64,000 bases of DNA, from assembly GCA_964106915.2 (NCBI GenBank), contig OZ066918.1. One strand, 5' to 3'. A model generated the notes under the pieces. The model searched no databases, was not told where the DNA came from, and saw only the letters and a list, made by a program, of their open reading frames with translations. Shown one piece after another: positions 1-64,000 of the stretch. Source of the DNA: Podarcis gaigeae. Lineage: Eukaryota. The translations under genes were made by a program, and so were the position numbers. How positions within the stretch are numbered: the stretch's first letter is position 1; every line of letters begins with the position of its first letter.

Positions 1-386
1 ATCTCAGGAACGTTTAAGACTGCAAAAATTCCATGGAATTTTAATGTGAATATATAAACAAAAGTATTAATCGGGTAAATACCTAGTAATTTCTACTTTC
101 TAAATCTTTAAGCCTCTTAAATGTAATTATCAAGTAATCTACAGAAGCATGTAATTAATGTGTGGATGCATGTTGCTGTACTGTGTAAGAAAATCCCATG
201 TATTTACTATATGATTGTATTCAAATTTCAGCACGTACCAGGAAAACAAAAGTTTCTTCAAAGAAAAAAAAGAGTATCAGCCTACAATAAGAATATATTC
301 TATTACTTTGCTTTTAAGGAAATATCTCTGAAGAATGTCAAGCACAATAAAGACATATTCCCCTAACATGAAAGCTCACAGAATGC

Positions 387-482
387 TTACAGTACAATCC
401 TATATATGTCAACTAAAAATTAAGTCCACTGAGTTCACTGGAACTTAAGTCTCAGGTAAGTATGTACAGGAATAGACCCTTA
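387..482. repeat. ~95-bp imperfect hairpin repeat (gcaatcct...aagtcccactga.ttca.tggga.tta...aggattgc family)
   Basis: Internal inverted symmetry. Related copies lie at about 1864-1944, 21205-21285, 32785-32890 and 60627-60705. Confidence 0.55.
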
Positions 483-2176
483 CAAGACCAAATGATGGCA
501 TTGTGGCCTCTTAGGAATGTTCATGTAACATGCAGTTATGCCCTTACAAGCAGAGCTGGCAACCCTTGGTGGATTGCACACACAGAGGAAACTGCAAGTC
601 AGCATGCTCTTGCTGCTCTAGGTTGACATTTAACAGAAAATACCAATAAACATACACACTAAAATCAGAAATACTATGCTTTGGGTTTGGAATATTTAAG
701 AGCCCAAATTAATCCCAACACAAAAAATTCAAGAGAAAGTTCTCATTTGAATGAAAGAAGGGGCATTTCCTCCTCTTGCAACGTTTCCCCTCTGGATTGC
801 ACACAGTCCAGCTGGAGTTTTAAGACAGTTTTAAGGAACCTATTTATTAAGTGTTAAGCCAATTTCCTCCATGCAGTCATTGCCTGTCCCTCCAAGTTTG
901 AGAAAACTGATATTTCAGACAACACAAGAATCAAAAACTTGGTAATGGCAGTAGGGTAAGGGAGGCAGATCAGAAATAGAATATAGATTAAGAAGCAACA
1001 TCAGGGAATTTCCCCCCCATGGTGCATATTTCTCATGCAGCTGAATGTATATGATATCTGAGGAGCAATTTCCTTAATATTTTTACTGCTTCTCTCTACT
1101 ATTTTTGCTCTTGCTGCTGTAGTACCTGTCATCAAAAACATATCTCCAACTTCACAACTTTTTGTCTCTCAGATTTTTTTTTACTCTGTCACTCACCAAC
1201 CACCTGCATAAAAACACACCTCAAGCTCCTGAAAATGCATTACTCTCACCAGCTTATTTCCATAGATTTAAGCTAAGGAGGATACTTGATTAGCAAACAT
1301 CTTTCACCAAAAGAATAATCATTGCTATGACATCGCTGCTCTGCTTTCACCAAGTGACTCAGATTATACATCTGCCTTCCTAGGAAGTATCATTTGTCCC
1401 TGTAGCATGACTCTGAGGCTATTGACAAGTGACTGTTCACCAAAAACAAAAATCTTTGTGAAATATTTATATGCACATTGGCTTTTATCCACCTATCCCT
1501 AGTACACATTCCAGAATAAGAAAAACCTGCTGTTTAACAGGATTATTGTGGCTGCAAATTCACTTACGAACATATATTCACCTATAACTTAGCTTCCACG
1601 TACACACAGTTTTCCATGGTTACTCAGTTGTGGCTTACTTCATCTACAGATTGTAAGCCATAGTGAAGCTCAGGACATTGTGGTGACACTGCCCATCTAC
1701 TGCAAACACACTCCCTGCTTTACATATATGCTTTAATTTAATAGAGTGGCACATATTAAAAACGATAAGACTGTACTGGTGTGGGGAGGATAGCTGGAGA
1801 GGGGCATGTATAAGGAAGACATCCATTTTGGGCATGTGTCTATATTATTCTGAGACAACATGTAACAGCTCAATCCTAACCATGCCTACTAAGAAATAAA
1901 TCCTGTGGAATTCAGTAGATATGTGGAGCTAGGACTGCAGTCTAATGACAAACTTAGAAGAAAGTCTCACATTTATATGTAAACATGCCTAGGGGTTGGC
2001 GCCTTTGTTAAAATAAATTTAATCATTAGATTTTACAGCCAGAGCAACACTAACACATCAGTGTCACTCCAGAAACCAGATGAGATCATTTGGAACCCCA
2101 GAATCATGGGGGAACTTTGGGTAGGGATAATTTCATTAGTATTGCTTTAGAAGCATGTGAATGATATCCATTTATA

Positions 2177-2256
2177 CAGTGTGAGTCTTTTAAAAGAGGC
2201 CCCATGGTACATCTGCACTCTGTACCCATGGGGCCTCTTTTAAAGGACTCACCCTG
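2177..2256. mobile_element. 80-bp Tc1/mariner-type MITE (near-perfect hairpin)
   Basis: TA|CAGTGTGAGTCTTTTAAAAGAGGCCCCATGG...CCATGGGGCCTCTTTTAAAGGACTCACCCTG|TA, with TA target duplication. Confidence 0.85.
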
Positions 2257-2431
2257 TATATTCCCTCCTCCCGAGGACTTTAAATAATTTCATAAAGTTC
2301 CCAATAGATGAACCAGAATCCCCCCATTTTGTAGGCTGTGTAACTGGGGCAGCCTTTGGTACTTTTGAGAGATAAGGATATGCAAATTTTAGGGAGTGTA
2401 TTACTGGACCACTGAAGTTTGATTATCTAGA

Positions 2432-2569
2432 TGAACTGTTTCCCAAACTTGGGTCTCCAAATGTTTTTGGACTACAGTTCCCATCATCCCTAGCCACTGG
2501 TCCTGCTAGTTAGGGATGATGGGACTTGTAGTCTAACAACTGCTAGAGACCCAAGTTTGGGAAACCCTG
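2432..2569. mobile_element. Palindromic hAT-like MITE (ggactacaa.tccc / gggagttgtagtcc family)
   Basis: tttcccaaacttgggtctc ... gagacccaagtttgggaaa inverted arms with tctag/tctat flanks. Related degenerate copies lie at about 14803-14937, 21475-21600, 43820-43905, 52590-52690, 55230-55520 and 60470-60590. Confidence 0.75.
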
Positions 2570-4497
2570 GTCTATAAGCTGCTATGTTCCTCCCCAGAAT
2601 GTTCCATTCTGAAGGGATGGGGGGCAGAAGTGAACAGGAGCTGTCATTTTGTTCACAGAATACCCTTTGGAATGAAGCATTTGGAGAAAGCATAGTGGCC
2701 TTCAGCAAATTGGAGCTTAGCTCCAGTAAGTCTCACCCTTCCAGATTCCTCCTGAAAATAAAAAAGGGAATCAGTTTTGCCCCTTCTTTCACCCTCACCC
2801 ACCAAATTCAGGCTGAAGTTTGGAACTGCCAGAAGTTTGACCCAATAACAGCAAAGATACTTCGCCATAACTGAATTGTCTAAAAAATTCCACCAGCTAC
2901 TGGGAGACGTGAGGCGTTCCAATATACATTCAGCATGGATGCAAAATAATTATACTTCATGCAAACACAATCTATTTTTAATGATAATATTATGTTATAC
3001 AAAAAATGGCTTGAGACATATGCTACTAGCAGTTGTGAAAGCATTATTTGCCTAATTCATTTTTTTATTTGGAACATAAACCTCCCAATAAATCTACACT
3101 ATATAGCCCTATACATAAGCAAGAAAATATATGCATTAAGAAAAAAATGCATATGGTAGTTTTACTCAAAGTATATTATCCTTAACAGTGAATTACATCT
3201 GCAGATTCCAGTACTTTCCTCTGAAAAGGGATAAAAAGTACATAAAGCTTTATAAAATATTAATTTTCTTATAGTAATGGAAATTTCTTGAGGTCTGGCT
3301 ATTCCCAGAAAAACTAGCAATTTTCTGTTATTTCCCCCAGGAAATAGGCCATAATTTGCTGCATTTCTTGAATACAATTATTTAATATGTTGGAAGATAG
3401 AATTTGTTAATGATGTGAGTACTTTGCATTCCGGCACCGAATAATTATAGAAATTGTGTCACATGACTGCTATTGTGAAGTCTGAATTTCTTAAATGCTC
3501 TTTTTCTTCAAAGATAAATATTATTTGAGTCCTTTTCACAAGTTCTAAGTCTTAGCTAAGCATTTCAGCTGATACAATAAGATACTGAGGTGGCATTGTA
3601 AAGAATCCCACATACTTTTCTCAGAGACACATGCAGGAAAATAATGTGTGCAGTATTTTTCTTCATGGAGGCTACTTTAAGAATAAATGACCTTTCTGTT
3701 CAAAACTAATAGCAAACAAAATTGGTCCCAATTGTGTGCCGAACAAAAGAAACGAGAAGTAGTACAGTAGCTTCAATCAGATGCATTTTTCTCCATTTCA
3801 GCCTCACTGGTCTGTGAGCAGCAGGGAAGCATTAAAACATAATCAAGGTTTATAACAAAGGCACACAACTGTGGAGAAAATCACAAACCCACTCTTTAAT
3901 TTGTAACAGGTCAGGTCAAGAATAAAGTGTGGCTTTCATATTTTGGATCACCAAAGCTAATGTGCTTTAAACTGGGATCCAGATACATGATCGGATGCTT
4001 TCTTTCTTTTTTAACAGTACAGAGATTCTGGCAGTATACCTAACAGGAAAATCTCTCTCTCCCCCCTTCCCCCTCTCAACATCTGACAGATCAGCTCTAC
4101 AGTTAAAGCACAACAGGTGTATGCATTTGAAGTGCCATCCAGATAGATTAGGATGCACTGTTAGCAAAGTCTATTGTAAAATAAAATCTTCTAAGACTTT
4201 TTTTATTGGGGGTCTGATTACTTGATGATTCATTCGGCAACCCATGATTTTCTGGTTCTCAGGAATGGTTAGAAAAACCAGGTGGAATCGATGAGTCCCC
4301 TTTTCATTCCTGATCTTTAGAATGGGAAGTTTGATTGCAACTTGAAAATGGTACCTTCTTCATGTATGGTAGGTAAAAGCAAAGTAAATGACTTTCTCAT
4401 CATAGCTCCCCAGCTATAAAATGCCTTTCCAGTGGAGATTTGCCCAGCAAAATGTTTTTGTTTACCTAGGCATTTTAACTTGTGCACATTTTAATTA

Positions 4498-4916
4498 CCG
4501 TATTTTTCGCTCTATAAGACGCACTTTCCCCCTCCTAAAAAGTAAGGGGAAATGTGTGTGCGTCTTATGGAGCAAATGCAGGCTCCATGGCTTCAGCGAA
4601 AGCAACGCAAAGCCTCTGGAGCGCAGCAAGAGCGCTCCCGCTGCGCTCTGGAGGTTTTGGGCGGCTATCCCTGAAGCCAGGAGAGCCCTCTTGCTCTCCT
4701 GGCTTCGCTTCGCTGGAGAGGCACTGCACAGTTTTCCCTCTCTGTGCAGCACCTCTTCAGCAAAGCGGGAGGAGAAATGGAAGGGGCTCCGCTTCTCCTG
4801 GCGCTTCGCTGAAGGGAGCTGCGCAGAGAGGTAGAGAATATTTCTTTTCTTGTTCTCCTCCTCTAAAACTAGGTGTGTCTTATGGTCGGGTGCGTCTTCT
4901 AGAGCAAAAAATATGG
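4498..4916. mobile_element. Tc2/pogo-type non-autonomous DNA transposon (MITE)
   Basis: TA|CCGTATTTTTCGCTCTATAAGACGCAC ... GTGCGTCTTCTAGAGCAAAAAATATGG|TA, with GC-rich internal repeats. Confidence 0.88.
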
Positions 4917-7499
4917 TACTAATGTTTTATCTGTAGTTTGTGTTTATGTTGTGATGTAATGAACTGTGCAGTGACTTGAAATTCTAAACAGAATAAAGGA
5001 TGGTATAAAAAGCTTATAAATGAACAAATAATACCCCACCCCTATAAGAGAAAGTAAATTGAATAAAATGGGACTGTAATAATTGTATCATCTGTGAAAG
5101 TACAATACAGTGGACATTACTATGGCATCTCTAGAAGATTTGGGTTTCCAAATCTTCCTTTGATTTTCTATAATTGGTTGAAAGCTGATGTTAAAATAGG
5201 GGTGCCAGATGATACCTAATATAGTGCTATGTTATCCAGCAATGCATGTCCCATGGCCAAGATAGTTCTATATTTACTCAGAAGTCCAAATGATCAAAGA
5301 ACCCCTACAGTTTTAATTATATTATTTCTTATTGTTCCTTGGTTAGTACAGCAGTGCATCACTGATGAACTGTGGTTTAATTTTGCTTAACTAGTCATTT
5401 CCTGATCTTTAATTAGATTTCTATCATGATTTATTAATCTTTTTATTACAAAGTACGACTGTTTCACACTAAAAGAATGAAAGGAAGCCATTAATTAAAT
5501 TAATTCTTGAGGGAGCAGGAATCGATCTATTATGGGGCAATTAATGGACAGTTCATTAGTTGAGCTGGATAGAAAACCAGGGTCAGAAGATACAAGTAAG
5601 AAACTTCTAATTAAAGGCACTGTAGCCCAGAAAAGACTTAACAACACTTTGCCATTTTAACAAACACATTGTGTAATAAGAGAGAATTGGACAGCAGAGG
5701 AAAAACTGGTATGCAATAGGTCAGAAATTGGTAAATTTTCTCTAAAAATAAATAGATGGACAACAGATGGAATTACCAAACTAAACTCAGTACAAAAGCA
5801 ACCCTGATCTCTTTCTATTGTTGTATATGATCCACTTCAAAATGGAACTCCTGCCTGGCTCTAACCATCAGTATGAGAAGGAGCGGCTGTAGGGTGGTTA
5901 TCCCACACCCTGCTGGAAAGACCATTCAGATCCAACAGCGTTGGCTAAAGGGAACTGCACGCTGCCTCCATCCATCAACCGGAGGAGTAAGAGCTGTTTA
6001 ATTGTCATGTGTGTTGTTTTCTATTATTGCAATGTGTTAGAACAGTGACTTCAAAATGTGAAACAACAAATAAAATGGCTGCTTTGTTATGCATGCAAAC
6101 TTTCTCTGATATAATTATGGAGTTTTGGAATATCAGTATTTTGAAAATCATCCACTACACAGTCTTGCAGTTGCCACAAGTACATGTAGAAGCTGATGAG
6201 CTGGGATGTCCAAGTCAATGACTAATCTTATGAAAGCCCTGCCCCCACCATTTTTCTCCCTTAAAAAGTACAACTGAGATTGGGATGTTGCAGGCCATAC
6301 ATTACTTCCTTTATGACGGAGATGATCCACTGGTGGAGATTTAAATATATGAAGCAGAGCTAATATTCAGTAAATTTCTAGTAGAATATCCAGTAGGAAT
6401 TTCTAATAGAACACCAGTATGATCAAAATTCCACCCTGCACAGAAACTAAAGTGCTAAAAGTATTGAACCATCTAAATATCCAGATCTGTTAATCCAAAT
6501 ACAAAAATGCAGGGCCTAACAATGTGCATGCTTATGCTTGACAAGGTTTGCAGATTGTGCACTTGAACAGACAGAGCAGGGGGGATTTATGATTTAATGC
6601 AAGCTTTTATATAAAATTTGAAAATGGGAAAACTTAATGAGAATTTTCATTATTAGGAAACCATCCACCATCATGAAAAATTAATTATTTATGGTAAGAA
6701 GATGCATGATACTGTGTCTTTTATTGCAATTTCTCCACATATCACTAGGCCTTTCTCTCTTTTTCTTTTTTCTTGATCAGTGGAAAAATCAGAGATAACC
6801 AAATACTTCACTGAAGCATAACGTCAAGGAGATAGTATTTGAAAAAAACTCCAGATTTTTAATAAATGCAGGGGGTGGGAAATTACAGAATTTCTTAGCT
6901 CAGTATCGATGGACCTAAGTTATCTGATTATATAGCTGTATCCTAGTTTTAAAGAACAGCATTTATCCCACAGGTACAGATTATCTGAATAATTTACAAA
7001 CTCCCTTTAGTGAATGCATTCTACCATTTAATCCTCAAAAGCAAAATACCTGTTGTATATCCCAGGGTGTTACGCACTACTTACCCTCTTTGCTAACTTA
7101 TAATGGTAAAGGTTATTTCCTCTGTATGACATTTTTTGAGCAATTGATTTATTTTGCAATTTGATAGTGCCCTTGCATAGAACCAACTTATTAAAGAGGA
7201 TCAGAGACACTGATAGACCATGTCCAACTCAATGCAATAGGCTAGAATCTGTTGACCCTATCCTGCTTATCAGCAGCTTTCATGATCAATGGGACTAAAT
7301 ACAAAGACCTGTGTAGAATGTTATACTAGGAAGTGATATAACAAAAGTCTTTTGCCTTACATATAATTGCTACAAAAAGAAGTGTTTACATCTCTGTTCT
7401 CATCAAAAAGTTTCTCTGGGGATGGCCCTGCCCTAATTGTTTTAAATTCTTTAAATTGCTTTTTAACATGTGTTTTATAGTTTGGGTTTTTGTTTTAAT

Positions 7500-8010
7500 T
7501 ATTAGAGGTAAGATGTGCCTGGGAAGAGAGGAGCAGGGGGGACCCCAATCACGGTGGTTCTGGATAAACCTGGGTATGGTGTGGGGGTGAGGCAGGCTGG
7601 GAAAGGGGCAAATAGCACAGTTAGTGCACCAGCTCCTGCTCCAACTTTGGGTATTGTGGCTATCCTGTCAGCCAGCCCTTGGGTCTGTTGAATGCCAGAT
7701 TGGCTTTGAATACCACCTCCCACAACCATGGTCTGACTGTGAATGAGGAGATCCCTCTGCTCTGTATTTCTCTGAAATGTGGATGAAGTGAGCAAGGCAG
7801 AGTTGGTCTCACCCAGCTATGTCCACTGGGGACTCGGTCAGTACAGCATTAGAGCAGACTTGAGGCTGTAGAGATTCCATCTTTTTGGGCTCTCTGTCGA
7901 GTTGAATGGGGGTCAGGAATGTTTGCTTCTGGCACTGGGTAATCAGGACAGATTGTGGATTCTCCTGGTTTACTGCCCACCTCACTGCCTAGCAGTCTTC
8001 CTGCTTTGAT
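7500..8010 (+). mobile_element. Degraded L2-like LINE fragment (endonuclease region)
   Basis: Decayed coding motifs resembling the squamate L2 EN (..E.W..E..GVGL.QLCP.G.SVQH..R, then ..D..GILLVY.PP.C). Confidence 0.45.
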
Positions 8011-8409
8011 AAAGGGCAGTGATTCTCTTGGATTCTGAGTAGCATTCACAACCATTGGCAATTGTATCATATGAGGGCTGATTATTGGAAGCAATGCACC
8101 ATAAGAGTTCAGCTCGTTTTTAAAATATGTAAAAGTATTCAATCACTGAGTTTGAGCAGGTTTTAAAAGACTGTGGTCGATTTGTTTCTGAGTGGTTTTT
8201 AAAATGTTTTATGACTGCTGATTTCCCACCTCCACCCCTCTAAATGATTACCTTTTAATTTTCTTCTTCCATTCATAAGCTGCTGCTAAAACCTAGGCTG
8301 ACATAGTATTGGGCATCAGTAATAAATGAATAAAAGTTTGAAAATAGATTTTAGTAACCTTTATTGTGGGCAAAAACAACCAACCTCTAAGAAGGAAGCA
8401 AATCCTGAC

Positions 8410-8791
8410 CTGGGAGAAGAGAGGGTTGAAGAAGACTGGAAGAAATTTAAGATCTATCTACAAAAATATTGTAATTTGGTTGAATGTTAAGAAGGATGCT
8501 AGATCATAAATAATTGCCTACCACTGAATTAGATTCGAATTTGACGATAAGTGAGATTAAGGAAAATATAAATCTTTTGGAGAACTGCTAGATTCTACTT
8601 AAATGAGCGGATATAAGATTGTAAACAAGATGGTAATTTGCTTAGAAAAACCTTTTTTAACGATGCAAGTGAGAGCGGGAGATGTGAGGGAGTCCAAAGA
8701 AGTGATGAAATTATGCTATGATATAAATAATGTTGTTTATTATTAATGCATTTGAATTTGAAAATCTTAATAAATATTTTTTTAAAAAAAA
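8410..8791 (+). mobile_element. L1-clade LINE 3' end (ORF2 C-terminus, 3' UTR, A-rich tail)
   Basis: Encodes LGEERVEEDWKKFKIYLQKYCNLVEC*, followed by aataaa and an A-rich tail. 22-bp TSD taagaaggaagcaaatcctgac at 8388-8409 and 8792-8813. Confidence 0.8.
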
Positions 8792-8848
8792 TAAGAAGGA
8801 AGCAAATCCTGACAGGGTTTTGCCAAAGGCATATTTCAAATGGCTTCC

Positions 8849-8873
8849 ATATATATATATATATATATATATA
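8849..8873. repeat. (TA)n microsatellite
   Basis: Direct reading. Confidence 0.95.
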
Positions 8874-9052
8874 TTTGCTTTCGTAGATTTTCACGGGTAC
8901 AGGAATGCAGGTTTTGGTGTCCTCGGGTGTCTTCCCGTGTAAAAGTTGGGGTGTCTAGGCGACGTTTCGACGAGGTCTCACTCGTCATCTTCAGGCTGGT
9001 GCTTTCGGCTTCTTGTTACTGGAACAGAGCGGGATCTCAATGTTTGAGTTCC
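8874..9052 (-). mobile_element. Penelope-like element pseudo-LTR remnant inserted in a (TA)n tract
   Basis: CpG-rich 180-bp island bracketed by (TA)n on both sides. It carries a CTGAAGA-stem-GAAACGTC hammerhead motif typical of PLE pLTRs. Confidence 0.7.
8955..9000 (-). ncRNA. Minimal hammerhead ribozyme motif (PLE type)
   Basis: Minus strand reads ccagc-CUGAAGA-U-GACGAG-ugagac-CUCGUC-GAAAC-GUC-gccuag. Core nucleotides and a perfect 6-bp stem II are present; stem I is weak. Confidence 0.65.
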
Positions 9053-9364
9053 TATATATATATATGCTTTCATTCATATATATATGAATGAAAAGGAGCT
9101 CAATAACTAAACTTTATGCTGCTCTTTCAAGGTGGCTTTAGCAATAGCACTTCAGTCACTGCCCCTCCATTAACATATCTAGGTGTCTCAAACAATATGC
9201 ACCAGCTGTGCTTCGAATTATACATGCCACAAACAGCTAGCACTCTTTGCATCCCCATCTCAAGGTTGCTTCCACAGAACAGCCCTTTTTGTGTTGCTCT
9301 TTTGCAATCAGCTGGAAGTGGAATTAAATTCAAGGCTGAAATGAAGCACTCCCTCCAAAATATG

Positions 9365-9708
9365 GTAAAGGTAAAGGGACCCCTGACCATTAAGTCCAGT
9401 CGTGGCCGACTCTGGGGTTGCGGCGCTCATCTCGCTTTAATGGCTGAGGGAGCCAGCATACAGCTTCTGGCCCATCTGGCCAGCATGACTAAGCTGTTTC
9501 CGGCAAACCAGAGGAGAGCATGGAAACGCTGTTTACCTTCCCGCCGGAGAAGGTATCTACGTGCACTTTGACGGGCTTTCAAACTGCTAGGTTGGCAGGA
9601 GCAGGGACCGAGCAACGGGAGCTCACCCTGTCGTGGGGATTCGAACTGCCAACCTTCTGATTGGTAAGTCCTAGGCTCTGGTTTAACCCACAGCGCCACC
9701 CGCGTCCC
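9365..9708 (-). mobile_element. Sauria SINE (Squam1), full length
   Basis: Minus strand begins GGGACGCGGGTGGCGCTGTGGGTTAAACC, has a B-box-like GTTCGAATCC and ends in (ACCTTT)n. 11-bp TSD tccaaaatatg at 9354-9364 and 9710-9720. Confidence 0.93.
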
Positions 9709-12053
9709 ATCCAAAATATGTTACCCTACCTGCAAACTCGCTCTTTGCACTTCCTGCTGCTTCCAGCTTCTACTTTCCCTGTAGGAAACTAAGTAACTTG
9801 AAGCATAGTAAGCAAAATACCCTGCAGCAGGGTACTTAGAAAAAGAACCTAGCAGCATGAAGGCTAATTCCTGCCAGCAAGAGGAGGTGGCAATGTGAAC
9901 CTCATATAGACAATGGTTAGTGCAGAAGTAAAGGGTGTTCACAGCATGTAAAGAGCAGAGCAAACTTTGTTTCCTTTGTTGGTCTTCTACCTTGGACTTG
10001 GAAGATCAGAAGGTTTGTCAACACACAGAATATTACTATGTGAACTGGCATTTCATAACAAGATGTATCATCAGCTGCAGTGCCCATTAACGCCTTGTGG
10101 AGAGAAAGGTGTAGGAGAACATATGGGCAAAAACTGAGCATTGCAAATAGGAATGTATAAAAACCGTTGAGAGAGCATTTTTACCTCAGTTCATACTAGT
10201 CTAGCTTTCCAACTTAACAGAAAAATGTCAAAGGGCAACTGGGAGTGAGACGATGTACAGCCAGAATTTATTTAAAAATCTGATTGTATTCATGTGAGGT
10301 CACTATCCTAACAAAAATGATAAATTGTGAGGCATGTATATTGCATCCATGATATGCCTGAGCTCTGGCAGTCCTGGTGTGCTTTGTTTTTCCATTACCT
10401 TTAAAGTATGTCTGCATTAGCTCCCATTCAGGTTGGTTTCTTTGGCTTTCATTTCAATTTGTCTCTCATTGTCTCCGATTAGCCCTCCTTTGTTTCTGTG
10501 CTGAGCTTTAGGCACTTCCAGTACTGTATGTGTGTACCTCAAGCTCAGCAGAGGAACTCAAAAGACAAGATGCACCATGTAGAAGAAACAAATCATCTTG
10601 CTGATGTAGGAAGCTGGGACCTCCTGAAAGGCAGGAGACATGAATCTCCTGCCAATCAGTTTCATAGGATGGAGCCTGAGGTCAAAAAATTTTATGAGGG
10701 AGAAAACTTTCCCCCTCTGGTTTCTCCACATCAGGCATTATATATATATATCAGTTGTCCCCCCCCCCCCAAACAGCTCTGTAATATCCTTTGCAAGGTG
10801 TGGCATTTCTTGCAGCACCTGCCCCATCACCATGAGAAACACCGAATGCATCAATTACAACTTGCCTCTCCAAGGGCCACTCAGATGAAAATCACGCAGC
10901 CGCTACCGAGTCATCCCCAGGCATTCAATAACTGTGATCCTTCTTCTCACATGACACATTTACTTGCCTGAGTGCACACCTGGGAACAGCTGGGAACACT
11001 CACACAAATATAAAACTATTGTCTCAGCCAGCCTCCTTTTGTCTTCTTCTGGATATTGCAGTTCTAACAAACTGCATTAGGATTCTCTTCAAAGTCCCAG
11101 ACACAATCTGTTATTCACACTTCTTTTTCATCATTTTCTCATATGACGACTAATCTGCACTTTCTTCATTGTAGGCAAAAAGATGAGGATATTTGATGGG
11201 AATCATTTGTCTAGAGAACGGATAATGGATTTGCCTGCAGTTCTTTTAACAAAAACCAATCAGAGTATCTTGGACTTTGTGATATTGATCCAAAAATTCA
11301 TCAACAATAAACAATAAAAAAGAATTATTTTCTTTCCCCCTCAACTCACACCTTTGTACCTAGGCTAGGCAGGCATCTGTATATGTAACAAATAACATGG
11401 TGCACAAAGCTGTGTTACAGATGATTTTATCCTCTCTTTTTTTATTTCCACACAGCTTTAATATAATATTCCTAAATTATAAATGACTTGAGGTTTGCTT
11501 CACAGCCATTCCTATATGGATACTGTATTTCCATGTCCTCAATATCTGAATGAAGCACACAGAAATTTAAGTGAAAATTACACAAAATATGTGGCAGAAT
11601 CGTAATGAGAGCCAAAATAAATGTTCTTAGGTGGACATTATTGGTGCAAGAAAGGGGTTTGTGGGGTGGGATGGGGACATCTCAAAAACATTCCTTTTCC
11701 ATCCCCGAATGTCTGCTACTCTGCTGTTAACTTGCTGCTCCAGGCAGCTCCATTAATGCCTTCACCACCACCAGGGGGGCTTCTCCCATGCAGACCTATT
11801 ACAGCCAATTGTGTGAGATCTGGCATTGTGAATGTGATGATTTCACAATGTCAAATAGCAATTCAGAAGTGGCACTGTGACAATGTCACTGAGGGCAAAT
11901 GTTGCCAGGTTAGAGGGAGGACAATATTTTCACATCACCTTACCATCACTCTGCAAGTAAGGATGGCGGGGAGAAAGAATGAGACCATGCTTGCCCTGGA
12001 TGCATATCAAGTGTGCAAGAAAGGAGAATATGACTGCTGTAGTGGCAGCCACT

Positions 12054-12261
12054 CCCTGGAAAAGACCCTGATGTTGGGAAAGATGGAGGGCACAAGGAGA
12101 AGGGGACGACAGAGGACGAGATGGTTGGATGGTGTTCTCGAAGCTACTAGCATGAGTTTGACCAAACTGCGGGAGGCAGTGGAGGACAGAAGTGCCTGGC
12201 GTGCTCTGGTCCATGGGGTCACGAGGAATTGGACACGACTAAACGACTAAACAACAACAAC
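12054..12261 (+). mobile_element. BovB/RTE LINE 3' end
   Basis: Encodes LEKTLMLGKMEGTRRRGRQRTRWLDGV...WRALVHGVT. Ends in a (CAA)n tail. 13-bp TSD agtgg(c/g)agccact at 12041-12053 and 12262-12274. Confidence 0.92.
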
Positions 12262-14949
12262 AGTGGGAGCCACTGTCACCAGGGTGGTTACCCACCTCCC
12301 CAGAGAAAGCTGTAGGAAGACAAATGTAGCTGCTATTGTGTTGTGACTACTTTGCTACATCCTCCTAGGCGGCTGCCAACACACACACACACCGCAAACA
12401 ATGGAGACACTCCCTCAGCATCCTGCACTTGAATTACTATGGGTAAGATGGAAAATACTTCTCTGTTCACAGCCCTCCCCAAACATTGAAAGCAAGCCCT
12501 CTTTTTTTTCATTGACTGCCAAGAGACCTACAAAGTTAATCTGTTTCAGCTCAGCTCTGCTTAAAACACTGAAGAAGATCAATTATAGTACATTACACAA
12601 GGAGATGGCTCTTCCTCTAACTGTAAGGCGAGCATGCTGGAACAGAGCCTGCGCTTTAGTCCTGAGTGAGAGCTAAGTCATTTAGCATCCCATAAAAGTG
12701 CTCAAGAGGTTTTAGAAGCAAATATATGCACTTCATGGCTTCAGTCTTGAAACTGCTCTGCCAGTACAAGTCTTGTTTACTTCAGTTAGAGAGCTGTAAG
12801 AATCCATTTGTCTTGAGTGAATTACTACAGTCAAGGCATAAATAACATTCTAGATTCTCTGTAATTATGACAGTGTGTGTCTTGTGCATGTGGGACTTTA
12901 ACCATAGCATTCCCCAGCTTAGTTTCCTACAAATACATCATATCTCCATGAATCATTTTCAGTATTTCAGACAAATTTATTATAAATGACAGATTTAGGG
13001 TACTGACAAGATTGCTAGCTTATTTCTCACCATTTTGATTTAGGAGGCAAAAATAGTCAAGTTTCACTTTAAATTCATCCAAGTTTGGATAATCAGGGTC
13101 TTTATCGCTTTGTGAATGAACTGAGAGCATTATGGAGAAAAAATATGATTTGTTACTGAAATGCTTCAGAATTGGCTATGGCTTTCAACTGCATTTCTTA
13201 TAATCAAGGTCTATTTAGGGTGAAGTTTTCTGTCTCCTCCATGTCTTATCTTCTCACCACTTCAAACTCTCTGGGCTTATCATCTGCTTTTGTAAAAAAA
13301 ACAACACAATGTCTTCATTCTCAAATAACCTAAATATCAGCCAATCTAGCCAGTGTTGCAGAAACTGTGGCTGTTATTAGCTTGTTTTTCAGACAGTGAT
13401 TTTCTCAATTACATCCTTAAAACTAGCTCTGGCATTTTGTTTTTATTTTCCTGTAATAGCTTGCATTCTCTTTGGAGGCTTGCTGGCTTCATGTATTCAG
13501 CAATTAACTCCTGGCTTCTTGCTGTTATGACAGTACTTTGTCTTTAACATGTTTTGCGAATACATCCTTAGGAAAACTATCTTAATTGGATGCTATTAAA
13601 CTCATTTTGACTGGAATACAGAGGGCTTCTATTAAGATATCTCTGTGCAATCATTGATTTGGTTTTAATAACTATAGTGTGAAGGTTGAGGGAGGTTAAA
13701 TAAGAATGCCTTCCATGTCCCAGAAAAGTCCTAAAATTGCCATTTGTCTTGACCTTTCTCTCTCCCCTACCTCAATACACCACACATATTAAGACTCCCA
13801 TCATTTATGAGATTATGAAAATTTATAACTTATTTCTCAGAATGCATTGTGGGTCCAATACCATTAGTATGTTATTGGTAGAAGGTATTCTTAACTTGCT
13901 CATCAAACACTCACCTTGTTTGGTGAGTATCCAGATTGCCAATTCAATGAATACATATGCCCTTGTAGTATGTCAATTTAGTTCCTGTATGCATTTGAAG
14001 GGCACTGAATTCCAGCAAGGAATGGTGCCCAAGTACTAAATCATTTAATAGCAGAGATAACAAACTGTATATGCTAAGAGTTTTTCCATGATTACCAGTG
14101 ATAAGGGAATACCAAAACCAACAGGACTTAATTAACAGTAATAATAGTAGAGCTAATGGTGATATTAGCTCCATAAGAAAGCTGCTGGATTCAAAGACAT
14201 CAAGCTGTTTTCAAAACTCTGACGACTCTGTAATTTTTCTGAAGCAACTACTGAGGTGCAAGTATTGCCTAAGAATTTTTCCATCCTACAGAAATAGTTT
14301 GCATATAAATATCAAAATAGCTTGTTTGCTTTTAAATATCAGAATGGTTTGCTTACAAATATCAAAATGCTAATTAAAGCACAAGACGGTGCTGGGGAAT
14401 AATTGCCTACATGAAAGTCAACAGCGAAGAATGTCAAAATACAACATTTTAGCTATTTGGAACTAATGTGTGTGGAATTTCTAGAATGGAAATGGTACAT
14501 GGGACCCTCCCTGTGTGCTGTGACCTTCAGGCCTGTTCTAAAACTATACTTTGCTCAACTATTCTGTTGTTATGAATGGTGTTATTTATCTGGTTAGGTC
14601 TATTCTTTCACATTTTCATTTTTAGCTCAACTACATTGTCTTATTATTTTAATATTAGTATTTCAGGAATTTATAAGACTTTCCTTGATAAATTGCAATC
14701 GGAATTTATGCAATAAAACAGAAAGCCAAACATTCATAGCACATTGCTCCCAAAATTAGTATAATGGCTATTTATGGGTTTCTGGGTGCCAGAATTGGCC
14801 TAGGGAGGGTTGAGCCAATGTGCTGCCCTCCAGATGTTGTTGGACTACAATTCCCATCAAATCCAGTCAGGACATCAATGGCTGGAGTGGTGGGATCTGT
14901 AGTTCAGTAGCTTGAAGGCACCATGTTGACTACTCCTAATTTAGAGAAA

Positions 14950-16130
14950 TAACAGGGTGGGGACGAAAGACCCCTTGAAACATACAACCAAGAAAGGAAA
15001 AGTTGTTAGGATGCACACACATACACCACTGGAGGATTTGGAATGCAAGCAATTGCAACTTAGGGGTTTACGCTGGAAAAGTGACAATTGCTTTGACAAG
15101 TGTATAAATTTGAAAAACTGCAGCTAATCATTCATAACTTTGTGAGAGAAAGGACAGCTACAGATTGAACCACAGCAATTTTTGAGACGGGTGGAGGCAG
15201 ATTGATATAAGATAGACAAATAGTCCTTGAGACAGGATGAAAGACCATGCAAGCCAAGAAAGGGTATAGAAGGAAAATAAGAAAAGGGATAAAGAGGGGG
15301 AAATGTGTATCTCAGCAAAATAAAAAGGAAGAAAATAAGGCAATGGAAGTTATCACGAGCAAATTAGCATAGCCCATTAGTAACAGTTTGAAATAGGAAG
15401 AACTTAAGCAAGGAGAAGTGAAAGATATGAATGTAAATGATAAAGAAGAAATCCCTGTGAGAGAGAAAATATCTCTTGACAGCAGTGCTTAAGTTGAAGA
15501 AATGGAACTGGAAGGAATTTATAAAGTTAATAGAATTCACTATTTACTCTCAAAAATGTAAGAGCATGCTCACATTACCTTTAACTAAAAGGCAGGAATA
15601 TACAACGCAAAAGTAGTGAAAAGGGAGGGAAAAAATTTCAATTTAATTTAACTCAAAATACAAGAATAATAGTCCAAAACAGGTTCACATAACGTTATGT
15701 GGAAAAAGAAATAATGAATGAATAATGAAATAATATTGAAAACTATATTGTCAAACAAAGAAAAAATATCAATAAAATTACAGAAGAGTTGTAAAATGCA
15801 GTGAAAGAAACACAAGGAAACAATGTATAAATGTAACACACATACCCAAAAAGAGGGGAAATCTATATCCAGTCATCAAAGCTTGTTATTAACATACCTG
15901 TCCAAAAGGAGAAAGCATTGAGCAAGACATGGTTTTTGAATCACATAATAGTACACCAATGCTATTGGACCCAGACAATTTAACACTGGAATTCTGAATG
16001 GATCATTTGGTTGTTTGAAAAATTATAAAGAGCTATTTTAAAAAATGCAAAGAGAAAGGTAAGTCTTTTGGCATAATATATTGAATGGAAAAACTATGGA
16101 AACAGCAGTATATTGATGCCTTTCCAATCT
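14950..16130 (+). mobile_element. Old, heavily decayed L1-like 5' region (ORF1/EN remnants)
   Basis: Long A-rich, purine-biased stretch with broken coding-like segments and no intact ORF. Confidence 0.35.
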
Positions 16131-18095
16131 AGGCAGATGTTTGCATACATCTGTGCATTTGAGTATTGTTTGTGTGTTGGGGGTGGGAACAAAAAATGAT
16201 ATATATGAAGCTTTCATCTACTCACCCAAAAGTGTCTTGCATGACAGTTAAGATTCCAGATTTTTAAAAAAGTGACACCTTGGGAAATCATGTTTTAGCA
16301 AATGAGCCTGCAGCCAGCCCACAAAATCTGATTCAACTACCAGAAGCACAAATAGCACAAGAGGTGGAAATATACTTTTGGCTTTCTGTGCAAAGGCAGA
16401 CTGTTTGAAATGGCTGAAGAAATCCTTTATACAGTTGATTGCAAGAATGGTAGCGCATAAACACATTTCTTGGGTGCTCTAGGAAGTTGTGAGGAAACTA
16501 TCAAACTTTGTTGCACGTAATGCATGACGAAGGATGAACTGCATTTCTGTGAGTTTGACTGGGATAGCTGAACTGGTTTTAGTGGGACTGAGTTAACAGC
16601 TATTTAAAAGGGAAGTGAGGGGCCAAGGCATGTGAAAGTTGCTGCCCTTTGCAGTCCTACCCCCAGCTGAGATTACCTGAGTTGCCCTATCAACTTGCCA
16701 CGAAACCTTGCGGTTCTGCTGTTAATGCCAGGTTGATCCATAATGAAACACCTACGTATCCAGGACTCAATCCTGGATAAGGAGGTTTACCTGTCCTGAA
16801 TCATCAAGTGCTGGCTGAGTAAATTTGAGAAGCAGATTTCACTCAGCTTTGTCCACCCAGTTTCTTGGGGCATCATCAGTGTGTGTTCCAAGGCTAGGCA
16901 GAGGTAGGACCATTGTGATCTGTAGAGATTTAATTCATCCAGCCTCGCTCGGTCAACCACATGATCTGCACATGCAACTAGGAAGTCTTGGGCAGATTGG
17001 GCGACTGGTCTTGTTAATGCACTCCAGCTCCCACAGGGTGTGTTCATAGTATGTGTGATTGACATGTTCTATAGCCTTTTTCACTAATAGCAACTTTTTT
17101 ATCTGTCAAGCTTTTACTATAAATGTTATCCTTTCCAGCATGTCTGTGAACCATTTTCTGGAGTTTGGATATGCCAAAGTGGTGTCTGAACTGGACAAGG
17201 AAAGTATAAAACTTGCAAAGCCAACCTGCTTACTTGAATCACAATAAATCTATTGTTTAGGCACTGCAGTTGTGCTTGAATCTGACATATTTATATTGTT
17301 CTTAGTACAAGGCTTCTGGGGCTTTGAGAAGTGGTTAGCTTGGCAAGATAACTGGATTCCCATCAATCAAGCTTGATATATTCCATTAGAGATACAAAAT
17401 CTCAGTGGTCAATTTTATAGCCCTGATAATTATATTCTATGCAAAACTGAGTTACCAAGGATGCATTTATCAATCATAAAAATTAATTATTTCGTGATAT
17501 ATATCAGTTAGATATGTGAAGGATATATGTTGATGTGAACAAGCCAAAAGCACAATCTATGTTTAACTAACAGAGATGTTTTGAACTTTCTCATACTTGC
17601 CTCCAAATTAATTGCTGCTTTATATACGTGGCATAATAAATAATGACAATGCTTAGAACTTGCACAATGACTGGTCATATTTCTGAAAATCCCACAAAGT
17701 ACATACGGGAGGTGGGAAACAGGGGAACAAAAGTTGCTGGCATAACTCCAATGAAGTTACTAGAGTTATTATTAATCAGCACTTTCATTTCATGAAACAC
17801 AGATCACTCACTATGCCCACATTAAGATTTTTGGTGTTTGAGGGAAAGGGAATGAACTGAGTGAAAAGATGTTGGTAGGAACTGGGTGGAAACAGTGGAG
17901 ACTTTGGGCTCTCAGATTTCAGTGGTGCCCTGTGTGATGCTAAAATTCACACACACACCCGTCTCTCACACTCTGTTCTACAGCATTGTTGTGGCACTCC
18001 CTGCAGCATGGCACACTGGCCATTCCACCCTAAAACTGCCTCTGGTGAGGCGTTGGCTGCCATCTATAGTATAAAAGTTAATTGTGGTGAATATT

Positions 18096-19065
18096 TCATA
18101 GAATCATAGAATCAGAGTTGGAAGAGACCACAAGGGCCATCGAGTCCAACACCCTGCCAAGCAGGAAACACCATCAGAGCACTCCTGACATATGGTTGTC
18201 AAGCCTCTGCTTAAAGACCTCCAAAGAAGGAGACTCCACCACACTCCTTGGCAGCAAATTCCACTGTCAAACAGCTCTTACTGTCAGGAAGTTCTTCCTA
18301 ATGTTTAGGTGGAATCTTCTTTCTTGTAGTTTGGATCCATTGCTCCGTGTCCGCTTCTCTGGAGCAGCAGAAAACAACCTTTCTCCCTCCTCTATGTGAC
18401 ATCCTTTTATATATTTGAACATGGCTATCATATCACCCCTTAACCTCCTCTTCTCCAGGCTAAACATGCCCAGCTCCCTTAGCTATTCCCCATAAGGCAT
18501 CATTTCCAGGCCTTTGACCATTTTGGTTGCCCTCCTCTGGACACGTTCCAGTTTGTCAGTGTCCTTCTTGAACTGTGGTGCCCAGAACTGGACACAGTAC
18601 TCCAGGTGAGGTCTGACTAGAGCAGAATACAGTGGCACTATTACTTCCCTTGATCTAGATGCTATACTCCTATTGATGCAGCCCAGAATTGCATTGGCTT
18701 TTTTAGCTGTCGCGTCACACTGTTGGCTCATGTCAAGTTTGTGGTCAACCAAGACTCCTAGATCCTTTTCACGTGTACTACTCTCAAGCCAGGTGTCACC
18801 CATCTTGTATTTGTGCCTCTCATTTTTTTTGCCCAAGTGCAATACTTTACATTTCTCCCTGTTAAAATTCATCTTGTTTGTTTTGGCCCAGTTCTCTAAT
18901 CTGTCATGGTCATTTTGAAGTGTGATCCTGTCCTCTGGGGTGTTAGCCACCCCTCCCAGTTTGGTGTCATCTGCAAATTTGATCAGGATGCCCTTGAGTC
19001 CATCATCCAAGTCATTGATAAAGATGTTGAATAAGACCGGGCCCAAGAAAGAACCCTGTGGCACT
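18096..19065 (-). mobile_element. CR1 LINE 3' fragment (RT C-terminus + 3' UTR)
   Basis: ORF 18483..19064 has [27 protein letters not shown] and [15 protein letters not shown]. It continues after a frameshift as GMFSLEKRRLRGD. The tail is (GATTCTAT)n, read as tcatagaatcatagaatc on +. Confidence 0.95.
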
Positions 19066-20826
19066 TTGAAGAACTGAAGGTTGCTGTGCTTTTCTTTTTT
19101 ACGCTGTATACTACTATTACTCTAACTGTGAGAGTTCATCTCTTTCTTGTTTAGAGTGATGGGTTTTTTAAAATCTGAAGACTTATGAGATAGTGTGAGA
19201 GACAAATTAGGATGAAAAGGACAGAAAAATGTGAAATAAACATACTGTAAATCAGAGAACGACATATCAGCCCTGTGGAGTATACTCTGTCTTTTGCTTT
19301 TTATTGGCATCCTGTGGTCCATCAACGAGAGTTAGGGGCAAAACTGTGGCTCAAGCAGGCAGACATATGCTAAGATTTAAGGAAGGGTGTGCCTCTGAGC
19401 GCATGTGCAGCCAAGGAATTTGTGAGCAGTACCAGAACCAAGTTCACAAGTCCTTTCACTCCTTTCACCCCACTCCTGTTTTTTCTCCTGATTCCTCCCC
19501 CCCCCCCCCGGTGGTGGTGGTGGTAGTGGTAGTGGAAGGATCTATCAGAAAATTTCTATCCATCTTCTTCCCACCCCTGCTATAAATCAACAGTACATAA
19601 TTTGATGGAGCCCTATAGCAGAGTCCCACTAACTGTTCCTGCTAGACCCTGACATGTTCCTGCTTTCTTAGTTCTAGTCTAGCCCCCTCTCTCTGTGCCT
19701 GCTACATCGATGCATTATTCTATCCACCCCATCTGGCCTATTTGCATTGTTTCTTCTCCACATATTTGCAACAAACTTGTCCATCCCTCCATGGTACTGG
19801 CGAGCCTTGTGTCATTGCTCTGCCTGTAGCTTAATGGGCTGGGATGGCAAGCTATACTTCACACTTCCTAGTTAGAGACAAAGGGAAACAACAGAACCAG
19901 GGAATACTGAGCCCCTCCTCTCTTTGTAGTAGAGAACCCCCTTTGTCCAATTATTATATTACAACCCAGCCAATTAATCCAAGTATACTGGGGTGGGGGG
20001 GTGGGATAATTTTAAATAGACTGTTTGAACCTTGGGCTGTAAATAGATGGTGTTAAACACAAAGGCATTCATCAGCACTGAGCACCCTTTTATAAAGGAT
20101 TTCACTGCTTATAAGGTGATTTTTAAAATCCACATATTCATTCACTAATGATGAACTAATTAATACTTTCCAGTCTGGTAATTAATTATCTTAAGTTAGT
20201 GCATTTCAACAATCTTCAGCAGGAAGTCCCAGAGAAGTTATCATTCTTATAGTATCATAAAGACACTTCTATATTAAAGTGATACCTCAATTGTATTGAA
20301 TACCAGACACAATGATGCAATGAAACATCCTGACTAGCCATTTTTCTAGCTCCCCCCAACTATCTGGCCAGATAAATGAAATGTTCAACATCCCTGAGAA
20401 CTGTGATTTTTTGTTTGAATATATGAACTCTAGATTTACATATCATTTATGAGGTGCCTAAGTTTGAAACATCTGGTCTCTATAGCTGATGTCTTTATAA
20501 CATACAACGATGAGGGAGGTTAGCTTCCTGTTCTGTTTCCATTTTAATTTCTGACTTGACAACTACAGCACATATTATAGTAATAATATCTCTGTAGTCA
20601 CATATGAAACCATTTCTTCTTCCAGCACTGAAAGGTGTGAGATGAAAAGATTCTTGAAATTGGACAGCTGCAAAGTTTTAAGTGCTACTTTTAAGCCAGA
20701 ACTGTCCCCATCATGCTTTCAGAAACACTAATAATATATAAAGCCTTGACATCCTTCCGACAACATTTTCCTGAATCTCAAATTGCTCATGCATTAGAAA
20801 TTTTCTTAAAAGGCTCTGAAGTATAT

Positions 20827-20960
20827 GGGGAGGGCCATTTCTCAATAGTAGATTACAATCTTTGAGCTACACACAGTAGTTCCTGGTTCAGCACCAATTC
20901 TCCAGTTTAAAAGGAACTCAGGCTGGGGAAGATTTCTCCCTGGAACCTTAGAAACCTGCT
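20827..20960 (+). mobile_element. Degenerate tRNA-derived Squam3-like SINE
   Basis: ggggagggccat..ctca.t.gtaga head, a decayed B box, and an aggctggggaagat...ccctggaacctt..a...ctgct body. Confidence 0.55.
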
Positions 20961-21804
20961 AGCACCCCTTTGAGGACCAGGGACACATTTTGAATTTTGA
21001 GAGTGCGCTGTGGGTGAAAGTCACAAAAATGGCTTGTGGTGGGCATGGCATAACACAAATTACAGGAAGTGCAGTCATTTCTGCTCCCCCCGCACAACCT
21101 AATGTTTACCATGGAAAGTCAGCTATATTCTGCTGGTCCCGATTGTAGAGCTACAGCTGTTTGCTCCAATTCTAATCTTAAATCAAAGCCTAAATTGCCA
21201 TTAGGTACCCGCTTACTGGGAGTAAGCCCCGTCAAACACAAATACTTAATTCTGAATCAGATATGTATACCATTGTACTGTAAGTGATATTACATCAATC
21301 CATCTGTTCCACAGAACAGAATAGTTGTACAGCTAAGTCAAGAGAGTCCTTTTAATCATAATGTGTACTTTCTGCATATAACAATTCATATAGCGTTGTT
21401 ACAGAACAAGACAAAACAAGTAGCTGATGTTAAGAGATGTACATAAGTTTTTCTATTATACAAGGGATTTTGAAACAGCGACCCTCAACAACAGTAGTTG
21501 TTGGACTACAAATCACCTCTGACCATAGGCTCCGCTGGCTTAGGAAGATGGAAATTGGTGTCTAACAACACTTGGAGAGCCCCAGGTTGCATATCCATGC
21601 ATTATACAACAGGTAAAAGTATTTAAAAAATCAAGAGCTGAGGTCAAATTCTTCTCTTGGGGCAAGAAAAAGGTTTTGTTTGCTACTCTATTCTCGTCTC
21701 TCTCAAGAAACAGATGTGGTTAATAATAACCACAGTTGATTTAACCAGCCAGCTTCAGAAACTATTGTTTGAAGGTGGCTTGTTTTGAACACACCATATT
21801 TAAT

Positions 21805-22520
21805 GTAGTACCTCTGGGGGAGAGCACCTCTTGCTCCTTCTGGGGTAATTTGTCTTCCTTTGGTCCCCACCATGCACTCAGCTTTCACCTATGACTCTTA
21901 GAAGCTGTCAGTATGCGATAGGGCACACCCCAGGGACAGCTTCAACTAGCTGACTAAATCAGGTGACAGTAGCAGATGGGTCTCAAACCCTCGGTAGTTA
22001 GGGATTTACCTTATATTTGAAGACAAGCTCTGGTGGATTGAGTGGATGAGATTAATAGTGGGTCCAATGGTCAATGTGGTGGTTACTGCATGTTCTGTAG
22101 AGGGAAGTGGGGCAGATGGAGCTCATCAACCTGGGAAGGTAGCTCATCTAGCAGAAGGAAACTTTGATTCTATACCTCTGCTGCCTTGTGGAATACCTTT
22201 GGGAGAAGAAAAGGCTAAGGAGTAAACTACACAAATCTGGAGTGAAGCCCCTAAGAAGGCTGGATGGTGCCTTGTACTCCTCCTTTTGGCAACTCCTGCA
22301 GCCAAGCTGGTGCCAGAACTATTGCTCTGCTTTCCTTTGAATCACATCAGTAAGGTCAAGAGGGACATCTTGTTGTCTTGGCAGTTCACAACTTCCAAAC
22401 TCACTTCCCAGACTTGTGCCCTGGGAGGTTACTTCAGTGCTGCCAATGCAGCAGTTTGACTTCACCCCCTGGAGTGCACTCCATTGTCTCTTGAGACCGA
22501 CAGATGCTGCCACCACCAAC
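21805..22520 (+). mobile_element. Non-autonomous RTE/Vingi-related retroposon (degenerate)
   Basis: Internal motif gc.catctag.agaaggaaact.tgatt..a.acctctgctgccttg.gg, a 3' stem-loop gtctcttgagac and a (CCA/CAA)n tail. Family assignment is from memory and uncertain. Confidence 0.45.
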
Positions 22521-23399
22521 AGTTTATCAGTCTAGATTTCATTTGAAGCTTTAATAATGGAAATAAAAGTTTCTGAACTCCTTCTCCCAGCTATGCAGAA
22601 GAAAGGGAGGGGAGAGCTCAGAGGTTGTTCATATCTTGCTAAACCATATGTGACATCTGAATGTGGCCATTTTTTAGGTTATATGACATGAAAAACGTCA
22701 GAACATGTCAACAATTAATAGTCTTCACTGGCTGCAGTTTTAGCATCTGTTTGGTAGCTGCATAAAATACTTTCTGGGTCTTTCAGTTAACAATCAAGCA
22801 CACAGTATCTGTAAAATATAGGGGACTCCTGTGTATCATCACTATTCTGCATAGCCTGAAGCTGCACATCCTGGAAGCATACAATATATCAGCATTTTGA
22901 CTTATGTGATGTAAATTGCTCATTACCAAAATCAGAAGCCACCTTTTCACCCTGCACCGTAAACAGTTTACTTCAAAAGTTTGCACAAAAATGACATGGT
23001 TCTGGAGTTCAGCCAGTTTTTCAAAGAAGTCCCTAAATGGTAACTTCATGTGTTTGTTATCTATCTTGAAAACTTTTTGCTTTTCCTTTGATGGCACTGG
23101 GATGTTCATATCAAAAGAAGGAAAAGCAAACCAAGAATTCATGGAACTAAAGAAAGCTTATCCCTGTAAATTGCTTAAGGGCCTGCCTGAGGAAACTGGT
23201 TCTACTTGAAACAACATTTTCCCCCATTCATGAATTGGTTTTCTTTACAATTTTGTATCAATTTCGTTTAAGATAGTGTTCTACCTCAGACCGGTGTAGC
23301 CTAGACAAATATGTCACCTTGGTAGTTCGGGAAAAGTGTAGAGATATATAAATATTTTAAAGTACCCCCCAAAAAGTTTGATGTGTTTTGTATAATGCA

Positions 23400-23900
23400 G
23401 AGCAGTCTACACAAGCCCAAGTGGAACCCGTTTTAACGACCTTTGATCGGCAACCTGGCTGTACACGGCCTCGGGATGTCAAGCCTGGGCAGGATATAGT
23501 GAAAGATTCGACAACCCTCTGGTCAAACTCAGAAGCTGTGGCAAGACTGAATGCTCTTTTGGAGGCAAACCGAAAAGGATGTCTTCCACCTGCCTTACAC
23601 TGCATGTTCCCTACAGCAACCGCTGACCCAAAAGGCCCACCCCTCTCAATTTTAGAGCATACCTTAAATGCAGAGTCTATGGACCTGTCGCTAAGTGATA
23701 CCCCCGTGCACCAGAACCCATCCCCGCAGCCACCAAAAATTAAGCCTCAATCCATGGCTGCTGCTGCTGCGGTAAGTGGTGTTTGGAAATTGCTGAGTAA
23801 GTAAGCTACAATTACTTCCTTCTTCCAGCCTATTGCCCCCCCTCGCCGCACGCATTCCCAGGTGGATTCTGCCGTGTCGGCTCCACAAGGCCCGGCATGA
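23400..23900 (+). pseudogene. 3' part of LINE ORF1 (5'-truncated, one internal TAA at 23802-23804, terminal TGA at 23898-23900)
   Basis: Frame is open from the insertion boundary (ORF track 23388..23804) and continues after the TAA as ATITSFFQPIAPPRRTHSQVDSAVSAPQGPA* in the same frame as ORF2. Confidence 0.65.
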
Positions 23901-23909
23901 CTCGATGGG

Positions 23910-26900
23910 GTGACCAGGAGATCACTTACTTTCTTATCCTGGAATGTAGCTGGCATTAAACCTAAGCTGATGGACCCATCCTTTGTCGCCTACATAAAAG
24001 GCAGTCGTATTCTTTTACTGCAAGAGACCTGGGCTTGTGAGGGCTTCTCCTTATCAGGGTATAAGGGCTTCTACCTGAATGCACACCAGAATTCACTATC
24101 ACCTGGTAGACCACGAGGTGGACTGGCTACCTTAGTTTCTTTGGCCTTAAATCTGCAGGTGGAACAAATCGACATCCAGTCGTCATCCATGCTGGGTGTA
24201 AAGCTACAAACAGCGGAGGAAGTGTTCGTGGTGATTAATGTTTATTTGCACCCAACCTACAAGAAAAACCTGGTGGACCAAAGATGGAGGGGAATTCAAC
24301 TGACTCTTGAAACTCTCCTAGAGAAATATCCTGAAGCCTCCTTCCTAGTTGCAGGAGATTTCAATGGCCGATTGTCTCACTCTGATAAATCATTATTTGC
24401 TAAATATAATAAATATCCCCCACTACCCATTTTAACCTCAGACCTTTTACCCAGGAATTTTAAAGACAGTGTTGCTACATACGCAGGTTTTAAATGTAGA
24501 CAAACTTTGATGTCTCTTAATTTTCACCTTTTAAATGGAGCTCTCAGTTCTGATTACCCTGCCGAATTTACTTTCTGGTCAGGCTCCCGAGCCTCTACCA
24601 TAGATTTTATTTGGACATCAGTAGACCTAATTCCCAAAATTTCTAACTTTAGGGTGGTAACGAGGCTGGAAAGTGACCATTTTACATTAGAACTCTCTCT
24701 GACCCTGGATGGAGAATTGGCTACCTATTCCTGTGTGCCTATTACAAATAACCAGCTTCAGATGAGACCCACTGCATTAATAAGGACCAACAATTTGGCT
24801 CAACGGATAAATGAACTCCTTCGGTCTGACCAACTGCAAGAGACAAGGGACTCCCTTGTCCAGGCAGTTGAGCCACTGCCAATGTATGACAAATTAGTAG
24901 ATCTGCTAAAACCTTTGTTGACTAAGGCCTCGGTAATGAATAGTAACCATTTCTCTCATAAAAAGTGGTTTGATGAGGAATGTAGACACTTCAAGAACAA
25001 CCTATATAATGAATTCTTGGCATATAGGGCATCAAATGACCCCGCACCTAGCAGTCACCTTATGAACCTCAAGAGAAGGTATAAAGCACTATTAAAGGAA
25101 AAGAAGCTTGCGGCAGAAAGAAATGATTGGAACAATCTTCTAAAAGCTGCAGAAAATAGAAATCCCTCCTCCTTTTGGCACCAAATTTCTCAATACCTGG
25201 GTAGACCGTGGTCAAGGATAGAACCCCAAATTTCAGCTGACAACTGGGAAAGCTTCTTCTCCGATTTATATGCAGCTCATGCTGCCAGTGGAGAAAGGAT
25301 AGAATTGGCCCCCTTGCCTGAGTGGGATCCTGTTACCTGCTCTGAAGTGGAAACACTTATAGGCCAATTTGAGGCGGGCAAGGCACCCGGAGACGATCTT
25401 ATCTCCATAGATGTTATTAAAGCCAATAAGGATTGGTGGTGTCCACCCTTAGCAGCTCTTTTTACTTATATAAACAAAACAGCACAATTTCCTCCAAGCT
25501 GGAACTCTGCACTGATTGTGTTAATCCACAAGAAAGGGCCACGCACAGACCCGGCCAATTTTAGACCAATTAGCCTGCTAAATGTTATCAGGAAGATCTA
25601 TTCAAGATTTCTACTTAACAAATTAACGACCTGGATGGAAAGTAACAACATCATCGCAGAGGAACAGGCGGGTTTCCGCCCTGGAAGATCAACAACAGAC
25701 CAAATCTTGATCCTAAATCACTTGGCCACCAAGTATGCTGACAATGGCCTAAAAGCCCTCCACGTCGCCTTTATAGACTTTAAGCAGGCTTTTGATCTAA
25801 TTCCCAGGAACCAGCTATGGGCAAAATTGGCAGCGACATCTATCGACCGCCGCCTTCTCCTGCTGATTATTAATTTGCATACAAATACCTTCCTGAGGAT
25901 TAGGCTAGATAGCAAGGGGCTAATCTCCAATCCGGTTGCCACCACTAGAGGGGTAAGACAGGGCTGTTTGCTTGCCCCTGCCCTATTTAATTTCTATATT
26001 AATTCGCTAGTGGTGCATATGGCAAATACTGATTTCCATCCATCAAAACTGGCAGGACGAGCCTTGAATGTCCTGCTGTATGCGGACGATGCCGCCCTAT
26101 TAGCTACGTCCCCCATCGGATTAAGGAGGATGCTTCGAGCTCTTCATGAATATGTGACCCAACATGAGCTCCAACTAAATTATGCCAAAATAATGGTCTT
26201 TGCCGCTCGACCGAAACCTAATTTATGGTCAATTAATGGTATTCCTTTAGAGCAGGTCGGCTGCTTCAAATACCTGGGTCAGGTTGTTAGATCAAATAGG
26301 TCCTTCTTGGCGCACAGAGAATACATAGCCTCGAACGCATCGAAAGCAGCCTTGGTGATTAGAATCCTGTACTCTAAGAAACAGGCACAAACTGTCAAAG
26401 TTGCCTTGCGACTCTTTAAAATGAAAGTCCTCCCTCTTCTACTGGTGGGCATTGCCTTGGGCTCACGTAGGGACTTTGAAAAATTGGAATCTATCCAAAC
26501 CCAATTCCTCAGGGCCATACTCAGGATCCCCCCCTCCGTGGCAGGTGCGATCATGAGATTGGAAACCGGTTGCCAAGCCTTTAGGTATGTGGCCCTGAAA
26601 GCGAAGTTATGGCTTTGGCTTAGGCTTTGCTTCAGACCGGTGGGTTTGGCCCCCTTGATTCTGAGGGATAACTTTAAATCTCCATGGGAAGGGGAGATAG
26701 TGGAGGAAGTGCAGAAGTGCGGGTTGTCCTCCCTTTATATACAGTCCATGACGTATAACCACGCAAAGGCGGTGATCGCCCAAAGATTAAGGGATATTGC
26801 GAGACAGGAGGACATAGCCCGTGTGAAACCTGGGGGAGCAGATGTACCGAGCTGCTCCAGCTCGCTACCTGGCGGATATCCACTACGTGGAATACCGCAG

Positions 26901-27237
26901 ACTATTTACCACGGCTAGGCTGAATGTTCTTGACTCGGCGGTTCTGAAGGGAAGATATGGAGGAGTCCCATATGACCAGAGATTATGCCATTGTGCGTTG
27001 GGTGAGGTAGAATCCACAGAGCACATTTTAATGAGCTGTCCCTTCTACAACGATTTAAGACAGTATCTTATAACCCCATACTTACCCCAGCTTAGTCCCC
27101 GACAAAGAGGAAAGCAGACAGCATATCTGCTAAATAAGTCTTCTAGGAAAACAACTTTGTCAGTGGCTAAATTCCTTTTCCTGGCACTCAAGCGTTGGAA
27201 ACGTACAATTGAATGCCTTGATGTGGGTTATCTGTGA
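23910..27237 (+). CDS. LINE ORF2: AP endonuclease + reverse transcriptase + C-terminal CCHC-like knuckle, one +1 frameshift near 26832-26842
   Basis: APE motifs SWNV, LQETW, GDFN, STIDF, SDH. RT motifs PGDD, FRPISLL, QAGFR, FIDFKQAFD, GVRQGCLLAP, LYADD, FKYLG. ORF 26842..27237 supplies RLCHC...EH...C. Removing one G from the run at 26832-26836 joins the two into about 1108 aa. Confidence 0.93.
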
Positions 27238-30200
27238 GAGGTTTAGTGCTGTGGCCCTACCTTATTCATGTACCCCTATGATGTTTTAGTTCATAATTCT
27301 GTATTGTGTTTTATTTCTGTGTTTTATTTCTGACTATCGGTCGAATAAAGGAAATTGATTGATTGATTGATTGATTGATTGGTATAATGCAAAAATCTTT
27401 TCTGAGGAACAGCAAGGTCCCAGTAAAAAAACCAAAAACACCCACATTTGAATGCATAAATAAATCTATACGTGCATCAAAATGGTCTCAAGTTTGTTTT
27501 TAAAAAGGGGGGGAATATATCAGACTTTGACTCATTTACTTATGGGTACAGTGATATGAAGTTATATAGACAAATACACACACATCTTATACAGATGATG
27601 TAGCATGTGATCACATGGAGGCTGGTATGGGGACTGCATTTGAAGACCCAAACCCTGAGTGCCACACATTCATTGGAACTTATGAATGGTGCCCTTGGGC
27701 ATAAAGGTTGTATGGTCACGGGCTCCATTTCATAAAACTCATGGCTTGCATTTTTGCACAGTATTAATTATGTAGACAGAGTTTGAGGGGGCCCCTCCAT
27801 AAAGCGTGCTGCAGTGCGTCCTCTATTGCTGAGCCTAAGTCAGCTGTCAGCTGTTGCTTGAATTAGTACTGCCCACCATTGTTCCAACAAATTGGAGAAC
27901 ACCCCTGAAGACTAGGCTCCCCCTCCACCTGTCATGTAGTCTGCACAGGGAGACAGTGACTAGTAAGTTTTGACAAAAAAACCCACAGTGCCATCATACT
28001 TCACACTCTATTTCAGTAGCTGAATGGCACAAAGAGAATGCACAGTTTCTTCCTGCCCAAGTAGAAGCACACATAGTATGTTGACTTCATATGCTTTAGC
28101 TTTTTGCTTATTCACACATGCAGAAAGGTTGGCTGTTTGAAATACTGCCAAGTGGGGTCTGCTTCACATAGCAAGTAGTTTGGGAAATGCCTCTTCTTTA
28201 CAACTACTGTTTTTTAAGTGATATCTTAGACTCTTCTTGGCACAGACTTAAAGAATAAAACCACATGGATAAAAAGGCACATGCCAAAAGATTGGCACTT
28301 TAAAGGATGCTGCAAAAACACATCTAATCTTAGAAAAATCTATGAAATATTTCTTCTATTTATCAAACATGTTTGAAAAGACAAGAAAAGGGAAACAGTT
28401 CAGATGATAATGTGCCTCACTGTCTCTCCTATACATACAAATTGGGGACGGGAAGCAACATCTCACCTTCCAGGTCTTACAGACCTGTCCCACTAGACAC
28501 TTACTAGTGAGCATAATGTTTGACTAGGCCTTATGCACATTGCATTATAGCTGAGCTGAAAACACCAAGAGATGTTTTTCAGCTCAAAACAGCTGAAAAA
28601 TAGGCATGGGTCAAGGAGTAAATTGGGAGAGATTAAAAGAAATTTAGGGGGACTTATCGTTGGTGGGTGGCAGTAGGTGATTTTAAATTAATTATTTTTC
28701 TTCTGCCAAGCTTGTGAGAAGCAAAACTGCAGTTGGAGGCTGTTATTTTCTTTCCCCTATAGTCTTGTTCCTGGGCATTCTGGGGGGGGGGGATGGCTAT
28801 TGCCAAAATAATTATGGTGGTTCCCCACTAGAGACCTCCAATAGCCAATTGCTAGACTGTTTTGTAATGATACTAAATACATATGTATTTAAACGGTGCT
28901 ATTGCATGCCAAAAGTAACACTCTTCCCAAATATCTAAATAAATGTTGCCCTCTAGTAGCCCCCAAACTTCAGCACTCACAAATTTAGGTGCAAGCCTTT
29001 CATAACTGCCTTATGCAGAGTAGCTTCTATGTGGGTAGGCCTGAACAGAGTGATGAATATACCAGGCAAAATTCAGGCACATAAATGGGCAATATTGCCT
29101 TACACACCATCGATTGTACATATATGCACCCTAGTCAATCATTTTGTCCTAGCATAAATTACTGATTGCCCCAGAGGAGGCACTGGTGCACCAGAAGTGC
29201 AGGGACAGAAGCCACAGTTTTAGCTCTGCTAAATGTTTCCTAAATCTGTATGATATGGACCATTGCACTTGGATATGATCACCAAGGGTTATATCCAATG
29301 TGCAATAGACTTCTGCTTGTGCAATGGAGCTGACCCCCATGATTTGTGGGGCTAGTAGTGGGGTAAGAAGAAGTACCATTGTCTAAGTACAGGTCCACTT
29401 GTGTACACACACACACGACTCATTGGTCACTATTTACTACAATGCAGGCATTAGGAAGTTAAATACCCAATAAATAAGGTGCAAAACACACTACAGAAGT
29501 ATAGAAACTGAATTTTGTAATTAATTGTGAGATTCTCTCCTTGCTCCCCTTTTTGGCTTTAGTCTCAAATACATTTAACTTAATCCAACTCTAACTAAAG
29601 TTAAGGAAGGGGGAGAATCAGCCTTCATTATTTATTTGAAAGATCAGTAGACCATACCTCTAGTATTATTAAAGCTGTAATAACAACAGTCAGTCAATTG
29701 TGCTTTAACTATTAACATACAGTAACAGCCGCCCTTTGCCAGTTTTTGTTACCTCTACATAGCTTCGCAGGAGGCTAATCTACATTTCCTAGTTAAGTTC
29801 CTCCCTTCACATGAAAGTGCTTACACTTTGAGACAAATGTATCAGGGGGAAAAAGAATGTAAAAGGAGAGAAGACATTTTGAAAAGGATTTATGTGATTG
29901 CCCCAAATCCACCTCAATAATAGGAAACAAAATCAATATATTTAAAGCTATTTTAACAACTATAGGGTGAGCAATCTATTCAAAGATTTTATAACTTAGG
30001 TCGTGACATATTGGCATATCTTATAAAGCAACCGTCTCCTACATCTGCCATTTACAAATGTGTGTCTTTTTTCAATATTGATTCCATAAACAAAGCCTCT
30101 TCTTCCTTTGTAGCTGAAAGGGAAAGCAAAATGATGCAGGCATAACAGGAATGGGAACAAACAGCGACATCCGGACCCAATGTTGCTTTTTATTTATTTT

Positions 30201-31105
30201 TGACTGATTGATTTTCTTAATTAATCCAAAGTAGTTTGCATTACAACATCAAGGAGTGGGAAAACAAAAAATATCACTAGGGTCTTTTGTCAGACATAAC
30301 ATTTATGTGCAGTGTTAAATCTCTACGGCAGCTTTCATTTTATATGCAGGTCAAAAGCAAGCAATAATTCCTGGTGCTTGCAGCTGTGTTGATTCATCCA
30401 TTGGGTTCCATTGCTCTAATCTTCCTTTCATAACTGTACTGAATGGTGATTTTTGTTGACTGCTTTCATTGTGTGTGGCTATGCCTTGCATAAGCAAAAA
30501 CTGCTGCAGGTCCTTCTTGGCATACCTGCACTCCTGCTAATTCACTTATTTCCTGTCTCACAGCACTGCCTGCTGTTTCATCTCTAGGCTTCCTGTGGCC
30601 AGCCTCGCAACTACTGTGCCAACTTCTCTGAAATTATGCAGGATCTTTGTGCTGCCAATATACATATACTATGTGGCAATCTCCCTTTCTTACCTGTCTT
30701 AGGCTAAAATACCAAGTCTTTGCTTGCAAGATCCTGTATTCAGAACAACTGCAATAAATAATAAAAAGTACTGTTTGGGAGCTTAAGGGAGTATTTTTCA
30801 TGAAGAAAACAGTGGCATAATTTTGGTTATTGCTGCACCAATATGCATGGTATTAAGTCAGCCAACCCCCTAAGTGTGATTTCAGATGCATTTAGATTGG
30901 CAGTATCCCACTTAAGGCATTGTGTCTGAAGAGGGAACTGCATGGGAAGGGGGTGCAGGAGTGCCCTCCTAGTGTCCCTCTTATTGCCCACTCCATCCCT
31001 GACTATAGTGTGTTAAGCACAAAGGGCTGAAGTATATTCAGTTGACGGGCAGGGGGAAGATGACAGGAGCTGAGCAGTGTCTGGTTTGAAACAAGTCATC
31101 TCTCA

Positions 31106-31345
31106 AAGTGGTACCTCAGTTCCTGAACGCCTCCGTTGTTGAATGTTTCGGTTCTCAAATGCTGAAAACCCATAAGTAAATGCTTCCATTTCTGAACATT
31201 TTTCAGAACTCGAACATGCGACACGGCTTCCGCTGAGTGCAAGAAGCTCTTGCAACCAATGGGAATCTGCGCCTTGGTTTTTGAATGTTTTGGAAGCCGA
31301 ATGGTCTTCCAGAACAGATTACGTTCGACAACCAAGGTACCACTA
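31106..31345. mobile_element. Tigger/pogo-type MITE (degenerate ends)
   Basis: aAGTGGTACCTCAGTT ... AACCAAGGTACCACTa|TA inverted termini of the same TIR family as the element at 56447. Confidence 0.75.
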
Positions 31346-31449
31346 TATGGCCATTCAAGAGAGGGAGGGGTAGAGTGTAGGGGCACATGCCAGCAATTCA
31401 GAGAGGCTAAAGTACCATTGGCTAAAATGCAAGTGTCAAAGACATCTGA

Positions 31450-31551
31450 AAAGAAGTGTTTATATGCTTAACCTTCAAGCCAAGATGGGTACGCTAGAGT
31501 CTTAGATGGCAGCACAGACATAGTGGGCATAACAGAAACCTGGTGTAATGG
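31450..31551 (+). mobile_element. Short CR1 endonuclease-region fragment
   Basis: Degenerate KCLYA...AKMG.LE...DIVGITETW coding sequence (aagtgtttatatgct...gacatagtgggcataacagaaacctgg). Confidence 0.6.
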
Positions 31552-33199
31552 CACCATTTTTACTGCACTGATTCACCTCACCCAGGGAGAAAAGTAGTGG
31601 TAGTAAAAAAGAAAAAGAAAAGGAAAAGGTTGCCATAGGGATGATAGGAGGTAGGAGAGAGTGAAGGAGAAGAGGAAACTCAAGTGCATGAGTTGTTGTT
31701 GGCATCTGTCTGACTTGGGAGAAAAAGAGTGTGTGTGCCAGCAGAGCAAATAGAGGTGGAAGAGAAGAGGATGGGAGCCGAGATAGTTGTAGGTGTGTGA
31801 TGTCAGTCAAATTTGGGAGGCAAAAGGGGCAATGAATGAGGACAAATGGGAGGAAGGCCTAGAAGTGTCCTATACTAATAGCATGACACCTGTGAAATTT
31901 TGTGGGCAGTTCCCTAGTAATTTCTAGAAACAAGCTGATAGCTTCCAAGGTATCCAATCTAGTTAATGGATTGTTCCATATGCTAGCCTGCAAAATATGG
32001 GCAAGTAAAAGTAGCATTTAATCTTCATTAAGTTTTCCTTTAGAAACTTCAGATTTTTCTGTAAAATAACTATTGCTAGACTTTTCCACTGTGTCCTAAA
32101 CGTGCCAAAATGTAATGATGTGGTAAGAAATGCCATATGTATGTGTTGCAGTGACCAGCATCACAGAGATATGAAATTCTTATAGCAGAACAGTCCTCTG
32201 CCTTGAAAGCTCTGACTCTGCATTTTTAGTAGCTTAAGCTCCTCATTGCACAACACGTTTGCTGGGAGATTGAGTGGTAGACCAGCTTCTGTCTAAGAGC
32301 AGCTGTATCCAAGGTTCTAGGAAGGACTAAATTATAGCTCTCCAAGACTTTGGGCAGTAAACAAAATAAACCAGACAACAGGAATATAAAGGGCAATAAG
32401 GTAATGAATAAATTATCTGGAAAGAGCCAAGTGCCAATGGTGCGGCAGCAAGTGAAGGAAATAACGAACTCAAGGTCTGGCTATGTAGTTTGGATGAAAT
32501 ATTGAACCACATGGAGAGAACAATCTAGGAGCAAAATAAATTCTCAAGAATGAAGAGCTGAGAACGTGTCATTGCAAACAATAAAAAAAACACCTGGAAA
32601 CCAAACTTTAGGGATAGGGGTAGATGCAAAGATTATAAATCTTGGTTTCAAATCTTTGTGGGCTAGTTCAGAGTAAGGAAAAATATGAAGAAAAATAAGA
32701 ATCTTACAAAATATTTCACCCAAACATATAATTTAATGTATACTAAACAAAGATAGCAGTGAAGTAGATAAATTTATATCTGCTTCAGCCAAGTAAGCAA
32801 TAACTAAATTTACACTTACTTGGAAATAAATCACACTGATATCAGTGAGGCTCACTTTGAGTAAACATGCTTAGGCTAGATTTGTAGAACTGTAGGGTTC
32901 AATGGAATTAAAAGGTCAGTTAGTCCAAGTTGGTACAGAGACTTCACATTCAGGCATCAGTCCCTGTTATATTAATTATGGTTTATCACAAATAGTGATC
33001 CTGAGGAGCAAAACATATAATGCTAGGGGTGTTTAGTAGGTCATGAAAGAGGTTTACTAAAGCAAATCCAAAAAGGCAAAAGGTAACAAGACATGGAACA
33101 TTCCACAGGACAAGGTGAAAACCTGATTCTGATCAGTCATTGCTTTCAAAGTGTGTTCTTCTTGTTTAATTTTCTTGTTGCATTTGCCTCAGAAAATGA

Positions 33200-33560
33200 A
33201 TCTATTTTATTATTTATTTAATGTATTTACATCCCACCTGTCCCCCAAGTTGGGATTCAAGGCAGCTTACAACATTTAAAAAATGTTATTATAAAATCTA
33301 AAGTAATGAAAACAAATTAGTTAAAAACAATAAATACAATGAAGAACATTGAGAACCAGCATCAAAATATCAATTGCCCTGACAGCAGCCCAATATCGTC
33401 TGCATCTAGTTTTCAAAGGCATCTCTGAATATGAAGGTCTTAGATTGCCAAGGAAAGATAACAAGAAGGGAGCCAATCTAACCTCTCTTGGGGGGGGGGG
33501 GGAGATTCCGCAATATAGAGCAGCCACAATAAAGGCTCTCTCGTTTGCCAACACAAGAGC
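33200..33560 (-). mobile_element. L2-like LINE 3' fragment
   Basis: (TTAT)n tail, then atcccacct...caaggcagcttaca and ggagcca.tctaacctctct.ggg.ggga.ttcc..a..gagcagccac..aaaggc.ctc motifs. Confidence 0.55.
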
Positions 33561-35061
33561 AGTAGCAGACTATGAACAGCATGTGTTAAGCTAAGACCTG
33601 GTCCACAAAACCCAGAAGATTGTGTGATAAAAATATTCCTGGACTTCACTACTTCACTCATTTATTTATTTTTAGGCGGGTAGAATAGCAAGATTCAATG
33701 CCCAACTGAGTACAACAACAATCCCCTCCACATTAAACACACACACACACACATATATCAGAGAGAAGAATGAGTATGAGATTTTGTGTAAGAAGGTTTT
33801 TCTTTGAGAGGGAGAGGTTCATAGGCAAAAAATATCAGTCATGAGATCCACGTGTGAAATATGGAATGGTATGGTACAGCAATAGTTTTACTGCTTGATC
33901 TAGTAAGTTGTGGAGTTCAAGGCAAAGGAAATACCCAGAGCTGCAAACCAATCTCAGTATTAAAAGCCCCATAGCAATATTGTAGAAGATCCAACAATAT
34001 CAGATTGAGTAGTAGAAGAAGAAGACAACACATTTTGAGGTGCTGTTTGCAAGATAAGAGAAAAGAAACCAGCCACATCCTCTAGGCTTGTGCCAGTCCT
34101 GTGAGAGAACAAATGGCAGACCTTCTGACTGATTCAGCAAAGATCAGCACGAATGGTGCTATAGAGAGGCAGGCTTGAGATGGTTTACTATTTACAGTAA
34201 AGCACTGTAGGTTAGTTTCTATATTTTCAGCTTGCATATGGGAAATCTATTGACTTGTCCTGCTATTTGCAATTAAGCCCTAGCTATTAGCACTAAGGAA
34301 CAGATAACTCATTGCTACTTTTAGTTAAGGCCTGAACGCAATATATGTTAGTGAATTCACTTAAGAAATTTCAGATCTAATTAGAAATTGATTTTTCTCT
34401 TTTTATTGTATTGTTTAAAGAGGGAAACAATACATTTGCATTTAAACTTTCAAACCCAAGCCATAAAAACAGGTATTGAGAAAAAAGTTGTAACAATTTA
34501 AGTGGGTACACATTATTGTGTATCTTGTCATCTCAAAGCATTAGGAATATTACTCTTTTTCTAACAAAAAAATACTGTCCATCTACCTACCTTCTCTGAC
34601 CCTGTCCTAATGCCTTGTGTAGGGTTTCCAAACTCTCGCCAGCCAGCTGTCAAGTGGGTGCTTGGGAACTGCAGCGCAAAGGGCGCTGCCAGTCCTATGC
34701 TCAGCACTTGGGGAAGGATTCATCAGAGGGCTGGCAAAGCACATATTTCTCCTCCTTCCTTTCTCCCCCTCCTACATTTCACAGGCTTTCTTTGGCTGTG
34801 TACACACGTTCCCTAGATGGAGTAATTGATTTTATTTTTTTAAAACTTTGTACACAAAGTTAATTTTTATCCAAGGTACCATCACAAGGTCCAAGTCTCA
34901 ATCAACATAATAGTACCTAAGTTCCTTTCCCAATCCCCTTAGCAGAAAGTAGGTCTTATTTCTAATTTTATCATCATTTTATACAAGACCTTTTGAATTA
35001 CTACTACAGATTAATACTTCAAATCTGTCTTATTCCTCAATAGACATTACCAGTATACATA

Positions 35062-35426
35062 AAAAAGGTAAAGGACCCCTGACAGTTAAGTCCAGTTGCA
35101 AACGACTCTGGGGTTGCTGCGCTCATCTCGCTTTACTGGCCGAGGGAGCCAGCGTTTATCCAGAGACAGCTTTCCTGGGTCATGTGGCCAGCATGACTAA
35201 GCTGTTTCTGGCGAAACCAGAGTAGTGCACGGAAATGCCGTTTACCTTCCCGCTGGAGCGGTTCCTATTTATCTACTTGCACTTTGACGTGCTTTCGAAC
35301 TGCTAGGTAGGCAGGAGCTGGGACCAAGCAATGGGAGCTCACCCCATCGCAGGGATTCGAACCACCGACCTTCCGATCGGTAAGCCCTAGGCTCAGTGGT
35401 TTAGACCACAGCGCCACCCGTGTCCC
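35062..35426 (-). mobile_element. Sauria SINE (Squam1), full length
   Basis: Same head and tail as the copy at 9365. TSD acc(a/g)gtatacata at 35049-35061 and 35428-35440. Confidence 0.93.
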
Positions 35427-36854
35427 AACCGGTATACATATTTTATGACAAATCTGGAAATACTGATGCAAAAGTACTCTCCAGCTTCCCATAAATTCCA
35501 TATGTATAATGTTTAAAACTATTGTTCTGCACTAGGTTTCCTATCCAGACATATATTCCTCTCAAGCCTCAATATTTCCTAAGGTATCATTACCCTTGAT
35601 TTCTTTATTTTCTTATACTGCTGTTAAATAAAATAAACTGAGGAAATTTACAGATTTTTAAAACTTGGCCCATACAGAGGACACTACCTTGCAGGACAAC
35701 CTGAAGTGACAATAGGGGTGTGCATGAAGTGCGTGTGGGGTGTCAATGTGCACTGAAAAGTCCTACTGGCTTGTGCTGGCCAGGTAGGGAAAGGGAGGGC
35801 AGATGTTCTGAATTTTTCCCACATGGATCTTTGCTTTTTTTTAGTATTTCCTTATTGGCTCCAATGGAGGGAAATTAGTTACATCATATTGAGACTGGCA
35901 AAGGAAGGCTGATTCTGGGGCTTCTTCCATGAACGAAGGGCCCTTGGACCCACCAGATCCTAGGCCATCTCCATACTATCCCTGTTCCATGCAGAGCTTT
36001 CAGTGGGTATAATTGGGGCCTTTGGGGCATAGGCATCTTCACCTCAGATGACTCCATTAGTTGATATTACAAATATAAATACATATAATTCAGTACTGGG
36101 TATATCAGGACTATAGGCATAGACACACCTCCATTAATGGGTAAATAGTAATGGATGAGGATTTGATCCCCCCCCACTTTGAGGGAGATGAACCAACACT
36201 CCATTTTCTATCCATATAAATAGAAAAGTCTTAGTTTGAGATCTTAGGGGTTAGAAGGCAGGACATAACTACTTGGTACCCAGAGTTTGCTGTACTTTGT
36301 ACTGTGCTTTCACTTTGGTTTTAATGGTGTACTTCTCATGAGAAGAAGCAGATGATGAAATAACAGCAACAATCTCTAGTCTATGTCCTATATTAAATTG
36401 GGAATATTTATTCCAGTTTCAGAGTTTCCTTTGTGGCTATTTGAATTGCAGAATTTCCAGAGCATCTATATTTATATTGTGTGGCTACATAGTATTCCCC
36501 AGGCTGTTTATTGAAATGTTCCAAACTGCATTTCCATCACATATAATTATCCACTATAATTAGCCCCACTGTGGCATACTAGTCAATAATATAGGGGCTG
36601 GGAAGTGGCAGCTCTCGAACAAATCTGACCCTCTGAAGGGCAAGGCTTCAGCTGCCAACAGCAAATTTAAGTTTGCTTCCCTTGCCTTCTTACCTGACAC
36701 AAACATTTTAGGCACTGGGGAGAGGAAGAGCAAAAGTTGAGGGCAAAATAGGGAAGAAATAACAGCTGTACATTCGGTGATGAAGCAGAGCAAACACCCT
36801 CAGGAAACTCTCCAAGAAACATAGTAGTCAACAAGGAACATAGGAAGTTGCCTT

Positions 36855-37012
36855 TGTCCATGTAGTTCAGTATTGTCTACACTGGCTGACAGCAGCTCTT
36901 CAGGGTTTCAAATAACAGACATTCCCAGACTTGCCTAGAGGCACTGAGGATTGAACCCAGGACCATCTACATGCAAAGTTGTTGCCTAATAATTTTTCTA
37001 TGGACCTTTCCT
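36855..37012 (-). mobile_element. Squam3-like SINE
   Basis: Plus strand has cagtattgtctacactg.ctg.cagcagctct.cagggtttca...ggattgaacccaggacc.tc..catgcaa, the reverse complement of a tRNA-derived head with B box. Confidence 0.65.
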
Positions 37013-37790
37013 TCTGCTAGAGTAAATATGATGTACTAAATCTTTTCAACTAAATCGCTAATGCCAAGCCAACCTATGTGGGTTGCAAATCAGAGAGGGG
37101 AGATTTTAGCAATAGGGAGGAGGTAAGCCTTTGCTGAATAGTCAATGCCAGCACTTCTTTGGGTGGCCATCCTGAAGTCCCTTCAGGATGATGCTATGTA
37201 ACATCATTTAGAGAAATGGTTTAGAAGCAAAATGGGGTTATTTCCCCACGTCCCACTTTGAGTAGAACGTTCACTGTAGCAGACTTCCATCTCAGAGAGA
37301 CTCTAACAATTACAGTTGGTGTGCTGGTTTAAAACACATACTGCTATGTTTTAATCCTAATGCCCATCCTTTTTCTAAGCCCATCCTGGCAAACCTAAAA
37401 GAATCCCTTTTTTATATTTTACTGGAGGCAGTCTTGAGTTCCCATATTAGGTGGAAAGGCAGGCAAAAACAAACTAGACAGGATCATCTGGGCACAGTAC
37501 TTTGCAAACAGTTTCAAATGTGGCGTCTTTATAATGAATAGTTCCTTATAAAAATGTACATATGTATACACAGGTGTGGTACTAGTCTTTATTTGACTGG
37601 TCTTCTGAGAAGTGTGAAGAAGCTGGAAAGGGGTTAACAGTTTGAACGGTAAACATAAAGGAAGCGCAACAAACCATGCCTTGTCAGCTTTGTTCTAATT
37701 TTCCTGGCACAAAGCAACAACTCAAAGGAAGCCAGCCTTTTCAGTGGCGGAGCAAAAAATGCTTATTAGCTCACTAGGCAAGGCAAAAAG

Positions 37791-37792
37791 GA

Positions 37793-37848
<56 letters not shown>

Positions 37849-37849
37849 A
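37791..37849. repeat. (GAAA)n microsatellite, about 14-15 units
   Basis: Direct reading. Confidence 0.97.
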
Positions 37850-37899
37850 CTAGACTTCAAAAGAAATCAGAAGTGATTGAATAATATACCATGTCATTT

Positions 37900-38390
37900 T
37901 GTTTATTTATTAAATGTATATACTGCCAACAAATCATATCTCTCTGGATAGTTCACAAACCCATTAAAAGTACAACAAACTAAATTCAAGCCATAAAAAC
38001 AGCAAAACTATTTATAAATAATGTAAACATAGGGGGGACCCAACACATCTAAAACCCAACAAATGCATAGCATCTAGGAACAATTTTATATCAGAAAAAA
38101 CAACAACAACCAGAAGCAGAATAACATGGTACAGCTATCTAAAAGCACCAGATAACTATACCCATTAAAAGGCCTTGGAGAAGAAAATAAAGGTTTTAAT
38201 TTGTCTATAAAAGACCACAGCGTGGGTGCCAGGCTAACCTCTTTGGGGAAAGCATTCCCATGAGCATGGCGCCACCACCAAAAAAGCCCTCTCCCTAGTA
38301 ACAACCCAATTCACTAGGTAGGGGGACCTGGTGAAGGGCCTCCAATGAGGAGCTCAATGAATGAATGGGCAGGTATATATGGGAGAAGGT
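37900..38390 (-). mobile_element. L2-like LINE 3' fragment
   Basis: tttatttattaaat tail and ggtgccagg..aacctct.tggggaaagcattcc...gccaccac.aaaaagccctctccct, typical of antisense squamate L2. Confidence 0.6.
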
Positions 38391-38575
38391 AAGTTATAAC
38401 AAGTTGACAAATTGCAACTGGTCCTTATTCTGAAAAGCAACTTGTACGGTTGGACAACTATAATGGAGGCTGATTCTTCTATAATTCTTTTTTTAATGTA
38501 AATATCCAATCAGTATACACTTAGGATAACAACAAATGAATCAGAGCCATAGCTGCTATTTAGGAGAATTCTTAC

Positions 38576-38690
38576 CTGACTGACCAGGTGGTGGGACTCC
38601 TGATGAACCTCTTGGCAGGCATAAAAACACCGTAAGTACTGCTGCTTTGTTTCCTGAGCAAGGCTCAATGGCAATTGGCTTTGGAGAACC
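38576..38690 (-). CDS. ATRNL1: Attractin-like 1, penultimate coding exon (cytoplasmic tail), 115 bp, phase 0 to phase 1
   Basis: Minus strand reads ...tttcttctccattttcag|GGTTCTCCAAAG...GGTCAGTCAG|gtaag and translates to GSPKPIAIEPCSGNKAAVLTVFLCLPRGSSGVPPPGQS(G). This matches the remembered ATRNL1 tail (PKPIAIEPC..N.AAVLTVFLCLPRGSSG.PPPGQSG) better than ATRN (PIALEPCF..VLSVFVRLPRGLGG). Splice sites are canonical. Confidence 0.95.
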
Positions 38691-39075
38691 CTGAAAATGG
38701 AGAAGAAATTGTATTACGTGATCTAGGTTATTTTATACTGCTGCATATTGGATTCTTCACACAAAACATTTACAACTATCCACAATAAAATAGGAGCCTC
38801 AGTGTTTCCCTGTGAATAATCCTCATTGATTGTTGTTTTAAATGAACCTTTCATTTCATTGACTTAAATACAAGTTTTCATGAATAACTTGCATTATTCA
38901 ATTAAAGTGGCAAAAGAAAGAAAGAAATGACCTAAAAGATAATGTTTTTCATTTCAGCAAATTTAGTAACATCTGTTAATTACTGAAACATTCAGATCAG
39001 CAATATGTTTTAGCACTACAGTTTCTCATAGGATTAGTATCACTCAACAACTAATACAGAAAGCACAGTGGGAAG

Positions 39076-39119
39076 AATACTGTGTTACATTTTCAAAAAT
39101 ACTGTGTTACGTTTTCAAA
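39076..39119. repeat. 22-bp tandem duplication
   Basis: aatactgtgttac(a/g)ttttcaaa twice. Confidence 0.9.
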
Positions 39120-39312
39120 AACAGCTGTGCTTGCAGTAGTTCCCCCACTCCCACCACACACAGAGAGAGAGAAGGAAAAAGGAAATATATTGCTAAAGAT
39201 AAAAGGTGAAGATTTCTCCCCTCGCATTTTAAATTAAATCAAATATACATGAAGAACATATTTCTGTTAAAATCAAAATGATAACAAATTGGACTGATCT
39301 AATGTGGCATAT

Positions 39313-39713
39313 GGGACGCGGGTGGCGCTGTGGGTTAAACCACAGAACCTAGGACTTGCCGATCAGAAGGTCAGCGGTTCAAATCCCCGCGATGGGGTGA
39401 GCTCCCATTGTTCAGTCCCTGCTCCTACCAACCTAGCAGTTCGAAAGCACATCAAAGTGCAAGTAGATAAATAGGTACCGCTCCTTTCTGGTCATTGACC
39501 GTATTAAAGATATTTGATTTGATAGGTACCGCTCCAGCGGGAAGGTAAACGGCGTTTCTGTGCGCTGCTCTGGTTCGCCAGAAGCGGCTTAGTAATGCTG
39601 GCCACATGACCCGGAAGCTGTATGCCGGCTCCCTTGGCCAATAAAGTGAGATGAGCGCCGCAACCCCAGAGTTGGCTATGACTGGACCTAATGGTCAGGG
39701 GTCCCTTTACCTT
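39313..39713 (+). mobile_element. Sauria SINE (Squam1), full length, interrupted by a 37-nt insertion
   Basis: Head gggacgcgggtggcgctgtgggttaaacc and tail ccctttaccttt. TSD taatgtgg(c/t)ata at 39300-39311 and 39714-39725. Confidence 0.93.
39485..39521 (+). mobile_element. Extremely 5'-truncated retroposed 3' end (LINE-type) inside a Sauria SINE
   Basis: tttctggtcattgaccgtattaaagatatttgatttg is flanked by an exact 14-bp duplication ataggtaccgctcc (39471-39484, 39522-39535). Confidence 0.7.
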
Positions 39714-42559
39714 TAATGTGGTATACAATATATATTATCCTCCAGTAGGTAACCAGAAACATGCTGCTGCATTGTCAAAGAACACAGAAAGGGAGGGTGT
39801 TCTGAACCCAGATGGCCTGTGCGAATGGTTTGATGCAGGGATACCAAATAAACACCAGAATGGCCAGTTCTAGTGCTTTCTTACAGGGAGATGTAAACTT
39901 GCAACACAGCCTCTGAAGGTCCACTGCCATTGCAGATATGGTTCAGACATTGCGGCAGTGAGAGGCCATGATGACTTGTCCGCAAAACACTAATATGTTA
40001 AGCATAACTTATACAAAAGACAGCATACGTCCATAGGGCCAGAATCTCTCATCAACCCACCTGACCTATGAGGGCATAGGTGGCAACTATCAATTCCAAG
40101 ACTCCCTTTCTAGGCCAAGAGGCCACCATCCCAGGGCCCACAAGTAAACACAGCATCAAAGCAAGGCAGTTAGCATATATCAAAGCAAGGGCATTTATAA
40201 GCATCCATGAGCTCATCCTTGCAACAACTGCCAACTAGTCCCAAGGTTATCTTGACTACCAATATAGTGTTTGCAGGCCTTCTGGAACAGTCTTGCCTTT
40301 GGTTCAACACAGAGAGGGAAAGCAAAGCTTTGCAACAGGGGACAGGTAGCAACCTGTCTTTGAAGCAAAGCTAAAAGAGGCAATGCAGAACATAGGGAAG
40401 AATAAGATCTAATAATTAAGAAGCTGTCTTATTCTCAGCCAGACCATTGGTCTATCTATAGCTGTGTCCACTCTAGAGGTGTAATATGTGCTTGGGTCAC
40501 TGTGTGTGGGTTTGTGCTGCTTTATCCCTGTTTTCCCTCAGCAACCTGTACAACTGTCTACCCCATTCAGAAGCATTCCCCAAACTTCAAAAAGGGGTTT
40601 TTAAGGAGATTTGAAAGCAGATGGGGGCAGGAAAGTCACTGTTAGTCAGACCAGTTCTTCCCTGGCCAGAGATCACAGGAGGTTGGGTAAAGGGATTCCA
40701 ATTCTATTCCATTTCTAATGTCATCAAAAGTATGATTAGGTCCAAACTGGGCCCAGAATTAACCAAGCTATTCTGCAATTTTATTTAATTTTAATTGAAG
40801 AGACTTCAATTCTGAACTGAACATGTCCAAGTGTGCCTTCCACTCTGAACTGCAGTTGCTACTCTGGCAGACAGAACTCACCTTGGAATAGTTTAGTGCT
40901 TTTTTATCTTAAAATAATATCTGCATGTGGAATTTCAGTTCTGGCTACACTTGTGTGACCATTATTTGGGGTGAAATCCAGTTCTGTTCGCATCAGAGGC
41001 GAGGGACACAAAGAGTTCTCCTCCACAAAAGACTTATCCCTATTCATTTTATTGAAGTAAATATATATGCACATTTCCTTGTGCACACAGATCTATTCCC
41101 TTTCTTGGACTTTATGGGGCATCTCATGGATCTTTCACTTGGAATGAATACAGATACATAACTATTTTCTTTTTAAGAGGACTCCCTGGCATTCATATAT
41201 GAGCACATCAATATAAGTCACAGCAACACAAAATTTCTTGAGTGTCTAAGAATCAAGAAGTAGCAAATACACAGTACAGAATGCAAATCCACAAAATTCT
41301 TAGCACTTGAAAATGATTTATAATTAGTCATGTTTCCATATTTTGCATTTGATAAATCATATGAATTTCTCATTTCAGAGCTTACATGTTTAATTATGTA
41401 TTGAAGATATTTCTAAAACCTTTGCGGTCAAAAACAGTCATTTTACCCTCTTATGTGTAAATATTTAGAAAGCAATGCTGTCATGTTCTTAAGACAAAAA
41501 AGAAAAATATCCGAGGGGAAGCTCTGTCAATGGGTTTTGATTTGCAGTTCAAAGCCATTAAACTTTTCCATTTACATGCAAAATACAAAACTACATGTAA
41601 ATGTCAACTGATTTAAGGATATAAAAACAAGTGACAGTTTAGCAATGTTAAATATGCTGACATGCAATTCTGCAGTAAGAGAAGAAAATAGTATTATTTT
41701 CCACTGCATAAACAATTAACCATTTCTATTTAATTAACAGAAAGTAACCTTTATTACTCTAGAACCGGGATACATTTAGTGAGCAAACATGCAGAAAAAC
41801 TGAGATGAGATATATTATACTTATCAACATTTCCCTGCACAAGTCTGCTTGTGAGTAAACTCCCCAGAATTTATTTTAATGTAGAGGTCAGAACTTAAAG
41901 GTGTTTATAGCAATTTGTGCTAGAATTTCTTGTGATAAAGTTAAGGAGCAGAAAAAGGAGCAGCAAACGAGAAATTGTGGCAAACATATATACTGGCCAT
42001 CAGAAATCATACCGTTGCTAAAACTGCATGCATTGGAACTTCCAGCCCGGCCAACCTACCTGGCCAGCTGATTTAAAGATTCTATAGCCAGTGGTATAGC
42101 TGATTACATACCTAGTCGTACAGAACCCTCACAACATGAAAATAAATTTGGGCACTGCAGACATTTGTATGAATCAGTCACGCCTTGTTTAGGAATCAAA
42201 TTTTACCATTCAGCTATCCTAATATTTCCTCTACCTCAGCTTGGAGCAGCTTTGGGGAGGGGTATTATTTAAATCAGCGCTGCGTGGTTGAGATGTTGCC
42301 TTAATCCATTTAGTCTCTGTTGATTCCCGGATACAATTTACCCACTACCACCTGCTTACTGGCTGCGGAGGAAACTTACAAGTCCCTGTTTTGTAAAATA
42401 CCAAAATTAAAAGACTTTATGAGATCTGATTATAGCTCTCATATGGCAGGATAGTTTGGCCCTTATGATTATGGATCAGGAGCCACTGGTTTCCATTTTT
42501 GGCATATCCCCCGCCCGTAAGACAAAAGTGGATTGGTGTGATGCTGTTGTGTCAGTGTT

Positions 42560-42712
42560 CCGTTGCGCCAGAAGCAGCTTAGTCATGCTGGCCACATGAC
42601 CTGGAAAAACTGCCTGCAGAGCAGACAAACGCCGGCTCCCTCGGCCTGTAAAGCAAGATGAGCGCTGCAACCCCAGAGTTGTTCGCGACTGGACTTAACT
42701 GTCAGGGGTCAT
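42560..42712 (+). mobile_element. Sauria SINE 3' fragment
   Basis: gcttagtcatgctggccacatgacc...gcgctgcaaccccagagt...ggacttaactgtcaggggtc matches the 3' half of the full copies in this window. Confidence 0.85.
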
Positions 42713-44100
42713 TTAAAAATGGCTATATAGATATGTGAGAGACAGCTCTTGATTTTTGAAATTCACATCAATAAAATATTTTCAACTGCTAAAACTTACA
42801 GAATCTTAAGAGACTTTTGCTATTTTAATTTTGTGTCAATAAAATTCAGATAACATATCCTGAATCAAATGGTATTACCATTAACAATTTTCAACTGAAC
42901 TTCATCAGAATCAAGTACATCTAGCATTTTCTGGTTTTGCCTGAGAAAATGTTTTATAGCACGTTAAGGCTGGGAAAGGAGAAGTGCAATCTTAGTGTAT
43001 ATCATTTCAGGTTTGTAGGAAGAGACCCAGGCAGCATAGAGCAAATGATAATAATTCAGATACCCTTAGGTTTGTCAGTTGTTTAAAGATAAATACATAA
43101 CCATAAATCAAAGCTATTTCAGTGGGACAAGACACATTCTTTGAAATGTACAGTTTATCATACACTTTCCACAGCTTTTGGGGGGAGAGATAAGGCACAT
43201 GCTTGTTTACCCAAAGCACTTAAGAACTGTGATTTATTTGCTGGAATTGTCACATTTTGGATAGTAAGAAGAAGTAACTGTTAATGGTGTGCCAAAAAAG
43301 AAAAGGGGGGGGGGAGCCGAAGACAGTGAGACAGTTAATAAACCATTTGGAGTGGATAATATATGGAGGAAACAGATGTCTTCTTAAAAATAAACTGGGT
43401 GTGGGTGGGTGTCCTCCCTGTTTTCCTTTGTTGGCCTGAATGAATAAAGCTTATAAAAAGTTGGGGGTGGGGGGAGATAGATACATAAGATACAGTCCAG
43501 TAAAGGTTAAGCATACCTGAGTGCCACTGATTTCAGTAAGTGACAGTTAAGCATATATCTAATTTTCTTGCACTGTCAATTATTTCTTAAATCATGGTGT
43601 CTGTGGCATTATGAAGATGAAAACATTTTCCATCCTTTAAAACTTATATAAGCCACAGCAAACAATTTATGAACCCAACAGTTATCCTAATTTGTATTTG
43701 ATTTGAGTTTTCGTTGTTGGTTTTAATATTGTATTTAATCTTATTTAATTTTTGTGTATTAGGGGTATCTGCAGTTTGCCAAATATTTATATGCTGTATT
43801 TAAATCAAAATAACAACAGTCCCTAACCACTGGCCATGCCAGCTGGGGCTGGAATGAGTTTTAGCCCAGAAACATCTGGAGGATCACAGTTTCCCCACTT
43901 TTGCCCTGGGGTTTGCAACCAGTCAGATTCCTAGGCGGGGGAAAGTGATACATGTTTTCTGCATGGTAACGCCTGGCAGAGACTTGCTCTGCTTGCAATC
44001 ACCTTCTTGGAACTTAGTCCACGAGCAAAACCTTCTGGCTACAACATCAAACCATTTTTTTTTCTACTTTTGTTTGTTTGTGTCCCCCCACAATTCACCC

Positions 44101-44180
44101 CACACACCTGATGATGAGTGCGGGAAAACTCAAAAGCTTGTCACATTTTTCTTGACTTTTCATTGGTCCTAAGTATTACT
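44101..44180 (+). mobile_element. Degenerate Penelope-like pLTR fragment with decayed hammerhead core
   Basis: cCTGATGA-tgagt-gcgggaaa-actc-AAAAGCTTg...ttggtcctaa.gtattac resembles the reptile PLE terminus. The expected GAAA reads AAAA. Confidence 0.5.
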
Positions 44181-47100
44181 AGAATGTGGACTTTAATAAT
44201 ATAAGATCATTTTTATTGAGTTCAAAAAAATTGTCCTGATCCAGCTAGGGGCAACATGCATGCCTCTCTAGGAGGAAAAGGAAGCATATGCTGAGATGGA
44301 TGGTGTACTGTTCCTAGCAATGTAGAAACTTAGGTTGTGCTTGCATAGCTCTGCTCAAAAAAATCAGTGATAGCGATCAGTTCTTTTGGGTAAGGCTAGG
44401 TTTCATTTAGACAAATGAATTTCTGCTCCTTTTTTTGCAGCAGTATGCAACTAGATTCCGGTAAAGATGAAAAAGGATTAATAAAATCCTTTAAAAATAT
44501 TCACTATCATCACAAAGTGAAATGAGCTAAATGTGTGAAATGTTCTCTACTCATTTATATTCCAAGAAAAAGAACACCCATTTTATTTAAGTACTTGGTC
44601 ATCTATTTTCTGGGCAGTCATTTGAAAGCTAGGTGCATCTAATTTTTAAAAGTGCATTATTATGCCATAAAGACAAATAGATCACGAAAGACTAAATGGC
44701 TGCCATCTCTTGCCAAAAAAGCAATTAGAAAATTGGATAAAGGAATTAATGTGGGTATGTTACACCTGTCAGCAGTAATAAGTATTTTGACATGAGCAGA
44801 ATAAAATTTGACACAGTGCACAAATACAGATCTGATCCACAAAGTACTTAGAATGCAAACAACTACGCATTAATCACTTCCGTGTCGCCAGACGAAAACA
44901 TCAGAAAGCTATTCTTATCACAATTTGTCTATAAATAAAAGTGAGTCCCTGAGCAGCCTGAATAAATTACCGGTACCCCTTTGCAGATAATGATAATTTA
45001 CACTAATGTAAAAATTAATTCTTAATCACATTATTAACACTGTATTTATCTGGTGAACACCAACTAGAGTAAACATGATTGCTTTGTACGTAAGCAATCA
45101 AGTGAGTTGATTTGATGCAATTAACATGGGCAAACTCAAATCCTCACAGCTACGTTCTATGGTTTGTGGCAACTCTAAGAGGTCTGTTCCCCACCCCCCG
45201 CCACCGCCGCCAAAAGAATCAAACTTCATAGGAAAAGAGTGAACAGGAAAATAAGTGGTCCTAATACCTGCAATGCAAGAAATATTAACTGTGCAATTCT
45301 ATTTTTCTTCTGCTGGTTTACCTGGCTTTTGCTCCCACTATAACATGGGAACAATGATGACACTACACTGGAGAGCTGTTGGAATGCTTCATCGAAGAAA
45401 TTTAAAGCTCTTTTTGGAAGTTCAGGATCCTTCCAAGAGTTCGCCAAACCTGGGCTTGGAATCCTACCATACTGTGCTGTGTTTTCAAATTTCCAAGCAA
45501 GGATAAACAAAAGACTATTGATTTCTCATTGTTACTGTCTGTTAAGCAGTTTGGGGGAGCTGCAAGATAGCTAGACAACTGCAGCCCCCCCCCCCCAGTG
45601 TCCACCTTTCAGGGCTCTTTACAATTGGAATTCCTGCCCAAAATTATTAGCTTTACAGTAATTGTTAACTATTCAATACCATTTTTGTGGGCTAAATTAT
45701 TTTACTGAAAGAAAAAAATACTCAATGAATAATTTAAGCATTAATGAAATTATTACACAAATGCTTTGACTGGAGGAAAATCTATGGTTCAGGGGGAATA
45801 TTCTTCAGAAAATATTGCAATTGCACATTTGTTCATAAACTGGATAAGGGATCTCTATTGGCTATCAGATTTATTTATTTTCACTTTGCTTTCTCACTAA
45901 ATGTTCTTGCCTTTAAAGCCATTCCTAGTACACTAGAACATTTTATTTTCAGCTTACTCTCAAGAATGAACTTGAACATTGTCGATGTTTTTGCATTTCT
46001 TTACTGCAATGTTTACCAGCTGAGACTCTCTCAGTGATTTACAACTTTAATTAATTAAACTCCAACCCCCCTATGTGGTAGGTTAGCATTATTATCTATT
46101 CAGAAACAGTGATCTACTGAGAGGCCTCTCTCCCTCGGCTTCTTAAAATTCTGCCACCAAAGTGAAGGGAGAATTGAGCTAATTTCCCTTTCTCTGGCCA
46201 ATTTCCCTTTTGCCACAGCTAACTCACTCTTGTCAAAGGCATATTTATCCTCAGGGTTCATACAATTATATCAAATAAGTACATTATGTTCTATTTCCAA
46301 AATTCACTGAAACATTAGGGAAAACAACAACACAGAACCAGTGATAAAGGTAGTCTGGACATTTCCCTCTACAAACTCCACTGCAGATACTAACCATAGA
46401 AATATGACTTCTAATTGCTTACACAGGTCTCACTCCAGCAAGGTTATAAAAGTCATACTCTAGCACAAATAGATGGAATTTCCAGCTATCCAATTTATGA
46501 CAAAGAAAATGAATATGATCGTTCAGCAGGCAACACAGATCTTGATCCCAAAGCTGTTGATCAAGAACAGCAGCTTTTTAAATCACTTTACTTTGAGGCC
46601 ATAGTTGCAGATATTACCGTAATTTGTTCCCAGTGCATTAGGAGATCTGGTCCTAAGAAATAGGGAAGAGGAGACTGCCGGAAGGGAGAGCTAGGGATTT
46701 AGGGAGGACATTGGTTGTGGAAAGAAAGAGTGGAAAAGGGAGACTACATGAATAATGGGAATGGGCAAAGGAGAGAGGAGTCTGAATGTATGATTGCAAT
46801 CAAATGTACCTGATGCTGAGGTGCATGCCTCGCAAGTACTAAGATCAACAAATACACACATATACCTATTAAAAAATGGAGAACAAAGTGAATCACTCTC
46901 CTTAAAAAAAATCAGTAAAGGACTATAAAATGCAAACTTGGCAATATGTTTTGGCAAGAGAAAAATTCAGCAGTGTAACAAATTACTCTGTGCTATAAAT
47001 ACTATACTCTTTGCAGGCAACTGAATGTTGGAAAAACATGTGCAAAAGTGATGGAGGCATAAATGAGATTTCATTTCTCCTGCTCTTCAACCATCCACAG

Positions 47101-49974
47101 GCAGACCCAAAGTTGATGTCTTATCCTTTATAACATTTTGTTCCTAAGAGTATCATTAGTATTGAGAGACCTTACTCTTTATCCATAGTGGATTATAAGA
47201 AAAATACATTTGGGTATTATAGAAAAGCTATTACTATTCAACCGTAGTTGAGAGAAAGGAAATCAATGAGACATTTCTCTCATACAGAGGAGCAAAAGGT
47301 TGCCAATGTTATAGTAAAATTCCCATTATCTCTGAAGCCTAACTGCACAATGGTACCTCCTTGAAGAGAACCATGCAACTTCATCCTATCATATTACGTA
47401 CGGGTAGAGCTCATCTTATGCTGACTTTACATACACAATCACTGCTTTATGAAGATTGCAGATTGCACCTCCCGAAGTGCTTTCTGAGATCTCATGGAAG
47501 CTCTTGCATGACCTACCGAGAGTCCAGTAAGCAAGGTGGGGTACTTAAAAAGCTCTCTGCATTGGATTGGGCAGGAGAAAGGCCCTCTCAGCACCAGCTT
47601 TGGACAGGTAGGGATGGTCACATAGGAACTTCAGAGAAACCATGCCCATACAAAATGACCTGCATTTCAGTCTCTCCCTATGGTTTTATGCCTGCCACAC
47701 TGACAAATGTGGCAACAGGAAATATTGTACTAATTTGTTAAATAATGTGGCTTTATTTCCTATCTGATCCCTATTCTCTTTTCACTTCACTTTTTGAGAC
47801 CTGTGCTGCACATTGTATGCTGTTGTTATGTAAATCAGCTGAGTCCTATGCTCAAGCTAAGATGGCTGCCATTAGACCAAGAAGATGGTTGGTATCAGGG
47901 TTATCAAATAAATCAGTGTAATAACTACAAATATTCTGCTTTCTGACACAATCTAAGCTTGGACAATTACCCAATTATATCTTCCCCCATCCTCCAAACA
48001 ACCCAACCACTTACCTAACCATTGTTCATTACAAGTAGAGGATAAATAGCAGGATCATGGCAGGCAAAGTTATTCTTTCATAGGAGTTCCACCTTACTTC
48101 AGTAGCAACCTACCTTCTCATTCTCTCTCTGTCTCTATCTCTGGACTTTGGATAAAGCCTAGATCTGTGTTCCCTCATTGTTTGATGGAACATACAGGAC
48201 AAAATCTGCTTGGCTATAGCATTGTATCCTGAATTCACACATCCAGGAGGCCTCTTTGGTCTTGTTGCAATCTGAATACTTTCTTGTTCCAGAAGACATT
48301 TTGGTTGGGTGTTCTCAGAACTAACCTGAAACTTGATGCTATCATTTGACCCTTTTTAACTCTTTCAACTGAGTGTCTAGCTGAAATTCTGCCACTATTT
48401 TAGTTATTTCTTGAGCTTATTTTTATTGTGGTAAAAATGTTGTAGTGCGGAACAGGGGTGCCATCTCGCCCTCAGGATTGTGGGTGCCCACCACCGCAAC
48501 ATGTACATGCGATGTCACACACAATGCCTACATATAGTGTGTGTTCCAGCAAACCAGGTATGCCCCTTTCCCAGATATATTCAATTAGCCTTCCCTGTTG
48601 TTGTTCCATTCCTTACTGTTCCACAGACGTTCAGCATTTTTGGGCCATTGAACACAGTCCATATTTTGCGCCTTTTTAGTGACAAGGTGTGGGGTAAAGT
48701 GCCCCATTAGATTTCCTCACCTAAATATCCTGCAAACCTTGGGGTTCTGTAGAGCATGCTGATACCCCCTCTTGTTTCTCAGTGACTGCTTTGCTTACAT
48801 TCTCACCAGCTGAGTTGGCTTTTAAAGGGGGTGATTTTTTTAAATCTGTATTTTACTTTTACCTTTGCTACCTGCCTTAATTTCCTAGCAAATCAGAAAA
48901 GCTTTTAAACAAATAAAGATAAGGACAAGATAAGAAATGGCCTTTGGTATAAGAATAGTGTTTACATTCTTTTTTACAAATTCAATCCTTTGAGGGTTCC
49001 TTAATCTGCTGTACCTCGTCCAATGAAGTGCTGAACAAGCATGAGATGTTCATAGTTATATATCACATTACGAAATTGTTTTGCAATTCATCTTATTAAT
49101 GAATACTCCTGTAGATACTATAGGTGATAGCCAATTTGCACCTATCTTTTTCCCTTTAAAAATAAGATTCAGCTAGTTCTCTAATTAAGCAGCTGTAAAC
49201 AGAATGGTTGCATAATATGGTTTCACCAGTGGCTTACTAATGGCAATATGTTGTTGTACTGTACTTCTGGGGATATACCACTTTCACTGCAATGCAGAAA
49301 TTACTCTGAGAATGAAAGAATCCCACAGTCAAAATAGGAATTAATATCCTTTTTAATTAATTCAAAGGCATTTTTGTTAAGGAAGAACATCATGGTTCTA
49401 AAACATTTTGGCACTTCCTGATTCTAAGCACTTAACACAGACTGTGATGCATTCCATAACTATTATAAGTGATGATAGTAATGCATTTCAATAATGGAAA
49501 GTAATAAAATATGCTAGAAATGTTCCTTTTTCAAGGGAAACATACCTTAATTTTATTATGGTTTGTTGTAGGCAGTCATTTTAGAACTTGGTCAAAGGAG
49601 TCTCAAATAAAAGAATGCCCTTTTTATTAGATAAAAGAGCCTTGTTGTATGTTGTATTTCTTCAAGAACAGTGGAACAATACAAGTACAGTCCATGGCTT
49701 TCTATAAGTACTGCCAGCATTCCATGGATGATCTAAAATTGTAGAATGTATGTAAGAGACTTGTACCACTACTCCAGATGTATGGCCAGAAAATGGGGTC
49801 CGCTCTCTAAGAAATCTCATTCTCCTCTCCCTTTTTAAACTTTGGCCAAGTTCTTCCACTCTCTACCTTACCCCTGACTTAAATCTCTCTACCAGTCTTG
49901 TACCCAGCAGCTCTCTCAGCCAAATCCTGAAAGTGAAGCAGCACTACTGAAGGGAACTCTTACCCGTGGTTCCC

Positions 49975-50700
49975 AATTAGGGGTCTGCAGAACACACCCA
50001 AGGGGCCTGCAGCCCCATCCCTTGCCTCCCCCCAACTAAACTTCTGTCATTTTTGCAAGGCAATACTGTATCACAATTTTTACGGCCTGTTTTAGCGCTG
50101 TGCGGTTTTTCAATATATTGGTCAAAATCGGTTTCGAAACCACACCACAATAACGATTTTGACCTGGCAATACCCAGCGATATATCACTCCTCGTGCAAG
50201 GGTGAGCAGGGCGGCCAATTTCAAGACACTGCTGATACCACATGATTATCTCAGCCGATAACGCTGCTGATCTGAGCTGTGCTCGCGCTGAGGAAAAACA
50301 GCACAGCCAGCTGCAAGGTGCTGCTTTCCTCTCATGCTGACATAGAACAGGACAGCTGATTGCCCTCACTTCAAGGCACCGTGGCACTACCTTCCTCTGG
50401 CACTAAGGCGGAGCCGATTTTCTCAGTCAGCAGGAAAGCTGCAGCAGCCACAGTAGTTGTGCATCTTTACTGGCGGCTGCCACCACCGGCTGCCCCACTG
50501 ATGGAAGCATGATGCACCCCATCCCCTCCAATCCAAACCATGCAGTGCAGGTGAATCCACTTCCTCCTCCCCCCATCCTATCTCTGCAGCTGCTCCTTCC
50601 CTCATCCCCACGCCTGATCTGCACGCCCCCCTCCCACGTGATCTCTGTGACTGCTTTTATTTTCAAAAATTAAGAGTTGCTCTAACTCCAGAATGGAGTC
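49975..50700. mobile_element. Degenerate hAT-like DNA transposon fragment
   Basis: CpG-rich island with cgata/cggtt subterminal-type motifs and a GC-rich interior. Termini not resolved. Confidence 0.35.
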
Positions 50701-53700
50701 CTTGAGGATGACTTGCCTTGACTATGATTAGTACAACCATTCATACTTTTAAATTTCTTTTCTGGGGGGTTGAAATGGCTTACTTATTGTGCTAATATAA
50801 ATAAATTAATGGTGACTGTTAGCAACTTGCAACAAATACAAGATATATATTATAGGGTCGCAATGTTGATAAGAATACCAACTTTGGTAAGCCTTCATAC
50901 AAGCTAGTAAAACCCCTCCACCCCACTCAGTCTTGTTATACATCTGCCTATATAGGCATTTTTGTATGCAGCTACTCCCTTCAGATGTACCCAGTTTCAA
51001 AACAAGGACTATTTCTCAATAGTAGGTTCCCTTTGCCAGTAGTGACATCAGCTATTAAAATGTTACAGGATACTAAAGTCCAGCTGCCCTTTGTGAAAGA
51101 AGGGTGAGAGTATGCAAGTATCTCATATTTGTGGAATATGCTTTGTGTCCATGAAGAAAGAAGACCTGTGTAAACTTGGCAGGTATCACTGTATGTAAAG
51201 ATATTAAAAGCTTAAATGGATGCTCTACACTGATTATAATGATGTAATTGCTACGCCAATTCCTGGCTAGCACCGTATTGCACCTAATTAGTCCCACATC
51301 ATACCATAATTAAGGAGTAAGGTGCAAAGAATGCAGTCTTAGTCAACAAAGTCAGAAAGACAGCTATGAAAGGAAAACAAAGAACATTCTAAACCAAGCT
51401 AAAAGAGGAACAAATAAAATGCCTGCTACAATCTTGACAGATGTCTGTCTATTCAGCACATCCTGCTCATAGATTGAACAGTACAAGTCTGTTTTTGTTT
51501 CCTGACTTCTGCTAAAAAAACACAACACAATTGTAACCCAGCTGAAATTACTATAAAAATACCTGTATTTCTCATTTATCTAAGTAATAGAAGATTCACA
51601 GCTGTGAAATATTATATTTAGACGAAGACTGCAACGGCCCACTTCTTGTTCCTGATGGAAAGACATCTCTTTCTGCTTTCTACCAAGACACAACAGACAG
51701 GTTGTAGACACTCCCTGTTAATTAAATCTAATTGTCTTCTCTATGCCTTTCTCTGTCTATCTGATTTGAAGACCACTTTCCTGAGATCTAAACCTGTAAT
51801 GTATATGGATCCTTTACCCAGAAGTCAATAGGTAATCTTAGGAAAATTCCTAGGGTTCCTTCCTTGGAGTAGACAGCCAAAAGCCTCTAAGGAAAGAGGA
51901 GTCAGGTACACAAGGTAGGCTCAATAGAGATTTATTAATCATTAAGGCCCCTCTGAATGATCAGCCACAAGGCTATTTCCACAAGCATGGTCTGAGAACA
52001 GTACATGCCCTTAGGATCTTCTTATACACTCTTCACTATACTATCAGGTAAATACACGCAATCCTTGTGCCCGTATCATTTATGCAATATTATTACCTAA
52101 AGCTATGCGTGAACAGCTTGTGGACTCTCTACCTGGCTTTCCAATTGGACACACCATATTTGGAGTTGTTTTCCACTTAGAAACTCCCATTATCTTATTA
52201 AGGTGTTATCCTCAATCATTCCTTTTCAGCAGGTTTTGGCTTGCATATTTTGTTACCTTTCCCTCCCAAAATTGTCCTTGGCAATTCTCCTTGTTTGTGC
52301 CAACTCCTTATCATTACATTGCGATATGTTTTCTTCCTCTTATCTGAATAGCTATTAACCTCCTATTAAAAGAACATAGTTGCTGAGGTGTATAACAGAC
52401 ACACACACCTCTCTAACAGTAAGAATGTCACAACATCTCTTCCCATAAGATGCTGTGTTATCCCTTGATACATTAAAGCTTAGAGTCTAGACTGAGCAAC
52501 AATTTGCTGTTTAACCTTCATATACTCTCCCATTTAAGGATGGCTAATGGCTATTTCAATATTTACTATCTGGAATCTTTCTTCTAGGTCAGGGATGGGG
52601 AACCTGTGGCTCTTCAGATATAGCTAGGCTTCAGCTTCCCTCATTTATGAGCATTTGGAGTTGGAGTCCAACAGCACTAGGAGAGCAGCACTGATTAGGA
52701 AGCCCAAATCAGAGTTAATGGTGCTTATCAACTTGTAAAAGGATGTTTTCCACAATGCCTGGTTTTATTTACTATGATTCCAATGTGGACATTTGGGAAG
52801 ATGCTTTACCTGAGATATCCTGTTACCTACAAGACATTGGAAACATGTTTGTGCCTGTCATAGGACATAGGCCACATGAAAAACTTCATGCAGAACCAGA
52901 AGGCCAAATGGATGGCCACATTAAATCCAGCAATGCTCCCAAAAAGGTATCCTTTAAGTTCACCCTTATTTTTTGGCTATCACTTGAGCAGCCCTGTCTG
53001 ATTGAGCCATATGCCCAGCATATGCTTTCCCGTAATACCACAACCTTTATTGTTTATATCTCTGATGGTCAATATAAGCTAAGATAAAAGAAGAAGAAAC
53101 AATAGGTATGGACCAAGAAAGGTTTGAGGCAGTGTTACTATATCAAGTTTAATCATGTAGTTACTGCTCTGTTGTGAAACAATATCTATCACTGCAAAGC
53201 TGATTTTACATTTCATTTATTCATTTATTTATCTTATTATTCAATTGTCATCTGAAGCTCTCCAAACAACTTACATTTAAGAAAAACATGCACATATGTT
53301 ATATAAAACGGGTGATATTCAACTTAGCTTTTCTCAAAATAATCCCCTGAAATTAAAGAACAACTTAGCCATGTTAATTAATTTCAATGGGTTTACCCAT
53401 ACTTGAATACCACCCAATATTTTTATATGAAGAAATAAATCCAGTTCATTATCTCTGTTTAGACTTGCATGCAAAGTAACACTTTTTAATCTGGGTGGAA
53501 AACAAATAATGGTGACAGTGACTAATGGGCATAAATGCTAGAGACAAGATACACAGAAGACAAGGGTCAGTTTGCAAACTGGTTCAGAAAACAAGTTGAT
53601 TGACTTGGGCAACATTCAGGCATGGCACTCTTCATATCAGTTCTGAAGAAAATCAGAGACTTCATATGTCTCCCCGTTAACTGACATGAGGAAATTAATA

Positions 53701-55042
53701 AATGGCTATAACATTTTTACTCTTTTGACAGAATTGGATAAAATTTGCAGGCATAGTGAATGAAGTTTGCCAAATTTCACAGAGATAGGTACAGGAGGTT
53801 TTGCACAAGGTGAGTATTTAAAGTTTGGGGGAAATTATTTATTCGTTCTTTGGGGGGGGCATTATCTGAAAATGATAAACATCATAGACATGCCCTTAGG
53901 TTTAACCTGAAAAAAAATTGAAAGATGGCTGCAGGGGGCAGAGGGGTTGAGAAAGAAAGTTGTTAAGGTAAGTAACAGGGAAATTTATATTTGAGGGAAA
54001 TTTTTATGAAAATAGTGTGCATAAAATTTCAGGAGCTAAGGACCTTGTTGAATGAAAGGCAGCTTCAGGGGGGTTTCAGTTGGGATGTTTTCTGTTCCTT
54101 CTATTATCTCTCCTGAGAGCACTATGATTGGAAGGAAAAAGAGCCTTGGGACGGAAAAATTCTAGTTGTAAGCTAGAGCTCTCAAGTCAGAAAACTACAC
54201 GCCTACTTGTCCATCTGCCCTCCAGTTATTTTCCTTATATGGAGAGCTTAGAGGGGGACTGTAATCTTATTAAATAGTCTGACATTGCCTGGGTCTTCCA
54301 AATGAGACTTCAGGAGCAGCACTTTAAGCTACTTTCTTGAAACCCTGCTTCACCTCCATCAAAGCCTGAATCACTCTGAAGCAGCCTGCTGTGGTTCGGG
54401 ATTCAGGTTTCATCCAAAGTGGGTACACACTCCTACCTATCAAAGTAGTACAACTTACAAATAAGCATAGGATTGCTTTGCATAAACAGGTTGCTATAAT
54501 AAAACAGCCAACTCTTCCTCTTGCTAACCAATCCATGCAATCTAGGATCAGAACTCCTTGGGAGTGTCTTCAGATTTTTCTGTATGCCTTTTTTCTGTGA
54601 AAGATAGCCAACGTATAAAATTGATTTATTCATTCAGACAGGTTATTTGTCACATTACTCAACTCTGCTAATATATTGTCTGTTATTATAAAATCCTATA
54701 AGCTGCCTTTAGCAAAGGTTTCTTCAAACGATTTGCATTGAACAGCTTTTATGGGATTATTTCTAAAGATTTAAAAGCAATCTTAAAATCAAAAAGCTTG
54801 TGAGAAATTCAGCGGGTTCACATCTGACCAAATAATCAGATACCAAGCCTGAGAAAAGAAAAATGGCTAATTTTAACTTTAAAAGATGCTTACTGTGTCT
54901 ACTACAATGAACTTGAGATCACTCAGCTATTTCATATTGCTCTGTGATATCCTAGCACATTATGAATTGACTTCATCTTTTCACCAACTTGTTATTTTGC
55001 TTTTTCCTCCCTTACGAAGTAAGGAATTTCTTAACTTTCTGT

Positions 55043-55070
55043 TCTTGATACCATAATCTTGATACCATAA
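55043..55070. repeat. 14-bp tandem duplication
   Basis: tcttgataccataa twice. Confidence 0.9.
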
Positions 55071-55265
55071 TCAGGTCCCTATTTTCTGTTTTTTTTAAAG
55101 TTTGCTAAAAGAAAAAGAGAATGAACATGAATGGGAATAACAAAATAAATGGAAGGGAAATAAATAAGGAAACAAGTAGACTTTTTATGAATAGCAACAA
55201 ATTAATATGGAAATCAATGGTGGGTGAACAAAGTGAAGAAACTAGCCATCCAGAAGTTGTCAGAC

Positions 55266-55411
55266 CAGTGGCGTAGCGTGGGGGGGGCAGGGGGGGCAGG
55301 CGCACCGGGCGCAACATCTGGGGGTTAGGGTTAGGGGGCGCAAATCCACGGCTTAGGGGGCACAAATTACTTGCCTTGCCCCGGGTGCTGACAACCCACG
55401 CTACACCACTG
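55266..55411. mobile_element. Non-autonomous DNA transposon with CAGTGGCGTAGCG TIRs, nested in an older MITE
   Basis: TIRs CAGTGGCGTAGCGTGGG / CCCACGCTACACCACTG. Direct repeat gtcagac at 55259-55265 and 55412-55418. Confidence 0.85.
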
Positions 55412-56446
55412 GTCAGACTCCAACTTCCGATAGCTCAAGCCAGCATGACCAATGGTTAGGGGTGATGTAGGGGTGATGTAAGTTGCAGTTCAGCAACATT
55501 TGGAGGGACACAGCTTGCCTTAGAATGACTTTTAAAAATGTCTAAGTTGCAAAACTTATTTAAAATATGAACTAAAGATAAGCATTTTATCCCATTTACA
55601 AATGCAATTTGTCACTATAACACTGCATGTTTCACTTATACATCACTACAACCCAAATGCAAAGTAAATAGTTCAACACGTCTATTGACAGCTGTGATAA
55701 ATTACAAGAAACTGAATGAATAAAAAGGTACAATGTCTACCATCACAGAAACTGGGAGATTGTAAAACAACAAAAACCTTTAATTAACTCAGGAAATTAA
55801 AACGTGACTTTAATAAAGCAACCTTAATAACCAGACACACTCAGATGAACTCACTGCCACATATTAATCAAGAACAAGAAGTAATTTCAGGTACATAAAC
55901 AATTAGGTGCTTACATACTGCTAAAATTAAGCAAAATACAAATACATTTTACATGGCTGCTCAGATAAATGATAAAACCCTGATATTAAGGTGCACATAC
56001 ACACAACCATAAATTACAAGACTCTAATTATCTTTTTTAAGGCAGTGTTGATTTAATCATGACCATTTATTATATAACAAGCAAGCTTAACTGGGAACCA
56101 TGCAATTTTGGGGATGTGGATTTAGTAAGCTTAGCTGAAAAGTTTCCTGTTTCCAAGTCCTGGCCGATTTTTATTGCTTCCTGTTGATGATGCCTTTATC
56201 ATCAATTATGAGAAGCCTCTGAATTGCCCTTTGAATTACCCCGATATCTATTTCTATGCAGTGCAGCTTTAATTATCACTTTCCTTGCATATTTTCCCTT
56301 TTTATCTGAATTACTGAAGTAACTATATTTTGATATGAAAGACAAAAAAATAAATAGCATTGAGAATAAATCAGAATGATTCATTCCCACTTATGAAAAC
56401 AAAGACAGGCAGACATTGGGTAAATTAACAGAGCTATTCAATACTA

Positions 56447-56661
56447 CAGTGGTACCTCGGGTTAATAACTTAATTCGTTCCGGAGGTCTGTTCTTAACCT
56501 GAAACTGTTCTAAACCTGAAGCACCACTTTAGCTAATGGAGCCTCCCGCTGCCACCGCCCGATTTCTGTTTACATCCTGAAGCAAAGTTCTTAACCCGAG
56601 GTACTATTTCTGGGTTAGCGGAGTCTATAACCTGAAATGTCTGTAACCTGAGGTACCACTG
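56447..56661. mobile_element. Tigger/pogo-type MITE
   Basis: TA|CAGTGGTACCTCGGGTTA ... TAACCTGAGGTACCACTG|TA, with repeated aacctga motifs. Confidence 0.88.
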
Positions 56662-56964
56662 TATTCATAAGTTGTGATTAAGAGAAGCAATGGACAGACC
56701 CCAGGCTTTTTTAAAAAGGCCCAGAATCTCTGAAAATCCACAGTAGTGGAGATCTGGCTGACACAAAAATGTTTTTCCTTCAGTCTTTTAGACTTTTCTT
56801 CTTTTTTTTACCTAGTAGTTTGGCCTATAAAATGGGGTAGAACAGAGTGGCTTTTGGTTTTAAGTCTTTTCACTTTTTAAAATGTACTTTATTGTTGTGA
56901 CCTGCCCCAAGATTGTTGAATTATGAAGAGCAAATATAAGTTTCACATACAGTTTTCAGTAGAA

Positions 56965-56966
<2 letters not shown>

Positions 56967-57018
<52 letters not shown>
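56967..57018. repeat. (GT)26 microsatellite
   Basis: Direct reading. Confidence 0.97.
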
Positions 57019-57019
<1 letters not shown>

Positions 57020-57249
57020 GGCATATTATGTCCCCAACCTTCCATAGTTACTAACAAAGTATTATATAGTTTGGCTCCTGTGTTACATAGTTTGGCACAA
57101 CAACTGGCTGACACAAAACAACAACTTACACAGATGCACCTTTAATACAGCAAGTCACTACAACGTTATCACACATTTAAATATAGTTTGGAATTTAAAC
57201 CATTTTTGTCTTTGGTCTCTTATTCCCTGAACCTTCATATTTGGATCAT

Positions 57250-57253
<4 letters not shown>

Positions 57254-57284
<31 letters not shown>
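57254..57284. repeat. (GT)15 microsatellite
   Basis: Direct reading. Confidence 0.95.
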
Positions 57285-57285
<1 letters not shown>

Positions 57286-59686
57286 TGCTATGAAGTCCTG
57301 TAACCACTGTAACATCATAATGTGTGGTGTTGGGCTGGAACTAGTGTTTGTGTTGCTTATCTTTAGCACTTACATTTTGGAGCAACAAGAATCAGAGCAG
57401 GTAAAGAGCTTAGACTCTATTTAGCCATGTTTCTCAGTTTATTTAAATGCATTTTGGCAATTTACAGTTGTACTGCATTTATTTGCAGCAACCATTCCTC
57501 TCAGTTTACTCATTTCCTAAAGGAAATTGCAAGTTAATAGAAAAAGCAGCACTGGAACTGCCTCACATCCTATAGTTATTAATTAAGCAAAGTCTGGTTC
57601 AGTAACTCTGGATACTAAAAAAAATAGAGTTAAACAAAGTGCAGTGCTTCTTGAAATGAAGTTTCAACTTCAATAGACATTTTTTTTAAGGTATTGGAAT
57701 GTATATTTTTTTTAAAAAAGGAGCTTTTTAGAATAAAGATGCAAAATGTCCATTTCTAGATAAAGTGGGCACAATATACCAGAAACCTACAGGCATCAAC
57801 TTGATGTTAAAAAAAATATCTCTAGAAATATATTATTCTGTTGAGCAAGGAATGTTGTTTTGTAATCAACAAAACAAGAAATGAACTGTTCCATTAATCA
57901 CATATAATAAGCTTAGGAAACTAACGAACAAAACTTTTGAATGTATCTGATAGCCATAAACTGTATGGGCTAATTGCACTTGTAGCTGGCATAAAATGTT
58001 AAAGAAGTGGATAACATGCTGAGGAATTGTATATAATCCCAGGTTCTGGCAGTTCTGTTTCTTTTTGTCTCACTCCCTCTCCCTCTCCCCTTCCCCCACC
58101 CCAAACCATTTTCCTGAAATGTAACAGGTTATCATTACACAAACTATTTGAATCAGCTTCAACAAAAGATACAGACAAATCGGTCAAATGTATCTGTACA
58201 TTCTGAAGAACAGTGAAAAATGCAATTGTTAAAGCTTTGGGTCCTGAGAAGACAGAAGATGTTATGCATGTTAAGGAAATATCAACAAAGGTTGGCATCT
58301 TTAGATGCTGCTGATACAAGCTGCAGACAAATAGAACAACAAAAGCATTTGTCAGATGAGTACTCTGGAACAACACACATCTAGTTTAGATAAATTAAGA
58401 GATAGGAACAGCTGCCTGCAATGTGCTTCACTTTAAAAGCAAAACAGATGGGCTCTACATTTCACTAGGTTTCAAGAAAGGCAGAGAGAAAGCCACTTTT
58501 CACTAGCTGATCACCATTCATTCAGGTTTGCTTTAAGTAAGCCATTATTTCTATTAAGCTTTCTTTTGCAGTTCCAAACAGAATACATCTGTCACAGTAG
58601 GAACAGGGGGAGATAGATGCTGAAGATCAGCGGGTTGGTAAATGAAACTTGCTATGGTGTGCTATCACAGGCTGACTTCATCTGACTATGTGGATTCTGC
58701 TTCAAGCAGTGTGGCCAATTAAACACACACATGCGCAGCAAAAGAAATGCATCTCCAAAAAAGACAAAAGAAGTTTGTAATAAATTTGCAAATGTTCATT
58801 CATATATAGAGATGCAAATTTAATAAATAACTGATATTATTTAAATAGAAATATAATGTGTCTCATCTCATGGTTGTGGGCAAAACTGACCAGGGTACCT
58901 CTGTGCCTGCTCAGTATGCAACTCAGGAGCCAACTGTTGAGAGGCAACTTCAGGACCTCTCCTGCTTTCCCTTCTTAGGCTTCTTTATCTTTAAACTGGA
59001 GTTGGGCCACGCAGCACTGTAATGTAGGACTCATGGCTGCCAGGGAGCTTGCAAGAGGAGGAGGGGTGAATTAATGCAATGCTACCTAGAGCTGAGTTAA
59101 CACTATTTACTTTTGAGTGTACTTTCACTGAAAATTACCACCCTTATTTTGGGTATTACTTTGAATCAAGCCTATTCATTTCATCATAAACACTGGAACG
59201 AACAGCTGAAAAGTTGCCAGAAACTGATTTTCAAGCTTTCTTGAAACTGTGAACCCCCTAAACTAGCCCATTTCAGGAAACAGCACACTTCTTGGGCTCA
59301 CAGAAGCACAGTGAGTTTATCAGAATCAGCTCAGGGAACATGCCATCCCTGACAACACACCTTGTGTGTTGGCAAACTTTAACAGTCACAATAGACTTCT
59401 CCACTTCCCCTGGTGCATATGAAGGCACATCTTATACTCCCCCCAAACAGAAAAAAGATCACACTTTAATGTCAAATGTATGTCCAAGAATGACTACAAC
59501 TGAAATCCTACACTCACTTTCAAGCAAACACACATAGGATTGTATTGCTAAATTCTTAAAGAAGTTTTATGTAATAGGGGCCACATATAACCCCTTCTTT
59601 TATAATGAAATAGTTGTGTTTCTAAGCTGCAAAAGGTTAACACAACTGCTACTTCAACCTGCTAAGATGAAACCCTCTCCAATAGC

Positions 59687-59927
59687 TAGGGTTGCCATAT
59701 CTTGAACAAAAAAGGGGGGAGGGGGGAGAGGACAGCCCAAGCGACTGCCACCCTGAGTCAGCGAAAGAGGGGCATGGGTGCACAGGGTATAGAGCAGCCC
59801 AAGCCTCTGCCAGCCTCCTCCAAACCCAGACATTTCCTTTAAAGTGTAAAAGTCTGCCTGGATGGGCATGTTGGCCCACCCAAAAAAGGGAATGTCTGGG
59901 TTTCCCCCCGGACGTATGGCAACCTTA
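59687..59927. mobile_element. hAT-type MITE with TAGGGTTGCCATA termini
   Basis: TAGGGTTGCCATA ... TATGGCAACCTTA inverted termini; TSD decayed. Confidence 0.75.
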
Positions 59928-61582
59928 ATTAAAGCTGATAAATTAGAGTAAATTAATAGAGTTCATGTATCATTATGACAGAAAGTCTATTGTATCTTTG
60001 CTGACCCTATTTATTTTTAGTTTTGAAAAAGGAACAGACAATTGTATTCTTGTACTTGTGAAAGTGAAAATGATAGCTGATAGAAGTTGTTGTTCTTTTC
60101 TTAAAGGCCAGTCACTAGTTACTACCAAAATACTGATTATTTATTTACAGTATCTGGATGCTACCTTTTATTAATATAACCAATAAGCAGGTTTTGGTGT
60201 GTTTTTACAATAATAAAAAAATTAAATCATTTAGGATTTATCCATAGCAGTTTATGGCAGCAGGTTATAGCTCAGAACAATAGGTGATTCTATCCAATAA
60301 ATATCCTATTTTTTACTTGGTTATTGGGCTACACTGGAGAGACTGGGATACAGTAGACATTTCCTTCTACTTAGCTGGGCTCTGTCAGGCCAAAATGTAC
60401 CAGCAGATGCATTTGTACTACCAACTGGGACATTTTGAGGGCAGAGCTGACCCAACCAAGGATCTGTTGGATCCCAAGTCAGTCCTACTACTGGTAATGC
60501 ACACATCAGCCCCTAACAAGCATGGTCAACGGCCAGGGATGGCAGAAGTTGTAGTTCAGCAATGCCTAGAGAGCCAAAGGCTCTCCCCTTCCCTCCCTCC
60601 CCTAATGCCAACCCTAAAACAAAGCCTAGGCTGCAATTCTTACCTGGGAGTTAGCACCATTAAAAACAAAGAGGCTTGCTTCTGAGCAGATATGCATATC
60701 ATATTTTAAGTTAACTAAACGGAGAATTCTTAATGAGTGCCTGGACTTTACCTCTTGCACAGCAGGAAACATGCATACGCCTCTTTGCAAAGGTTTTACG
60801 CTTTGCATTTGTGTGTGTGTGTTTAGAAAATAACTTGTTTGGACTTAATCTCAGATGACCCCACCACAGGGAAGACGCATCCTAGTTGCTTGGAAAAAAG
60901 GAAGAGCCAACTGTGTAGATTTGAAGGACTAGAAAATTAGACAAAATCAGGGAAAGTGCATGAAGGGGAGTGGAAAACAAATGCTCTTTAGGACCCATGG
61001 GATTTCTAGCGCCTGGTGTCGAAACAACTTACTCATCAATCACAGCTCTGACTTCACACAGCTAAAACAATGAAAGGCGGGAGAAGCCAGTCTCATTTTG
61101 CAGACTTTGCTTAGAAAGTACCTGCATATTTTGCCTCATAAATTTCTTTCTAGGGGGCTATTTTCATTTTAAATACTTAATTGTTTTAAGCAAAAGGTCA
61201 GAGTCTGGAGACCCTGCTGGCTCTGGGCCCAGTCCATCAGCGTCCTCTGTACCCACTTCTCAGCAGCCTTGAGCATAAACTGTGGGCTATGCTACTGCGG
61301 GTTATGCTAGATGACTACAGTCCTTTAATGTTTTAATACTTTGATTATTTTGTTCATTTATACTACAGGCTTCAAACTAATGACTCTGCAATCTGTCCAA
61401 ATAAAATCATACAAATTTAAAATTATTAACAGTCATTTCATAGTAAGAAGATTAAAACCAAAGCAGTACTATCTACATTTATTTAACTAAGCATACTAGA
61501 TAAATCAATATTTTACTTCTGGAAAGCAATTCAAATAATTTCAAGGAGTTCCAAAGCATTCATTTTGCAACACAATGATTTA

Positions 61583-62105
61583 CCATATATACTGGAATAT
61601 AAACCAACTTTTCTAGCATATTTTTTATGCTGAAAAAGCCTTCCTCGGCTTATACCCGAGTGAGGTGGGTGGCGGCGGAGGAACGAGCAGTGAGAAAGGA
61701 GCCCTTTCTCGCCGCTTGTCCCTCCGCCACCACCCGTCTCTCGCAAGGGCAGGCACAGGAGCCGCGGCTGGGAGAGGTGCGGTATTGCACTGTGCCTCTC
61801 CCAACCGGGCTCCTATGCTTGCTTTTGCGAGCAGCAGAGGTGGCAGTGGAGGGACAAGGAGCCCTTTTGGCCTGCTCCTTCGTCCTCCTCTGCCTTTGCC
61901 CCTGTCGGCGGTGGCAGAGGAGGAGCGAGCAGCCCAAAAACAGCCCTTTCGGGCTGCTTGTTCTTCCTCCTCTGCTGCCGCCACCACCAGGTTTGTGGTG
62001 TGGTGAACCGGCTTATACTTGAGTCAATAGGTTTTCCCAGTTTTCTGTCCTAAAGTTAGGTGCCTCGGCTTATATTCGGGTCGGCTTATACTCAAGTATA
62101 TACGG
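61583..62105. mobile_element. Tc2/pogo-type non-autonomous DNA transposon (MITE)
   Basis: TA|CCATATATACTGGAATATAAACC ... GGCTTATACTCAAGTATATACGG|TA, internal cggcttata repeats and a GC-rich core. Confidence 0.85.
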
Positions 62106-64000
62106 TAATACCAAGGCAACTAAATATAAAAGTGTTTGTTGTTGGCCACATGAACAATGAGTGCGATCAGACCTCTTTCCCAGTGGAGCTCTGCTCTGAC
62201 CCTCTTTGGTCAGCCTCTAGATTTCTTTGGTTTATCTGCTCCGATATCACAGGACCCGTGCTAGTGGGGGAATCAAACCCCTCAGCCTGGCATTGGACAG
62301 GTGTTCTGATATAAACTGTCTTGCATCTGCTTATATTGCAGATATTAATATTATACAGTTAGAAGTGACTGTGAAGTTAGAAATGGAGTGAAAACTGACT
62401 CCATTTGAAATGAAACATTGTCAAGGCCCAGTAATTTAAAACTTTACTTGCAGAACTTTCTTCAAAACAAAACAAAAACATCCAAATAGTTCCATAAGAC
62501 ATATGCCAGTCCAAGGCTTAAACACAGCACCTTACAAAATATGAAATAATTCCAGAAGACCTAGAAGCAGATGTCTATGTCTTCCCACAACCTGCAGTCT
62601 AGCCTACATTCTGCCTGAGCCTGTTTACACCAAGAGCTTCATTTACATCCTTATTCTCACAAAGCCTGGGAACAAAGAGCTCCAGCCACCACCCTTCCAA
62701 GATTTAAAATTCAATACCTCTCATGTGATCTAAGGTTAAGCATGTTAGCTAGCAGAAAACAACAATAGTTGATCAGCTCAGTTAAAGCTCAGGCTCCCTT
62801 AGAATATTGCTGTGGAATTTTCCAATTTTAAACTATTTCACCATTACTTATAGCCAGCGTGAATTAAACCAATTATACTTAACAGCTTAGGGAGCTGGAT
62901 TGTTTGACATAATTTTAGAACTACAACATTAAACATACATCTAAGTGTAAAATGGCTGAGTAGCTTTAAATATATTTTTGCTGATTTTGTCTCTGCTTTT
63001 GCTAGACTTATGTGGACTATAAATGATTTACGGTATTTTGTTTTGCCAGATTTTAGAATATCCTTACATCAAATTAATATAGGCAAATGGGGGAATTCAT
63101 CTAACCATACAAATCATTTTAAGTTTTCCCCTAGATCTTTGTCTCTCTCTGTGTTAATAAGGTTCCAAAAAAGTTATGTTGGTTGGTACAGAGCTGTCAG
63201 TTAAATATGCTGGATGTTAGACCAGTAGGACACTATGAAATCCACAGAGTTCTTTGTGGGATTTCAAGACAGCTGTAAGATGCTTTGCAGAACCTGCAGT
63301 GCAAATTTCTCTCCCACATGTTTCTCTTTTCTTTTCCAGCTGACAGTCCTGACCATGAATTAATCAGTCAGCTTCCAGAAACATAGTTCATAACAATAAG
63401 AAGGAAACCAGGGAAGGAGAGAATGGGTTTACACCAGTAAGTCCACAGAACTGCTGTCCAAGCCTGTTGTGAATAATGATACAGCATTTGTCCTCTGTTT
63501 GCTTGATCTGAATTTTTTTAACAATAGGAGCTCTTTAGCCAGATTTGAAAGCCAAATAAAATAATAACAAATGATTAAATCATTATACCTTCGTTTAACA
63601 TGGATAGGTTGGAATAAGTCTTAATTGCACACATCTATCCCTTTCCTCTGATAGGTGTGGAAAGCAGATACTTCTTCAGTCTAAAAAGAATCAATGAGTA
63701 TGCTTCCTTCTAATACTTAGATCAAATATTAAATATCACCAGATCTTTGGTGTTGAGGATTGGTCTAATGCCTGACAAGGATCCTGAGGGGAAAAGAACA
63801 CTGAAACTGACTTTTACTGTTTTAGGTCCTAACACACTCAAAATCCTTATTTTTTTCCTGCCACTACCTCAAATACAAGGGGGAGAATTCAACATAGTGC
63901 CAATTTAAAGTCCCTTAACTAGTGGGATGACTTGTGCAAGAGAACATGCAGGAAGACATCAAGAAGCCTGGAGGGCTGCATTTGGCACCTGGGCCTGAGC

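Follow-up and report, generated by a model that had tools for sequence, protein, structure and literature searches.

Does a stop codon near the end of a LINE ORF1 in Podarcis gaigeae hide a PCNA-interacting (PIP) box that belongs to the LINE family as a whole, and might that family reach PCNA through it? The stretch of DNA analysed here, 64,000 nucleotides of contig OZ066918.1 (the window), raises this question at 23796-23831, where the codons AGT AAG TAA GCT ACA ATT ACT TCC TTC TTC CAG CCT read S-K-stop-A-T-I-T-S-F-F-Q-P; this reading, given in an initial annotation of the sequence, was confirmed in the ORF1 frame. Judged from sequence, a canonical PIP box at the end of ORF1 is real at the level of this lizard LINE family and has been knocked out in the window copy.

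The element that carries these codons is an APE-type LINE, as an ORF2 with APE and RT, an upstream ORF1, a 3' simple-repeat tail, a target-site duplication and 5' truncation were all found (Table 1). Sister contigs begin to align at 23399 and their loose ends continue into upstream family sequence in 4/4 runs; the copy is therefore 5'-truncated within ORF1 and dead. Its ORF1 remnant is 96% identical to the intact sister P0030, and its ORF2 is 98% identical to the intact sister P0002, with a 2-codon gap and a frameshift near 26830. Named relatives come from Podarcis lilfordi and P. muralis, and no second copy of the LINE is present in the 64-kb window. At 18483-19121 on the minus strand, the window holds a 5'-truncated RT fragment of another LINE (RVT_1 match), which by its appearance we take to be CR1-like.

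Table 1. Features of the LINE copy and its target-site duplications, with positions in the window.
Feature	Position	Strand	Remark
Left target-site duplication, 10 bp	23390-23399	+	Last A possibly 1-nt microhomology with the LINE
5'-truncated, dead APE-RT LINE, probably RTE-X	23400-27381	+	
ORF1 C-terminal remnant, 166 codons and terminal TGA	23400-23900	+	Broken by the private TAA
ORF1 block common to both subfamilies, predicted helix	23520-23585	+	Sole confidently folded part of the remnant
PIP-box motif, family version K-Q-A-T-I-T-S-F-F-Q	23799-23828	+	
Private TAA replacing the family Gln codon	23802-23804	+	3/3 covering runs, 6/6 spanning proteins
ORF1 stop TGA, then CTC; same-frame ORF2 next	23898-23903	+	Candidate readthrough or reinitiation site
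ORF2	23901-27237	+	First in-frame ATG only at 23970
ORF2 APE endonuclease	about 23934-24680	+	
ORF2 RT	about 25524-26282	+	
ORF2 C-terminal Cys/His knuckle	about 26977-27054	+	
AATAAA, then (ATTG)7 3' tail	27344-27381	+	Read off the sequence
Right target-site duplication, 10 bp	27382-27391	+	

In a quickly built RT tree covering 74 of 87 rows, the LINE fell into a 33-row group with an SH-aLRT of 92, together with both RTE-motif rows and all 15 knuckle-tagged rows. The LINE is probably an RTE-X element within the RTE superfamily, a membership inferred from an RT tree without named reference rows. This superfamily unites RTE and RTEX (PMC11203168; for further RTEX background see PMC10294476 and PMC5753468), and the combination of an ORF1 with an APE-RT ORF2 that ends in a Cys/His knuckle is RTE-X-like. 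Some RTEX ORF1s are described as carrying an esterase (PMC3905857), whereas a Pfam scan of four ORF1 pieces of this LINE, partial rather than full-length, revealed neither an esterase nor any other domain.

Whether TAA is a lesion of this copy or the genuine end of ORF1 can be judged from its sisters, for which the evidence consists of four sequencing runs and nine ORF1 protein records. The runs, 4 of 24 listed and derived from four organisms and four studies, were aligned on 23380-24060. Position 23802 is C at full depth in X1 (265.6/265.6), X10 (135.8/135.8) and X13 (51.9/51.9), with one contig each; run X16 has no coverage of this position, and the count is therefore 3/3 covering runs. All differences in the contigs of X1 (23503-23832) and X10 (23670-24060) are accounted for and none falls in the remaining motif codons; three differences in the X13 contig were not displayed, and the state of the TGA is not certain there. 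Six of the nine ORF1 relatives span the site, one stops at the Gln and two (P0027, P0029) fall short. All six spanning proteins (P0025, P0028 of P. lilfordi, P0030-P0033) read KQATITSFFQPI and share a C-terminus 24 residues past the second Phe. P0026, from a subfamily about 50% identical, keeps K-Q at the aligned place, after which the record ends; this end could reflect a private lesion or a genuine terminus without the motif.

These data support TAA as a nonsense mutation of this copy alone, in a codon that specifies Gln in the family, and they bear out the initial annotation, which had expected CAA as the consensus: every covering sister has CAA or Gln, and sister copies uniformly carrying TAA, the outcome that would have counted against it, were not encountered. 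TAA as a genuine ORF1 end was ruled out accordingly, the real end being the TGA at 23898-23900. Gln at PIP position 1 is thus the family state and is missing from the window's own copy. The sequence around the motif had been described less accurately: the motif codons stood, whereas the family has P-G-K-Q where the window copy has L-S-K-stop, two further substitutions, at 23794 and 23796, being confined to this copy as well, and ORF1 extends to the TGA. Three of the six private substitutions cluster within 9 nt (23794-23802), an arrangement with a chance of about 0.008 that results in a GTAA-GTAA tandem and possibly goes back to one clustered mutation event.

The bare pattern stop-x-x-[ILM]-x-x-[FY]-[FY] matches 13 times in the six frames of the window and the strict Q form 7 times, and K or R precedes just one of the 13 stop-led matches. 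As the bare pattern is this common, the status of the motif hinges on the sister copies, and it is the Gln carried there that raises it above chance. The family version fits the published consensus Qxx[I/L/M]xxF[F/Y] (PMC5371812) exactly, so that the identification of K-Q-A-T-I-T-S-F-F as a canonical PIP box holds; I at position 4 and F at positions 7 and 8 are present in the window copy and in 6/6 sisters. Shuffling of the 173-aa sister P0031 produced a canonical PIP box in 91/100,000 cases, or 11/100,000 with a preceding K or R, and shuffling of 427 residues of P0027 did so in 532/100,000. A whole ORF1 of about 500 aa would hence contain one by chance with a probability of roughly 0.6% (91 + 532 per 100,000), an estimate which applies to one ORF1, whereas the scan behind the initial annotation covers many LINEs.

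Comparison with established PCNA ligands pointed in the same direction. The 12-mer shares 6/12 residues, including the non-consensus T and the Q after FF, with the PIP peptide of Pol-delta p66 (POLD3), a measured PCNA binder with a Ki of 28.9 uM (PMC4103810 Table 1); this score was reached by 0/20,000 shuffles and the score against the p21 peptide by 266/20,000, figures that overstate the surprise since the reference peptides were picked after the motif had been seen. Pol-delta p66 is a host protein, and homology beyond the motif is not implied. PIP-like peptides range widely in affinity and include some non-binders (PMC4103810). A sequence search of the PDB with the 28-aa motif region gave no match at E values up to 10.

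The conservation of the motif cannot be told from the background. The initial annotation had proposed to look for CAA at 23802 and for I and FF kept against a divergent background; CAA is the family codon and I and FF occur in 6/6 proteins, but when the two closest subfamilies are compared, the motif lies in an invariant stretch of 16 aa, and the tail contains another, unrelated invariant stretch of 15 aa. The 38 ORF1 variants comprise 14 synonymous and 24 non-synonymous changes, near the neutral expectation of 0.34 synonymous, and form a weak test as they mix private and lineage changes. More distant LINEs were represented by 80 metagenome loci kept of 215 confirmed, 24 of which include the endonuclease start; 17 of these 24 have upstream open frames of at least 120 codons. 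No canonical PIP box was present in the 6,481 residues of the open frames upstream of the endonuclease in these 17 loci, nor within 600 nt before the endonuclease in 30 distant loci. Relaxed PIP-like strings in L008 and L011 were rejected as lying outside the consensus; the one in L008, Q-x-x-F-x-x-Y-F, misfits at position 4; it follows an in-frame stop, thus belonging to the ORF2 side, and precedes the endonuclease by 14 residues. A metagenome scan with the ORF1 tail gave 598 pattern matches and a viral-contig scan with ORF2 gave 60, with 0 confirmed in either case. As far as tested, the PIP motif appears to be lineage-restricted.

It is against this background that the motif might be regarded as an accidental string in an ORF1 tail that evolves fast, owing its family-wide presence solely to the youth of the family and having no PCNA role in vivo. 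The near-neutral variants without excess conservation, the lack of a canonical PIP box at 0/17 distant loci and the P0026 record that stops at Gln would all agree with such an origin, and CAA is a likely parent of any private TAA, which would make the confirmed Gln only a modest test. We nevertheless consider this unlikely, given the rarity of the motif, of its basic-residue form and of its p66 likeness among the shuffles described above, and given its location no more than 33 residues from the end of a probably unstructured tail. Many PCNA partners carry their PIP box near the end of such a tail.

Lack of structure in the ORF1 tail around the motif is itself probable rather than certain. In an AlphaFold model built from an alignment of 6 rows, residues 50-76 are the sole folded part of P0031 and residues 77-173 have no predicted secondary structure; tail pLDDT values of about 42-52 mean low confidence across the tail, so that disorder is suggested rather than established. 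The tail consists of 67-83% disorder-promoting residues, which together with the lack of predicted secondary structure agrees with its earlier description as Pro/Ala/Ser-rich and probably disordered. A single-sequence fold of P0027 reached a mean pLDDT of 37.7, and in the ESM Atlas all hits to P0027 120-310 scored below 0.9, with no usable hit to P0031.

An FF pair predicted to be exposed in this way could be read by proteins other than PCNA, as PIP-like motifs cross-react with the Rev1 C-terminal domain, Mlh1 and CRL4-Cdt2. The motif would then serve another FF-reading repair factor (the Rev1 C-terminal domain or Mlh1) or constitute a CRL4-Cdt2 degron, coupled to PCNA, by which the host would eliminate ORF1p. 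Both appear very improbable. The PIP degron consensus calls for T-D in positions 5-6 and for a basic residue at +4 from the last aromatic, whereas the LINE motif has T-S and, at +4, Ala (Val in two sisters). A Rev1-binding motif requires a helix after FF, where the LINE motif has Pro at +2, and the K-Q start is a PIP feature that neither Rev1 nor Mlh1 needs.

The full extent of ORF1 differs between records. In the divergent subfamily it reaches at least 427 aa (P0027), whose last seven residues resemble, we presume, a translated sequencing adapter, so that the end of this record is probably an artefact; P0028 fails to align with P0027 over its N-terminal half, which was left out of the analysis. 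The close sisters P0030-P0033 are all called at 173 aa, with a Met just upstream of the truncation point (equivalent to 23379-23400). Loose-end sequence of the sisters contains an out-of-frame TAA one base before this start ATG, and ORF1 may therefore be split. Two ORF1 blocks are kept between the about 50% identical subfamilies, the predicted amphipathic helix at 23520-23585 and an NxESMDLS block at 23655-23693; the latter presumably resembles the CtBP-binding PxDLS motif.

ORF2 has no canonical PIP box of its own: the pattern Qxx[ILMV]xx[FYW][FYW] occurs nowhere in seven ORF2 proteins (0/7). The nearest solved protein to ORF2 is human L1 ORF2p (E 2.5e-26), with an alignment that spans L1 residues 432 to about 770 and stops short of the PIP region at 407-415. 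L1 is likewise an APE-RT LINE, and its retrotransposition is reported to need PCNA recruitment (PMC10830420). Its PIP box lies between EN and RT of ORF2p, however, whereas the motif of the lizard LINE is situated in the ORF1 tail. The L1 ORF2p box, which the initial annotation treated as established, has been reported across all vertebrate L1 (PMC5381506) but is contested by work in which PCNA is bound by another motif of the wrist domain, termed 'PUB' (PMC7617806). The PUB motif is a wrist helix with Trp/Ile plus Asn in the Q pocket. According to the same study the L1 PIP region forms a packed helix, in contrast to the probably unstructured surroundings of the lizard motif.

Clamp-binding motifs have been gained repeatedly by transposon proteins, including those of pogo, Tigger, Lemi1, L1, Tn7 and IS elements (PMC5371812). 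The pogo, Tigger and Lemi1 transposases carry PIP boxes and pogo binds PCNA in two-hybrid screens (PMC5371812); like the lizard LINE, they combine a transposon protein with a canonical PIP box. They differ in being DNA transposons with the box on the catalytic protein, whereas here it is found on the accessory ORF1 protein of a retrotransposon. A sliding-clamp motif on a transposon protein is thus of a known kind. The literature searched (mostly open-access papers) contained no report of a PIP box in a LINE ORF1, and RTE-X descriptions searched likewise reported none in ORF1; we therefore describe it as a location for which no report was found, which is not proof of novelty.

The reading that we prefer, with a probability of about 0.6, is that ORF1 provides this lizard LINE family with a PCNA tether. 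It builds on the family Gln, the motif and its position, the same-frame ORF1/ORF2 junction and an ORF2 without a canonical PIP box, and it proposes PCNA binding, a nuclear role and readthrough. In active members of the family, the unstructured tail at the end of ORF1p would present KQATITSFFQ as a functional PIP box, with Gln, Ile and both Phe docked into the Q pocket and the hydrophobic pocket of PCNA. The LINE particle might thereby be tethered to PCNA-loaded DNA at forks or repair sites, where the tether could serve target-primed reverse transcription or processing of the insert. ORF2p, having no canonical PIP box, would be tethered via ORF1p of the same particle, or covalently by readthrough of UGA-CUC. 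The window copy is a dead, 5'-truncated insertion, in which TAA would have arisen after integration.

The use of PCNA by LINEs is unsettled even for human L1, the long-accepted PIP box of which has been challenged by PUB. An ORF1-borne tether, if true, would mean that a separate vertebrate LINE lineage exposes a canonical PIP box on ORF1p and has recruited PCNA convergently, and it would give ORF1p a nuclear, integration-linked role. A motif in ORF1 can moreover be mutated without disturbing the RT fold, a complication that confounds work on L1.

How ORF2p is made bears on whether this tether could be covalent. ORF1 ends at the TGA and ORF2 runs on in the same frame; the TGA is unchanged in X1 and X10, not certain in X13, and is the end of 6/6 spanning proteins, and the long X1, X10 and X13 contigs cross the junction without a visible indel. 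The first in-frame ATG is located downstream of the first APE motif. Stop-start coupling of the AUGA type was rejected because the ATG that overlaps the stop is out of frame, and an ATG at 23905 because it is private to this copy. As no usable in-frame AUG is left, ORF2p requires readthrough or non-AUG reinitiation. The ORF1-ORF2 fusion considered in the initial annotation does not hold as a genetic fusion, since the in-frame UGA-CUC between the ORFs is conserved in the family; a fusion protein could arise only via readthrough. Splicing around the stop was also considered, as GTAAG splice-donor-like sites occur on either side of the motif at 23772-23777 and 23797-23801, but the runs showed no joint across the junction; the one run guessed to be RNA had no coverage of the motif. 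A Podarcis gene model (P0029, predicted only) connects the ORF1 tail with mid-endonuclease sequence and thereby bypasses the motif region.

The stop context UGACUC is one base off the type II signal UGACUA and falls outside the core type II pair (UGACUA/UGACGG); it is listed as a variant for a dicistro-like virus (PMC13517186). No stable RNA structure was found 3' of the UGA (z -0.47 to +0.14), and such structure is not always needed. In 7 of the 24 distant loci, an open in-frame stretch of at least 120 codons leads directly up to the final stop preceding the endonuclease (L014, almost a duplicate of L011, fell under the 120-codon cut and was left out of the count). Exact readthrough hexamers occur at 4/7 of these junctions, namely UAGGAU in L011 and L013, UAGGUA in L026 and UGACUA in L030; the L008 context departs from such a hexamer by a single base, and TAA-ATG is found in L029 and L035. 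Given 7 hexamers among 192, the probability of 4/7 is about 6e-5 by a hand calculation that ignores base composition. Only L026 among the distant junctions showed a stable 3' fold (z -2.4). Readthrough has been proposed, from a consensus, for Paramecium LINE Group 3 (PMC5405496), in which ORF1 and ORF2 likewise share one frame across the ORF1 stop; Group 3 belongs to a separate ciliate clade, and the portion of that source available to us mentions no PCNA motif.

As an alternative to a covalent link, PCNA might be bound by free ORF1p only, with ORF2p produced separately by AUG-independent reinitiation and having its own non-canonical, PUB-like site, and with no fusion protein being formed. This overlaps with the ORF1-borne tether and concerns the fusion step only. 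A GUG lies four codons past the stop, L1 ORF2 is thought to arise by AUG-independent reinitiation and SART1 also reinitiates (PMC5972666, PMC5009743), and a separate site on ORF2p has its parallel in the PUB motif of L1 (PMC7617806). The unstructured 3' flank and the non-core UGACUC would also be in line with it. We regard it as somewhat unlikely, since no in-frame AUG occurs until past the first endonuclease motif, the AUG that overlaps the stop belongs to another frame, the same-frame junction is free of indels in the sister contigs and exact readthrough hexamers recur at related same-frame junctions.

An extension of the ORF1-borne tether, which we put forward tentatively and consider unlikely as it stands, is that the LINE enzyme itself is an ORF1-ORF2 readthrough fusion with the PIP box about 37 residues ahead of the endonuclease. 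A flexible linker would then hold the clamp by the nicking domain, excess free ORF1p would display further PIP boxes, and the arrangement would represent a third, convergent LINE route to the clamp. Junctions at which ORF1 and ORF2 share a frame and no AUG is usable were observed at 23898-23903 in the window and in L008, L011, L013, L026 and L030. The occurrence of such same-frame, leaky-stop junctions here and in several distant LINEs opens readthrough, as a way of making ORF2p, to direct testing.

Follow-up and report, generated by a model that had tools for sequence, protein, structure and literature searches.

The lacertid lizard LINE at positions 23400-27381 of the window, the whole 64,000-nt stretch of DNA that was analysed, raises the question of how ORF2 is translated where ORF1 ends in a single TGA and ORF2 follows in the same frame. 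The original prediction had proposed a retrovirus-like readthrough of this stop aided by a pseudoknot, with initiation at a nearby GUG as its own alternative. We found that GUG initiation is the better reading, and that reinitiation is much likelier than readthrough on present evidence. The junction is the ORF1/ORF2 boundary of a bicistronic lacertid LINE family, and on a narrow balance we favor a separate ORF2 protein produced by termination-reinitiation, probably at GUG 23910.

The features of the element are collected in Table 1. It is an APE-type LINE, with an APE endonuclease and a non-LTR reverse transcriptase (RT), a target-site duplication (TSD), a simple-repeat tail, a 5' truncation and a separate ORF1. 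The duplicated word occurred only twice on the + strand of the window, and self-blastn returned no second copy of the LINE within the 64 kb. ORF2 was matched by PF03372 (E 3.4e-12) and PF00078 (E 1e-33) in Pfam and by the L1 endonuclease structures 2v0s and 8sp5 with phmmer (E 6e-5). The closest intact ORF2, P0001, was 99% identical, with 16 substitutions and a two-codon deletion separating the two over 957 aa (~1.7% amino-acid divergence). Because of the TAA in ORF1, the 5' truncation, and the two-codon deletion and frameshift in ORF2, the copy is dead and carries private mutations. In a midpoint-rooted tree of 53 RT regions from the top 60 identifiers, all relatives without names, the window sequence grouped with P0001 and P0008 (support 1.0); the tree gives no clade name. 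The element may be RTE-X-like, as the ORF1 plus an APE-RT ORF2, the C-terminal C-x-C...E...H...C...Y motif and the short tandem tail resemble those of RTE-X. A search of bacterial and archaeal genomes for DNA of the relatives gave 42 matches to the pattern, of which 0 were confirmed.

Table 1. Features of the LINE and of its ORF1/ORF2 junction, in window coordinates.
Feature	Position	Strand	Evidence or remark
5' target-site duplication, 10 bp	23390..23399	+	word repeated at 27382-27391
APE-type non-LTR retrotransposon, 5'-truncated, decayed	23400..27381	+	TSDs, tail, Pfam Exo_endo_phos and RVT_1
ORF1, 3' third (~166 of ~568 codons), broken by TAA	23400..23900	+	84-86% identical to Podarcis lilfordi P0005 and P0006
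PIP-box-like motif near ORF1 C-terminus	23802..23825	+	QATITSFF in relatives; first codon is TAA here
Out-of-frame ATG overlapping the stop (ATGA), 20-codon ORF	23897..23959	+	
ORF1 stop TGA, then CTC	23898..23900	+	
ORF2: endonuclease, reverse transcriptase, C-terminal Cys/His motif; frameshift near 26830	23901..27237	+	Pfam; P0001 tblastn, two frames
Out-of-frame ATG-GGG-TGA mini-ORF; 4-G run after AT	23905..23913	+	
Proposed stem 1 (23908-23913 with 23922-23927), -4.5 kcal/mol alone	23908..23927	+	weak; pair probability <=0.03 in six nested folds
GTG in the ORF2 frame, candidate start other than AUG (G at -3); a single change gives ATG	23910..23912	+	aligns with first Met of P0009
Proposed stem 2 (23914-23919 with 23937-23942), 6-bp hairpin, 17-nt loop, -8.4 kcal/mol	23914..23942	+	
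In-frame AGG, one substitution from ATG, within 5' strand of stem 2	23916..23918	+	aligns with first Met of P0157
SWNV motif, endonuclease first strand; Asn aligns with L1 Asn14	23937..23948	+	phmmer against 2v0s, 8sp5
First in-frame ATG (MDPS), too late for whole endonuclease	23970..23972	+	
AATAAA at 27344; (ATTG)7 tail at 27354-27381	27344..27381	+	
3' target-site duplication, 10 bp	27382..27391	+	

We sought to establish whether the TGA belongs to the family or to this copy alone. The joining of ORF1 to ORF2 in one frame with a TGA between them was borne out, but ORF1 is not intact here; it begins at approximately residue 403 of P0005 and is interrupted by an in-frame TAA at 23802-23804, where the relatives have Gln. 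Both P0005 and P0006 finish in ...PQGPA at the same residue as the stop in the window, and the stop is therefore the true end of ORF1 in this family. That it arose by a private nonsense mutation (e.g., CGA to TGA) was excluded, because the ORF1 of two further loci finishes there as well. The coincidence of a shared frame and a TGA-C stop had a chance of ~0.025 (about 1 in 40) from base composition. ORF1 had no match in Pfam, and its ESM Atlas search (best feature score 0.77, TM <=0.21 by query) was uninformative on function. Ribosome skipping at ...PQGPA was also considered and rejected, the 2A motif D-x-E-x-N-P-G-P (PMC3708506) being absent.

Read letter by letter, GCA-TGA is followed in frame by CTC GAT GGG GTG ACC AGG AGA TCA CTT ACT TTC TTA TCC TGG AAT GTA, as originally described. 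It was also confirmed that the first in-frame ATG (LMDPS) lies downstream of SWNV and that the two out-of-frame ATGs open only short frames, of 20 codons from 23897 (stop at 23957) and 2 codons from 23905. MDPS was excluded as the ORF2 start; a protein begun at this first ATG would lack the initial strand of the endonuclease and with it the counterpart of Asn14, and ORF2 of the window sequence therefore needs a non-canonical start. Residue 7 of L1 aligns with residue 8 of ORF2, which puts the expected place of an ordinary start at 23904-23918; by extrapolation from the endonuclease alignment, GTG 23910 falls at L1 residue 3.

The starts of separate ORF2 proteins in relatives were then compared. 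Counted from the W of the motif, the first Met stands at W-8 in P0157, W-10 in P0009, W-17 in P0026 and W-19 in P0049, and the GTG of the window stands at W-10. In P0157 (81% identical), a gene-caller start on one short contig, the Met occupies the AGG 23916 position inside stem 2, and over the nine residues up to W it differs from the window twice (the Met start and a Ser-to-Thr change), both times within the proposed stems. P0001 was called from MDPS and P0158 (72%) likewise from a start past the motif, calls that may fit an AUG-less subfamily. P0001 shows such a subfamily only weakly because the start calls of the protein set are noisy: among 103 relatives of at least 1000 aa with an endonuclease match, the start was placed before the motif in 56 and after it in 47, in a profile-based classification that left out the 15 of 154 proteins without such a match. 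An N-terminal extension of at least 500 aa was carried by only one of the 64 relatives covering the motif, a distant 2485-aa multi-domain protein. No ORF1-ORF2 fusion of ~1690 aa was encountered among 1658 candidates of 552-1759 aa (3 matches) or among 2399 candidates of 290-2000 aa (3 matches).

We assessed the RNA downstream of the stop, for which an H-type pseudoknot had been drawn. Both stems are complementary where proposed and the spacer is 7 nt (CUCGAUG); the stems can pair, but the layout as drawn leaves 0 nt for loop 1, with 2 nt for loop 2 and 9 nt for loop 3. One stem must lose a pair because of the missing loop 1, and the best knot that can be built reached -8.0 kcal/mol versus -12.7 kcal/mol for the nested fold (with a rough Dirks-Pierce-type penalty). 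Stem 1 opens with two G-U pairs, and the pair probabilities of stem 2 ranged from 0.16 to 0.97 depending on context. The 6+6 layout was found at 6 of 415 ORF2 positions and 3 of 200 other TGAC sites, none equally stable, under criteria that were fitted to the observed case. When stem lengths were left free and loop 1 was given 1 nt or more, a knot as good as or better than this one was obtained at 4/218 ORF2 positions, 3/200 TGAC sites, 14/300 synonymous recodings and 7/300 dinucleotide shuffles. The knot is thus unusual only nominally (p 0.015-0.047). Overall folding was at chance level compared to shuffles (z 0.13, -0.67, 0.64, 0.04), and an Rfam search up to E 10 returned nothing but two unrelated chance matches (E 4.7 and 8.3). 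Chance probably accounts for the pseudoknot layout; the stem-2 hairpin is probably real as a fold.

In the mechanism that we favor, ribosomes would terminate at the UGA, and a small share would remain on the mRNA and restart a few codons on with no need of an AUG; GUG 23910 is the likeliest site. The ORF2 protein would then be separate and made in low amount, as in human L1. The shared frame may go back to an older layout in which the two ORFs were parted by a short spacer, divisible by three in length; ORF2 of a sister lineage appears to begin at the codon 15 nt past the stop. The stem-2 hairpin would be incidental, or would at most help the restart like the downstream structure of SART1.

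The mode of LINE ORF2 translation is still debated (PMC3894237, PMC5009743), and several characterized elements bear on this junction. In human L1 the spacer is 63 nt and ORF2 translation is AUG-independent but requires an upstream ORF (PMC4091050, PMC11485995); the present element resembles mammalian LINE-1 in its APE and RT ORF2, its ORFs in one frame across a short spacer and an ORF2 whose expression may do without an AUG, and its layout is compatible with termination-reinitiation of the L1 type. The rat L1-3 spacer of 60 nt is in frame and holds two further in-frame stops, and no fusion protein was observed (PMC2241872). In contrast to these, L1 retaining an AUG and the rat spacer its stops, the lizard junction has a single stop and lacks an AUG, and the clade is another one (ATTG tail, ORF1 without a Pfam match). 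The silkworm SART1 has a UAAUG stop-start at which reinitiation depends on downstream structure (PMC3894237). The ATGA and the structure just 3' of the stop recall this arrangement; however, the overlapping AUG here lies outside the ORF2 frame and opens only a 20-codon peptide.

Several observations run against reinitiation. The GUG would face competition from two out-of-frame AUGs on either side of the stop, one stop in a leaky context stands alone between the ORFs where the rat L1-3 spacer holds two, the shared frame with TGA-C is expected about once in 40, and the knot falls in the best 2-5% of controls. If reinitiation is true, the family would be a natural counterpart of the L1 mutational result, which is useful and unsurprising. 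A natural family with a single in-frame stop and without an AUG would offer a compact test case for AUG-independent reinitiation versus readthrough.

Decay of this one copy is a fairly plausible cause of the missing AUG. Under this explanation, which we hold to be improbable though the strongest of the competitors, the active family has an in-frame AUG at which ribosomes reinitiate in the ordinary way, which would make the finding a single-copy artefact. The AUG could have been lost through a point change at AGG 23916 or GTG 23910, or through a small indel shifting ATG 23905 or 23897 out of frame. The premature stop, 16 substitutions, two-codon deletion and frameshift of the copy are in keeping with such a loss, as is the run of G after ATG 23905. 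Moreover, 2 of the 14 codons before W are one substitution from ATG, one of them aligning exactly with the P0157 Met, and gene callers often miss real starts (up to 47/103). Against this, at ~1.7% divergence we estimate the chance of the specific lesion at a few percent, and the near-identical intact P0001 was called from MDPS, yet P0157, which has both Mets, was called from the upstream one.

Readthrough itself, which we regard as distinctly unlikely, would have a few percent of ribosomes pass the UGA-C, aided by RNA structure 3' of the stop, either the stem-2 hairpin or a pseudoknot of 5+6 bp, to yield a Gag-Pol-like ORF1-ORF2 fusion of ~1690 aa. Parts of the original proposal held: the stop is a family-level feature and ORF2 of this sequence needs a non-canonical start. 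The single in-frame stop, its UGA-C context and the lack of an in-frame AUG ahead of the catalytic motif speak for readthrough. The pseudoknot, on the other hand, is disfavored, the gammaretroviral features are absent and no fused relative was found, although strict readthrough also predicts no fused relatives with a sense codon at the stop. Out-of-frame AUGs disfavor a clean reinitiation, and the knot lies within the best 1.5-4.7% of the four control sets. Set against the latter are its 0-nt loop 1, its -8.0 versus -12.7 kcal/mol for the nested fold, a stem 1 probability of at most 0.03 and no excess folding. Stem 2 reaches a probability of 0.97 and starts at +17, near the +12 to +16 at which known stimulators start. 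Both P0157 changes near W hit the proposed stems, one of them being the Met start, but with another codon for the same Ser that relative could regain stem 2, which leaves room for covariation.

The stop context was compared with the known readthrough types. Gammaretroviral (type III) signals combine UAG-GGR, an 8-nt purine-rich spacer, a 1-nt loop 1 and G-C-rich stems, and shortening of the spacer impairs them (PMC13517186). The junction shares with Moloney MLV gag-pol a lone in-frame stop between structural and polymerase ORFs, a short spacer and a possible H-type layout. The predicted gammaretrovirus-like signal nevertheless failed: the stop is UGA-CUC rather than UAG-GGR, the 7-nt spacer lacks purine richness, two G-U pairs occur in stem 1 and no nucleotide is left for loop 1, stem 2 is not all G-C, and no Rfam family was matched. 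The type II signals of alphaviruses and coltiviruses come closer, with UGA-C and a hairpin starting ~16 nt past the first base of the stop; however, they have UGACGG or UGACUA and an extended stem-loop, compared to UGACUC and a 6-bp hairpin here. UGACUC is a predicted type II variant in one arthropod virus (PMC13517186), yet it lies outside the alphaviral UGACGV/UGACUD set. No precedent for programmed readthrough in a LINE was found in the literature searched, and L1 already provides examples of ORFs in one frame and of ORF2 translation that does not depend on an AUG. If readthrough is true, it would bring retrovirus-like recoding to LINEs and a new readthrough signal to vertebrate genomes. 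A junction of this type might be common in the clade, since the called start lies within the endonuclease in approximately half of the long relatives.

Finally, stop-start coupling at AUGA 23897 or ATG 23905 with a ribosomal frameshift before SWNV, or a splice that joins a donor in ORF1 to ORF2, is very improbable: the ATGA overlap resembles the UAAUG of SART1, ATG-GGG-TGA sets a G run at its stop and donor-like GTAAGT words occur at 23770 and 23796, but by eye no slippery heptamer was present in 23897-23937, two inefficient steps would act in series, and the acceptor scan of 23800-24000 gave one site, 23815, of no use because it lies upstream of the stop.

It was also noted that the ORF1 of both relatives carries a possible PCNA-binding motif. 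The PIP-box consensus, Q-x-x-[ILM]-x-x-[FY]-[FY], was found once each in P0005 and P0006, with 0.005 expected from composition. A readthrough fusion would place this PCNA-binding-like motif ~35 residues ahead of the endonuclease, tethered beside it.

The element is a fresh example of an already known LINE type, and its junction, at which ORF1 stops at TGA (23898-23900) and ORF2 continues in the same frame, is real and was correctly read; every letter and coordinate quoted for it in the original prediction is correct. Judged from its sequence, the window is lizard DNA, because the ORF upstream of the junction matches three Podarcis lilfordi proteins in a protein search (two at 84-86% identity) and a dispersed repeat family recurs. 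ORF2 carries an APE endonuclease and a non-LTR reverse transcriptase. The LINE may be RTE-X-like; the reverse transcriptase tree contains only unnamed relatives. No defining features of RTE-X were found in the accessible text of PMC9004415 or PMC11203168. The window holds no second copy of this LINE, and the one present is dead: its 5' end is cut inside ORF1, an in-frame TAA occupies 23802 where relatives have Gln, 16 substitutions and the loss of 2 codons over 957 residues separate it from P0001, an intact relative, and a frameshift lies near 26830. Both ORF2 deletions relative to P0001 (2 codons at about 26185 and the frameshifting one at about 26830) sit at short repeated words, which in the protein comparison suggests microhomology-mediated loss.

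The ORF1 stop is real and not specific to this copy, as two gene models of Podarcis ORF1 relatives on contigs of different length, P0005 (568 aa) and P0006 (352 aa), terminate at the same residue (...VPQGPA, and ...APQGPA-stop in the window); these ends locate the ORF1 terminus and give neither the stop codon's identity nor the downstream sequence. A fused ORF1-ORF2 protein, expected at 1690 aa, was absent from the three matches among 1658 candidates of 552-1759 aa and from the three among 2399 candidates of 290-2000 aa. The third match of the latter set, P0007, is a gene model that joins ORF1 to mid-endonuclease and skips the junction. It was also noted that two strong splice-donor-like GTAAGT words lie near the ORF1 end, at 23770 and 23796. 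Neither Pfam (up to E 1) nor the ESM Atlas yielded a useful match for P0005, Pfam giving none at all; the ORF1 type of this family is uncharacterised and is annotated in Podarcis lilfordi as a hypothetical host protein.

The first in-frame ATG of ORF2 (23970) lies downstream of the SWNV motif. The Asn of this motif corresponds in the alignment to Asn14, a catalytic residue of the L1 endonuclease. A protein started there would therefore lack the first strand of the endonuclease domain. L1 residue 7 aligns with ORF2 residue 8, so an ordinary start would be expected at about 23904-23918. The close relative P0001 (99%, on a 5069-nt contig) has its called start at MDPS, while P0158 (72%) is called from a Met immediately downstream of the motif and P0002 (33%, same region) from a later Met. 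The sister-lineage protein P0157 (81%; one of two matches among seven candidates) begins MRTLTFLSWNV, with its first Met aligned to the window AGG at 23916, and the distant relatives P0009, P0026, P0031 and P0049 begin 10 to 39 residues upstream of the motif Trp. The endonuclease profile matched 139 of 154 proteins; among the 103 relatives of at least 1000 aa, the called start fell before the motif in 56 and after it in 47, with positions extrapolated by means of a profile built on 15 seed sequences. Either gene callers often overlook the genuine start, and P0001 then counts for less as evidence, or AUG-less ORF2s are common in the group and the window stands out less. No relative was found in the bacterial and archaeal genomes. 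A 2A-like IELNPGP motif, of the kind described in the accessible part of PMC3708506, was observed at the N-terminus of the distant match P0024 (residues 17-23).

We moderately favour termination followed by reinitiation. After termination at the UGA, low-level reinitiation a few codons downstream, probably at GUG 23910, would yield a separate ORF2p; what is seen is that ORF1 stops at the UGA and that ORF2 lies in frame behind it with no AUG before its first motif in this sequence. In the accessible text of the sources, human L1 has a 63-nt ORF1-ORF2 spacer and AUG-independent ORF2 translation that requires an upstream translated ORF (PMC4091050, PMC11485995), the spacer of rat L1-3 is 60 nt long and contains two in-frame stops, a fusion protein not having been detected (PMC2241872), and initiation, not bypassing, is named as likely for LINE ORF2 (PMC5009743). 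SART1 reinitiation at UAAUG needs downstream structure (PMC3894237, PMC5972666, PMC3708506), so such structure alone is no pointer to readthrough.

That the window copy simply lost an ordinary AUG is doubtful, the absence of an AUG being probably real and not copy decay. An AUG-less subfamily was judged, not computed, to be quite probable, weighing how seldom a private lesion would hit so few sites against P0157.

Programmed readthrough giving an ORF1-ORF2 fusion, as originally predicted, is improbable; proof of such a retrovirus-like mechanism is lacking, and reinitiation is the likelier reading. In favour of readthrough, the single stop is leaky, and its in-frame position together with TGA-C has a chance of about 0.025 by composition; the candidate knot is nominally unusual, and two out-of-frame AUGs would compete with the GUG. 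In addition, a canonical PIP-box-like motif, QATITSFF (window 23802-23825; P0005 residues 537-544; P0006 residues 321-328), lies about 35 residues upstream of the endonuclease, with 0.005 expected by composition, in a low-complexity ORF1 C-terminus. The same pattern was not found in P0001, an ORF2 protein; a PCNA-binding motif occurs in L1 ORF2p but is not known from an ORF1p. Against readthrough, stem 1 is weak, the junction departs from the known readthrough signals, the known L1 mechanism accounts for the layout without recoding, and the P0157 Met falls inside stem 2 (23914-23919 with 23937-23942). Both residues that differ between P0157 and the window over the nine positions up to Trp lie inside the proposed stems, and a synonymous Ser codon in the P0157 lineage could restore stem 2.

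Both stems of the proposed H-type pseudoknot are complementary. As drawn, loops 1, 2 and 3 are 0, 2 and 9 nt. Stem 1, whose first two pairs are G-U, contributes -4.5 kcal/mol by itself, and its pairing probability never exceeded 0.03 across six nested folds. Stem 2 forms a simple hairpin (-8.4 kcal/mol, probabilities 0.16 to 0.97), and nested folding cannot show the two stems together. The best buildable knot (5 + 6 bp, loop 1 of 1 nt) scored -8.0 with a rough pseudoknot penalty, compared to -12.7 when these 65 nt are folded without a knot. A knot of such stability is uncommon and nominally unusual, with equals or betters at 4/218 ORF2 positions and 3/200 other TGAC sites, and in 14/300 synonymous recodings and 7/300 shuffles. 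With tighter criteria that had been tailored to the observed layout, none of 415 ORF2 positions or 200 TGAC sites was as stable. Overall, folding of the junction region was indistinguishable from shuffles, and it matched no Rfam family.

PMC13517186 describes the Moloney MLV signal as UAG-GGR followed by a purine-rich spacer of 8 nt, with a single nucleotide in loop 1 and only G-C pairs in stem 2, readthrough being impaired when the spacer is shortened. For type II signals it gives UGACGG or UGACUA and for the alphaviral set UGACGV or UGACUD; UGACUC appears there solely as a variant, from a single arthropod virus. The window junction matches neither the Moloney MLV nor the type II definition. 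No case of readthrough in non-LTR elements was found in the mostly open literature, Repbase reports aside, so there may be a precedent. For the question of how LINEs translate ORF2 the junction would make an inexpensive test, with a surprising outcome improbable. Stop-start with a frameshift, or splicing, is very unlikely.

Features of the LINE and of the remaining window
Feature	Position	Strand	Details
LINE with junction	23400 to 27381		10-bp target duplication on either side
GTG	23910		in-frame; one substitution from ATG; inside expected start region
AGG	23916		in-frame; one substitution from ATG; inside expected start region
AATAAA	27344		within LINE
(ATTG)7			tail of LINE
Dispersed repeat, at least 4 copies	9366-9680, 35063-35427, 39312-39715, 42556-42715	both	about 300-400 bp; 80-91% identity
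Fragment of second, unrelated reverse transcriptase	18483-19121	minus	Pfam RVT_1, E 1.2e-12
Inverted repeat, 55 nt, 18-nt spacer	2438-2565		resembles short non-autonomous DNA transposon
Stop-to-stop frames, 154-209 codons	9107-9571, 10483-10971, 11621-12250	plus	no Pfam match

The dispersed repeat is presumably Sauria-SINE-like, and the plus-strand stop-to-stop frames are probably due to chance.
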